DNA of 48,949 nt. It comes from Candidatus Bathyarchaeia archaeon. GTDB lineage: Archaea; Thermoproteota; Bathyarchaeia; Bathyarchaeales; Bathycorpusculaceae. The DNA lies in the NCBI GenBank assembly GCA_049970895.1, contig JBMFMB010000011.1, positions 1 to 48,949 on the forward strand, in the 5' to 3' direction. The position numbers and the translations under genes were made by a program. The notes under the pieces are model-generated. The model made no database searches and was not told the origin of the DNA. It worked only from the letters and a program-made list of their open reading frames with translations. Positions 1 through 48,949 of this stretch are shown piece after piece; the first letter of the stretch is position 1, and every line of letters begins with the position of its first letter.

Positions 1-1
1 A

Positions 2-274
2 GGCTGCAATATTGTAGCTGTTAGGAAGGCACCCTTCGACTTTGTCATAACAGTCCCAGAGGAGAATATGAAGGTTATCGGCGGGGTTGCAGACGGCAAG
101 GAGGAAACCCTAAGCCAAAGAGTTGAAGAAATCTTAAGCCTAAGCAAGGTTGTCCAAGCACATCCAGTTCTAGTGACTGACAGGCAGAAGCCCCCTTTAG
201 ATAAGGATATTGCATGCGTCAAAAGTGATGAGATATCAAAAATTAAAAGTCCAGAAGACTTATGCAGACTCTAG
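2..274 (+). CDS. C-terminal part of a putative archaeal HTH transcriptional regulator (COG1395-like), truncated by the window edge
   Basis: Frame open from position 2 (GCNIVAVRKAPFDFVI...IKSPEDLCRL). The KAPFD motif and C-terminus resemble this family. Confidence 0.45.
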   Translation, partial: GCNIVAVRKAPFDFVITVPEENMKVIGGVADGKEETLSQRVEEILSLSKVVQAHPVLVTDRQKPPLDKDIACVKSDEISKIKSPEDLCRL

Positions 275-933
275 TAAAGCCTCGTCTGATGCGCGTCGTT
301 TTCCCGCTTAATTTTTTTCGCGGGCTTCCAAGACTTTCTGACAAAATCTGGATATTCCTTAAAGTTTTCTAGGCAGCGGCGAAGGAACTCTAACGTTTTT
401 GGGTCTGTTGGGTAGCCACACCCAAAGTCGCCGTACTTGGCTTTTAACTCTGCTATTTCACGGTCCCTTTCAACTTTGGCTATTATCGAGGCTGCTGAAA
501 CAACGGGGTATTTCCTATCAGCCTTATGCTCTGAAACTATTTCAACCTTGAAGGGCAAACATTCAAGAATGTGCTGCTTGAAGCGCTCCTCCAAAACGTC
601 TGAGGCGTCCACATAGGCGACGTCCGGCTTGAGAAGCTCTATGACTTTCGCCATGGCTTGTGCCTCAAGCCTATTAAGCCTAAAAAGCTTCTTGCCCCTT
701 TCCACAACCTTGTCAATTTCTGCTGGCGAAAGCTTCACAACAGCATGTTTTCGGGCTACACGCTTAATTTCGGTGGCAAGTGTTTCCCTTCTGCCTGGCG
801 AAAGAAGTTTTGAATCCTTAACGCCTAACTGAACTAGTTTTGGGATGTCACCTTCCTCTATTAGGATTCCGGCGATTACCAGCGGTCCTATGACGGAGCC
901 GCGTCCAGCATCATCAACACCAGCCACCAACAT
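271..933 (-). CDS. rnhB: Ribonuclease HII
   Basis: GVDDAGRG, DSKLL, KAD...VSAASIIAKV, G.GYP.D motifs. Confidence 0.97.
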   Translation of the reverse strand: MLVAGVDDAGRGSVIGPLVIAGILIEEGDIPKLVQLGVKDSKLLSPGRRETLATEIKRVARKHAVVKLSPAEIDKVVERGKKLFRLNRLEAQAMAKVIELLKPDVAYVDASDVLEERFKQHILECLPFKVEIVSEHKADRKYPVVSAASIIAKVERDREIAELKAKYGDFGCGYPTDPKTLEFLRRCLENFKEYPDFVRKSWKPAKKIKRENDAHQTRLY

Positions 934-982
934 TTGAAGATTCCTTCAACACGCCAACAACGAAGTAATAGCGTTTATGATG

Positions 983-1549
983 TTAAAGCTTTAGCTTTTT
1001 TGTGCATGTCAAGGATTCTTTGGCTTTCTGCACAACTGCTTCATGAAGCTTGTCTCTGTTTTCAAATGTAACCGTGAATATTTCAGCATCTTCCCTACTC
1101 TTTGCCGCATCTATTAGTTTGTCTCGGGCTTTCCAGTGGATAACGGCTATAATCAGTTTGCCACTTTCAAAAGCCTCCAAAACCGCCCGCCTAAAATTTT
1201 CTGAGAAAAGCTCCATGGGTCCAATTTCGTCTATGGCTATTATATGGCATTCTTTAACCGCCCTTAAAATTGCCTCCACGCCAACGCTGTCCAAGTCTTC
1301 TAGGTTTACGCGGTACTTGCCAACTTGCGGACCCCTTTTCTGGTTTACGTGGGCAAGCCATCCATGTTTGCTTTTGTCGGCTAAATCCAAAATTTCGAAG
1401 CCTATGCGGGTTCCACATGAGCGGACTTCGCGGCTTATCATTCCGCCTACACTGTAGCCATCAGCCCTCAAAGCCTCAATAACCCTGAGCAGAAGGGTTG
1501 TTTTCCCAACGCCTGGACTACCGGTTATTAGGAGAACCCGCTTAAACAT
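983..1549 (-). CDS. Nucleoside triphosphatase (THEP1/NTPase_1 family)
   Basis: ITGSPGVGKTT P-loop, R.GF, VGKY.V, IDEIGPME. Confidence 0.93.
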   Translation of the reverse strand: MFKRVLLITGSPGVGKTTLLLRVIEALRADGYSVGGMISREVRSCGTRIGFEILDLADKSKHGWLAHVNQKRGPQVGKYRVNLEDLDSVGVEAILRAVKECHIIAIDEIGPMELFSENFRRAVLEAFESGKLIIAVIHWKARDKLIDAAKSREDAEIFTVTFENRDKLHEAVVQKAKESLTCTKKLKL

Positions 1550-1561
1550 TTTGTCAGCCCT

Positions 1562-2422
1562 TTACGACTGTTGCGTTAGGAGGGCGGAGATTCCGCCTGC
1601 CGCAAGAACCAGAAGCTCAAAGGTTTTGTAGGCTTCAACCATACTATTCGCCGTGTATTCAACTGTTAAGCCGTCAACCCTTTTGGCAGTTGGCATTAGC
1701 TCTGCAACGTCTGCAAAGTGGCTTGCTTGGAAGGTTACCCGCATGTCAACGGGCTTTTTGGCTATCAGCAGCTTACTGATCTCGCCCGGCTTAAAGTTTG
1801 ATGCAGCCCTTTCTGAGGCTTCCCTTAACGCTTTCTCAATTTTTGTCATGCTTGGGCTTTTTGCGGAAACTCTGCTCAAAGAGTCTTTTAGGGCGACTGC
1901 TTCAGCCCATGGAGCAAACCGTCTAACATCATCCCTTATGAGTTGGGCTTCACCAGCAACCATTATTACTGGCACACCGCATTCCCCGGCAACATAAGCG
2001 TTCAATAGGAATTCACTGACTTCGACGCCGTTAACCTCAACCTTGCGAACGCTTCCGCCACTGTATGTGTGGTCGAAGGAGGATTTCGCTGTTCCAAACT
2101 TTGCGTGGTACCCCAGAAAAACGGCGACGTCACACCCTTCAATTCCAGCAACCATGCTTAGTGGGCGAGGGAAACCCCTAACAATTTCCATGTATTCTGG
2201 CAAGTCTTCCACGTGGATGTTAACCATTGGACCATGGCTGTCCGCAACAACAATTTCTTCAAAGCCATTTTTGTGCAGTTCGTCAGCCACTATAAGCGTG
2301 ACTTTTGTGGCTATTTTCCTAGCCTCCTCGTAAAGAGTCCCTTTTAAGCCCAAGTGGCTTGGCGTGACAATGTAGGGCATGCCCTCTAAATCGACTGAAA
2401 TAAACGCCTTCATCACTGTCAC
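1562..2422 (-). CDS. D-aminopeptidase, peptidase M55 (DppA family)
   Basis: SVDLEG, ADSHG, GYHA, HTY, SE..LN metal-binding motifs. Confidence 0.92.
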   Translation of the reverse strand: MTVMKAFISVDLEGMPYIVTPSHLGLKGTLYEEARKIATKVTLIVADELHKNGFEEIVVADSHGPMVNIHVEDLPEYMEIVRGFPRPLSMVAGIEGCDVAVFLGYHAKFGTAKSSFDHTYSGGSVRKVEVNGVEVSEFLLNAYVAGECGVPVIMVAGEAQLIRDDVRRFAPWAEAVALKDSLSRVSAKSPSMTKIEKALREASERAASNFKPGEISKLLIAKKPVDMRVTFQASHFADVAELMPTAKRVDGLTVEYTANSMVEAYKTFELLVLAAGGISALLTQQS

Positions 2423-2548
2423 CTTTACTGCTTATGCATTATTTCCTTTAAGGCTAAAATGTTTTGTGAGGGCGTGCTACCAGAAGTCTAATATTCAGCA
2501 GTTAAAGACTTCTATCCATAATCAAGTGTGTTGTGGTTGAAGGCTAGC

Positions 2549-3316
2549 ATGGGCAGCGGAAAAGAACACGAGGGCATAGTGGCGTCCTTCGAGAGACAGC
2601 TTAGCGAGTGGGTAGCCCGAAGACACAGCAAAGTCTTTAGAATAGCCCTGCTTCTAGCCATAATCCTTCTGGTTTTTCTAACATCTTTCAGATACACTGT
2701 TGGCGGATTAAAAGAATGGACCAGAATAGACCCAGCAGCAATTCTCAACATAACCATCCAGCTTTTCACAATAATGAACCCAATTAGTACCATACCAACA
2801 TTTCTCCTGTACACTGGCAACCTCAAACGCGAAGAAAGATTGAAAATAACAAGCACAACAACTATGATAGTTATTGTTCTCCTTTTAACCTTCACCCTCT
2901 TCGGTCCACTAATACTGAGCGCCCTAGACGTTTCAGTCACAAACTTTAGGCTCGGAGGCGGCATCCTCCTACTCATATTAGCCATAGACATGCTTGGCGG
3001 AATGTCAAGATCGAAGGTGATAGACGTAAAACAGGTGGCGGTTGTGCCTCTGGCAACGCCTTTGTTGGTTGGACCTGGAACAATGACGACGCTTATTGTG
3101 TTGTCTGGCACTTATCCAATAATAAACGTTTTAATCGGCGGCTTAATTGCAGCTTTAGGCGTATACCTAACCCTCCGCTTCTCGCCAATCCTTGTTTCGG
3201 CTGTTGGCAACAACGGCGTTCAAGCCTTAAGCCGCATAATGGCTGTTGTATTGGCGGCAATAGCCTCACAAATGATACATTCAGCCCTAGTGGAATGGGG
3301 CATAGCAAAAATATGA
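2549..3316 (+). CDS. MarC family integral membrane protein with N-terminal extension
   Basis: MNPIS.IP.F, GGILL, VVPLATPLLVGPG motifs. ATG at 2549 chosen over the upstream start at 2528. Confidence 0.9.
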   Translation: MGSGKEHEGIVASFERQLSEWVARRHSKVFRIALLLAIILLVFLTSFRYTVGGLKEWTRIDPAAILNITIQLFTIMNPISTIPTFLLYTGNLKREERLKITSTTTMIVIVLLLTFTLFGPLILSALDVSVTNFRLGGGILLLILAIDMLGGMSRSKVIDVKQVAVVPLATPLLVGPGTMTTLIVLSGTYPIINVLIGGLIAALGVYLTLRFSPILVSAVGNNGVQALSRIMAVVLAAIASQMIHSALVEWGIAKI

Positions 3317-4533
3317 AAAATCAAAAGCCAAAAATCGATTTTCCAACAGAAGCCACCGAAGAAGGCGAGGTTAAAGTAATTGTTCCGAAGCTTTCAGCCT
3401 TTGTAGTAAAGCCAAGCGAATACGCGCCATCAAAAGCTCCAGTCTTCTACAACCCTGTCATGGAGCTAAACCGCGACTTGGCTGTTCTGGCAGTTCAAGC
3501 ATATCAAAAAATGGTGAAAAGAGAGCTTTTCATATGCGAGCCACTAGCTGGTTGCGGCGTAAGGGGGATACGATTTGCAAAAGAGGTGAAAGGCGTCAGA
3601 AAAGTTGTGATTAACGACATTAATGAGAAGGCTTACCAGCTTGCAAAATTCAACGTTCAAATGAATGGGCTGGAAAAACGCGTAGCTGTTAAAAACGAGG
3701 ACGCCAACTTGCTTCTAGCTCGACACAGCGCACCGAGAAAACGCTTCGACGTTATAGACATAGATCCCTTCGGCTCACCAGTGCCCTTCTTAGATTCTGC
3801 CATACGCGCCCTCCGCGATGGTGGCTTACTCGCTTTAACAGCCACTGACATGGCACCGTTATGCGGGGTGCATCCAAAAGCTTGCATCAGAAAATATGGC
3901 GGCAAACCCCTTAGGACGGAATACTGCCACGAGCTGGCTGTTAGGCTATTGATAGGCTGCTTGGTGACAACCGCCGCAAAACACGAAATGGGCATTAAAA
4001 TGCTCTTCAGCCACAGCACAGACCACTACATACGTGTTTACGCCGTTCTGCTGCACGGCGCAAGAAACGCCGACAAAAGCCTACAGAACATGGGTTATGT
4101 GCTCCACTGCTTCAACTGCTTCCACAGAGGAACCACCAAAAATCCCTTCGCCTACGGCTTCAGCCTCAAATGTCCAGAATGCGGCTCAAAAATGGATTAT
4201 GCTGGACCACTATGGCTTGGAAAAATAGCGGACAAAAATTTCTGCATTCTGATGGAAGAGACGGCTAAAGAATCCACGTTGAAAAGGAGAGTTTGGAAAA
4301 TTTTATGCCTAGTGAATGGTGAATGCGACGCCCCAATTACATACTACGTTTTAGACAAGATTTGCGATAAACTTGGTTTATCAGTTCCTTCAACTAACAG
4401 CGTTCTTAAGGCAATGGCTGAAAGGGGTTTTGCTTTTTCAAGGACCCATTTCAACCCAAAGGGGATAAAGAGTAACATATCAATAAAAGAGTTAAAAGAA
4501 CTGCTGTCACATCTGACATGTGGCAAATTTTAA
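3313..4533 (+). CDS. trm1: tRNA (guanine-26 N2,N2)-dimethyltransferase
   Basis: VFYNPVMELNRD, G.RGIR, DIDPFGSP, TATD, GPLWLG and a Zn finger. ATGA overlap with the marC stop. Confidence 0.96.
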   Translation: MKNQKPKIDFPTEATEEGEVKVIVPKLSAFVVKPSEYAPSKAPVFYNPVMELNRDLAVLAVQAYQKMVKRELFICEPLAGCGVRGIRFAKEVKGVRKVVINDINEKAYQLAKFNVQMNGLEKRVAVKNEDANLLLARHSAPRKRFDVIDIDPFGSPVPFLDSAIRALRDGGLLALTATDMAPLCGVHPKACIRKYGGKPLRTEYCHELAVRLLIGCLVTTAAKHEMGIKMLFSHSTDHYIRVYAVLLHGARNADKSLQNMGYVLHCFNCFHRGTTKNPFAYGFSLKCPECGSKMDYAGPLWLGKIADKNFCILMEETAKESTLKRRVWKILCLVNGECDAPITYYVLDKICDKLGLSVPSTNSVLKAMAERGFAFSRTHFNPKGIKSNISIKELKELLSHLTCGKF

Positions 4534-4563
4534 ATAACATAAAGAGATAAGTGAGTGACTTAG

Positions 4564-5157
4564 GTGAAGCAGATGAATAAGAAAATAGCCATCATAATCG
4601 TACTAGTCTCTCTGCTAGTACAATGCGTCTTAATGGCGTCATTGGTGCATGCACAAAAGACAATAACCGCGTGGACCGATAAGCCAATCTATAGTCCTGG
4701 GGAATCCGGAACCCTCTACATAACATTTTATAACACCAGAGATGGTGCAGTGACAGTCAAAAAAATAGTTGTATTCTTTGAAGAGTGGAGAGCTTTCAAG
4801 AATGGAAAATGGGAAGGAAATAAAACCTTAGAGGTAAACAAGGCTTTGGCGAGCGGAGAGGCTTACCCCGTTAGCACAGATTTCACCGTTCCAACTGATG
4901 GAAGAGCCACTGATACAACGGTTGAAATAAAGGTTTATACTGAGGAAGCTGGAGTCATAGACCCGAATGGAGCAGAAGCCATCATACACGTTTCCGAAAC
5001 TCCGCCTTACATGGCTCAAATGCTAAATCTCATAACAATACATGTTGTCCTAATGATTGTTTGCACCATCATCATCGCAGCGGTCATATTCTTGTCTGTG
5101 CGAAAACCCAAAGCGGTGGTTGAGGAAGAAGAGAAGGGGAAATCTGAACAGCCTTAA
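4564..5157 (+). CDS. Hypothetical cell-surface protein (signal peptide, beta-rich domain, C-terminal TM anchor)
   Basis: Hydrophobic N- and C-terminal segments; TDKPIYSPGE Ig-like start. Confidence 0.7.
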   Translation: MKQMNKKIAIIIVLVSLLVQCVLMASLVHAQKTITAWTDKPIYSPGESGTLYITFYNTRDGAVTVKKIVVFFEEWRAFKNGKWEGNKTLEVNKALASGEAYPVSTDFTVPTDGRATDTTVEIKVYTEEAGVIDPNGAEAIIHVSETPPYMAQMLNLITIHVVLMIVCTIIIAAVIFLSVRKPKAVVEEEEKGKSEQP

Positions 5158-5229
5158 ACCATTTTTTCCATTTAATTTTTAAGCACGAACACCATTTCTA
5201 CTTTATAGGAATTTGACTATTGGAGGTGC

Positions 5230-6924
5230 GTGGAGCTCGGAAAAGTTTTGGTTACTTCAGCGTGGCCCTATATAAATGTGACGCCGCACATCGGCAACCT
5301 GGTAGGTTCAGTTCTCTCAGCGGATGTTGTCGCCCGCTATTTTAGGCTTAAGGGCGAAGAGGTTGTCATGGTGAGCGGTTCTGACGAGCATGGAACTCCC
5401 ATTGAGGTTGAAGCCATAAGGCTTGGCGTCAAACCAAAAGAGTTGACGGACAAAAACCACGCGAGGGTTGTGGAGCTTTTCAAAAGGTGGGGTATATCCT
5501 TCGACAATTACACGCGAACAGAAAGCCCTGTGCATAAGGAGTTTGTTCAGCAGCATTTGATGAAGATTTACAGGAACGGCTACATATTCACAAAAGAGAC
5601 CGAAATGTTATACTGTGAGAAGTGCAAGCGTTTCCTCCCAGATCGCTTTGTTGAGGGGAAGTGCCCCTACTGTGGGTATATGCCAGCCCGTGGTGACCAG
5701 TGCGACAACTGTGGAAGGCTTCTTGAGCCAACAACCCTTATAGAGCCTTACTGCGTGATATGCAAGGGCAAGCCCGTAATAAAAAGCACAAAGCACTGGT
5801 ACTTTGACCTTGGAAAATTCTCCGAAAAGCTTGCAAAATATATCAGCGAAAACAGGCAGTTGCCAACAAACGCCAAAAACTTCAGCTTAAACCTAATAAG
5901 GGAGGGGCTAAAACCCAGAGCTGTTACAAGAGACGTGGGTTGGGGGATTCCAGCACCATTTCCCGGAGCCGAGGGAAAAACCATTTATGTTTGGGTTGAA
6001 GCTGTTTTGGGCTATGTTTCAGCCACCATAGAATATTTCAGAAACCGTGGCGACCCAGAAGGCTGGAAGGCCTACTGGTTTGACAAGGATGCCAAAACCC
6101 TATACTTCATTGGGAAGGACAACATTCCCTTCCACACGATAATTTTGCCAGCACTGCTCATGGCTTCCCATGAAGATTACAATTTGCCATGGAACGTTTC
6201 AGCCACAGAATTCCTCCAGTTCAAGGGTGAGAAAGCCTCAAAAAGCTTGAGGATTGGCATATGGATTGACGAAGCCTTGGAGCTTTTCCCAGCTGACTAT
6301 TGGCGCTACTTCCTAATAGCCACAAGACCAGAAACAAAAGATTCAAACTTTTCATGGGAAATCTTCGCCGAAAAGATAAACGCTGATTTGAACGACACCT
6401 TTGGCAACTTTATCCACCGCACACTGTCCTTCATAAACCGCCAGTTTAACAGCCAAATCCCAAAGCCAAGCCAACTGGACATGGACGATAACAAAGTTTT
6501 GGAAGCCCTAAAAGGGAAGGTGGGCGAAATTGCCGCAGATTTTGAGGCTTGTAGACTGCAGTCAGCAGCAAATGGCGTTATAGGCATAAGTCGCCTCGGA
6601 AACCAGTACTTGAACGATAAGGAGCCATGGAACCTAATTAAACGCGACAGAACCCAAGCTGCAACAGTCCTTTACGTGGCTGCACAGCTGGTTAAAGCTT
6701 TGGCAATAACATCAGCCCCAATAATACCCTTCACAGCAGAAGAACTCTGGACAACATTAAACTTGCCTGGCAGCATCCACCAGCAAAGGTGGGATGAAGC
6801 CCTAAAACCTTTACCAGCCGGCCACAAAATAGCCGAGGCTAAGCCCTTATTCCACAAGGTGAAAGCTGACGAGAAAAAGCTTGACGAAATGCTGGAGAAA
6901 GTTAGAAAGACAATGACGAAGTGA
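5230..6924 (+). CDS. metG: Methionine--tRNA ligase (short form, no C-terminal OB domain)
   Basis: PHIGN (HIGH), GSDEHGTPI, Zn knuckles, YVWVEA, GKDNIPFH, KASKS. Confidence 0.98.
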   Translation: MELGKVLVTSAWPYINVTPHIGNLVGSVLSADVVARYFRLKGEEVVMVSGSDEHGTPIEVEAIRLGVKPKELTDKNHARVVELFKRWGISFDNYTRTESPVHKEFVQQHLMKIYRNGYIFTKETEMLYCEKCKRFLPDRFVEGKCPYCGYMPARGDQCDNCGRLLEPTTLIEPYCVICKGKPVIKSTKHWYFDLGKFSEKLAKYISENRQLPTNAKNFSLNLIREGLKPRAVTRDVGWGIPAPFPGAEGKTIYVWVEAVLGYVSATIEYFRNRGDPEGWKAYWFDKDAKTLYFIGKDNIPFHTIILPALLMASHEDYNLPWNVSATEFLQFKGEKASKSLRIGIWIDEALELFPADYWRYFLIATRPETKDSNFSWEIFAEKINADLNDTFGNFIHRTLSFINRQFNSQIPKPSQLDMDDNKVLEALKGKVGEIAADFEACRLQSAANGVIGISRLGNQYLNDKEPWNLIKRDRTQAATVLYVAAQLVKALAITSAPIIPFTAEELWTTLNLPGSIHQQRWDEALKPLPAGHKIAEAKPLFHKVKADEKKLDEMLEKVRKTMTK

Positions 6925-7039
6925 AAACCTCCACATTCAGGTGCATGCCAAATCCAAACAGGTCTTATCCACTCTTAGGCACAATAAGGTCTTAACAATA
7001 TTCATAGCCGTTGCTTTTTGGACAAACCCTATGAGAAAG

Positions 7040-7113
7040 TGGACCGGGCGGGATTTGAACCCGCGACCTCCCGAGTGCAAGTCGGGCGTTCATACCAACT
7101 GAACTACCGGCCC
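7040..7113 (-). tRNA. tRNA-Ala(TGC), intronless, CCA not encoded
   Basis: GGGCCGG acceptor stem with G3:U70; anticodon arm CCCGA-CTTGCAC-TCGGG; GGTTCAAATCC T-arm. Confidence 0.97.
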
Positions 7114-7293
7114 GCAGTTTTTTCAAGCTTTTTGAATAGTGAAGGGTGATTTAGACTTTTCTGACATAGCTTTGAACTGATCAGTTAAAGGGGCAAGTCA
7201 GCATCATGCTGTGGACCATTTTCAGTTTTCTTTCTACGGATTTTTGCAAAAAGCTTTTTTTTAATTTGGGCTTCATATATTGTGGTGGTTGTG

Positions 7294-7443
7294 TTGAATG
7301 TTAGGCTCTTTGTTGATGGGGAGGAGATAAGCCTAAACAGGTTTGTTGTTAGGATTTTGGGCGGCACCATTGTTGGGGCTGTTGGCGCATTAAGAGGCGT
7401 TAAAGAGGACTGGAAGGAGATTAAAATAGAGGTAAAGCGTTAA
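7294..7443 (+). CDS. Small hypothetical protein (49 aa), resembling the C-terminal domain of archaeal MobB-like proteins
   Basis: Not in the ORF track. TTG...TAA reads LNVRLFVDGEEISLNRFVVRILGGTIVGAVGALRGVKEDWKEIKIEVKR, preceded by GGTGG and lying in front of the PDO gene. Confidence 0.7.
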   Translation: MNVRLFVDGEEISLNRFVVRILGGTIVGAVGALRGVKEDWKEIKIEVKR

Positions 7444-7458
7444 TGGGGATGCAGCTAC

Positions 7459-8115
7459 ATGATTCCAGAAGTTCATAAGAGGCATCTGCAGGAGGAGTTG
7501 GCTGGTAAACTACAGAAGCCGGTTAGGCTTGTTGTTTTCACACAGGAGTATGAATGCCCTTATTGTGCTCAGGCGCGAAGTCTAGTTGAGGAGTTGGCCT
7601 CTTTAAGTGATAAGATAGGCGTTGAGGTTTATGATTTTGTGGCTGACGCGGATAAGGCTAGGGCTTATGGTGTTGACAAGGTTCCAGCCGTTGCAATTGT
7701 TGGTGAGAAGGATTTTGGCTTGAGGTTTTACGGCTTGCCATATGGCTATGAGTTTGGTACTTTTTTGGAGGGTATAACTGCCGTTTCTCGCGGGAGGGCA
7801 GACATTTCTGAAACGACTAGAGAGAAGCTTAAAGGCATAAAGGTGCCCGTGCACATACAGGTTTTTGTCACTTTGACTTGTCCATATTGTCCTTCTGTTG
7901 CAAGCCTTGCCTACAAGTTTGCCGTTGAGAGCGACTTTGTTAGGGCTGATATTATAGACGTAAGTGAGTTTCCCCATGTTGGGCATAAGTACGCTGTTAT
8001 GGGTGTTCCAAAAACCGTCGTAAACGAGAAGGTTGAATTTTTGGGGGCTGTTCCAGAAGACGTCTTTTTAGAGCATGTTTTGTTGGCTGCCCGTCGCCCA
8101 GAATATGTTCTCTAG
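7459..8115 (+). CDS. Protein disulfide oxidoreductase (PDO / AhpF N-terminal-like, two thioredoxin folds)
   Basis: Two CPYC motifs, G.P.GYEF, GVPKTV. Confidence 0.93.
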   Translation: MIPEVHKRHLQEELAGKLQKPVRLVVFTQEYECPYCAQARSLVEELASLSDKIGVEVYDFVADADKARAYGVDKVPAVAIVGEKDFGLRFYGLPYGYEFGTFLEGITAVSRGRADISETTREKLKGIKVPVHIQVFVTLTCPYCPSVASLAYKFAVESDFVRADIIDVSEFPHVGHKYAVMGVPKTVVNEKVEFLGAVPEDVFLEHVLLAARRPEYVL

Positions 8116-8156
8116 CCCTTCCAGTGGTGTAAAATCTGGCAAGCAAGAAAGATTTT

Positions 8157-8942
8157 TTGACATTAATTTTTGTTTATAGCGGCGAGTTTGCAGAGCGTGT
8201 AATAAGGAATCTCATAAACGACCCAAGTTTTTGCAAGTCTTGCGGCTTATACTGTGACTCGTGTAAGTATGGCGTTTACAGTTTTGTGCAGAACATCCGC
8301 GCCGCTATAGAACTCCCAAAACCCACGGAACTGCCAGCCTTCATAGACAAGCCAGAAGAATACATGCCCAAAAGCGTTCCAAGGGCGGATTTATGTGTGG
8401 CTTCCGGGTTGCATAAGGACTTGCTTTTGGAACTGCCCTCCCACATTTTAAGGGCTGGGGTTAAGGGCTTAATTGTGCCCATCGAAGATTTTAACGAAGT
8501 CCCATCAGGCTTGAGGAAGCAGTTGGAGGAGCGCTGCGTAGAGCTTGGCTTAGAATATGCTTTTCCAAAGCCTTTCTGTTCGCTGGAGCCAGCCGACGAC
8601 AAGCCGTTAATTTCACGTTTTGTAGAAGAGCTTGGCGTTGGACGCCCAAAACTTGAAATTTCCACAGCCAAGCGGGGTGGTCGCGAAATTATAGAGGCGG
8701 CGATTGTTAGGCGAAGCGCTCCATGCGGCTCAACATGGTATGTGGCGAGAAAACTCATAGGCGTCGAAACAAGACGCGAAATCTTGTATGATGCTGTTGC
8801 GAAGGCTCATCATAGCTACCCATGCACAGCCACAATGAGTGTTGACCCAGAGGTTAAGGAGCCCATCCTCCACATAGGCGGCTACATAATAAGGGAAGAG
8901 GTGGAAAAAGCATTGGGAAGGGCTGGAGCCGCCGCCACTTAG
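8157..8942 (+). CDS. DUF166 family protein with extra Cys cluster
   Basis: PKPFCSL, RSAPCGSTW, YPCTA motifs; N-terminal CxxCxxxCxxC. Confidence 0.8.
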   Translation: MTLIFVYSGEFAERVIRNLINDPSFCKSCGLYCDSCKYGVYSFVQNIRAAIELPKPTELPAFIDKPEEYMPKSVPRADLCVASGLHKDLLLELPSHILRAGVKGLIVPIEDFNEVPSGLRKQLEERCVELGLEYAFPKPFCSLEPADDKPLISRFVEELGVGRPKLEISTAKRGGREIIEAAIVRRSAPCGSTWYVARKLIGVETRREILYDAVAKAHHSYPCTATMSVDPEVKEPILHIGGYIIREEVEKALGRAGAAAT

Positions 8943-9334
8943 CCTTTAGGCAATCTCTCGATGAGATTTAGGACTTTTGCTTTTATGGCATCCCGCACTT
9001 TCCTTGCTTTTTCTAGGGGCATTTTGGCTGGGTCCGGCATGTTCCACTCTTCAACATGTTTTGTGTAGACTACTGGGCATAGGGAGTCGCTACAGACGAT
9101 TATGGCCATTTCGGCTTTTTCCTGAAGCTCTCTAGTTATGATTTGGGGCTTTTTGTTGCTTATGTCTATGCCCTCTTCCAGCATAAGCCTAACAGCGTTT
9201 GGATGAACTCTTTCCGCTGGTTTTATGCCAGCACTGGTGGCTTTCCAGCCTTCAGGTGCATACTTGTTAAAGTAGGCTTCAGCTATTTGGCTTCTGAAAC
9301 TGTTTTCAACACAGACGAATAGGACGGTTTTCAA
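8939..9334 (-). CDS. arsC: Arsenate reductase / low-molecular-weight PTP family
   Basis: CVENSFRSQ (CX5R) P-loop, SAG, C...CP resolving cysteines, W..PDP. Confidence 0.8.
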   Translation of the reverse strand: MKTVLFVCVENSFRSQIAEAYFNKYAPEGWKATSAGIKPAERVHPNAVRLMLEEGIDISNKKPQIITRELQEKAEMAIIVCSDSLCPVVYTKHVEEWNMPDPAKMPLEKARKVRDAIKAKVLNLIERLPKG

Positions 9335-9336
9335 TT

Positions 9337-10572
9337 TTAGCCTTCCCAGTCTAGGAGTCGCTTTTCGCCCTCTATCTTCTTTAAGTCTGTTATGTCTTGG
9401 GTTACCTCCATAGTGCCCAAATACTTGCCATCCTTGTCTCTTACTGCGAAGTATCTTATGTGGATTAGGCGGTCGCCCTTTTGTATCCAGAATTCAGCCA
9501 CATCCTTTTCGCCCTTCTTGAAGGCTTCTAGGATTCTGTTAACCACGTGGACACTTTTCTGTGGGTGGCAAAGCTGCACTTTCCTGCCCAGAACTGCCTT
9601 TGTTCTAACAAATATGCGCTTCTCAGCCTTGCTAAAGAATTTAACCGCATCATCCTTGTCCACAAAGGTTATGTCAACTGGCAGCGTGTTCAAAATAGCC
9701 TCAATCTCCTCCTTCGTCAAAGTTCCAGTTTCAAATTGCAGTGTGCCTTCTGGCATGGGCTTCTCCTCGATTTTCGGTTTTTCAAGCTCTTTTGCTGGCT
9801 CAGATACTAAGTGTTCTGGTGTGAAGCAGCAATACCCAACCTCGTCAAAATCCTCTCTTATGGCGGTCCACTCTTGCTCCGTGACCACCCGCTGGGCTGC
9901 AGGAAACAGTATATTGTTCTCCTTGTAGATGTGGCTGTTAAGCGTGCTGCTTATATCTTTTGCCAGTTCGCCAAGCTGCCTCTTAAAATCTGAAAAGCCC
10001 ATTTTCATGGCGTTCACGATTAGGGCTTTAAGCTGTTTTTTCTTTTCCCTAAGCTGGTTGTGCTCCATCCACATTATTGCTGGAGGCTCGCTTATCCCAT
10101 GCCTTTCCAAAACTGGGAAAAGGGCGTTTTCCTCCCTCAAATAATGTTTTTCTGCATCTAAAAGCTCGTCTGCAACACGTTTTAGCTGTGACAATTCCTC
10201 GGCCACTGAATCTGGGCTTTCCGCCCTTTTCACCTCTTCGGTTAACATGACAAGTTTATTGGCGATTTGCTGAATCATCTTATGCTCTTCGAGAAGAATG
10301 CCGATGGGGCTGGCTGTTGCAGCCTCAACCCTCTGCTTTTCCAACTGCCCCCTAAAGATTGCCAGGTGAACGTCGCAGAGCCTTTGAAGTTCCTCTCTTG
10401 AAACGCCCTCGCTTACAAGTTCTTGCTCAATTTTGGCAATCTCAAGCGAGCTTACGCCCTCAAGAAACTGCCTAAAACGCTCCTTAACTTGCTCCGGTGG
10501 AACACCAGCATGCAGCTGCCTCAAAATCTCCTTTAACGCCTTTTTTCGATCTTCTTCTGTTAATCCGCCCAT
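9337..10572 (-). CDS. DUF438 + hemerythrin-like + PAS_10 domain protein
   Basis: LCDVH, EH, HY.REEN.LFP, HIYKENNILFP, LPVDITFVD, CHP.KS. Confidence 0.9.
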   Translation of the reverse strand: MGGLTEEDRKKALKEILRQLHAGVPPEQVKERFRQFLEGVSSLEIAKIEQELVSEGVSREELQRLCDVHLAIFRGQLEKQRVEAATASPIGILLEEHKMIQQIANKLVMLTEEVKRAESPDSVAEELSQLKRVADELLDAEKHYLREENALFPVLERHGISEPPAIMWMEHNQLREKKKQLKALIVNAMKMGFSDFKRQLGELAKDISSTLNSHIYKENNILFPAAQRVVTEQEWTAIREDFDEVGYCCFTPEHLVSEPAKELEKPKIEEKPMPEGTLQFETGTLTKEEIEAILNTLPVDITFVDKDDAVKFFSKAEKRIFVRTKAVLGRKVQLCHPQKSVHVVNRILEAFKKGEKDVAEFWIQKGDRLIHIRYFAVRDKDGKYLGTMEVTQDITDLKKIEGEKRLLDWEG

Positions 10573-10573
10573 T

Positions 10574-11764
10574 TTAGGCACCCACCTCAAAAATTTTCTT
10601 GGCTAAATTCTTTCCAATCTCCACTATGTGCTTTATATTTTCATCTGTTGGCTGTCCGTTAATTTCCAGCGCGCCGACAACCTCGATTTTGAAGTCGCCG
10701 AGAATCTCCTGGATATGACGGATTGCGCCTCCACCCCAACCATAAGAGCTTAAAACAACAGCGAATTTTGTTGGTGGACGCAACGCCTTGAAAAGGTATG
10801 TGGCATAAACAGCCAACGGGTGGGCTCCACCCAAAACAGTTGGGGCGCCCAAAACAATTGCTTTCGAATCCACAAGGTCTTTGGCTAAGTCGCCAACATC
10901 CGTTACGGCTAGGTTGTGAAGAGTCAGTTCAACACCTTCAGATGCCAGTGTTTCGGCCATCTGCTTAACCATGGAGTCTGTGCTTCCCCACATGCTCACA
11001 TAGGCTATTGTGGCTTTTGGCCGTGTTTCGCCAGCCGCCCAACGCTTGTACGCGTTTAAGATAAGTTCTGGCTTTCTGTGGACTGGACCATGGCTCGGAG
11101 CTATCATTTTGATATCTAATCCAGCGATTTTTTCGAGGGCTTTCTGCGCCATTGCTCTAAAAGGCATCATTATCTCGCCCCAGTACCGCTGGGCGTGGAC
11201 AAGCAAGTCCTCGATTTCGTCGCTGTAGACGCCGCCAGCCAAGTGGGCGCCGAAGAAGTCGCATGGAAATAGCACTTTATCCTCTTCCAAGTATGTGAAC
11301 ATTGTTTCCGGCCAGTGGAGCATTGGCGCCTCAATAAAGCGTAGAGTCTTGTCGCCTAGGCTTATAGCCTCATTGTCAGCCACAACCTTAATCCGCTCTT
11401 GTGGAATATGATAATAGATTTGAGCCATCTTTGCTCCTCTGCTAGTGGCTACTAGTTTGGCTTTCGATGCCATCTTCATTATGTGGGGTATGGCGCCAGC
11501 ATGATCTGGCTCCGCATGGTTCATAACAACATAGTCGATATCTTCAATGCTTGTGAGACTGCTGATTTTATCTTCCAGTTCTTTTTCGAAGCCTGGGTTC
11601 ACGGTGTCTATTAGGGCTTTTCCATTTTTGCCAATTATGAGGTAAGCGTTATATGATGTTCCTTTTGGGAGCGGAATTAGGGCGTCGAAAATTCTGCGGT
11701 TCCAGTCTCTTATGCCAACCCAGTAAACGTTTTCCGCTATTTTCATAACATTTCTTTCGTGCAA
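10574..11764 (-). CDS. fprA: Flavodiiron protein (A-type flavoprotein, O2/NO reductase)
   Basis: GTSYNAY, HAEPDH, LHWPE, CD.FG, PSHG; flavodoxin domain with SMWGST and SYGWGG. Confidence 0.95.
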   Translation of the reverse strand: MHERNVMKIAENVYWVGIRDWNRRIFDALIPLPKGTSYNAYLIIGKNGKALIDTVNPGFEKELEDKISSLTSIEDIDYVVMNHAEPDHAGAIPHIMKMASKAKLVATSRGAKMAQIYYHIPQERIKVVADNEAISLGDKTLRFIEAPMLHWPETMFTYLEEDKVLFPCDFFGAHLAGGVYSDEIEDLLVHAQRYWGEIMMPFRAMAQKALEKIAGLDIKMIAPSHGPVHRKPELILNAYKRWAAGETRPKATIAYVSMWGSTDSMVKQMAETLASEGVELTLHNLAVTDVGDLAKDLVDSKAIVLGAPTVLGGAHPLAVYATYLFKALRPPTKFAVVLSSYGWGGGAIRHIQEILGDFKIEVVGALEINGQPTDENIKHIVEIGKNLAKKIFEVGA

Positions 11765-11776
11765 ACGCGTTCACCT

Positions 11777-11796
11777 TTTATTACAATTGTAATAAA
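11777..11796. promoter_or_regulatory. Perfect 20-bp palindrome TTTATTACAATTGTAATAAA, putative operator
   Basis: Identical to its reverse complement. Lies between fprA and a divergent regulator, adjacent to a TATA-like element at 11797-11806. Confidence 0.75.
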
Positions 11797-11844
11797 GTAT
11801 ATTTATGCCTTTCCCCAGAATATATCAAGGAGGAATAAAACAAA

Positions 11845-12243
11845 ATGCTACTACCATGCGAAGTCGCTGTAAAAAGCCTCCTCCCACCAGTAAGGGCAGC
11901 CCTAGCCAAACACCTCATGACAAAACATGGCTTAAAACAGATGGAGGCAGCCAAACTTTTAGGGGTTAGCCAACCGGCCATAAGCCTCTACAGCAAAAAA
12001 TTGCGGGGAAAAGCCCTAGACCTGGAAAAAGACAGGGAAATTAGAGGGCTAATTGAGGATTTGGCGGATTCCTTAGCAAAGGGAGGCTTATCCCACAAGG
12101 ATTTCACACTAAAGTTTTGCGAAATCTGCAAGGCTGCCCGCGCAAGGGGACTATTATGTGCAATGCATAAAGCCCTAGACCCAACATTTGACACTGAAAA
12201 GTGCGAACTATGCATGGGCCAATTACTAAAATGCCTAAATTAA
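11845..12243 (+). CDS. HTH transcriptional regulator with Cys-rich C-terminus (COG2522-like)
   Basis: PCE, Q.EAAKLLGVSQPAIS.Y...RG, CxxC...C..H...CxxC. Confidence 0.88.
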   Translation: MLLPCEVAVKSLLPPVRAALAKHLMTKHGLKQMEAAKLLGVSQPAISLYSKKLRGKALDLEKDREIRGLIEDLADSLAKGGLSHKDFTLKFCEICKAARARGLLCAMHKALDPTFDTEKCELCMGQLLKCLN

Positions 12244-12248
12244 GCGGG

Positions 12249-13127
12249 CTATTTCACCAAGAAACTTATGATTTTCTCGTAAATGTCCTTGTCTCGGAGA
12301 TCTTCTTGACCCCTATATATGCTTGGATTATCGTTAACCTCAACAACAATGTAGTCGCCATTAACCTCTTTAATGTCAACGCCATAAAGCCCTTTCCCGA
12401 TTACGCTGCAGGCTTTTAGGGCTGTCTCCTTAAGCCTCTGGGGCGCGTTCTCCCGTTTTAGCGTAACTGTTCTACCCCATATGAAGCTTGGTTTTCCACG
12501 GCGTTTTACGCCATGTTTCCATTTGCCCTTCGGCATCATATATTTGCAAACGTACAAGACCTCACCGTTTAGGACGCCTACCCGCCAGTCAAAGTGGGAT
12601 GGCATAAACTTCTGCACAACAATGTAGTCTGACCTTCTGAAGAAGCGTTTTGCAACTTCGCGGAAACTCGTTTCACATGAAACCTTCTCCACATACTTTG
12701 AAAAGCTCGTGTAGGGCGCCTTAATAACAACTGGTTTTCCAAAAAGCTCGAAGATTTCCTCTATCCGTCTATGGTGAAACTCTTCCTTGTCCAAGAACAA
12801 TGTGGGAATGTGCGGCACATCATACTTTTCGAAGAGCCTGTACTGGTGGATCTTGTTTGCACAAATCCTTATGGATTCAGGGTCGTCAACAACCTTTAAG
12901 CCAAGCTCCCAAGCAGTTTTTGAAACAACGTAAGCCGTGTAAAGCGGATCTGTCGTTGCCCTAATGAAGACGGCATCATATTTTGGAATTTCCGAAAGCC
13001 CGCTCCTAAAAATGAAGTTGAACTCATGTCCCATCTGCTCAGCTGTTCGTTTAAAGCGCTCGAGAGCCTCAGCTTCGTCAGAATATGTGAAATTGTATTT
13101 TTCAACAAAACAGGCTATCTGCGTCAA
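12249..13127 (-). CDS. RimK-like ATP-grasp peptide ligase
   Basis: FIRATT, C.NK, Q.FMP..FDWRVGVL, GLYGVDIK, EVNDNPSI. Confidence 0.92.
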   Translation of the reverse strand: MTQIACFVEKYNFTYSDEAEALERFKRTAEQMGHEFNFIFRSGLSEIPKYDAVFIRATTDPLYTAYVVSKTAWELGLKVVDDPESIRICANKIHQYRLFEKYDVPHIPTLFLDKEEFHHRRIEEIFELFGKPVVIKAPYTSFSKYVEKVSCETSFREVAKRFFRRSDYIVVQKFMPSHFDWRVGVLNGEVLYVCKYMMPKGKWKHGVKRRGKPSFIWGRTVTLKRENAPQRLKETALKACSVIGKGLYGVDIKEVNGDYIVVEVNDNPSIYRGQEDLRDKDIYEKIISFLVK

Positions 13128-13831
13128 TCAAACCATCCTTTCCCGGAAAACCGGGAAACAATTTTGGAAATCACATCCACATCTGAGGGCAATATCTCCT
13201 CCAATTTTAGGGGTTGAAGCCCGCATAAGTAGGCTTCTCCATCAACACGTTGAATGAGCAGCTTGCATACCGGAATTTTAAAGGTTTCATAGACTTTTCT
13301 GGCGATTTCCCTAACGCCATCGTCTTCAATATTGCATTCTCCAAAGAAGGATTTAACTTGGAGTATTTCGCTGCGAAGGGGTTGAGCGCAAACAGCATAA
13401 CGGTAATTCATGCTTAGGCTTTTAACAGCCCTATATAGGGCTGTTCTGTTTTTTGCTGTTTGGAAGCCGTTAAAAGAGAATGGGTTGACTGCGAAAATAA
13501 CAACTGGAAAGCTGAACTCAGCCATTATCTGCTTAACAGAGTCCGTAACAAGGTGGGGCATCGCTGGCACCCCGTTTTTTGAAGCTCTAATTAGCAGAAC
13601 TGGCGGTCTGTAAGCGTCTACGGCGTTTTCAGTTGTTGGGACAACACTGTTTCCAAGGATTTCGGCGTGAAGCGAAACATAATAGCCCGTCTTCATGTAC
13701 CTATAATCGTTGTTCACGTTGAGAATAAAATCTCTAACAGAAGACTTGAGGAAGGCTGATGGTTTTATTATGGACGTGTTTGTTCTTAGGTCGATGTTTG
13801 AGACGACCAGCACGCAAGAGGCACCAGACAA
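13124..13831 (-). CDS. RimK-like ATP-grasp N-terminal (RLAN) domain protein
   Basis: NDYRYMKTGYYVSLHAE motif; 4-nt overlap with the ATP-grasp gene. Confidence 0.85.
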   Translation of the reverse strand: MSGASCVLVVSNIDLRTNTSIIKPSAFLKSSVRDFILNVNNDYRYMKTGYYVSLHAEILGNSVVPTTENAVDAYRPPVLLIRASKNGVPAMPHLVTDSVKQIMAEFSFPVVIFAVNPFSFNGFQTAKNRTALYRAVKSLSMNYRYAVCAQPLRSEILQVKSFFGECNIEDDGVREIARKVYETFKIPVCKLLIQRVDGEAYLCGLQPLKLEEILPSDVDVISKIVSRFSGKGWFD

Positions 13832-13869
13832 CAGAAAACAGCTAACATCATTTAGATATTTAAAATTAA

Positions 13870-14190
13870 CTATTTGGGTTTTGATGATACCTTTTTATTG
13901 TTTTGGAAAAGGATAAGCATTTCAAGGCGCTGGAGCAGAGTTAGAGCCTCTCTTCCCCTCTCGGTAATGACATAATGAATTACATTTTGGCCGCCTATAT
14001 CTGCAAGAACAGCTTCTATAAGGTGTTCCTTCTTTAAGCATCTAATCCGGTTCGCCCTTGTCTTATCATTTGGGCAATGCTCCTTTAGATCTGTAAACCT
14101 TTTTGGACCTTCATTTAGGGCTTCAAGAATCTCAATTACGAAGGACTTACCAAGAATACCTATGCTTCGTGCAGTTTTTTCTTCGACTAT
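13870..14190 (-). CDS. HxlR/MarR-type winged-helix regulator with no canonical start (ATA after GGAGAG)
   Basis: Not in the ORF track. Open frame IVEEK...ILEALNEGPKRFTDLK...HYVITERGREAL...; an in-frame TAA lies 7 codons upstream. Confidence 0.75.
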   Translation of the reverse strand: MVEEKTARSIGILGKSFVIEILEALNEGPKRFTDLKEHCPNDKTRANRIRCLKKEHLIEAVLADIGGQNVIHYVITERGREALTLLQRLEMLILFQNNKKVSSKPK

Positions 14191-14350
14191 ACCTTTCTCT
14201 CCTAGATTTTATAGTTTCTGTCATTATATAAAAAGGGATGTGTTTAACAATCTTTCTTTACGTTTGGAAAGTGTTCTGTAAAAACGTATCGTTGATTCAT
14301 AAACTATAAATCTATACTGTTTGCTATACTGAAGTAAAGTTTAAAAAGGC

Positions 14351-15208
14351 ATGGACAAAATGGGCAAAGGGCTTAAAGTCATCGACACGCATCAAAACAA
14401 CTTCGCCCTCGATCTCGGTCGCATGTTTTCAAACATTGAAACTGAGAGATTGCATGTATTGGTTATTAAAACCGACTACGGAACAGAATTGCTGAGAAAA
14501 TTGAACAAAGCCATTAGCGAATTTGGAGCAAAAATAGTTCATCTCCAATTTACAACGGTTTGCCATGGCAAACATGCTGAATGTATAGCTTTTATAGACC
14601 TTGCTAATTCGAAAGTTTCATCTAGAAATATTGAGAAGTTTTTCAAAAAACAGAGAATCGTAAAGTCAGCGCAAATTTTAAACCATAAAACATACAGTCT
14701 TGTTGGAAACAATTACCATTTCCCTCTGGAAATTCTTGGAGAAAGAGCCGTTGTATTTGGTAAAGATGTTTATGCCGCCATTTTTAAGGGAATAAGAGAT
14801 GAGTTTGGCACAGCGGGCGAAACATTCCTATACTATCTTGGAGTTGAAAGTGGAATTGAAAGTTATGTGTTCATTTCAGAATTTATTAGGAAAGGAAAAA
14901 GCGAAGATCTCATTAAGGCGATAAAGGTATTCACAAAAAGTTTGGGATGGGGTGATATCAAAGAAATCCACGTTAACAAAGACGCGGGAAACGCTGTAAT
15001 TGATGTTTACAACAACTTTGAATGTGCACTTTCAGAGGGTTCCAAGACACCGTACAGCCGATTCTATAAGGGTATGCTGACAGGCTACTTTACAAAATGT
15101 TTCCATGAAGAAGTAAAAGTGGAAGAACTTAAATGTATAGCGATGGGAGATGCTTACTGCAAGTTTAAAATTGGAAAACTAAAACCTATCAAAGTGGCAG
15201 CGGATTAG
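14351..15208 (+). CDS. ACT-like + V4R domain ligand-binding protein
   Basis: GWG, FEC, G.L.G, E.KC.AMGD.YC.F V4R motifs. Confidence 0.88.
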   Translation: MDKMGKGLKVIDTHQNNFALDLGRMFSNIETERLHVLVIKTDYGTELLRKLNKAISEFGAKIVHLQFTTVCHGKHAECIAFIDLANSKVSSRNIEKFFKKQRIVKSAQILNHKTYSLVGNNYHFPLEILGERAVVFGKDVYAAIFKGIRDEFGTAGETFLYYLGVESGIESYVFISEFIRKGKSEDLIKAIKVFTKSLGWGDIKEIHVNKDAGNAVIDVYNNFECALSEGSKTPYSRFYKGMLTGYFTKCFHEEVKVEELKCIAMGDAYCKFKIGKLKPIKVAAD

Positions 15209-15271
15209 TCTAGAACAGCGAATAAGTTTATATCTTGGCTAACTGCTGAATTTGATTAAAGAGGCAGTCGT

Positions 15272-16468
15272 ACGTATAGAACCTTAGAGGTTCTTGGACC
15301 AGAACATGAGTTTTCACTTGTTGACGAAAATTTGAGGGCTTTACCAATAGTGGATAAAGTCATAAAAGACCTTTACGGGCGGGTTGTAAACTTTGTTGAA
15401 CTTGGCGAGTTCACCTTCGGAAAAGAGTTGCAGCTCCACGTTATGGAAGTCAAACCTAATAGGCCTTTCAAATCACCCAAAGCCTTTGAAGAAAACATGC
15501 ACAAAGCGGTTTTGACGCTTAGCGAACTATTGGAAAAGCGTTACAGCGCCAACCTCCTTGGAACCGGGATGCATCCGACTTTGAGGCTTGAGGAAACGGC
15601 CGTTTGGCCCCACCGCCATAAGCAAATTTACGAGGCTTTTAGCCGAATCTTTAATCTTAAAAGGCATGGATGGCTTAACATTCAAAGCTTCCAGCTGAAC
15701 ATCCCATACGGCGGTGAAGCGAAAGCCATTTTGATGCATAATTATCTTGCAAACGTTTGTGCTTACCTTCCGGCTGTTTCGGCATCCTCACCCATCTATG
15801 AGGGACGCTTTGGCAACTATGTGGATAACCGTTTATACTTTTACATGGAAAATCAGAAAGAAATCCCATCTATAACCGGAAAAGTGGTTCCAGAATATGT
15901 TCAGTCTTTTAGGCAGTATAGGCAGGAAATTATTAGGCGGTACTCTACCGATTTAGCCAAGGCTGGAGCCCACCACTGCATCCTAAACAAGGAGTGGGTT
16001 AACTCGAGAGGTGTAATCTTCCGCTTTGAAAGAAAAGCCCTAGAAATACGCGTCATGGACGAGCAGGAGTGTATAAAATCCGATGTAGCCCTAAGCTGTT
16101 TTGTAAGGGCTCTGCTCAGAGGCTTAATGAGGGCGAATGAGTTGCTTCCACCTCTATCGACAGAGATTTTGGCTGAAGACTTTAAATCTGTTATAAAAGA
16201 TGGTTTGGAAGCCAAAGTGCTCCATCCTAACGGACCCACAGCTAGGCATGTGTGCAAACACTTCTTGGAGATTGCTTGGGAAAACGCCACACCTGAGGAG
16301 AAGGAATACCTGCCCCTAATAGAGAAACGCCTGGAGCATGGAAACCTATCAGATGTTATTAGGGAGAAGGTCAAGGTTAGGGTGCAGAAGACGGACATGG
16401 ATGAGGCGATTTTGGATGTTTATTCGAAACTTTTAAACAGCCTAAAGGCTAATGAGCCCTTCTTCTAA
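15272..16468 (+). CDS. Glutamate--cysteine ligase family 2 (GCS2, carboxylate-amine ligase)
   Basis: The GPEHEF motif lies upstream of the track start at 15332. Also ELQ.H..E, GMHP, Q.NI, SASSP, RG.I.RF, EIR.MD. The likely start is ACG at 15272. Confidence 0.88.
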   Translation, partial: TYRTLEVLGPEHEFSLVDENLRALPIVDKVIKDLYGRVVNFVELGEFTFGKELQLHVMEVKPNRPFKSPKAFEENMHKAVLTLSELLEKRYSANLLGTGMHPTLRLEETAVWPHRHKQIYEAFSRIFNLKRHGWLNIQSFQLNIPYGGEAKAILMHNYLANVCAYLPAVSASSPIYEGRFGNYVDNRLYFYMENQKEIPSITGKVVPEYVQSFRQYRQEIIRRYSTDLAKAGAHHCILNKEWVNSRGVIFRFERKALEIRVMDEQECIKSDVALSCFVRALLRGLMRANELLPPLSTEILAEDFKSVIKDGLEAKVLHPNGPTARHVCKHFLEIAWENATPEEKEYLPLIEKRLEHGNLSDVIREKVKVRVQKTDMDEAILDVYSKLLNSLKANEPFF

Positions 16469-17024
16469 AGGGGTGGTAGCGTTTATGCAAGTTGAAGGCG
16501 AGCGCCAGAAAAACTTCTTCAACGTTTGTGGCACATGCAAAATTAACTGTTGCTGGGATGCAAGACCGCCAATAACTGAGAGGCGTGAAAAAATCATTTT
16601 GGAATATTTGGAAAAACAGAGCATAAGAGTTGAAAATCCGTTTGTGCATGCCGAATACACTTTTCCAAGGGAAACAGCAGAAGGCTACTGCACATTCTAT
16701 GACAAGACAACAAGAAAATGCCTAGTTCATCCAGTAAAGCCAGAAACATGCGTCGCCGGACCAATAACCTTCGACATTAACGCCAAAACTGGCAAAATTG
16801 AGTGGTATCTTAAAATGGAGAAGATCTGCCCCCTAGCCGGAGTCATGTATGGGGATAAAGCATTATTGGCAAAACACTTTGAGACTGCTAGAAAAGAGAT
16901 TTTGCATCTTGTGAAGGAACTTGCACCAGAAGCGTTGAGGGCTATACTCAAGCGGGAGGAGCCAGACACCTTCAAAATAGGTGAGGAAAAGATAGACATT
17001 AAGGTTCTTGAAAAGCTTTCGTAA
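16452..17024 (+). CDS. YkgJ/CxxCxxCC family putative Fe-S or Zn protein
   Basis: CGTCKINCC, C.FY, C.VH..KP..C...P. Confidence 0.82.
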   Translation: MSPSSKGVVAFMQVEGERQKNFFNVCGTCKINCCWDARPPITERREKIILEYLEKQSIRVENPFVHAEYTFPRETAEGYCTFYDKTTRKCLVHPVKPETCVAGPITFDINAKTGKIEWYLKMEKICPLAGVMYGDKALLAKHFETARKEILHLVKELAPEALRAILKREEPDTFKIGEEKIDIKVLEKLS

Positions 17025-17074
17025 GCTTTTAAATACTTACCCAGTGCAATTTATTCGGTTAGAGAGGTGTGGCG

Positions 17075-17814
17075 TTGTCGTCTATTCTTTGGAGTTGTAA
17101 GCCTTTCATGAAGAAAACGCTTGTGAAATTCATCATAGTATTCGTCGCTGTCTCCATCATTTTAAGCCCCCTTTCATCTTTGTTCCGCTGCTTATTCCCT
17201 TTTGGCTAGCCTTCAGCCTTGTCTTCTTCCTAGTCTGCTATTTCAACAAGAATGCCTACACATACTTTATAACGGACAAGTCTGTCCGCATAGAGAAATC
17301 TTGGTTTTTCGGAAGCTACACCCGAGAAATAACCTTCGACCAGATACGGGACGTGCACGTGATGCAAGGGCTTCTGGCAAGAATGTTCAACTGCGGCTCG
17401 CTAGTATTCATAACAACCACAGGGCTTGAAGTTGGATATGTTGGCGGAGGAGCAGCCGTCGGAAGAGGCATAATGGTCGGAGGTGGAGCTGCCACGCCAA
17501 CAATTGTTAAGGGCGGAGGCAACATGTTCTGGGACATACTGGAGCCAGCGAAAGCCCGGGAAATTTTGATGGGCAAGTTAACCGAGTGGCGGGAAGTCTT
17601 CCAACAGCAAAGAATAGCGGCTTCGGCGGAGAAAATGGCGGAAAAAGCCATACCCCAAACGCAAGCGCAGCCCTCAATGCCAACTTCGCAGCCTCCAACC
17701 GCATCATCCACGGAAACCATCGTTAACCAGCTTGAACGGCTTAAGAAACTGTTTGATTCCGGAGCTATAACAAGAGAGGAGTATGAAAAAGCCAAGAAAA
17801 AGCTGTTAGAGTAA
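17075..17814 (+). pseudogene. Membrane protein with bacterial PH domain and C-terminal SHOCT domain, one frameshift near 17170
   Basis: The TTG frame (two TM segments) shifts at CCCCCTTT into the frame YTYFITDK...IRDVHVMQG...LERLKKLFDSGAITREEYEKAKKKLL. Confidence 0.75.
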
Positions 17815-17822
17815 GGGAATTT

Positions 17823-18428
17823 CTAGGAGGAGGGTATCAATTTATGGTTTCTGCAACGCGTAAATTGACTAATTATCTTACGTAGTTGGTTACGTCTTTT
17901 TTCTTGGTTTTGTCGGCGGTTTTCATCCTCATATCCTAAGGCTATTGTGCAGACGTGCTCGTAGCCTTCTGGGATGCCCAACTCTTTCTTTAGTTGTTCG
18001 CCCTTTTCCGACTTGAATAGGAATTCTGTGGACGTCATTATGATTGAGCCTAAGCCCAACGACTCAGCGGCTATTAGGATGTTCTCGGCGGTTAAGGCGC
18101 AGTCTATTTCGGCGAAGCGAGCCGTCTTGTCCGCCGTTATCAGGATCACTGTTGGCGCGTTCCAGAAGAGGGTTAAAGTTTGAGTCTTTTGCGCGTTCAG
18201 CCAAAAATGTTATTCCAGAGTTTAGCCTGTTCTACTTTATAATGCTCGCCGTTTTGTTGAGCACTTCTTGTTTTGGATTACTGTGAAGTGCCATTTCTGT
18301 TGGCTTCGAGCGTTTGGCGCGAGCAAGGCGCATTCTAATGTTTCCTGCAGCATGTTGTCTGGTATTTGTTCTGGCTTGAATTTTCTTATGCTCTTCCAAT
18401 GTTTTATAACCTCTATTGTTTCATTCAC
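17823..18428 (-). pseudogene. Nitroreductase family, several frameshifts
   Basis: Fragments KSIRKFK..APNARSQQKWHF and DCALTAENILIAAESLGLGS..IALGY lie in different frames. Confidence 0.85.
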
Positions 18429-18554
18429 GGCTCAACCAACCTTTTTCATTCCTTGTCATGTTTGCTGGCAATATGTTTATTTTGAAGATTTGTGCAAAAG
18501 GCTTTTACCTTTGGTTTTCCGCTATTCTATCAGCGTTTGAGGGTTAACTGCATC

Positions 18555-21431
18555 TTGAAAGAACAGCCCAAAAATGCTTTTGACCTTCTAGTGAAACCAG
18601 TTCGGCGGTTGATTGAGCAGAGGGGGTTCTCAAAGCCAACAGAACCACAAGAAAAAACCATCCCACTAATCCTAGAAGGAAAGAATGTTTTGCTCATTTC
18701 ACCAACCGCCACGGGCAAGACCGAGGCTGCCTTCCTACCAGTTTTAAGCATGCTCCTGCAAGAACCACACACTCCGGGAATAAAGGTTCTTTACATTACG
18801 CCTTTGAGAGCTCTGAACCGCGACATGCTGGAGCGCCTAGAATGGTGGTGCAACAACCTAGACATAAAATTGGCTGTTAGACACGGCGACACAGAAACTC
18901 GCGAGCGGACGAGACAAGCTCGAAGCCCACCAGACGTTTTGATAACAACTCCTGAAACTTTGCAGGCCATTTTGGTCGGCTGGATTATGAGGCAGCACCT
19001 CCAGCAAGTGCGTTGGGTTATAATTGACGAAGTGCATGAGATGGCTGACAGCAAGCGTGGAAGCCAACTAGCCCTAAGCCTTGAAAGGCTAAGAACAATC
19101 GTTGGGAGAGACTTCCAAATAATAGGTTTGTCAGCCACCATTGGCAGTCCGGAAAAAGTGGCCCAATTCCTCGTTGGAAACGGCCGCCCAGTGGAGATTG
19201 TGCGGGTTCCGGTTGCAAGAAAAATGCACTTGAAAATTCTTTTCCCTAAGCCTAAACCAGAAGACATTGAGCTGGCTGAGAGGCTTTACACTCATCCAGA
19301 AGTGGCTGCTAGGCTAAGGGTTATCCGAGACTACATAAGCCGCCACAAATCCGTACTGCTATTCACAAACACTAGGGCTATATCAGAGGTTTTGGCAAGC
19401 CGCTTCAAGGTCTGGGACATAGACTTCCCAGTCTCCATACACCATGGCTCTTTGGCCAAACCTTCCCGCATAGCAGCAGAAAGAGGCCTAAAAAACGGCG
19501 AGCTGAAGGGTTTGGTTTGCACAAGCAGCCTTGAACTAGGCATAGATGTTGGCCGCATAGACTTAGTCATACAGTACATGAGCCCCCGCCAAGTTACAAG
19601 GCTCATCCAGAGGGTTGGGAGAAGCGGCCACAGAATAGGGCGCATAGCCGAGGGAATAATCGTAACAATGGATTCAGACGACACTTTGGAGGCTTTAGCC
19701 ATAGCAAGACGCGCCCTAAAAGAAGATTTGGAACCAGTTGAAATTCCACCAAAACCCTACGACGCCTTAGCCCACCAAATCGCTGGACTACTCCTAAAAC
19801 AGAAGAGGCTTGAGTTCGACGAAATATTGGAAATGTTTAGGAAGGCTTACCCGTACGCCGACCTAACAATGGATGATGTGGAGAAAATTTTGCGCTATAT
19901 GCATGAGCGTTTCCCAAGGCTTGCATGGGTCTCCTTCGAAGACAAGGTGGTTCTAAAACCCAGAAGAACAAAGGCGCTCTTCGAATACTACTTTGACAAC
20001 CTTTCCATGATTCCAGAAGAAAAACAGTACCTAGTGGTGGACGAGACGACAGACCAAGCCGTTGGAATTTTAGATGAAGCCTTCATGGCGGAGTATGGCA
20101 AGCCGGGTATAAAGTTCATAATTCGCGGAAGCCCATGGCGAATTCTCCACATTTCAGGCGACAAGGTCTACGTAAAGCCAGTGGATGACCCGACAGGGGC
20201 TATTCCAAGCTGGATTGGCGAAGAAATTCCGGTGCCTTTTGAGGTTGCTCAAGAAGTTGGCTATATTAGGGGTTTTGTTGAGGAGCAAACTCGCAAGGGC
20301 TTGTCGCCAGAGGAGATTGCAGCCAAACTAAGCGAGAATTACCCGGCAGAAAAAGAAACCATTTTAGACGCTTTAGCCGAGACTTTTGAGCAAGCTGCTG
20401 CTGGAATACCAGTTCCGACGGATAGGCGAATAACTGTCGAAGATTGGGAGGACTTCGTGATTGTCCATGCCCACTTCGGCTCCCTTACGAACAGAGCCCT
20501 AGCCCAGCTTGTTGGACAGCTCTTATCCGAAAGGATTGGATATGGTATAGTGGTTCAGCACGACCCATACCGCATATTCATACAAACCATGGGTGCTGCA
20601 AACGCCGATCAAATCGTCACATTGTTTGATGAGATGGCTTCAATGGGTGAAAAGGCCGTTAGGGACACTTTGACAAGGGCTACTGTTAAGACTGGAATTT
20701 TCAAGAGGAGGATGATTCACGTGGCAAGACGCTTCGGCGCGCTGGAGAAGTGGGCTGACTTCAGCAATGTAAGCCTTCAGAGGCTTTTGAAAAGCTTCGA
20801 GGGAACCCCAATATTCGAGGAGGCGCTAAAAGAAGTTTTCACAAAGGACTTGGACGTGGAAAGGCTTGTCCAAGTCTTGGAGAGAATCCGAAATGGCAAA
20901 ATAGAAATTGTCAAAGTTGAGACTGGTGGAACCGCCACTCCTGTTGCGCGTGTTGGCATTGAACGCGTCAGCATGAAAACAGACCTCATCCCGCCGGAAA
21001 GGATGCGAGCCGTGCTAATAGAATCAGCAAAGGCGAGGCTATTGAACGAGACATGCAATCTCATCTGCACAAACTGTTGGGGCTATGCGGACATGATACG
21101 TGTTAAAGACTTGCCAGCCAAGCCAAAATGTCCAAAATGCGGTTCAGGAGCCATCGGAATTTTGAGGGTTGAGGAGGAGAAAGTTCTGCCACTAATAGAG
21201 AAGAAGGGCGAAAAGCTCACCAAGAGCGAGGAAAAAATTCAGAGGCAAGCCATACAAACAGCCCGCCTAATAGAAAAGTATGGGAAGGTTGCGGCAGTAG
21301 CCCTCTGCGCACGAAAAGTCCAGCCATCAGACGTTAAAGAAGTCCTCGAAAAAGAGGCGTCGCTCACTGATAAGTTTTATGAGCTTGTTTTGGAGGCTGA
21401 ACGCAAGGCCATAAGCAAAAGATTCTGGTAA
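18555..21431 (+). CDS. lhr: ATP-dependent SF2 helicase, Lhr family, with C-terminal Zn ribbon
   Basis: PTATGKT, TPLRAL, DEVH, SAT, SSLELGID, QRVGRSGH, IPSW.GE. TTG start at 18555 inferred. Confidence 0.95.
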   Translation: MKEQPKNAFDLLVKPVRRLIEQRGFSKPTEPQEKTIPLILEGKNVLLISPTATGKTEAAFLPVLSMLLQEPHTPGIKVLYITPLRALNRDMLERLEWWCNNLDIKLAVRHGDTETRERTRQARSPPDVLITTPETLQAILVGWIMRQHLQQVRWVIIDEVHEMADSKRGSQLALSLERLRTIVGRDFQIIGLSATIGSPEKVAQFLVGNGRPVEIVRVPVARKMHLKILFPKPKPEDIELAERLYTHPEVAARLRVIRDYISRHKSVLLFTNTRAISEVLASRFKVWDIDFPVSIHHGSLAKPSRIAAERGLKNGELKGLVCTSSLELGIDVGRIDLVIQYMSPRQVTRLIQRVGRSGHRIGRIAEGIIVTMDSDDTLEALAIARRALKEDLEPVEIPPKPYDALAHQIAGLLLKQKRLEFDEILEMFRKAYPYADLTMDDVEKILRYMHERFPRLAWVSFEDKVVLKPRRTKALFEYYFDNLSMIPEEKQYLVVDETTDQAVGILDEAFMAEYGKPGIKFIIRGSPWRILHISGDKVYVKPVDDPTGAIPSWIGEEIPVPFEVAQEVGYIRGFVEEQTRKGLSPEEIAAKLSENYPAEKETILDALAETFEQAAAGIPVPTDRRITVEDWEDFVIVHAHFGSLTNRALAQLVGQLLSERIGYGIVVQHDPYRIFIQTMGAANADQIVTLFDEMASMGEKAVRDTLTRATVKTGIFKRRMIHVARRFGALEKWADFSNVSLQRLLKSFEGTPIFEEALKEVFTKDLDVERLVQVLERIRNGKIEIVKVETGGTATPVARVGIERVSMKTDLIPPERMRAVLIESAKARLLNETCNLICTNCWGYADMIRVKDLPAKPKCPKCGSGAIGILRVEEEKVLPLIEKKGEKLTKSEEKIQRQAIQTARLIEKYGKVAAVALCARKVQPSDVKEVLEKEASLTDKFYELVLEAERKAISKRFW

Positions 21432-21517
21432 AACCGAGAGACTTACAACAACTTTTAAATGGGAGACCACGTTAATCTGGGTGAGCAAGCCTTAACAATT
21501 GTTGGAGATAAAGAAGT

Positions 21518-21844
21518 TTGGAGATAAGCAGAAAAAGACTCCGTGAAGAAGTCCTGAACAGAATAAAATACGTTAAAAATTGTGTTTTGGCAAGGGAACT
21601 ATGCCTCCTAATAAGGACAAACAGGGCTGTTCTCGAGCCGAAAGATGTTCAGGAAATATGCCTCTACATTTCAGGCTTATGCAAGGAAGAGGGATGCGAA
21701 GAACCCAGCGAGCTCTGCCGCAAAGCAGCTGAAGCCGTTGGCGCCGGAGACGAAGAGAAATATTTGGAGTTGTGTGCCCAAAGCGCCATGAAATGTGGAG
21801 AGTCTAGACGCCCAACACCTAAAAGGGCGACATACGTAGCCTAG
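21518..21844 (+). CDS. Cys-rich helical hypothetical protein
   Basis: 108 aa with 8 Cys; GGAG upstream. Confidence 0.7.
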   Translation: MEISRKRLREEVLNRIKYVKNCVLARELCLLIRTNRAVLEPKDVQEICLYISGLCKEEGCEEPSELCRKAAEAVGAGDEEKYLELCAQSAMKCGESRRPTPKRATYVA

Positions 21845-21886
21845 CAAGGGAAAATCTTTAAAAGAACAAAGTATCGGAAAACCAAG

Positions 21887-22378
21887 ATGGAGGCATGCTC
21901 ACTGTTCATAGCCCCATATGTTCCAACACCCCTCCCAGTCGTCCGTCACATGCTCATTCTAGCACAGCTGAAACCCGGAGAAGTCTTCTTCGACCTAGGC
22001 GCTGGGGACGGCAGAACAGTAATAATGGCTGCTAAAGAGTTTGGCGCGAGAGCCGTAGGCGTAGAGTTACGCGAAGACCTTGCAAAAAGAGCCCTAAGCA
22101 CAGTCTACGAAGAGGGGCTCCAAGACAGAGTAACAATAGTCAATGGCGACATGTTTAATGTTGACCTCTCATCCGCCGACGTTGTATTCCTATACCTAAC
22201 AACAAGCGCCAACGAAAAGATAAAACCAAAACTTGAGGCTGAGCTTAAGCCAGGAGCCCGCGTTGTCTCCCATGACTACGAGATTGTTGGGTGGAGACCT
22301 TTAAAGGTGGAGAATTTCTGCGAAAACCCTAAGCTCGGCTATCCATCCCACACAATTTACCTATACAAGAAAGTTTAA
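21887..22378 (+). CDS. Class I SAM-dependent methyltransferase (archaeal protein-lysine methyltransferase-like)
   Basis: PYVPTP, DLGAGDGR, VVFLYL, LKPGARVVSHDY. Confidence 0.88.
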   Translation: MEACSLFIAPYVPTPLPVVRHMLILAQLKPGEVFFDLGAGDGRTVIMAAKEFGARAVGVELREDLAKRALSTVYEEGLQDRVTIVNGDMFNVDLSSADVVFLYLTTSANEKIKPKLEAELKPGARVVSHDYEIVGWRPLKVENFCENPKLGYPSHTIYLYKKV

Positions 22379-22408
22379 ACACATTTTAGGAAGAAAATAG
22401 GCGAGAAC

Positions 22409-22837
22409 ATGCCTCAATCCTTTAAAACTTTGTATAGGGTTTCATGGGTGGACACGGATGCCGCCCAAATAGTCCACTTCTCAAACTTCTTCAGATTCTT
22501 CGAAAGGGCGGAAGAAGAATTTTACCAGCATCTCGGATTAATAAATTGGCTGGGCTCAAAAGACGTAATAATGCCGCGGGTCGAAGCCTTCTGCCAATTC
22601 AAGAAGCCAGCAAGGTTCAACGACTTGCTAGAAATAGAGCTCACAGTGGAAGAGTTGAAAGAAAAGGCAGTAAAATACGGATTTAAAGTGTATAATAAGG
22701 AAACGGCGGAGCTTCTAGCCAACGGCTACTTGGTGGCTGTTGCCGTGAATAGGCACACGTTAAAGGCCACACAAATCCCAGCGGACGTTGCTGAAAAGCT
22801 AAAAGCCTACCATAACAGTGGCGGTGAATCAAAATAA
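22409..22837 (+). CDS. Acyl-CoA thioesterase (YbgC/4HBT family)
   Basis: DTDAAQIVHFSNFFRFFE motif. Confidence 0.92.
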   Translation: MPQSFKTLYRVSWVDTDAAQIVHFSNFFRFFERAEEEFYQHLGLINWLGSKDVIMPRVEAFCQFKKPARFNDLLEIELTVEELKEKAVKYGFKVYNKETAELLANGYLVAVAVNRHTLKATQIPADVAEKLKAYHNSGGESK

Positions 22838-22900
22838 ACTTTTAATCTTGGCTTTCAACTCTCCAAAATTTTAGAAAGAAGGTGTGGCAAGGCAAGGGAA

Positions 22901-23416
22901 ATGCTGTTCGTTCCATGGCAGTACATCGCGGACTGGAAATGCAACACATGTGGCTTATGCTGCAAAGCCTACAGTGTAGTCCTAAACTTCCAAGAATGGC
23001 TAAAAATAGTAAAAAACTACGGCGTGGAAACCACCGCCACCGGGTTAAATAAGCTTTACTTGCGGAGGAAAAGCGACGGCTCATGCGTGTTCCTCTACAA
23101 ACTTGCAGACATGCACTTATGCGGACTACAACATATGAAACCGGCAGCATGCAAACTTTGGCCCTTCAAAATTTTAGCCAATCCAAAATTTGGATATGCG
23201 AAAGAGGCGCTATACCCCTATGGTGGGAAAAAACTATATGTATATGCTGATTCTACATGCACAGGGCTAATTTATGGGAGGCCAACATGGGAATTCGCAA
23301 ATCAAACATTAAAAGAGTTTATAGAAATCGCCATAGGAATTCGCAACGACCAAAAGCGAAGCAAGGCAAACATTGATTTTGCCCAACAATACTTGTCAAT
23401 AAAGCGGCTTTTCTAG
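22901..23416 (+). CDS. YkgJ/CxxCxxCC family protein
   Basis: CNTCGLCC, G.CVFL, C......KP..CKLWPF, C.G. Confidence 0.85.
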   Translation: MLFVPWQYIADWKCNTCGLCCKAYSVVLNFQEWLKIVKNYGVETTATGLNKLYLRRKSDGSCVFLYKLADMHLCGLQHMKPAACKLWPFKILANPKFGYAKEALYPYGGKKLYVYADSTCTGLIYGRPTWEFANQTLKEFIEIAIGIRNDQKRSKANIDFAQQYLSIKRLF

Positions 23417-23500
23417 TGCCGATGATTGTTTCTTGATGAGCATGTAGAAAGTGTAAAAATATATAAAAAGATATATTAAAAAAAGTTTATATATAAGGAA

Positions 23501-23857
23501 TTGTTTACATATTCAGAGGAGACTGATTTGAATGAAGATGCAAGTCAGATGGTGAAAAAATTGAAGGCCCTAGCAAACCCTCTTAGGCTAAAGATGATTG
23601 CATCCCTATGCGAAAGACCAAAAAGCGTTTACACGCTGGCTAAGGAACTAAATCTCCCATATCCATTAGCCCATCTTCATCTAAATGGCCTTAAAAAACT
23701 TGGACTAGTTAGGGAAGTTAGAGAGGAAAAGAAAAAGGAGGGCCTTCCACCCATTAAATACTATGCGCCAACAGACTTCAAATTAATCTTAACTCCTAAA
23801 GAAATCGAAGAGCTCTTCAAAAAGAAAGGGGGGAAAGGAGGCGAAGTAAATGGCTAA
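23501..23857 (+). CDS. ArsR family transcriptional regulator
   Basis: LKALANPLRLKMI..L, HL..LKK.GLV. Confidence 0.88.
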   Translation: MFTYSEETDLNEDASQMVKKLKALANPLRLKMIASLCERPKSVYTLAKELNLPYPLAHLHLNGLKKLGLVREVREEKKKEGLPPIKYYAPTDFKLILTPKEIEELFKKKGGKGGEVNG

Positions 23858-24179
23858 AGCTTCATTTTTAACAGCTCTGACGATAATGCTTCTCGGTTTT
23901 GGAGTTCCAGCGCTTTCCATATACTTCTCGGTATTTTACGGATTCAATGTTATAGTAGCTGGATTAGTTGCCATATTTGCACTGATAGTTGCAGGAGTTC
24001 TTGTCATCATAGGTTTGGCGATAGGTTCTGAGGAATTGCCTTCTGAAAAAATTAAACCATCTGAAATGGAAAAGTTGAATCTTTTGCGAGCCCATCAAAG
24101 AGCCACTTTGGAGGAGCTGGACGAAATTATCGTTATACTAAGGGAAATTAGAGATGTTTTAAAGGCGGCACAAGGATGA
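23850..24179 (+). CDS. Small two-TM membrane protein with C-terminal coiled coil
   Basis: Two hydrophobic helices; overlaps the ArsR stop. Confidence 0.75.
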   Translation: MAKASFLTALTIMLLGFGVPALSIYFSVFYGFNVIVAGLVAIFALIVAGVLVIIGLAIGSEELPSEKIKPSEMEKLNLLRAHQRATLEELDEIIVILREIRDVLKAAQG

Positions 24180-24328
24180 TGGAGGAAAGCTGGATGGCAA
24201 AGGAGTTAAAGTACTTGAAATTTTCCGACGAAGATGTTGTAAGAGAAACTGAAAAGCGCCTTAAAGATATGAAGGCTCTTCTTATCGAAATTCGAGATTT
24301 GCTGAAAGCAACAGGGGGATTTGAATAG
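24176..24328 (+). CDS. Small coiled-coil protein (50 aa)
   Basis: Not in the track. ATGA coupling to the upstream gene; MMEESWMAKELKY...LLIEIRDLLKATGGFE. Confidence 0.65.
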   Translation: MMEESWMAKELKYLKFSDEDVVRETEKRLKDMKALLIEIRDLLKATGGFE

Positions 24329-24344
24329 GAAGAGGGGATAATTA

Positions 24345-25193
24345 TTGGGCGGAGTAGAAAAGATGCGCAAATATGAAGAGGGGCTCCGTCGAATGAACAT
24401 TCCAACAACCCATGTCAGTGGTTCAGGGAAAGTGCACATTGATGGTGTTGGCGACGTTCAAATATCCGGCTCCGGTTTCATCTCTCCCAAAGAAATAAAA
24501 ATCAGCGGAAGTGGTTGCCTACCTGGCGGATTAAAAGTTGAAATTTTGAAATGTGCAGGAAGTGTTTCTATAGAGGGGGATATAGAGGCTGAAGAAATGG
24601 ATTTTTCAGGTTCTTCGTCTGTTGCCGGCAATGTTAAAGCTAGAAGTTTAACCGCCTCGGGAGCCTTCGCCGTTGATGGTAATGTGCAAGGTTCATTATT
24701 AAAAGTAGCAGGTTCTTGTAAAATTGAACGGGCTGTTGAGTTAGAAAATGCTCTATATGTTCATGGTTCCCTTAGAGTGTTTGGTGATATTAAAACTGGG
24801 AAATACGTGGAGCTTAGGGGAAAATTCGACATAGGAGGCAAAATAATAACTGGGGATTTCAACGCTGAATTAAATAGATATGAGTCCTATGCTCGCGGCG
24901 GAATCGAAGCAGTTAATGTTGACATCAAAAAGAGAAGCATCGAAGGTATAGTAATTTTTGGAATACCGATCTTTGGCGTGCTTTCAGGCTATGGAAAACT
25001 GCACACTACCAATATCACAGCCAAAGAGAAGGTATACTTGGAAAATGTTTGCTGCGAAAATGTGGTTGGAAGAGATGTAACAATAGGTGAGGGATGCGTC
25101 ATTAAAAGGAGAGTGAAATACTCAGATTCCATCTCTGTTCATTCAAAAGCGAAATTAGCGAGTCCTCCAGAAAAAATAGACTTAAAAGGGTGA
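24345..25193 (+). CDS. Polymer-forming cytoskeletal / bactofilin-like beta-helix protein
   Basis: Repeating (I/V)SGS and V.G.V motifs; C-terminal V.G.DV.IG.GC.I...V.Y. Confidence 0.75.
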   Translation: MGGVEKMRKYEEGLRRMNIPTTHVSGSGKVHIDGVGDVQISGSGFISPKEIKISGSGCLPGGLKVEILKCAGSVSIEGDIEAEEMDFSGSSSVAGNVKARSLTASGAFAVDGNVQGSLLKVAGSCKIERAVELENALYVHGSLRVFGDIKTGKYVELRGKFDIGGKIITGDFNAELNRYESYARGGIEAVNVDIKKRSIEGIVIFGIPIFGVLSGYGKLHTTNITAKEKVYLENVCCENVVGRDVTIGEGCVIKRRVKYSDSISVHSKAKLASPPEKIDLKG

Positions 25194-25264
25194 CTAAATA
25201 TCTGCTCACTAATGCCCGCTTTCTTTAACTCGCGGGTTCGGCCTAAAAATCATTAAAGTGAGGT

Positions 25265-26197
25265 ATGACGTGCCTTATGGAAGCAGTGAAATCCGTAAAC
25301 CTTGTTAAAATGTATCGTGGAAAAGAGACTGTTAAGGCGCTGAAAGGTGTCAACATATCCATCGAAAAGGGTGAGCTTTTCACCCTATTAGGTCCAAACG
25401 GTGCTGGAAAAACTACTTTTCTAAGGATTATTTCCACACAGTTGCTGCCCACGAGTGGCGAGGCTTATGTTTTAGGGTTCAATGTCCTAGACGAAGCTGA
25501 AGAAGTACGGGAGCATATAGCCGTTGTACCACAAGATGTTGCCACTTATAGCAATTTCACGCCTTGGGAATACTGCTACTATTTTTCGCTGCTCCGCGGC
25601 ATGACAAAGCAGAAGGCAAAAGAAATGTCTGAAAAAGCCTTAAAGTCTGTTGAATTGTGGGAGTTGCGAAACCGGACATGTGTAACACTTTCTGGAGGAG
25701 AAAAGAAGAGGGCAATAATTGCGGCGGCTTTATCTTCAGACGCTGAAGTGCTTATGCTAGATGAGCCAACAAGCGGTTTAGACGCTATTGCGCGAAGAAA
25801 GGTTTGGACGGTTTTGAGGGAAATGGTTGAAAAGGGTAAAACAATTCTTTTAACAACTCATATAATGGAGGAAGCTGAAATTATTTCCGATAGACTAGCC
25901 ATAATCAACAAAGGTGAACTGATAGCGCAAGGAGCAGTTGAGAAAATAAAAAGCTTAACAAAGGAAAAGTTTAGGGTTATGGTTGAAGGCAGCCATAAAG
26001 TTTTGGAAAAATTTACCAATAATCATTCTTCGGTAAGATTTGGTAGTAAACGGGTAATTTACGTTGACAATGGAGACGAAGCCATAGAGCTTATTAGAAA
26101 GGCATTGAAAAATGGGCTGAAAGCCGAGGCTTCACCCATCACACTTGAGGACGTATTTGTAAAACTTGTAGGAAGAGTGGAGTTTAATGAATCCTAG
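25265..26197 (+). CDS. ABC-2 type exporter ATP-binding subunit
   Basis: GPNGAGKTT, LSGGE, LDEPTSGLD, TTH. Confidence 0.95.
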   Translation: MTCLMEAVKSVNLVKMYRGKETVKALKGVNISIEKGELFTLLGPNGAGKTTFLRIISTQLLPTSGEAYVLGFNVLDEAEEVREHIAVVPQDVATYSNFTPWEYCYYFSLLRGMTKQKAKEMSEKALKSVELWELRNRTCVTLSGGEKKRAIIAAALSSDAEVLMLDEPTSGLDAIARRKVWTVLREMVEKGKTILLTTHIMEEAEIISDRLAIINKGELIAQGAVEKIKSLTKEKFRVMVEGSHKVLEKFTNNHSSVRFGSKRVIYVDNGDEAIELIRKALKNGLKAEASPITLEDVFVKLVGRVEFNES

Positions 26198-26930
26198 AAA
26201 AATGATTAAGGATGCGTTCATAATCGCTGCTTTGAAGGCTTTTCCAGACCTAAAACGACAACCACTATTATTGATGGTTATGGGCTTGATAAGTGCTGTG
26301 CCCCTTTTCTTTGCGCTGGTCTTCGGGGGACAAATAGGTCATGGCTTAATAGGTGCCATGATCTCAACAGTGGGGTTCATAGGTGTAGCCTCCTCGATAC
26401 AGGACATAACATGGGATAGGTATGTGAAGGTTAGAGAAATTATTGTCGCCATGCCAGTTCACCCAATTTCCTACATGGTCGGAACAGCCTTATCCCCCTT
26501 AATATTCTCGTGTCCTGGAACGGTCTTCTTCATGATGCTGGCAATATGGCTTGGCTTCGTACCACTGCAAGCACTAGGTTGGATTGTTGCAGCTTTACTT
26601 TTGTGCTGGGCTGCTTTGAGCGGAATAGGCTTCGTTATATCAACCTATATGCGGAGGGCAAGCGTATACACCTTAAATAACTTGTCCAATATTCTTGGGA
26701 TAGGCTTGATTTTTCTGCCACCCATCTACTATCCTGAGGAAATATTGGGCGATTTAAGTTGGATAGCCATAGCTTTTCCAACATCCAATGCTGCTGGGCT
26801 AATAAGGGCTTATTCAGGTCTTGCCGCTTTCTCGCAAGAAATGATTTTAATCCGGTGGCTTGCTCTTTTGGCGATGATGGTTATCTCCGTTTTGCTTGTA
26901 GTTTTTAAGGCAAAATGGAGAGAAACCTAA
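26187..26930 (+). CDS. ABC-2 type exporter permease
   Basis: Six TM segments, PIYYP motif, overlaps the ATPase gene. Confidence 0.88.
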   Translation: MNPRKMIKDAFIIAALKAFPDLKRQPLLLMVMGLISAVPLFFALVFGGQIGHGLIGAMISTVGFIGVASSIQDITWDRYVKVREIIVAMPVHPISYMVGTALSPLIFSCPGTVFFMMLAIWLGFVPLQALGWIVAALLLCWAALSGIGFVISTYMRRASVYTLNNLSNILGIGLIFLPPIYYPEEILGDLSWIAIAFPTSNAAGLIRAYSGLAAFSQEMILIRWLALLAMMVISVLLVVFKAKWRET

Positions 26931-26939
26931 AACGGCAAC

Positions 26940-28736
26940 TTAAATGGACTGCATTGGAAAACGCTCATATTGCAGTTCGTAAAGCTTCTTTAACTTCTCA
27001 ATAGTGTCTATCTCCTCTACTGTTTTGTCCGTTCTGAACCGCACTATTTTCGGCACTCTTAGGGCGTATCCACTTGTGTACTCGTCTGTCTCCTGAATCT
27101 CTTGGTATGTGACCTCCACAACAACTGTTGGTTTTACCAATACGCCTTCATCGTCCACGCTGGTTTTTGTTCTCTCAACAATTGTTGCAAGCGTGTCCAT
27201 GGTCTGTTCTGGGAGGTTTGAAACCTTTCCAATAGTGTATAGCCTCTTTTCTTTCGGGTCTCGCACCGCCAACAGGAAGGATGAGTATAAGCCTGCGCGT
27301 TTTCCTTTTCCGTATAGGGCTTTGACTATTGTGCAGTCTATTGTGTCGCGTTCCGGTTTCAGTTTAAGCCATGTGTAGGTGCGCTGTCCAACCTCGTATG
27401 GCGCGTTTAAGTCTTTCACGACTATGCCTTCAAAACCCTTCTTTAAGGCTTCATCATAGAAGCGCATCAGTTCAACTTCATTTTGGCATTCAACCCCTTC
27501 AGCGAGATATTCTGGTGGGACGACCTCTACCAAGTATTTGCGCCTTTCGGAAAGTGGCAAGCCCATTAACTCCCGTCCATTCAAGAAAAGGATGTCGAAG
27601 GCTCTATATGTAACGCGCACTTTTTCCATCCTTTCTGCAAGCTCTTCTGGTGTTAGCTCTCTTGGTACTGTTCTTTCTAGCATGACTTGGAAAGGCAGTG
27701 GGTTGCCGTTCTGGTCTACGGCTAAGACTTCTCCGTCCACGATGCAGCTTTGAGCGTTGAACTTTTTGGCTATTTCCACGATTTCCGGAAGCGTTTGGGA
27801 CTTTTCAACTCCGCGTCTTGAGAAAATCCATGTTTGGGTTCCCCACTTGTGAACTTGGAGGCGACTTCCATCAATTTTGTATTCCGCCCTAGCTGGGTAA
27901 ACAACCTTGTCTGGCTCGTATAGGTGAGCTAGTTGGGGTCTGATGAACTGTCCTGGACGTATTTTCACCTCCGCCAATTTTGGCAGTCCCTCGGAGGCTA
28001 GGCTTATTCCTTCAGCTATGCCCATTATGGCGCACGCGTTTTGGATTAGCTCAACTGGAACTTGGTAAGCTCTTGCAGCAGCCCTCATAACAGTGCTTGC
28101 ATAATAGCCAAGCTTCAAATCACCCAAAAGAAGCCGGACAATGTATTTCGCCTCTTGCGGCGTTGCAACTCGCAGTAGGCTTGCCACGTAGAGTTCTCTT
28201 TCTTTCACGCCTTTCAGTTTTGGCATAAGCCTAATAGCCTCATAAACCTCGTTCACCGACAGTTTTGGCTCTGAAGGCTTTTTTAAGAGGTAGGCTACCT
28301 CGCCGTGCTCCCCATAATCAATGAGGAGTTTTCTAACCTCACTTTTTGACATTCCTGTGGCTAGGCTTAGGCTCCTCTCCACTAAGCCCGGTCCAATTTT
28401 TAGGCTTTCATCAGTTATTGCCCCCAAGGCTAGGCGAGCCTTAACTTCAAGGGGAAGCTCCGCTGTTTGGAAGAATTTGGCTAGCTCTGTTTCCTTTCCT
28501 TTTTTCCCGCGGAGAACCGCCAGCCGCTCGTAAACCTCAACCATCTTTGAGAAGGGCGTGTCTTTTCTGGGCTCTTTTCCCTCCATGTATAAGCGTATCA
28601 TATAGTATGGTATGCCAGTTCGCCACTCTATCTGCTCCGGGGTGAAGCCAGCTTCAATTAGGCGGAGGACAGCCTCCTTCTCTGAGCCATAGGCTTCTAT
28701 GAGCTCTTTTATTGTTGGTGGCTTAACTACCGACAT
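26940..28736 (-). CDS. ATP-dependent DNA ligase, divergent, with N-terminal extension
   Basis: Motif I EYKIDG, III VDGE, IIIa FDIL, IV EGIVVK, V WLKLK; OB domain G.GKR.G...RTDK. Confidence 0.93.
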   Translation of the reverse strand: MSVVKPPTIKELIEAYGSEKEAVLRLIEAGFTPEQIEWRTGIPYYMIRLYMEGKEPRKDTPFSKMVEVYERLAVLRGKKGKETELAKFFQTAELPLEVKARLALGAITDESLKIGPGLVERSLSLATGMSKSEVRKLLIDYGEHGEVAYLLKKPSEPKLSVNEVYEAIRLMPKLKGVKERELYVASLLRVATPQEAKYIVRLLLGDLKLGYYASTVMRAAARAYQVPVELIQNACAIMGIAEGISLASEGLPKLAEVKIRPGQFIRPQLAHLYEPDKVVYPARAEYKIDGSRLQVHKWGTQTWIFSRRGVEKSQTLPEIVEIAKKFNAQSCIVDGEVLAVDQNGNPLPFQVMLERTVPRELTPEELAERMEKVRVTYRAFDILFLNGRELMGLPLSERRKYLVEVVPPEYLAEGVECQNEVELMRFYDEALKKGFEGIVVKDLNAPYEVGQRTYTWLKLKPERDTIDCTIVKALYGKGKRAGLYSSFLLAVRDPKEKRLYTIGKVSNLPEQTMDTLATIVERTKTSVDDEGVLVKPTVVVEVTYQEIQETDEYTSGYALRVPKIVRFRTDKTVEEIDTIEKLKKLYELQYERFPMQSI

Positions 28737-28763
28737 GCTGCTTTGCCACTGCCATGACTGTGG

Positions 28764-30008
28764 CTATTTTGTTTCGGCTTCAGGAGTTTTTGGTATTGGT
28801 TCTATCGCCCTTAAGAATCCATCCTTTGTTATGTCAACTCTTATTCTTCGGCGTTCAAAGTTGCACATTCGACAGTCTAGGACGCGGACTATGCGGACGA
28901 ATTCGCCTCTATCAACGCCTAAATCTACCTGTTGGTCATACCAGTAAACGCGTCCATAATCCACTATTATTGTTCCGTCAAGGTTATGGGCTAATCCTAT
29001 GCCTCCAGCCATGTCATAGCTGTCCCAGACTTCTGAACTTCGCTGGTTCACGTAGAGGGCTGTTATGCCATGCACCTGGTTGTAGCGGGCTAACTCCATA
29101 ACACGGTATTTTAGGGCTCCACGGTAAGCTTCCAACACGGTCACAGAGTCAATTATGGCTAGTTCAATCTTCTCCTTCTCGGCAACATAGCGGTAGGTTT
29201 CAGCGAAGGTGTTCCAATCACGAAGCTCGGGATAAGCCACAGTGTCCAAAACGAAGAGGTTTTCGCGTATCTTGTTCCAGTCTAAGCCCAAAATGTCGGC
29301 TTTCTGCTTAAGCCTAGACTGCAAATCAAAACGCGGAGTGGCGCTCTTCCACGTGTCTTCAGCCGTTGCATAAAGCACCTTCCTACCGGAGGCAGCAACC
29401 CTAACGGCTATTTCCTCAACAAGTATAGACTTTCCAGCCCCAGGCAAACCTGTTATGGCAAACTGCCCACAAATTGGAATTCCTTCTAGACTTTTTCCTT
29501 CTGGCGTTAGGAACAACTGGTCAAGGAATGTACCTGTTGGAAAGCCTAGCAGTGGTTTTTTGGCTTCTACTGCCTCATCTGGCCTAAGCACTAGCGTACT
29601 CAGCTTCTCTTTGCCCTCCTCAATTCTCGTTGTCATGGGCTTTGTGGCGAGCTCCCACTCGTCTGCTGGCGCCCTAACACTTTTCATGGCTTCTGCAAGG
29701 GTTTGAGCCATAGCCCTAACAAGACTCTCAATTTCTGGGGCAACAGCGGCTTCCGGCCTTGGCTGTTCCGGCGGCTTCACAGGAACCTCTGCTGGCTTTT
29801 CGGCTAGTTTTGGTTTGGCCTCCTCAATGATGAGCGCCCATAACTCGCCCCGGCGTTCCACAACCCCCTTGTTCTTAAGCGACTGTAATAGTGCGTAGGC
29901 TGATTTTGGTCCATACTTTGGTATGTTTAAGCCTTCTGCAATTTCGCTTAGGGATGCTTGCCCGCCGTGGGCTTTGAGAAACTCAACTATGTCATTTTCT
30001 TCAACCAT
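28764..30008 (-). CDS. KaiC/RecA-superfamily ATPase with N-terminal winged-helix domain and Pro/Glu-rich linker
   Basis: GLPGAGKS Walker A, IIDS Walker B, AGG..LAH..DGTI; N-terminal FLKAHGGQASLSEIAEGL...GVVERRG. Confidence 0.85.
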   Translation of the reverse strand: MVEENDIVEFLKAHGGQASLSEIAEGLNIPKYGPKSAYALLQSLKNKGVVERRGELWALIIEEAKPKLAEKPAEVPVKPPEQPRPEAAVAPEIESLVRAMAQTLAEAMKSVRAPADEWELATKPMTTRIEEGKEKLSTLVLRPDEAVEAKKPLLGFPTGTFLDQLFLTPEGKSLEGIPICGQFAITGLPGAGKSILVEEIAVRVAASGRKVLYATAEDTWKSATPRFDLQSRLKQKADILGLDWNKIRENLFVLDTVAYPELRDWNTFAETYRYVAEKEKIELAIIDSVTVLEAYRGALKYRVMELARYNQVHGITALYVNQRSSEVWDSYDMAGGIGLAHNLDGTIIVDYGRVYWYDQQVDLGVDRGEFVRIVRVLDCRMCNFERRRIRVDITKDGFLRAIEPIPKTPEAETK

Positions 30009-30081
30009 AAGTTTCTCCCAGTTAAATACAGCCTCTTTCTAAATATTTTTGTAAAAGTTTAGGCTTTTAAATATACCCCCT

Positions 30082-30600
30082 CTACAAGCCACTTTCTACA
30101 CGCCTTTTAAGTGGTTTGGCGAGTTCTATGGTTATCTTTCCACTTCTCCTTCTCCACTGCTGCTTTCTAAGCTACTCCCTAATTATGGATGGGGCGCTTT
30201 CCATGTCAAAGGGCTTCAACAAATAAGGATACGGCTTCTTGCTAGCTTTGCCAACCATCTCCATAACCTTTCGAAGAAGGCTTACCGGCAACAACTACAA
30301 TTTGGGTTAAAGGCCGCTCTACAAAATTTTTTGAGAAAATCCGTGAATTCTATGTCTATCAAAAAATAATCTAAGAAGGCTATGTTGGGACGCTTTACCT
30401 TGCCAATTTTAGGGCTTCTTCTCCAGTTTTTGCCGTGTCAACAGCGTAGCCCACATATTCAAGGACTGTTTTCAGAATCTTCCTTATGCTTTCGTTGTCG
30501 TCAACGACGAGGATTCTGGCACCTTCACCCATAACTTTTCCTCCTCTTCCCTCTCTACTTTTGGCTTAACTGGAACCGTTACCGTGAATGTTGCGCTCTT
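30082..30600 (-). pseudogene. Decayed response-regulator receiver gene, preceded by a histidine-kinase C-terminal remnant
   Basis: ATG at 30532 gives MGEGARILVVDDNESIRKIL...; later fragments NIAFLD and YLLKPFDM...IRE*LRKQ in shifting frames; upstream ATFTVTVP. Confidence 0.8.
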
Positions 30601-30700
30601 GTTGAGAATACTTTTACGGTGATTTTGCCGTTGAGCTAGGCCAGCGGTTATAAGCAAGAAATATATGAGATAAAACTCTCAAGGGCATGGGATAAAAACT

Positions 30701-31483
30701 TTGAGCAGACCAGAAATTGGAGTCTCAACCCTCCACTTATTAAGCCAACCATTCGACAAAATAACAAGACAGATCCCAAATCTGGATGTCAGCCATGTGG
30801 AAGTTGTGGATGATGGCTTACACGCATTGAACAAACGGAGAATTGTAGCACTTAAGGATATAGGGAAATCTTACAATATTAAATTCTCAGTTCACGCACC
30901 CTTTGCCGACATAAACATAGCCTCACCGTCACATTGTGTTCTGAAAGCCATGCTTAAACGATTAGAAAACTCTATACAACTTTCAAGTCAACTTGAAGCG
31001 CGTGTTTGGGTTTTCCATCCGGGATTAAAAACTGGCATAAGCATGTTTTATCCCGGCGAAGACTGGAACCAGAACCGGAAAACATCGCAGTTTCTCTACA
31101 AAGCTGCCGAAGATTACGGTTTAAAAATAGCCATAGAAAATGTTCCGGAGCCATACCCCTTTCTGTTGAAGGGCGTTAAAGACTTTGAAAGGTTTTACAG
31201 CGAAGTTTCAGAGCCCGTAGGCTTAGCCTTAGACATTGGGCACTCAAACATTAATGGGCAGACTGAGCAGTTTCTAAAAAAGTTTGAAGACAAAATTGTG
31301 CATATTCACGCCCACGACAACGATGGGAGGGATGACTCTCATCTGGGAATAGGCGACGGGACAGTTAATTGGTATAGGTTTGCGAGCTTACTGCGGGAAA
31401 TATCTTACAACAAGGTTGTTGTCGTGGAGTCTGTGGAGAAGGTTGCAGAAAGTGTTCAAAAGCTAAAAACCATGCTTAGCTAG
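30701..31483 (+). CDS. Sugar phosphate isomerase/epimerase (xylose isomerase-like TIM barrel)
   Basis: SVHAPF.DIN, HPG, IEN, LDIGH, HAHDN.G..D.H. Confidence 0.9.
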   Translation: MSRPEIGVSTLHLLSQPFDKITRQIPNLDVSHVEVVDDGLHALNKRRIVALKDIGKSYNIKFSVHAPFADINIASPSHCVLKAMLKRLENSIQLSSQLEARVWVFHPGLKTGISMFYPGEDWNQNRKTSQFLYKAAEDYGLKIAIENVPEPYPFLLKGVKDFERFYSEVSEPVGLALDIGHSNINGQTEQFLKKFEDKIVHIHAHDNDGRDDSHLGIGDGTVNWYRFASLLREISYNKVVVVESVEKVAESVQKLKTMLS

Positions 31484-31495
31484 GCTTGATGCTTG

Positions 31496-32413
31496 CTACT
31501 TTTTGGGAAGGGAAATCTCAATCTCCATGAAATCTTCGGCTATCTGAGTGTTCCTAAAAATTTTTCTAGCATTTTTAAGAAGCGCTTTTGAGTCCTCGTA
31601 CCTCGCGCTAATATGTGTCAAGACAAGTCTCTTCACTCTGGCTTTCTTAGCGTTTTCAGCCGCCTGACTTGGGGTTGAATGCCCATCCTCGTAGGCTTTT
31701 TCAGCTAACTCGTCATCCAAAGTGGCGTCATGAATGAGCAAATCCGCGCCAGCAGCAAAATCAGCCAAGCCATCAAAAGGTCTCGTGTCACCCGTATAAA
31801 CTATTTTCCTTCCAGGTCTTGGCGGCCCCATAACGTCTTCAGGTTTGACCGTTTTCCCGTTTGGAAGCCTAACCCTTTTGCCATGTTGAAGCTGAGACCA
31901 TAGGGGGCCTTCTGGAACGCCAAGAGCTTTGGCCTTTTCCGGATAAAATTTTCCTGGGCGTGGTTTTTCTACAAGGGCGTAGGCTAGGCTTGGTATAACG
32001 TGGTTCGCCCAGATAGCTTGAACCTTGTATTCTGGCTCTTCGCAGACGACGCCAGCCTCGTGGATCTCGTGAATTTCTATTGGGAATGTTAGGGCAAACT
32101 GCACCGTTTCTCTTATACACTTAACGAATTTTTCAATTCCAGGCGGTCCATAAACTTCGAGGGGCTTGTTCCTATCAAGTAGCGCCATGGTCTGCATAAG
32201 CCCCGGCAAGCCTAAAATGTGATCTCCATGCATATGCGTCACAAAAACCTTTGTTTCTCTGTGGAAGCTTGCGCCAGCCATCACCATTTGCCTCTGCACC
32301 CCCTCGCCGCAGTCGAAGAGCAGTTGCTCGCCCCCGCGCTTCACTAAGATGGCTGGTAAACTTCTTTTAGGGGTTGGTACACTTCCAGCCGTGCCTAAAA
32401 AGACAACTTTCAA
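31496..32413 (-). CDS. rnz: Ribonuclease Z
   Basis: FLGT...PT..R, DCGEG.Q, HMHGDH, GDT, HST, LTHIS.RY. TTG start at 32413 (the track ORF is over-extended). Confidence 0.96.
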   Translation of the reverse strand: MKVVFLGTAGSVPTPKRSLPAILVKRGGEQLLFDCGEGVQRQMVMAGASFHRETKVFVTHMHGDHILGLPGLMQTMALLDRNKPLEVYGPPGIEKFVKCIRETVQFALTFPIEIHEIHEAGVVCEEPEYKVQAIWANHVIPSLAYALVEKPRPGKFYPEKAKALGVPEGPLWSQLQHGKRVRLPNGKTVKPEDVMGPPRPGRKIVYTGDTRPFDGLADFAAGADLLIHDATLDDELAEKAYEDGHSTPSQAAENAKKARVKRLVLTHISARYEDSKALLKNARKIFRNTQIAEDFMEIEISLPKK

Positions 32414-32433
32414 GTTTATGGCACTAACCCCCT

Positions 32434-33471
32434 TTAAACCTTCATAAAAACTGCGATTTCTCGGGTTAGGCTTCTGTGCACATAAACCATGTGGGATTCC
32501 ACGTGTTTGTAGCCAAAATTCAAGCCTATTTGGCTTATGCCTATGGTTTTTGGTGCCGCCATGCATATGTATCCGCCCTTTTCCAGCATGCTGTAGACAG
32601 CCTCCAAACATTCTTCAATTATTTTTTTGGTGGTTCGCCCCAAAGTGGTTGCGCTTCTGCCGTAAGGCGGGTCTGCAACAACGCAGTCCACCTTTCGCAC
32701 TGGCGGGTTTTTTACATCAGCCACTATTATGCCTTCTGGTTCTATGCCAAAATGTTTGAGGTTTTTTAGGCTTCCATGTGCCATTCGCCTTTGAATGTCT
32801 GCGCCTAAGACGCGGCATCCTGTGAGGGCAGCTTCTAGGAGCATGCTTCCGGTTCCGCAGAAGGGGTCAAAAACCAGTTCGCCAGCTTTTGGTCTGGCAA
32901 GGTTTACCATGCACCTTGCCAGTTTTGGCGGCATAGCTGAAGGATGGAAGAAGGGCTTTTTCTTGGGACGCCTTTCCATGAAGGACTTTGGCGGGACATC
33001 TGCCAGTTTCAAGCCGAAAACAAGCTTTTCGTTTGTTAAAATGCCAACAAAGGTTTTTTCTGGATTTTGAAGGTTTACCTTCACTTTTTCAGCCGTGCCT
33101 AGGATTATTTCGCCGAGTTTGCGCTCTAAAGCCATTCCGTCAACTTCTCTTGCATGGTTTTTCACGTGCTTTATTCGAACAGCGAAACTTTCGCCGCTTT
33201 TTAGGTATTCGCTGACACTTATTGAGCGTAGAGTTTTAACTGTCTCGCTTGGCTCAGCCTTGCACGCGAAAAGCTCTAATGCACAGAGCCTCGTCATGGC
33301 TGCACGTTTTTTAACAGCTTCAGCGCATTTTTCGTCGGCTTCAACCCTTAAAACTTGGTCAAGTTTTTCCAAAACCTTGTAAGTGCAGCCTTCAGCCTCA
33401 AGTATGGCTTTAAGCTCTGCTACTGGAAGGGTTTCATGTTCGCCGGATAGGAGGAAGAAGAGTTTAGCCAC
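32434..33471 (-). CDS. tRNA m2G10 methyltransferase (THUMP + methylase; Trm11/TrmG10)
   Basis: LSGEH..LP..E, PFFHP, DPFCGTG, DPPYG. Confidence 0.9.
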   Translation of the reverse strand: MAKLFFLLSGEHETLPVAELKAILEAEGCTYKVLEKLDQVLRVEADEKCAEAVKKRAAMTRLCALELFACKAEPSETVKTLRSISVSEYLKSGESFAVRIKHVKNHAREVDGMALERKLGEIILGTAEKVKVNLQNPEKTFVGILTNEKLVFGLKLADVPPKSFMERRPKKKPFFHPSAMPPKLARCMVNLARPKAGELVFDPFCGTGSMLLEAALTGCRVLGADIQRRMAHGSLKNLKHFGIEPEGIIVADVKNPPVRKVDCVVADPPYGRSATTLGRTTKKIIEECLEAVYSMLEKGGYICMAAPKTIGISQIGLNFGYKHVESHMVYVHRSLTREIAVFMKV

Positions 33472-34348
33472 TTTCAAGCTCCCGTAAGGCTTGAGCAATG
33501 AGGGGAGCCAGTGAAACTTTGCTTACATGGCTTGGAATACTGTCTGTCCCAATAATCTCTTCAACGCCGGCTTCGCGGATGCACTTTTCAGCATCACCAA
33601 CAAGAAGCGGATGCACGCACGCAGCATAAACTTTGGCTGCCCCAAGCTCGTGTAGGACTTTTGCGGCTGCGATTATTGTGCCTCCAGTGCTGATAATATC
33701 ATCAAAAATAATGACTGTTTTATCCTTGACGGCGAACTCCTTCCTTTTAACGGTTACTCGTCCGGTGTAGCGGTCCCTCTGCTTTTCCAAGTAGCCGAAA
33801 TCTCCGTCTAGAACTTTTGCTGCTTCTTGGGCTATGCTTATTGCACCCTTGTCTGGAGCCAGAGCAAAAGCCTTTTCGAAGCCCCTCTGTTTAAAGTGTT
33901 CGGCTAATGGCGGAATAGCTGAGATGCTCTTTGCTTGGAAGGGGAGCTTGCCGAGAATGTTTTGCTGATGGATATTTACCGTTATTAGGCTGTCAACACC
34001 AGCGGCTTTAAGCATTCTTGCGATGGCTTCTATGCTTACCGCTTCGCCTTTTAGAAAGACTTTGTCTTGGCGGGCATAAGCCAGGTAGGGAACAACAGCC
34101 ACAACGCCTTTCGCATTGTTTCTTTTGGCAGCATCGGCAATTAATGTCAACTGTATTAGGTGTGTGTCCTGCGGTGGGCTTGTTGTCTGCACTATTACGG
34201 CTGTTTCGCCTTCAACTTCGCCTTCAAGCCTCACATAGTTTTCGCCGTCTGGAAAAGTCTTAAAAAAGACTGGAACTGTTTGGACGCCTAAAAGCTGGGC
34301 TATTTTCTCGCCTAGCTCCTTTGAGGCTGGCCCTGGAAGGATTTTCAT
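33464..34348 (-). CDS. prs: Ribose-phosphate pyrophosphokinase
   Basis: FPDGE, PYLAYARQD, PDKGA, DDIISTGGT. Confidence 0.96.
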   Translation of the reverse strand: MKILPGPASKELGEKIAQLLGVQTVPVFFKTFPDGENYVRLEGEVEGETAVIVQTTSPPQDTHLIQLTLIADAAKRNNAKGVVAVVPYLAYARQDKVFLKGEAVSIEAIARMLKAAGVDSLITVNIHQQNILGKLPFQAKSISAIPPLAEHFKQRGFEKAFALAPDKGAISIAQEAAKVLDGDFGYLEKQRDRYTGRVTVKRKEFAVKDKTVIIFDDIISTGGTIIAAAKVLHELGAAKVYAACVHPLLVGDAEKCIREAGVEEIIGTDSIPSHVSKVSLAPLIAQALRELESG

Positions 34349-34384
34349 TTAACCGCCGTTTTATCCTATGAAGTTTGGCTTCTT

Positions 34385-35659
34385 TTAGATTTTTCCAGTA
34401 GCCCTATACTGTTCAATAAGCTCCTTGGCTCTGCTCATTCGGATTTTGCGCTCTTCCACCATCTTCTCCGCCACCAAATCGATCAGCTCACCTGTTGCCC
34501 CGGCAGCGATGGCAATGTTTCTTGCATGAAGGGACATGTGCCCCCGCTGTATGCCCTCGTGGGCTAAAGCCCTTAACGCGGCTAGGTTTTGAGCTAAGCC
34601 AACAGCTGCCAAAACTTCGGCGAACTCGTTGGCTGTTTTCACGCCAAGGATTTTTAGGCATATCTTGGCTATTGGATGGGTGCGCACCGCTCCGCCTATT
34701 AGGCCTACGGCCATTGGCAGTTCTATTGAGCCTACTAAGTCGCCTTTTTCGTTTTTCTCCCATGTTGAAAGCGTCGTATAACGTCCGCTTCTTGCGGCGT
34801 AGGCGTGGGCTCCGGCCTCGACGGCTCGGTGGTCGTTGCATGTGGCGGTTACGACGGCTATTATGCCGTTCATGATTCCCTTGTTGTGGGTTGCAGCCCT
34901 ATATGGATCGGCAGCTGCAAAAGCCCAAGCGTTAACGATGCCGTCCACCACTTCTTCTCCACCAACAGCCTCTTTTGGGACAACACACCATGCCCTTGCC
35001 AGCCGTTTAACAGCCAAGTTGGATACTATCCGAAGGTAGACGCGTCCGCCAGTTATCCGCTCTATTAGGGGGGCAACAGCCTCACACATGGTGTTTACGG
35101 CGTTGGCGCCCATGGCATCGCGGCAGTCCACGTGCAACTCAGTGATAACCATCGGTCCCTGCACTGTTTGAATGACCTTTGCGTCTAGGTCTTTCGCTCC
35201 GCCGCCAATAGAAACAAGCACACCTTGGTCATTAGCCTTCTTTAAGATTTCATCTTTAGCCTGCAATATGCGAAGCCTAGCCGCATAAGGGTCTTTTATG
35301 CCTACGGCTTGTATCTGTCCAATCATTATTGGTGGTGTGCTGCTCGTGTGGAAGCCTCCACCATCCCTAGCCATTTTAGCCGCATAACTAGCCGCCGCCA
35401 CAACGGACGGCTCCTCAATAGCCATCGGCACCAAATAGTCCCGACCATTAATTAGGAAGTTAACGGCAATGCCCAAAGGCACCGGAATGGCGCCTATAAC
35501 GTTTTCAATCATGCGGTCAGCCAAGTCCAAGGGCAGACTGCCAGTATTCTGCAACAAAGCACACTCCTCGTCAGTCAAGCCGGCAAACTCCTTAACAAAG
35601 GCTAGACGCTCCTTAGGGCTAAGCTTATAAAAACCTGAAAACAGCGAAGACTTGCTCAT
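34385..35659 (-). CDS. mvaA: Hydroxymethylglutaryl-CoA reductase, class II
   Basis: ENVIG, EEPSVVAA, DAMGAN, HNKGIMNG, GIQRGHM.LH. Confidence 0.93.
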   Translation of the reverse strand: MSKSSLFSGFYKLSPKERLAFVKEFAGLTDEECALLQNTGSLPLDLADRMIENVIGAIPVPLGIAVNFLINGRDYLVPMAIEEPSVVAAASYAAKMARDGGGFHTSSTPPIMIGQIQAVGIKDPYAARLRILQAKDEILKKANDQGVLVSIGGGAKDLDAKVIQTVQGPMVITELHVDCRDAMGANAVNTMCEAVAPLIERITGGRVYLRIVSNLAVKRLARAWCVVPKEAVGGEEVVDGIVNAWAFAAADPYRAATHNKGIMNGIIAVVTATCNDHRAVEAGAHAYAARSGRYTTLSTWEKNEKGDLVGSIELPMAVGLIGGAVRTHPIAKICLKILGVKTANEFAEVLAAVGLAQNLAALRALAHEGIQRGHMSLHARNIAIAAGATGELIDLVAEKMVEERKIRMSRAKELIEQYRATGKI

Positions 35660-35757
35660 GCATTTTTCCTCCCCATTTATGGCAGACTAAATGGGAGCAT
35701 TGTTCGACTTCGCATTTAAACTTTGGGGGAAACGGGCTTTCTGACGTGGTGTCTCCA

Positions 35758-36156
35758 TTAGCTGGTGATGTCGCTTAAAGTTGAAACGTTTATCTGGGCT
35801 GCTATCTTTTTGAGAAGTTGCGCATCTTCAGTTATCAATGTTAGATTTTTCGCTTTTGCATAAAAGGCGTAAGATGCATCATAGAATGTTATTTTCGCTT
35901 TATTCGCCATTTCTAATATTTCCTCTTCGCTACAGTCTATTTGCAAGACTTCCATTATGCCGAGAACGCGCTTCACAATTCTTGCCAAACTTTTAATTTC
36001 TGTAGATGTGGCTTTCCCTTCTAGAGCGAAGCTTTTCCAAAGGACATTTCCAAGCTCGTATCTCGCCAATTCCAAAGTGCAGTTTCCAACTAAAACATCA
36101 ATATTATTCTCCTTTATAGCTTTGAAAATCGCCGATGAATCGAAAAGGTATTTCAT
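35758..36156 (-). CDS. vapC: PIN domain toxin (VapC)
   Basis: FDSSA, YELGN, YDASY, ITED. Confidence 0.9.
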   Translation of the reverse strand: MKYLFDSSAIFKAIKENNIDVLVGNCTLELARYELGNVLWKSFALEGKATSTEIKSLARIVKRVLGIMEVLQIDCSEEEILEMANKAKITFYDASYAFYAKAKNLTLITEDAQLLKKIAAQINVSTLSDITS

Positions 36157-36395
36157 CTCCGCATCCTATCCTCTCTTAAGTTTTTAACAACCTCTTTTAA
36201 GCTGACCTTGTCAAGAACTGGCTTAAGCTTTTCAACTTCCTCTTTAAGTCTTTCAGCCTCCTTACGCTTAACCTCATCCTCAATGGCTTTCCTCATTATT
36301 TTAGAGGGCTTAATCTTCAACTCCTTCATCTTCTCCTTAAGCTCCACAGGAATTTTTGCAGAAACAGTCGTATACTTACTCAAAATTCCCACCAA
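36153..36395 (-). CDS. Antitoxin (RHH/VapB-like)
   Basis: TVSAKIP.ELK, C-terminal REDR; 4-nt overlap with vapC. Confidence 0.85.
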   Translation of the reverse strand: MVGILSKYTTVSAKIPVELKEKMKELKIKPSKIMRKAIEDEVKRKEAERLKEEVEKLKPVLDKVSLKEVVKNLREDRMRR

Positions 36396-36526
36396 AATGT
36401 AATACCAAATAGCAAAATAAAAAGTTTACTCATAGTTTTTGCACCCTCTTTATCAGACTAAACAAGAACATTGTTTGCTTTTGTTTGTTAAAATTTTGAA
36501 ATGAAAAGAAGGGTTATTTGGAATAT

Positions 36527-37700
36527 TACTTGTATCTAAACTGCAATGCGAAAGTGTCATTTGTTACTTGTACATCCGACTTTGTTATGATGTAGAATGT
36601 TATATGCTAAACTGCATTTGCGGTAATAGTTCAGAATAAGAACTCGACGTTGATAAAGCATCAAGCGTCGCAATAGAATTACCAGTTACGTTGTTATAGA
36701 TTCTGATTTCAAACTGCATATAATATGTTGAATTGGCAGCGTCTATGACATTAATAACTATGCTATGATTCTTGTTGTCCAAGTTCATAATGTAAAGATG
36801 ATGGGTTATATCATTCGTCGTCCCGTTGCTGAGGAAGAATGAAAAATTGCGGTGTTACCCAAAATGCTCACTGTGCCAGCTTGTTCAATTCCTTTAACCC
36901 ACCAATCCTTCTTTCGTTTTCTTTCTTTTAGAGTTTCTATCTATTCATATTTTTACGAGGACGTAGGCTGACTGCCAAGACTATGGCGCGGGCTATTGCT
37001 AGGGCTGTGGCTGAGGCTATGAAGGCTGCCTCTCCCACAAGGGTTTAAAGGCGGCGTAGGTTGCTGCTACGGTTATGGCGGTGTCTGCGCCTAGGGCTAT
37101 GTACTACCATCGGGGCTTGAAGAATGTGTAGGTGCCCAACCCCACCACAAGCGTGTCGAAGGCTACTATGCCCACGAAGGTGGCTTCCCAATCCATCTGA
37201 GGAAGCATGACAATCGGGTGTGTGGCGACTTCGGGCATAGTTGGATAGGAAGAAAACCGCCAGTGTTAGGGCTGGCACTGTTACGGCTGCCATGAAAACT
37301 TTTGCGTGGCTTATGAGTCTCTTAACTATGCCTAGGTGAACGTTTACGGCTATTATGTTGGCTAAAGCCACACTTAGGTATAGGAGGCTGTACTAGAAGC
37401 GCATGTAGGGGTCAAAGGCGGCCATGAATTCTCGGCTTACGATTAGTGGTCGAAGCCAGCCAGCGCCGCCAACTGATAAATGTAGGGTAGTTGTGATGGA
37501 AAATGCTTATCCAAGAGGCATGTTAGGAGGCTCATGGCTAGAAATAGGTCTATGCCGCCAATGAGAAGAACTCTGGTTGTAGTGGGGAGGTCTCTGTTTC
37601 TTCTTATTTTAGACGTATGAATTCGGAATTCGAACTCGAACTCAAGAGTATAATTATGTGAGGGAAAAGATAAATCTTGTGTAATAATACTCACTACACA
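36527..37700 (-). pseudogene. Decayed membrane and surface-protein gene fragments
   Basis: Protein-like fragments in shifting frames with stops (GGIDLFLAMSLLTCLLD..., ALANIIAVNVHLG..., HLYIMNLDNKNHSI...). Confidence 0.5.
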
Positions 37701-37720
37701 CATAAGAAACCAGCGGAAAA

Positions 37721-38722
37721 CTAACGCCTAGGAAGGGCCATCGCCCTAATATTAAATTGTCTCTGGATATGCTTAGCCAAGGTTTCAGCATAACCAATCC
37801 GAAAGTTGTCTGTGACCACAAGCTTTGGCTTTGAGCGTCTCACATACTCCATTAAGCCGTCAAAATCTGAATGGTCGCTTAAGGCTACGACATACTCTTT
37901 ATCGCCTATTTCGCGGCATGGGACATCGAACTCCCAACCGCTAACATAAACACGGAAGCAGCCCCGTCCAACGTGGGCTCTTGAACCCATGTGGTAAAAG
38001 GCTAGGCATGGCTGGTTCTTATCAAGCAGTTCTTTGGCTTCCCTCTCCTCAAGCCTAAGCAGGCGATCTATGCGCATGCCGTGCTTTTCACAAATTTTTG
38101 AAATTTGGAAAACCCTCTGAGGCACGATAAAAGGAACCTTTACATCGGCTTCGTGGAGGATCTGCATAACCTCTTGAAGTTTGCCATGATAGCCGAAAAT
38201 GTAGACAACGCCATGTTTAAGCCCATCCCTCACAATGGAAACAAGCAGTTCTCTAACCTCGCTGTTGAAGGGGCGCCTGCAAGAAGGACTGCCATAAGTG
38301 GCTTCCATGACAAGCACGTCAGCCTCCAAAACCGGAGTGCCCTCAATCCTAAAATCCCCAGTATAAACAATCCTTGTGCCCTCGACGTCCTCAACAAGCA
38401 CTTGGCAAGCGCCTAAAATATGGTCCGCCTGAAAAAATGTAATGCTCTCTTCGCCGTAATGCATTGTTTTGCCATAATCAAGGGTTTCCACATAACCACC
38501 CATAAGGAATAGGGGGCTTTTCATGACGTCGATAAGGTCTTTTGTGGCCTTTGTCATCAGCACTTTTTCGCATGTTCTTAGGCTCTGCTGCAAGCCAATC
38601 ATGTGATCTGCATGCGCATGCGTAACAATCCTCAAGGGTTTAGAATTATCAAAGGCGTCGCATGCAACACTCTTGCCGAGAAGAACGGCGCCACGCTCAG
38701 TTATATTCGCTTTGTCAGCCAA
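37721..38722 (-). CDS. Metallo-beta-lactamase (beta-CASP-like) exonuclease
   Basis: THAHADH, HILGA.QV, YTGDF, EATYG, SGW, LSDHSDF. Confidence 0.88.
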   Translation of the reverse strand: MADKANITERGAVLLGKSVACDAFDNSKPLRIVTHAHADHMIGLQQSLRTCEKVLMTKATKDLIDVMKSPLFLMGGYVETLDYGKTMHYGEESITFFQADHILGACQVLVEDVEGTRIVYTGDFRIEGTPVLEADVLVMEATYGSPSCRRPFNSEVRELLVSIVRDGLKHGVVYIFGYHGKLQEVMQILHEADVKVPFIVPQRVFQISKICEKHGMRIDRLLRLEEREAKELLDKNQPCLAFYHMGSRAHVGRGCFRVYVSGWEFDVPCREIGDKEYVVALSDHSDFDGLMEYVRRSKPKLVVTDNFRIGYAETLAKHIQRQFNIRAMALPRR

Positions 38723-38745
38723 GATAGCGCACCAGCCTAGTGAGT

Positions 38746-39147
38746 TTAAACTGTCTTTGGTGCAAGCCAGTCAATCAACTTTCTCGGATCATCACATTTA
38801 ATCTTAACCTTTATTGGTCCTAGGGGTGACTCTGCGACAGCCTTTGAAAAGGACACATGCCCAGCGAAAGCCACCTGCTTATTCAAGTAGAAGGTTATGG
38901 TTTTTTCGCCTAATCCTTCGAGGAGGGCTCCTCTTGCGGCATCGCGGATGCGTTCTCTGCGCAGTAAGTTGTAAAGCTTTGTTAGGGACTCTAACCCTTT
39001 CGCGTCTGCTGTGAGGAGGCTTCCTTTCTTAAGCTGCCTTATTTGGGTTGGTATACCGCCAAAAATGTTTTCCACAGCCCTCCGCACTTTTTCTTCGGAT
39101 TCTGTTGGGTTTATCTCCACTTCCACGTGGACTTCTACTTCATCCAT
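38746..39147 (-). CDS. DUF54/UPF0201 family protein
   Basis: PTE..EKV..A..N, I.DAAR, LNKQ.A, PLGPI, WLAP. Confidence 0.9.
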   Translation of the reverse strand: MDEVEVHVEVEINPTESEEKVRRAVENIFGGIPTQIRQLKKGSLLTADAKGLESLTKLYNLLRRERIRDAARGALLEGLGEKTITFYLNKQVAFAGHVSFSKAVAESPLGPIKVKIKCDDPRKLIDWLAPKTV

Positions 39148-39701
39148 TTCTCCTCAATCCTCTTCAAAATCGTTGCAGCCTGCCTTTTGGCTGCTTCTAG
39201 GCTTCCCTCATTAACTATCATGTGTTCAGCCATGGCTATGGCATTCCCCAGTCCAACGCTTAATTCGCGCATGTCCCGCTCATGGAAAATCTCCCAACTC
39301 TTTGGGTCGTCGCTTCTCTGCCTATGGAAAAGCCTCTTAAACCTTGTTTCGGACGAGGCGTGAACAGCAACCAACGTGAACTTTTTGAAGTACCTTTTAA
39401 ACTCCTCAACTTCAGCAAGGCTTCTTATGCCGTCAACAATAATTTTGCCTTCAGCCTTCGCCAAAATCTTTGGGACGCACCTTCTTGCTATGGCAGTTTC
39501 CCCCTCCAACTTTCTTAGCTCAAGCATTATACGCCCAAGGTTTTCAGGGGTTGGCTCCAAACCCCTCCGTCGGGCTTCATCTCGAACCTCATCGCCCATA
39601 ACGATGACTCCGTAGCCATTAGCCCTTGCAACATTAACAACAACGGATTTGCCAGCTCCAGGCATTCCAGCCAAGCCTACAACCAACTTTTCAACAGCCA
39701 T
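39135..39701 (-). CDS. Archaeal dephospho-CoA kinase-like P-loop kinase (COG0237)
   Basis: GMPGAGKS, MGD.VR, DGIRS..E, R.R.DD, RD..EL..G. Confidence 0.88.
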   Translation of the reverse strand: MAVEKLVVGLAGMPGAGKSVVVNVARANGYGVIVMGDEVRDEARRRGLEPTPENLGRIMLELRKLEGETAIARRCVPKILAKAEGKIIVDGIRSLAEVEEFKRYFKKFTLVAVHASSETRFKRLFHRQRSDDPKSWEIFHERDMRELSVGLGNAIAMAEHMIVNEGSLEAAKRQAATILKRIEEKWMK

Positions 39702-41009
39702 TCCACAATCTTCCTTCTTGCGCCTGCCCATGTTCTATTAGCAATATTCTTTCGAACGTTAAAAGTGTTTTAGTGGCAAACCACCAACAAAGACTTCAGC
39801 AGTCTTTAGTTAAACGTAATACGTATTATGCCATTGATGTTTTTGTGTGAAGATAAAGGCGAAAATGAATTAGACATAATCCTAAAGCGGCGACGTAACC
39901 CTTATATGGCTGAAAGCCGCTTCAAAATACTTTTGGCTACATTACGTTAAGCTATTGACGTGATGCAACTCCCCATCATCATGGTGGTGGAGTGAAGGGC
40001 GAGTGAGCCTAAAGCTCATAATGAAGCCATGCATAGGCCCATTGTAAACGCCAATCACAGCCAACGTTAAACAGACACCGCAAAATGCCCGACATGCCAC
40101 GCCGTCTGGGGGATGGCTCGGCTTGAGCGCCGAAGAAGGGCGCGGCCAGCCGCGATAGAGCCCCGGGTAAGCGTATGCAGCTTTAGAACCGGGGATCCCC
40201 GAATGGGACCTCCTACTGCAGGCTCCTTCGGGGGTCTGCGGTGCTCCCGGCAGGGAGCGGGAACCCCCCGAACGGAAGCATCTTAGTAGGGGGAGGAAAA
40301 GAAACCAAAACGGGATTCCCTAAGTAGCAGCGAGCGAAAGGGGAAGAGTCCAAACCAAACCCCATGGGGATAACTCATGGGGGATGTAGGGTTATGGGCT
40401 CGGCTCCTCCTCGCCGGTTAAGCCGAAGTGGCCTGGAACGGCCCGCCATAGAGGGTGAAAGCCCCGTAGGCGTAAGCCGGAAGGAGTTGTGCCGGTGTCC
40501 CAGAGTACCGTACCCTGGCTTGGGTGCGGGAAGTTGGGAGTCACCAACTTCCAAGACTAAATACGTCTCAAGACCGATAGCGCACTAGTACGGTGACGGA
40601 AAGCTGAAAAGTACCCCGGGAGGGGGGTGAAAAGCGCCTGAAACCAGACGGTTACAGACGTGTGCAGCCCGGAAGGGTAGATCCCTCCCAAAGGAAACCG
40701 CCGCGAGGCGAGAGTACGAGGGAGGGGGACCAGGGTTGCACGTTCCGTCTAGAAACACGGGCCGGGGAGTTCACGGCTGTGGCAAGCCTAAGGGTTTTAA
40801 GCCCGTAGGCGTAGGGAAACCGACATGCGCGCAGCTGGGCTTTTGTCCAGCGAGGCGCGGAGTCTGAAAGGGCTTGGAGTCACGGCCGTGAAGCTAGAAA
40901 CCGGGCGATCTAGCCCTGGGCAGGGCGAAGCCAGGCGAAAGCCTGGTGGAGGCCCGAAAGGGTGCTGACGTGCAATTCGTTCCCCAGACCTGGGGCTAGG
41001 GGCTAAAGA

Positions 41010-41044
<35 letters not shown>

Positions 41045-42145
41045 GTGGGTCGCAGCCCAGCCCCGGGCGAGGCGGCCGGTGGGGTAGAGCACTGATTGGA
41101 AGGCCAAGGGGCCGAAAGGCTCCACCTTCCTTTCAAACTCCGAATCCATCGGCGCCATAGACCCCGGGAGGCGGGTTACGGGGGGTAAGCTCCCGGACCG
41201 AGAGGGGGACAACCCAGACTGAGGTTAAGGCCCCAAAGTGCTGGCTAAACGTCAAACAGAAGGGCGTCGTCAGCCTTAGACAGCGGGGAGGTAGGCTTAG
41301 AAGCAGCCATCCTTTAAAGAGTGCGTAACAGCTCACCCGCCGAGGCTGACGGCCCCGAAAATGGACGGGACTAAGCCAGCCGCCGATACCTCAGGGCGCA
41401 GTGTAACACTGCGTCGGTAGGAGGGCGTCCCGGCTGGGTAGAAGCTGGGCCGTGAGGTCCAGTGGACCGGCCGGGAGTGCAGATCCCGGTGGTAGTAACA
41501 GCAAAGAGGGGTGAGAATCCCCTCCGCCGAAGGGGCCAGGGTTCCCCGGCAACGGTCGTCAGCCGGGGGTAAGCCGGTCCTAAGGCGTGGCTTAACCGAC
41601 CACGCCGAAAGGGAAGCCGGTTAAAATTCCGGCGCCACGGAGGTACGATTGCGGCGACGCAGGCCCAACGCCTGACGCTTCGGGGTAGGCTGAGCAAGGC
41701 TGTCGCCTTGTTTAACCGTATAAGCCTGGGGAGTGCTGTAATGGCGAGAACCAGGTGAAGGCGGGAATAGCCGCCCGTTTTAGGGCGGTTCAGCCGATCC
41801 CTGGAGCCAGTGAAAAGGGCGTTGGGAAGGATCCTCCGTGACCGTACCTAGAACCGACACAGGTGCCCCTAGGCGAGAAACCTAAGGCGTGTCGGGGGTA
41901 AGCCAGGGCGAGGGAACTCGGCAAATTAGCCCCGTACCTTCGGTAGAAGGGGTGCCTGCTGTCTTGGCCTTGTGCTGGGACAGCAGGTCGCAGTGGCAAG
42001 GGGGTCCCGACTGTTTAATAAAAACACAGGGAGCCGCAAGCCCGAAAGGGTGTGAACGGCTCCTGAATCCTGGCCAGTACAGGTACCTGAAACCCGGGTT
42101 CAACCGGGCTAAGGGCCTGCAAACGCCGGGAGTAACTCTGACTCT

Positions 42146-42908
42146 CAATGAAGGGAGTCATTAAACCCGGCTATATGCGGGGAAGGGGAAGCGGCCGGCC
42201 TCCCAAGTAGGGAAGAATGGTCGGCTGTATGCCTCTGACCCGCAGGGAACACCCGCCTTCAAATGGCTTAAAAGCAGTTGCCACCAAACTAACAGTGGTG
42301 GGACAACATGCTCAACGAGTTCAAAGACATAATAGATCCAAAAATGCTGCCAAGTAGGAGGAAGTACCTCCATTACTACATAGTGGGCCTCGTGGACGGC
42401 GAGGGATGCTTCTCCATATCAATTAAAAAACAGGACGACACAAAGTTTGGATGGGTCATCGACCCAGTGTTCCATGTGACACAAAGCAAAGAACACGGAG
42501 TGGTTCTTGAAATCCTCAAAAGGGTTTTCAACTGCGGTCGTATCATTCCAAAGCCTGGACAAGAAGAGACAACACTTCAATACGTCGTGGACGCGCGGAG
42601 AAACCTTGCAGAGAAAATAATACCATTCTTCAAGAAGCATAAGCCCATCATAAAATGGAGGGAATTCCAATACTTCGCTGAAATAGTTGAAGGGTTGGAG
42701 AAGGGCGAACACAGAAGCCTTGAAGGTTTCAAGAAACTTTTAGGAAGAGCCTATGAGGCTTCCTTTGAAAGGAAATATAAGCTCAGTGACATCCTCTCCG
42801 AACTGGAAAGGCGGGTGGACGCCTCAGAGACCATACGCCGGGCGCCGTAGAGGGATTTTGAAGATGACCTTGTAGGCGAAGATATGGTCCAACCCCTGTT
42901 TGGGGTTG
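42146..42908 (+). ncRNA. Group I intron at LSU position 1923 (E. coli numbering)
   Basis: The exon GACTCT pairs with the IGS GGAGTC via a U:G wobble. P3 CCCGGC/GCCGGG, P4 TGCGGG/CCCGCA, P7 GACCA/TGGTC with AGAGAC and AAGATA contexts, P9 hairpin and terminal G are present. Confidence 0.93.
42308..42850 (+). CDS. Single-motif LAGLIDADG homing endonuclease
   Basis: YIVGLVDGEGCF, F.VTQ, F.CG.I, IIPFF.K. Confidence 0.95.
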   Translation: MLNEFKDIIDPKMLPSRRKYLHYYIVGLVDGEGCFSISIKKQDDTKFGWVIDPVFHVTQSKEHGVVLEILKRVFNCGRIIPKPGQEETTLQYVVDARRNLAEKIIPFFKKHKPIIKWREFQYFAEIVEGLEKGEHRSLEGFKKLLGRAYEASFERKYKLSDILSELERRVDASETIRRAP

Positions 42909-43548
42909 CTCAAGGTAGCCAAATGCCTTGTCGGGTAAGTTCCGACGTGCATGAATGGATCAACGAGGGCCCCGCTGTCCCCGCCTGGCACCCGGTGAAC
43001 CCACGTAACGTGGACGAACAGTCCACGAACTCCCAGCGGGAAAAGAAGACCCCGTGGAGCTTTACTGCAGCCTGCCGCTGGAACATGGCTGCGGATGCAG
43101 AGCGTAGACGGGAGCCGTCGATCCCGGCTTCTCCGGGAGCCGGGGGAGGCGCCAATGGAACACCGTCCTTCCGCAACCGTGTTTCTCACCGGCGCCTTCG
43201 GGCGCTGGAACAACGGCAGGTGGGCAGTTTGGCTGGGGCGGCACGCCCTTGAAAAGATATCAAGGGCGCCCTAAGGTCGGCTCAGACGGGACAGAAACCC
43301 GTCGTAGAGTGCAAGGGCAAAAGCCGGCCTGACTGGATCCTCCAAAGTGAGGGATCCAGGGGCGAAAGCCGGGCCTAGCGATCATCCATGTCCCCCTTGG
43401 TGGGGGCTGGATGTGTCAGAAAAGTTACCCCGGGGATAACAGGCTCGTCGCGGGCGAGAGTCCCCATCGACCCCGCGGCTTGGTACCTCGATGTCGGCTC
43501 TTCCCATCCTGGCCCTGCATAAGGGGCCAAGGGTGAGGCTGCTCGCCT

Positions 43549-43596
<48 letters not shown>

Positions 43597-44113
43597 ACTT
43601 TATCTGCTGGGAGTGTTGGCTGCCTGAGGGGAAAGGGTCCCTAGTACGAGAGGAACGGGACGCTGTGGCCTCTAGTTTACCGGTTGTCCGACAGGGCAGA
43701 CGCCGGGCAGCCACGCCGCCGGGGATAAGGGCTGAAAGCATCTAAGCCCGAAGCCCCTCCCGAAAATAGGCAGCCAATCCCCATAAAATGGCGGGCTGGC
43801 AACAGCCCATGCCATAAGGGGACGAGGGCTCCCGTAGAAGACGGGTTTGATGGAGCCGGGGTGTACGCTGGAAGGCTTCGGCCGACCAGCTCAGCCCGCG
43901 GCCCCCAACCGCCCGAGATGTCGGGCGCATAAAGCGGTGTCTGGACGAAAATGGCTGTAGAGTAGGCGTTTAAAATGGGCCTATGCATGGCTTAAGCGTT
44001 TTTAAATGTCAATTTTGCCTTAGGCGTGTGTCAGCAAAATTGCCTAGCCCTCTAGATTTTGTCGTGGAGAAAAGGTTAAGTTTGTAGGGATTAGTTTGTA
44101 TGTGAGGATGTTT

Positions 44114-44326
44114 ATGTCTAGTGGTGTGTTGGAGGAAGTTTTGAAAGAAGTTAGGCTTGTTCGTGAGAAAGTGGAGAGGTTAGAGGAGATTGTTGAGGAG
44201 AGACTTATTGGAGTTGAGGAGCCCTTGGGCGATGAGGTTAAGGCAATTAACGCTTATATGAAGGCTAAGGAGAAAAGGCGAGCTGAGTTTGTGCCTTTGG
44301 AGGATTTTGAGAAGAAGGAGAAATAG
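44114..44326 (+). CDS. Putative antitoxin of a RelE/ParE pair
   Basis: Small acidic coiled-coil protein ending EFVPLED, directly upstream of a RelE-like gene. Confidence 0.75.
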   Translation: MSSGVLEEVLKEVRLVREKVERLEEIVEERLIGVEEPLGDEVKAINAYMKAKEKRRAEFVPLEDFEKKEK

Positions 44327-44611
44327 CTGTCTTGCGCGAAATATCGCGTGTTCTTGGAGAGGAAGGCTTCTAAGCAGCTTGAAAAACTCGACAGGGATGT
44401 TCGCGATAGGATTGTTGAGGCTTTGCATGTTTTGAGGGATGAGGAATTTTAAGCTGCTTAGAAGCCTTCACGGAAGCTTGACATCGTGAAGCTGCGAGGT
44501 TACAAGAACCATTATAGGTTTCGTGTGGGCAAATATAGGATTTTATTTGAGTTAGAGGCTGAAAGAACAATAATTGTTTACGCTGTGTTGCCAAGAAAAA
44601 CCGCCTACTAG
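44327..44611 (+). pseudogene. RelE/ParE toxin with two in-frame stops inside an 18-nt insertion
   Basis: CTG after AAGGAG; YRVFLERKASKQLEKL...DEEF*AA*KPSRKLDIVKLRGYKNHYRFRVGKYRILFE...PRKTAY. Confidence 0.85.
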
Positions 44612-44944
44612 CCTCTAGGTTTTAGTTGGTTTTCTGTGACTGTCAAGTTTATTTTGTTCACCATTGTTGGGTATTTAATGTGCAAAATTGCTAATAAATT
44701 TGGCTGTGTTTTGACGGGAGTCATATTTGTGCTTGCCAAAAAGCCACAAAACACTATCCCTCTATAGATTTTTATGGCGCAAAATATTTCATTCTTTGGC
44801 TTTATGATGTTTGCGATAATCACTAATCATGCGTTCTACCTCCTCTAACGTTCTTGCCCTACCTAGCTTTCTGCGGTATTTCTCATCTGAATAAACTTCT
44901 GTAGGCACATTAGAATGGGTAACCGTAGATGTTGCCATACGTTT

Positions 44945-45162
44945 AGATTCCTTTCTTTTGTAATCTGTAACTGTAACTTTTTCTTTTGGCAGATGCAGCT
45001 AACATTATTTTAATTTGGTAACTTCCCAACGGCGTTCTGGACGACGCGTCTGGACAATTATGATTTTTCCGGGAGTCTATGCTCTAAACAAAAATAATGT
45101 CCACAAAATTTACATCTGAAGGGAAGCTCCGCCTCCTTTCCACAATGCTCACACTTCGTCAT
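44945..45162 (-). pseudogene. AN1-type zinc finger protein, frameshifted
   Basis: MTKCEHCGKEAELPFRCKFCGHYFCLEHRLPE, then a shift in an A5 run into NHNCP. Confidence 0.75.
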
Positions 45163-45434
45163 CAGCCATCAGAACAAAATTTGCTTTCTGTAAATTAAAT
45201 AGGTTTTGCCTTTTTCCATCTATGACTTGCTTATTTTATAGGCAATTAAAATTTCTATACGTGAATCAAGAAGTGCCAGTGCCAATCAAGTAATTATGCC
45301 GGATGATTAATTGGATAACCGACCAAAAGCAATATTTACCGCCGAGAATCCATTAACACCGAGACACTGTAGGCTATGACTTTAAAATGCTTCTACATCT
45401 AAACCAATTTTATCCCTCTTGTAACTTCACCAAT

Positions 45435-45773
45435 TTACTTAACTAATTCCATCCTAAATTCTTTCTTCACCGACTTTATGTTCTTGAAGTGCTCATCTGC
45501 CGTCATAATTGTTAGGCCTCTTCTTGTGCATATGGCGGCTATTAGAATGTCTATGGCTGGTGCTGGTTTGCCCCTCTTCAGCAGTAGAGCTGAAATCTTT
45601 AGGGCTTCGTCGTAGTCTTCAACGTTTGGGTATATGACGCCTAAACCCCTGAATTCTAGGGCTTTTGGAAATTCGATGATGTTTAGGATTGTTGTGAAGC
45701 CCTTAATGTCGCGTTTTCCGCTTTTAAGGAGGTTTATGAGCGCGCTTGTGTCGTAAACTGAAGCCTCCTCCAT
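45435..45773 (-). CDS. vapC: PIN domain toxin (VapC)
   Basis: YDTSAL, IEFP, DILIAA, TADEHF. Confidence 0.9.
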   Translation of the reverse strand: MEEASVYDTSALINLLKSGKRDIKGFTTILNIIEFPKALEFRGLGVIYPNVEDYDEALKISALLLKRGKPAPAIDILIAAICTRRGLTIMTADEHFKNIKSVKKEFRMELVK

Positions 45774-46018
45774 TCAGCCTCCCTAACCCTCTCATAATGC
45801 TTTAAGGCTTTTTCTAGGTTTACCGTGCTTAGGTCAAGGCTTGACTCCTTCAAAATTTCGGCAAGCCTCTCGGATGGGACTACGCCTTTCTCCATAGCTT
45901 CAAGGCGCCAAACATAATCAGCCAAAGCCTTCCTAACAACCTCGCTCCACCGGACCTCAGAATACTTCTTCATCTTCCTATACAGCTCTTCTGGAATCGA
46001 AACTGTAATATTGACCAT
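45734..46018 (-). CDS. RHH antitoxin
   Basis: NITVSIPEELYRKMKKY.EV.WSEV.R. Confidence 0.85.
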   Translation of the reverse strand: MVNITVSIPEELYRKMKKYSEVRWSEVVRKALADYVWRLEAMEKGVVPSERLAEILKESSLDLSTVNLEKALKHYERVREAEWRRLQFTTQARS

Positions 46019-46029
46019 ATGTTTTTTTA

Positions 46030-46041
46030 TGTGAAATCACA
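46030..46041. promoter_or_regulatory. TGTGA-AA-TCACA inverted repeat, probable TA autoregulatory operator
   Basis: 11 nt upstream of the antitoxin ATG, next to a TTAAA TATA-like element on the minus strand. Confidence 0.55.
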
Positions 46042-46129
46042 GATTTAAGGATTTTCACAGAAAACTTTACAAGCAAGCTCCAGCAAAAACCTAATGAAAG
46101 TCATTTAAAAGCGAGGCAATCCATAAGCC

Positions 46130-46984
46130 TTGAGCCTAATAACTTGGTTTGATCCTTGGCGTTCGCCCCTTTGCACTTGTCCGCCTAAGCTTACTTTTAA
46201 CCCCTACACTGGATGCGACCACAAATGTGTCTACTGCTATGCTTCCAGTTATATACCGCGCTTTTACGAGTGCCGCCCCAAAAAGGACTTGCTAAAACGG
46301 CTGGAGCGAGAGGCAGCCAAGCTTAGGGGCGAACTAATCTCTATTGCGAATTCTTCAGATCCCTATCCGACGGTTGAAGCTGAGATGGGGTTGACGAGGC
46401 GCTGCCTAGAAATCCTAACGCGTCATAACTGCAGAATACAGCTTATCACAAAGTCGGATATTGTTTTGAGGGACATAGACCTTTTAAGGCGTGTGCCCTC
46501 CATGGTGGCGATAACGATAACGACGGATGATGAGGAAAAAGCCAAAATTTTGGAGCCGAATGCGCCGCCGCCCGCCGAACGCCTAAAAGCTGCTGAGAGG
46601 CTTATTGCCAGCGGCGTGCCTGTTGCCATACGCATAGACCCAATAATCCCTTATGTGAATGAGAATCCAGAAGCCCTTGTAGAGGCTGTAGCCCATATAG
46701 GCGTTAGGCACATAACAGCTTCAACATACAAGGTTAAGGCGGACAACTGGCAGCGGTTAAGCCTAGCCATGCCAAAAACAACGGAAAAACTTAAGCCCCT
46801 CTACTTTGAAAAGGGCGAGAAAATTGGGTGGTATATTTACATGCCGAAAACCGTGCGGTTAAAGCTTATGGAAGGCTTGGCGAGGCTAGCCAAAAAGTAT
46901 GGCTTAAAGTTCGCCACATGCCGTGAAGGCTTAAAAGGCTTGAACACGGCGACATGTGATGGCTCATGGCTGATAAAGGGATAA
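46130..46984 (+). CDS. Radical SAM protein (spore photoproduct lyase-like, COG1533)
   Basis: NPYTGCDHKCVYCYA, SDPYP, TKS, RIDPIIP. Confidence 0.9.
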   Translation: MSLITWFDPWRSPLCTCPPKLTFNPYTGCDHKCVYCYASSYIPRFYECRPKKDLLKRLEREAAKLRGELISIANSSDPYPTVEAEMGLTRRCLEILTRHNCRIQLITKSDIVLRDIDLLRRVPSMVAITITTDDEEKAKILEPNAPPPAERLKAAERLIASGVPVAIRIDPIIPYVNENPEALVEAVAHIGVRHITASTYKVKADNWQRLSLAMPKTTEKLKPLYFEKGEKIGWYIYMPKTVRLKLMEGLARLAKKYGLKFATCREGLKGLNTATCDGSWLIKG

Positions 46985-46997
46985 GGTGCCTTAACGC

Positions 46998-47437
46998 TTA
47001 CCAGAATCCGCCCTTTGAGGTTAGCTTAACCTCAGCTGTTAGGGAGCCCAAACCAGCCGTTGCAAAGGTGAGGTTGTAGCGTCCGCTAGAAAGCCTAACC
47101 CACTCGCTTGTGTAGGTTGTCTGTCCGCTCTGTGATGTGGTGTGGCTCCACAAAGTGGTTTCGCCGCTTAAAATTTTAGCCGTCCATATGGCGTTGCCGC
47201 TCTGAACGTGGACCTCCACCTTCACGTATTCGTGGAGAAATGGGACTTCAAATTCTTCACTCCTAACATCGCGCCTATAGTGAAGGAAACAGTGAAGCTG
47301 ACCAAAACCCGTGGGCATGTAAGCGCAAAATAGGCAGCAAATAGCACAGCGACAAGTGCCACTGTTATTCCCAGAATTGCCTTGGTCTTGGTCTTAACCA
47401 CGATTTTAACCTTCTTATTCAGATTCGGAATATTCAC
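46998..47437 (-). pseudogene. Membrane-anchored hypothetical protein, single frameshift near 47270
   Basis: A signal/TM frame (...SFTIGA) joins a beta-rich frame (DVRSEEFEVPF...GGFW). Confidence 0.6.
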
Positions 47438-47566
47438 TTGTTATTGGGAAGGACCATTTCTGGATTGTGAAGGCTGAATTAAGATTAGCCCGAAACAAGC
47501 CACTCGCCATGAAACTTATGGCAAACCTTAAATCGTGTCCGAACAAGACCCCAGAGCTGTGGATGA

Positions 47567-47953
47567 ATGTCCAAACCAAAAGATAAAGATGAGGAAATAC
47601 TGCAAGTCTTGAAAGAGATAAAGGCCCTTTTAGAACCTAAACCAGCCCCGCCACCTTCGCCACCAAAGAGGGGCTTATGGAACGAGTTTATAGACTTCAT
47701 ATCAAAATACAAGGTTATGGGAATGGCTGTAGCCTTCATCCTCGGCTTATACCTGGGCACATTGGTCCAGGCACTTGTAAACGACCTAATCATGCCAATA
47801 ATAACGCCGGCACTGCCAGGTGTGGAGTGGGAAGCCTCTGTGCTTGGACCTTTCCGCATAGGCCACTTCGTAGGCGCCCTGATAACATTTCTCATAATAG
47901 CCTTCGTAGTCTTCTTGATAGTTAAGATAACCAAAAAATGGGGAATTGAGTAG
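47567..47953 (+). CDS. mscL: Large-conductance mechanosensitive channel family
   Basis: EF.DF, V.GMAVAFILG, LVNDLIMPII, G.F..ALITFLIIAFVVFLIVK. Confidence 0.9.
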   Translation: MSKPKDKDEEILQVLKEIKALLEPKPAPPPSPPKRGLWNEFIDFISKYKVMGMAVAFILGLYLGTLVQALVNDLIMPIITPALPGVEWEASVLGPFRIGHFVGALITFLIIAFVVFLIVKITKKWGIE

Positions 47954-48008
47954 GCAAGCGTTATAAAAAGCGAAATCTACTTTACGATTTCCACGAGGTG
48001 CGACTGTT

Positions 48009-48573
48009 ATGGTTTATCCTCAATGTGTCAAGTGTTCAAGCTTCTACTGCAGTCGTATGCCATTGGAAGAGGTTAATGACAAGTTGCTTCCAAGCTTTTG
48101 CCCATGAAAACCAGCAGAGAAATCATAAAATCAGCCGTTACAATGTATGAAGAAGAGCATGTAAAGAGAATTTACGTTCCAGCCACCCATAACAGAGAAA
48201 GAAGCCTACGAAAACGTTAGGGGCGCCTTTATGGCTGTCCGCCCAAGAATTAAGGAGATTATAGAATTTGCCAAGCTCATCCATGCCAAAAACACTTGGG
48301 ATAGCCTTCTGCGCTAGGCTTCAAGACATGCATCCAAAACGGTGACTTTTCTCGAAGAGCATGCTTCACGGTGGCCTCTGTAAGATGCAAATGCGGTGCC
48401 ATCAGTAAGACGGAACTTGGCGTAGCCAAGGAATACAAGATTGGCAGCCCATAGTTCAAGCCCGAATACTTAACGAGGCTGAAACAGAAATAAACATTAT
48501 AGTAAGCTTATGCGTTGGACACGATATGCTCTTCACAAAGTTTTCAAAGGCTCCGGTGACAACCCTAATAGTG
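48009..48573 (+). pseudogene. DUF1847 family metal-binding protein, multiply frameshifted and 3'-truncated
   Basis: Fragments RPRIKEIIEFAK, LGIAFC, SVRCKCGA, LCVGHDMLF..FS.APVTTLIV. Confidence 0.8.
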
Positions 48574-48949
48574 CGCGCTCCTATGGAAAACGCCCAGGGA
48601 AAGCATTGCAGATGCAAGGCAGCAGCCAAACATCACTCCTGCAAGCCAAATAAAGCCTTACGCTCCAACCTCTTAAACTTTCTCACAGAAAGACAACGCC
48701 TTTCCCCTCTGTAAGGCTCATTCCTCTTCAACATGTAATAGACAATGCGAAGCATTTCATGAGCCACAGCAACAACAGCCTTCTGATGACCCTTCCTACT
48801 GGCATATCTTTCATAGAACGTTCTGAACCTTTCATCACTTCGTATGGCAGCCTGGGCAGCCTCAACCAAAACCCAACGCACAAGCCTATTACCGCCTCTG
48901 CCAACCCTCCCATAAACAGTTCTATCGCCAGACTGGTGAACGCTTGGAG
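48574..48949 (-). mobile_element. IS110-family element: transposase C-terminus (stop at 48633) and downstream end; continues beyond the window
   Basis: PSVHQSG...G...RGGNRLVRWVLVEAA...KAVVAVAHEMLRIVYYML (Transposase_20). Boundary approximate. Confidence 0.88.

What the first reader, a model, noticed from the sequence alone, without database searches (positions are those of the whole stretch)
42146..42908. Group I ribozyme intron (not a BHB intron) in an archaeal 23S rRNA at L1923
Seen: removing 42146-42908 restores GTAACTCTGACTCT^CTCAAGGTAGCC. The exon ends in U paired to G of the IGS (GACTCT/GGAGTC), P3, P4, P5, P6, P7 and P9 pairings are present, and the intron ends in G. Known: most archaeal rRNA introns are BHB/EndA-spliced, group I introns have been recognised in archaea only relatively recently, and L1923 is the I-CeuI intron site. 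Inference: an intact, probably mobile self-splicing element in a probable Bathyarchaeia host.
Basis: partly seen in the sequence, partly recalled or inferred. Interest (0 to 1): 0.8.

Follow-up and report, generated by a model that had tools for sequence, protein, structure and literature searches.

The report
Group I intron in archaeal 23S rRNA
The only 23S rRNA gene of this small hot-spring archaeon is interrupted by a self-splicing-type (group I) intron that carries its own homing endonuclease gene; it is a real element, but of a kind already described in archaea in 2018.

Summary
Bases 42146-42908 are a 763-nt insertion in the archaeal 23S rRNA gene (40085-43928). A same-genus genome with 97.9% identical exons lacks exactly these bases.

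It is a group I intron, not a BHB intron.
- The Rfam model RF00028 scores only 17.9 bits (cut-off 50).
- 71 homologous introns at the same site show covarying P1/IGS, P3, P6a, P7, P8 and P9 helices, an invariant U·G at the 5' splice site and a terminal G.
- Two covariance models built only from 30 distant relatives each hit the window once, at E 3.7e-12 and 1.3e-17. Those relatives include the published archaeal IB4 LSU/1923 introns IB4.18 and IB4.28.
- No BHB motif was found at the junctions.

A 180-aa single-motif LAGLIDADG homing endonuclease gene sits in the P6a loop and runs into the ribozyme core.

Among relatives with the site assembled, 2 of 13 are occupied. The copy in the congener is only 69% identical, which fits mobility. 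Splicing and cleavage were not shown.

Archaeal IB4 introns at LSU/1923 were described by Nawrocki et al. 2018. This is therefore a new member of a known kind, in a host whose congener is labelled Bathyarchaeota.

The parts
40085..43928 (+). Host gene: archaeal 23S (LSU) rRNA, the only LSU gene in the assembly
   Evidence: RF02540 2790.6 bits; single LSU match in G000
42146..42908 (+). Group I intron (763 nt) at E. coli position L1923
   Evidence: Only indel against intron-less congener G005. Empty sites in 11 of 13 relatives. Same site as published IB4.18 and IB4.28.
42139..42146 (+). P1, 5' strand. The last exon bases end in U42145, which is the 5' splice site; C42146 is the first intron base.
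   Evidence: U42145·G42154 is U·G in 71 of 71. Neighbouring pairs covary with the exon sequence.
42153..42160 (+). Internal guide sequence (P1, 3' strand), GGGAGUCA
   Evidence: Pairs with the exon (alignment, no non-standard pair). The IGS changes with the exon in relatives: GGGGGUC, GGCGGUC, GGUCGUC, GGCCGUU.
42166..42171 (+). P3, 5' strand (CCCGGC). Its partner lies 666 nt downstream, beyond the ORF.
   Evidence: 6 pairs, each standard in 71 of 71, with CG/UA swaps. Slid control 20-41%.
42176..42181 (+). P4, 5' strand
   Evidence: Model R2 alignment. Helix 2 is 100% paired in 30 distant introns. The outer U-A pair is present in 71 of 71.
42186..42235 (+). P5-P5a-P5b arm: P5 42186-87/42234-35; P5a 42195-42200/42219-24; P5b 42201-04/42210-13, loop AAGUA
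   Evidence: RNAalifold consensus of distant introns and its fit to the window. All 6 P5a pairs change on both sides and are 95% paired; P5b is 99% paired. The register of P5 is ambiguous by one base in the window.
42239..42244 (+). P4, 3' strand
42245..42257 (+). P6 (G42245, G42246) and P6a 5' strand (42250-57)
   Evidence: P6: G-C in 71 of 71, invariant, so no covariation evidence. P6a: all 8 pairs show compensatory types and there is one compensatory change against G012.
42297..42301 (+). GGUGG, a Shine-Dalgarno-like motif ending 6 nt before the AUG (inferred)
   Evidence: Read from the sequence; not tested
42308..42850 (+). Homing endonuclease gene: 180 aa, one LAGLIDADG motif (GLVDGEG, acidic residue E32). 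It lies in the P6a loop, and its last 41 nt run through P6a', P6', J6/7, P7 and P3' into P8.
   Evidence: ORF; PF00961 E 1.2e-15; PDB relatives including I-CeuI 2ex5 at 1.2e-14; E32 invariant in 21 of 21; the open frame ends 3' of the P7 start in 59 of 71 homologues.
42810..42823 (+). P6a 3' strand (42810-17) and P6 3' strand (C42822, C42823)
42824..42834 (+). J6/7 (UCAGA) and P7 5' strand (GACCAU). G42829-C42889 is the inferred guanosine-binding pair.
   Evidence: RF00028 aligns UCAGAGACCAUAC to its consensus. P7 is 98% paired, with a CG/UA swap of 42 to 29. RNAalifold found P7 on its own; 100% paired.
42837..42842 (+). P3, 3' strand (GCCGGG)
42843..42878 (+). P8 hairpin (stem 42843-46/42875-78). 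It contains the ORF stop codon at 42848-50.
   Evidence: All 4 pairs have compensatory changes, 95.8% paired
42879..42889 (+). J8/7 (AAGAU) and P7 3' strand (AUGGUC)
   Evidence: Near-invariant in 71 introns; matches the RF00028 consensus GAAGAUAUaGUC
42891..42907 (+). P9 hairpin (AACCCC / GGGGUU)
   Evidence: 82% paired against 23-46% when slid; 4 of 6 pairs have compensatory types; compensatory change against G012
42908..42908 (+). Terminal guanosine (omega-G), the 3' splice site
   Evidence: G in 73 of 73 extracted introns, and this base was not fixed by my search pattern

Best explanation
Bases 42146-42908 are an intact group I intron with no P2 helix. It is homologous to introns classed as subgroup IB4, and it sits at position L1923 of the only 23S rRNA gene of an archaeon whose congener is labelled Bathyarchaeota. 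It carries a single-motif LAGLIDADG homing endonuclease gene in the P6a loop.

Inferred mechanism, from the established chemistry of group I introns:
1. The pre-rRNA folds so that the exon end GACUCU pairs with the guide GGAGUC (P1, U42145·G42154).
2. A free guanosine docks at the G42829-C42889 pair of P7 and attacks after U42145.
3. The terminal G42908 then takes the guanosine site.
4. The freed exon 3'-OH attacks after G42908. This restores ...GACUCU|CUCAAGG... and releases the intron.

The endonuclease probably acts as a homodimer, like I-CeuI. It would cut intron-less L1923 alleles, and repair would copy the intron in (homing).

Shown here: the insertion, its exact borders, the group I secondary structure by covariation, homology to published archaeal IB4 L1923 introns, an intact endonuclease ORF, and patchy, incongruent distribution.

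Inferred, not shown: catalysis, independence from host proteins, endonuclease activity and dimer state, and current mobility.
For: Borders:
- The intron-less congener G005 differs only by this 763-nt block.
- 11 of 13 relatives with the site assembled have the predicted ligated junction.

Structure:
- 79 loci were kept from 237 endonuclease relatives in genome contigs. With the window's locus and G012's that made 81 loci, and 73 of them gave an intron between the same exon motifs.
- In the 71 used, the U·G is present in 71 of 71.
- All six P3 pairs are standard in 71 of 71, with CG/UA swaps.
- P7 is 418 of 426 cells paired, P6a 331 of 364, P8 256 of 263, P9 312 of 379. Partners slid by 1-3 columns give 15-68%.
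- Formal counts on 30 distant introns: 95.7% paired against 74.4% shuffled, and 152 cells changed on both sides against 42.8, with 0 of 500 shuffles as high. For P7 and P8: 98.1% against 80.9%, 0 of 500.

IGS: it tracks the exon sequence across hosts.

Models: R1 (3' half) and R2 (5' half) were built from 30 introns whose endonucleases are at most 59% identical to the window's. Their structures came from RNAalifold, not from me. The set includes the published IB4.18 (L061) and IB4.28 (L056). Each model hits the window exactly once, at 42808-42914 (60.6 bits, E 3.7e-12) and at 42138-42255 (88 bits, E 1.3e-17, no non-standard pair).

Endonuclease: PF00961 E 1.2e-15; I-CeuI 1.2e-14; 198 relatives at E<=1e-10.

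Need for splicing: this is the only LSU gene in a 97%-complete assembly.

Mobility:
- 2 of 13 sites are occupied.
- The congener's copy is 69% identical although the exons are 98% identical.
- Copies in MAGs labelled Nitrososphaerota or Aigarchaeota are 73-74% identical.
- In the endonuclease tree the window groups with L003 and L004 (SH-aLRT 96), apart from the G012 copy.
Against: - RF00028 reaches only 17.9 bits (gathering score 50), E 0.062, and covers only the 3' part. It gives no match in the whole genome. The 2018 study likewise found nothing in archaea with that model.
- No experimental or transcript evidence of splicing. The RNA runs found do not cover the intron, and their exon-exon contigs come from other organisms.
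- P10 is at most 2 bp.
- P6 proper is 2 invariant G-C pairs, with no covariation.
- P5 has an ambiguous register, and P5a aligns poorly in my quick 71-row alignment.
- The subgroup label IB4 rests on homology to introns so classed by others. I had no GISSD subtype model.
- Relatives are kin, so the shuffle controls overstate significance; the slide controls do not share this weakness.
- MAG labels and binning can be wrong. Two identical contigs carry different phylum labels (L017, L018). Cross-phylum statements are therefore soft.
Confidence: 0.93

Rival explanations
1. [quoted passage not shown]
For: The host is an archaeon with many BHB-type tRNA introns: ARAGORN of 45 tRNAs with an intron. 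The endonuclease also resembles an archaeal rRNA-intron endonuclease, 3e54, at E 2e-24. One asymmetric near-BHB pairing can be drawn in the window: central helix 3 of 4, outer helices 3 and 4.
Against: - In a symmetric BHB test the window scores 6 of 10, and 0 of 71 homologues meet H=4, h>=2, h'>=2. The score distribution matches random position pairs, while 8 of 13 tRNA-intron controls from the same genome score 8 or more.
- The asymmetric pairing would place the cuts 2 nt out of register, so it would not restore the junction seen in intron-less relatives.
- A BHB reading does not explain the covarying IGS, the P3-P7 pseudoknot or the invariant terminal G.
Confidence: 0.02
2. It is a group I-derived element that no longer self-splices. 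Either it depends on a host or intron-encoded protein (a maturase role of the LAGLIDADG protein), or it is removed without ligation so that the 23S rRNA is left in fragments.
For: No splicing data. The ORF runs through P6a', P7 and P3' into P8, so translation and folding compete. P10 is weak and P2 is absent. LAGLIDADG proteins can act as maturases (my own knowledge, not checked here).
Against: All core helices are intact in this copy, with no non-standard pair in either model alignment. J8/7, J6/7 and the guanosine-binding pair match the family consensus. Covariation across 71 copies shows selection on the RNA fold. The insertion lies at an rRNA position that is identical in all 11 empty-site relatives, in the only LSU gene. 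ORF-core overlap and lack of P2 are described for related bacterial rRNA introns (passages of PMC1995217 and PMC3984707).
Confidence: 0.12
3. It is an assembly or binning artefact: the intron belongs to another population in the sample and was joined to this organism's conserved rRNA exons.
For: rRNA genes are conserved and often chimeric in metagenome assemblies. Related introns occur in several co-occurring lineages. Two identical contigs carry different phylum labels.
Against: An independent contig of run X1 (1036 nt, depth 62) spans 42046-42941 across both junctions with one difference. The intron depth of 62 is close to the summed 5'-exon depth of 66-70. The exons flanking the intron are 98% identical to same-genus genomes on both sides. 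The gene lies inside a 48.9-kb contig. The nearest intron, L003, sits in exons that are 97-98% identical.
Confidence: 0.03

Closest known systems
Archaeal IB4 group I introns at LSU/1923 (Nawrocki, Jones and Eddy 2018, PMC6125680; e.g. IB4.28 in NJDR01000009.1, IB4.18 in MNVH01000001.1, IB4.9 in the Aigarchaeota record BA000048.1)
   Same: Same domain, same gene, same insertion site and similar length (693-757 nt for the HEG-bearing ones, against 763). The LAGLIDADG_1 endonuclease is homologous (46-51% identity). The core is alignable, and models that include IB4.18 and IB4.28 hit the window at E 3.7e-12 and 1.3e-17.
   Different: The host lineage differs: no entry labelled Bathyarchaeota appears in their Table 1. 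Sequences are diverged. The window's copy belongs to a clade of Bathyarchaeota/Nitrososphaerota/Thermoproteota-labelled MAGs, separate from the DPANN copies. I could not see their supplementary table.
Ce.LSU.5 intron and I-CeuI of the Chlamydomonas eugametos chloroplast
   Same: Same LSU 1923 target site (passage of PMC3315327). Single-motif LAGLIDADG enzyme; sequence similarity E 1.2e-14 over residues 23-115.
   Different: Organellar host. I-CeuI is longer (207-residue chain in 2ex5). The intron RNAs were not compared here because I held no Ce.LSU.5 sequence.
[quoted passage not shown] 2007, PMC1995217)
   Same: Thermophile hosts, no P2 helix, and an ORF that starts in P6 and runs into the ribozyme core (passages). 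Bacterial members of the very family studied here sit at L1923 (L047, L051, L066, L068, L070, L077, L079).
   Different: The insertion sites in that paper are different, and its authors liken their L1917 and L1931 introns to IC1.
Archaeal BHB rRNA introns with LAGLIDADG endonucleases (e.g. the 169-aa enzyme of PDB 3e54; PMC2602781 seen only as a search listing and abstract start)
   Same: Archaeal rRNA host and a homologous single-motif endonuclease (E 2e-24).
   Different: Different splicing mechanism. Those are cut at a BHB motif by a protein enzyme. Here there is no BHB motif and a full group I fold is present.

Membership tests
Group I intron | P1 helix between the 5' exon end and an internal guide sequence, with U·G at the splice site | tested here: met
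   U42145·G42154. U·G in 71 of 71; the IGS covaries with the exon; 5 of 7 P1 pairs change on both sides.
Group I intron | Conserved core P3-P8 with the P3/P7 pseudoknot and the P4-P6 domain | tested here: met
   P3 100%, P4 100%, P7 98%, P8 97% and P6a 91% paired, against 15-63% when slid. Shuffle controls 0 of 500. P6 proper is invariant, hence uninformative.
Group I intron | Guanosine-binding G-C pair in P7, conserved J8/7 and J6/7 | tested here: met
   G42829-C42889 is G-C in 71 of 71. AAGAUAU and UCAGAGAC are near-invariant and match the RF00028 consensus. Function of the site is inferred.
Group I intron | Intron ends in G (omega-G) | tested here: met
   73 of 73
Group I intron | Score at or above the Rfam RF00028 gathering threshold | tested here: not met
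   17.9 bits against 50, E 0.062; 0 matches in the genome. The same model found no archaeal intron at E<0.01 in PMC6125680, so this is a known blind spot of the model. It is not a defining feature of the biology.
Group I intron | Guanosine-dependent self-splicing by two transesterifications | not testable with these tools
   Needs in vitro transcription and splicing. The RNA runs gave no cover of the intron.
Subgroup IB4 | Significant match to the GISSD IB4 covariance model, or homology to introns so classed | tested here: inconclusive
   No GISSD model was at hand. Homology to IB4.18 and IB4.28 is shown through models R1 and R2, which include them among 30 sequences. Lack of P2 fits IB4 but also IC2 and IA1 (passage of PMC1995217).
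LAGLIDADG homing endonuclease (PF00961) | LAGLIDADG_1 domain above the curated cut-off, with the conserved acidic residue of the motif | tested here: met
   58.7 bits against 23.1. GLVDGEG with E32 invariant in 21 of 21, aligned to the DAEG/SGEG motifs of solved enzymes.
LAGLIDADG homing endonuclease (PF00961) | Site-specific cleavage of the intron-less allele; homodimer for single-motif enzymes | not tested
   Inferred from the single motif, the 180-aa length and the likeness to I-CeuI. No fold, complex or assay was run.
Archaeal BHB intron | Two 3-nt bulges separated by a 4-bp helix, with the splice sites placed symmetrically in the bulges | tested here: not met
   Window 6 of 10; 0 of 71 strict; same as the random null. 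tRNA-intron controls score 8 or more in 8 of 13.

The most novel reading that the evidence does not exclude
The element is currently mobile across archaeal phyla in hot-spring communities. Within one genus whose member is labelled Bathyarchaeota there is an empty L1923 site (G005) and two intron lineages only 69% identical (G000 and G012) in exons that are 98% identical. The window's copy is closer to copies in MAGs labelled Nitrososphaerota or Aigarchaeota (73-74%) than to its congener's. The same intron-endonuclease family also sits at L1923 in bacterial MAGs (labelled Aquificaceae, WOR-3, Planctomycetia, Acetothermia, Shapirobacteria). If so, this would be repeated, recent homing between lineages, including across domains. 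It would also be the first documented group I intron in Bathyarchaeia: searches found no paper that describes one.
Probability: 0.45. Interest if true: 0.45.

Novelty: new member of a known kind. Interest (0 to 1): 0.3.

Why it matters
It adds a well-supported case to the short list of archaeal group I introns, in a major uncultured lineage (a genus whose member is labelled Bathyarchaeota). It also comes with a large comparative set: 71 introns at one site, spread over many archaeal and some bacterial phyla. That set gives base-pair-level support for the fold without any experiment.

The 2018 paper discusses the proposal that BHB introns replaced extinct group I introns in archaea. For that question, this genome is an example in which BHB-type tRNA introns and a group I rRNA intron coexist.

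In practice, rRNA-based annotation and 23S phylogenies of such MAGs must mask this 763-nt block, and RF00028 alone will miss it.

It does not open a new question. The kind, the site and the endonuclease family are already in print.

Tried and rejected
- RF00028 on the window at gathering threshold gave no hit. At E-value threshold it gave 17.9 bits on the 3' part only. In the whole genome it gave 0 matches. I rejected this as a test because the model is known to miss archaeal introns.

- My hand-drawn P5a register was off by one base, so those P5a rows are void. My 5-bp P5 register fitted the family poorly (23-51 of 71). The consensus register from RNAalifold replaces both. Even corrected, P5a is only 22-47 of 71 standard in the quick 71-row alignment, because this variable arm is misaligned there. 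In the 30-row alignment it is 95% paired.

I replaced it with the symmetric test. The positive controls are imperfect. 5 of 13 ARAGORN intron calls score 4-7, and several of those calls look doubtful (introns of 263, 100 and 83 nt).

- Transcript evidence: 23 runs were listed. The 6 RNA runs hold only 0.14-0.15 of the sampled words. Laying X18 (RNA) showed no cover of the intron. It showed 21 contigs joining 42145 to 42909, but these belong to other, intron-less organisms of a wetland sample and say nothing about splicing here.

- Rows dropped. Of the 81 loci held, 8 gave no intron between the two exon motifs: L032, L045, L048, L059, L060, L072, L073 and L081 (contig ends or diverged exons). 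Of the 73 that did, L052 (5' border misdetected) and L002 (duplicate of L012) were left out of the 71-row analyses.

- The exon-terminal T in 73 of 73 is partly forced by my search pattern and is not counted as evidence. The terminal G is not forced.

- I did not fold the endonuclease or test its dimer. Both would pass by likeness to solved structures and would not change the verdict.

They may list further hosts.
Full report
**What is there**

The window holds one archaeal 23S rRNA gene at 40085-43928 (RF02540, 2790.6 bits). It is the only LSU gene in the 1.34-Mb, 97%-complete assembly. The Rfam alignment carries 768 window bases where the model has five, directly after ...UAACUCUGACUCUC.

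A genome of the same genus, G005, has exons 97.9% identical over 2682 aligned positions. In 40200-43645 it differs by a single indel of 3 nt or more: exactly 42146-42908, 763 nt.

I searched G000 and 40 relatives with the 5' exon; 14 of the 41 had a match. The site itself is assembled in 13 of them, including G000. Eleven read GTAACTCTGACTCT followed at once by CT[C/T]AAGGTAGCC. Two, G000 and G012, carry an insertion. The one-base ambiguity (C at both borders) is resolved in the only way that gives a U-ending exon and a G-ending intron.

**What it is**

RF00028 is weak here. It scores 17.9 bits against a gathering score of 50, E 0.062, on 42740-42908 only. Even so, it aligns UCAGAGACCAUAC, GAAGAUAUGGUC and the last G to the consensus. 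That model also found nothing in archaea in the study that discovered archaeal group I introns (PMC6125680, main text read). I therefore used comparative analysis instead.

The intron holds a 180-aa ORF at 42308-42850. It is a LAGLIDADG_1 protein (PF00961, E 1.2e-15), with solved relatives that include I-CeuI (2ex5, 1.2e-14) and an archaeal rRNA-intron enzyme (3e54, 2e-24).

The protein has 198 relatives at E<=1e-10. A scan of species-representative genomes with an alignment of 21 of them found 237 encoding stretches, of which 79 loci were kept. Of the 81 loci then held, 73 have the gene inside an insertion of 400-1300 nt between the same two 23S exon motifs.

Two of these are published. The borders I extracted for L056 and L061 equal, base for base, the coordinates of IB4.28 (NJDR01000009.1 12303-13059) and IB4.18 (MNVH01000001.1 10442-9750). 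Both are listed at LSU/1923. This fixes the E. coli numbering and ties the window's element to introns already classed as IB4.

**The fold**

Across hosts the last six exon bases vary: GACUCU, GACCCU, GACCGU, GACGAU, GAGACU, AACGGU. The guide sequence in the intron changes with them: GGGAGUC, GGGGGUC, GGCGGUC, GGUCGUC, GGGUCU, GGCCGUU. The splice-site pair stays U·G. All 73 introns end in G.

In a 71-row alignment (L052 and the duplicate L002 dropped), counting cells that have letters on both sides:

| Helix | Window positions | Cells paired |
|---|---|---|
| P1 | 42140-45 / 42154-59 | 415 of 426 |
| P3 | 42166-71 / 42837-42, spanning the ORF | 426 of 426 |
| P4 | - | 306 of 306 |
| P6a | 42250-57 / 42810-17, also spanning the ORF | 331 of 364 |
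| P7 | 42829-34 / 42884-89 | 418 of 426 |
| P8 | - | 256 of 263 |
| P9 | - | 312 of 379 |

Sliding the 3' partner by one to three columns gives 15-68%. Compensatory pair types occur in 5 of 6 P3 pairs, 8 of 8 P6a pairs, 4 of 4 P8 pairs and 4 of 6 P9 pairs. Already against the single congener copy there are compensatory changes in P3, P5a, P6a, P8 and P9.

**Test against distant members**

For a test not shaped by my own drawing, I aligned the 5' and 3' parts of 30 distant members. Their endonucleases are at most 59% identical to the window's, and the set includes IB4.18 and IB4.28. RNAalifold chose the structures: P1, P4, P5, P5a and P5b in one model; P7 and P8 in the other.

I then searched the whole window. 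Each model has one hit:
- 42138-42255: 88 bits, E 1.3e-17, no non-standard pair.
- 42808-42914: 60.6 bits, E 3.7e-12.

These are; E-values from these short calibrations are rough. The 3' model also hits only this place in the whole genome.

On the same MAFFT alignments, pair counts were as follows:
- 5' part: 95.7% of cells paired against 74.4% in shuffles, and 36-52% when slid.
- 5' part: 152 cells changed on both sides against 42.8 in shuffles.
- P7 and P8: 98.1% paired against 80.9% in shuffles.
- 0 of 500 shuffles reached the observed values.

P6 proper (G42245, G42246 with C42822, C42823) is G-C in 71 of 71, so it is uninformative.

**BHB alternative**

I wrote a symmetric bulge-helix-bulge test: a 4-bp central helix, 3-nt bulges, outer helices, and cuts at the same place in both bulges.
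- Intron-bearing tRNAs of this genome served as controls. 8 of 13 score 8-10 out of 10.
- The window scores 6.
- None of the 71 rRNA introns meets H=4 with both outer helices of 2 bp or more.
- Their scores (4-8) match those of random position pairs.

One asymmetric near-motif can be drawn in the window. Its cuts would be two bases out of register and would not give the junction seen in empty-site relatives.

**The endonuclease gene and the core**

The ORF begins in the P6a loop, 6 nt after a GGUGG. It ends at a UAG inside P8. Its last 41 nt therefore also encode P6a', P6', J6/7, P7 5' and P3'. The same overlap holds in 59 of 71 homologues. It explains the conserved C-terminal ...ASETIRRAP.

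ORFs that start in P6 and run into the core, and the lack of P2, are described for bacterial 23S introns (passages of PMC1995217; PMC3984707). This is therefore a family trait, not a novelty.

**Host and mobility**

G012, of the same genus, is identical over 3528 of 3528 bases to a locus titled Candidatus Bathyarchaeota archaeon. The nearest intron (L003, 86% identical, exons 97-98%) bears the same label. DNA run X1 (0.97 of the sampled words), which I laid, is labelled a hot springs metagenome.

In the genus, three genomes have the site assembled. One is empty and two are occupied, and the two copies are only 69% identical although the exons are 98% identical. Copies in MAGs labelled Nitrososphaerota or Aigarchaeota are 73-74% identical to the window's.

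In a quick endonuclease tree the window groups with L003 and L004 (SH-aLRT 96). That group lies inside a starred 15-row clade of Bathyarchaeota-, Nitrososphaerota- and Thermoproteota-labelled rows, while the G012 copy lies in another subclade. Seven bacterial rows cluster together (support 92).

This fits repeated gain by homing. It rests on MAG labels, though, and one pair of identical contigs carries two phylum labels.

**What is not shown**

No tool here can show catalysis. The RNA runs found do not cover the intron. That the sole LSU gene is interrupted in an invariant rRNA segment argues that the intron must be removed (inference). It does not say how.

**Verdict**

The element is a new member of a published kind: archaeal IB4-type group I introns with LAGLIDADG genes at LSU/1923, Nawrocki et al. 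2018.

That paper's Table 1 has no Bathyarchaeota-labelled entry. My literature searches found no paper describing one:
- 'group I intron' with 'Bathyarchaeota': one paper, irrelevant by its passages.
- 'group I intron' with 'L1923': none.

The library is incomplete and supplements were closed.

Noticed in passing
G000:C4:31412-32905 (L098); window 1-40084: The 16S rRNA gene lies on another contig and has no insertion (1494 nt for a 1478-position model). No SSU gene lies in the 40 kb upstream or 5 kb downstream of the 23S in the window. The rRNA genes therefore appear unlinked.
   Followed up: partly
G000:C37:1-911 (L099): A 911-nt contig holds five SSU rRNA pieces separated by short gaps in the model alignment. 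It may be a second, diverged or foreign 16S fragment in the bin.
   Followed up: no
window 42185 to 42812 (run X5, table 5): One contig of a hot-spring DNA run (depth 185) joins 42185 to 42812, skipping 626 nt; the letters in between are not known. It may be a relative of the intron with another or no endonuclease gene, or another organism's intron. The shorter side is only 24 nt.
   Followed up: no
L017 and L018: Two short contigs filed under different phylum labels (Hadarchaeum and Thermoproteota) are identical in intron and exons. This is most simply a binning error and a warning for all cross-phylum claims.
   Followed up: partly
L004, 250 nt after the intron: The 3' exon is only 52% identical to the window's, although the 5' exon is 89% identical. 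This suggests a second insertion shortly downstream (for example near L1931) in that genome.
   Followed up: no
G024:C122 and G029:C54/C36: In two relatives the contigs break at the same 23S position (query 308-309, about window 42007). This hints at an insertion or repeat there that defeats assembly.
   Followed up: no
G000 whole genome: ARAGORN tRNAs, 14 of them with introns. Some are at non-canonical positions or very long (263, 100 and 83 nt). The host is rich in BHB-type introns.
   Followed up: partly
L047, L051, L066, L068, L070, L072, L077, L079: The same endonuclease family sits at L1923 in 23S genes with bacterial-type exons (AACGGU|CCUAAGG). The records are labelled Planctomycetia, WOR-3, Aquificaceae, Thermosynechococcus, Acetothermia and Shapirobacteria.
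   Followed up: partly
window 42281-42301: The Shine-Dalgarno-like GGUGG before the endonuclease start codon can pair with CCACC at 42281-85. This hairpin could mask the ribosome-binding site. Its conservation was not examined.
   Followed up: no
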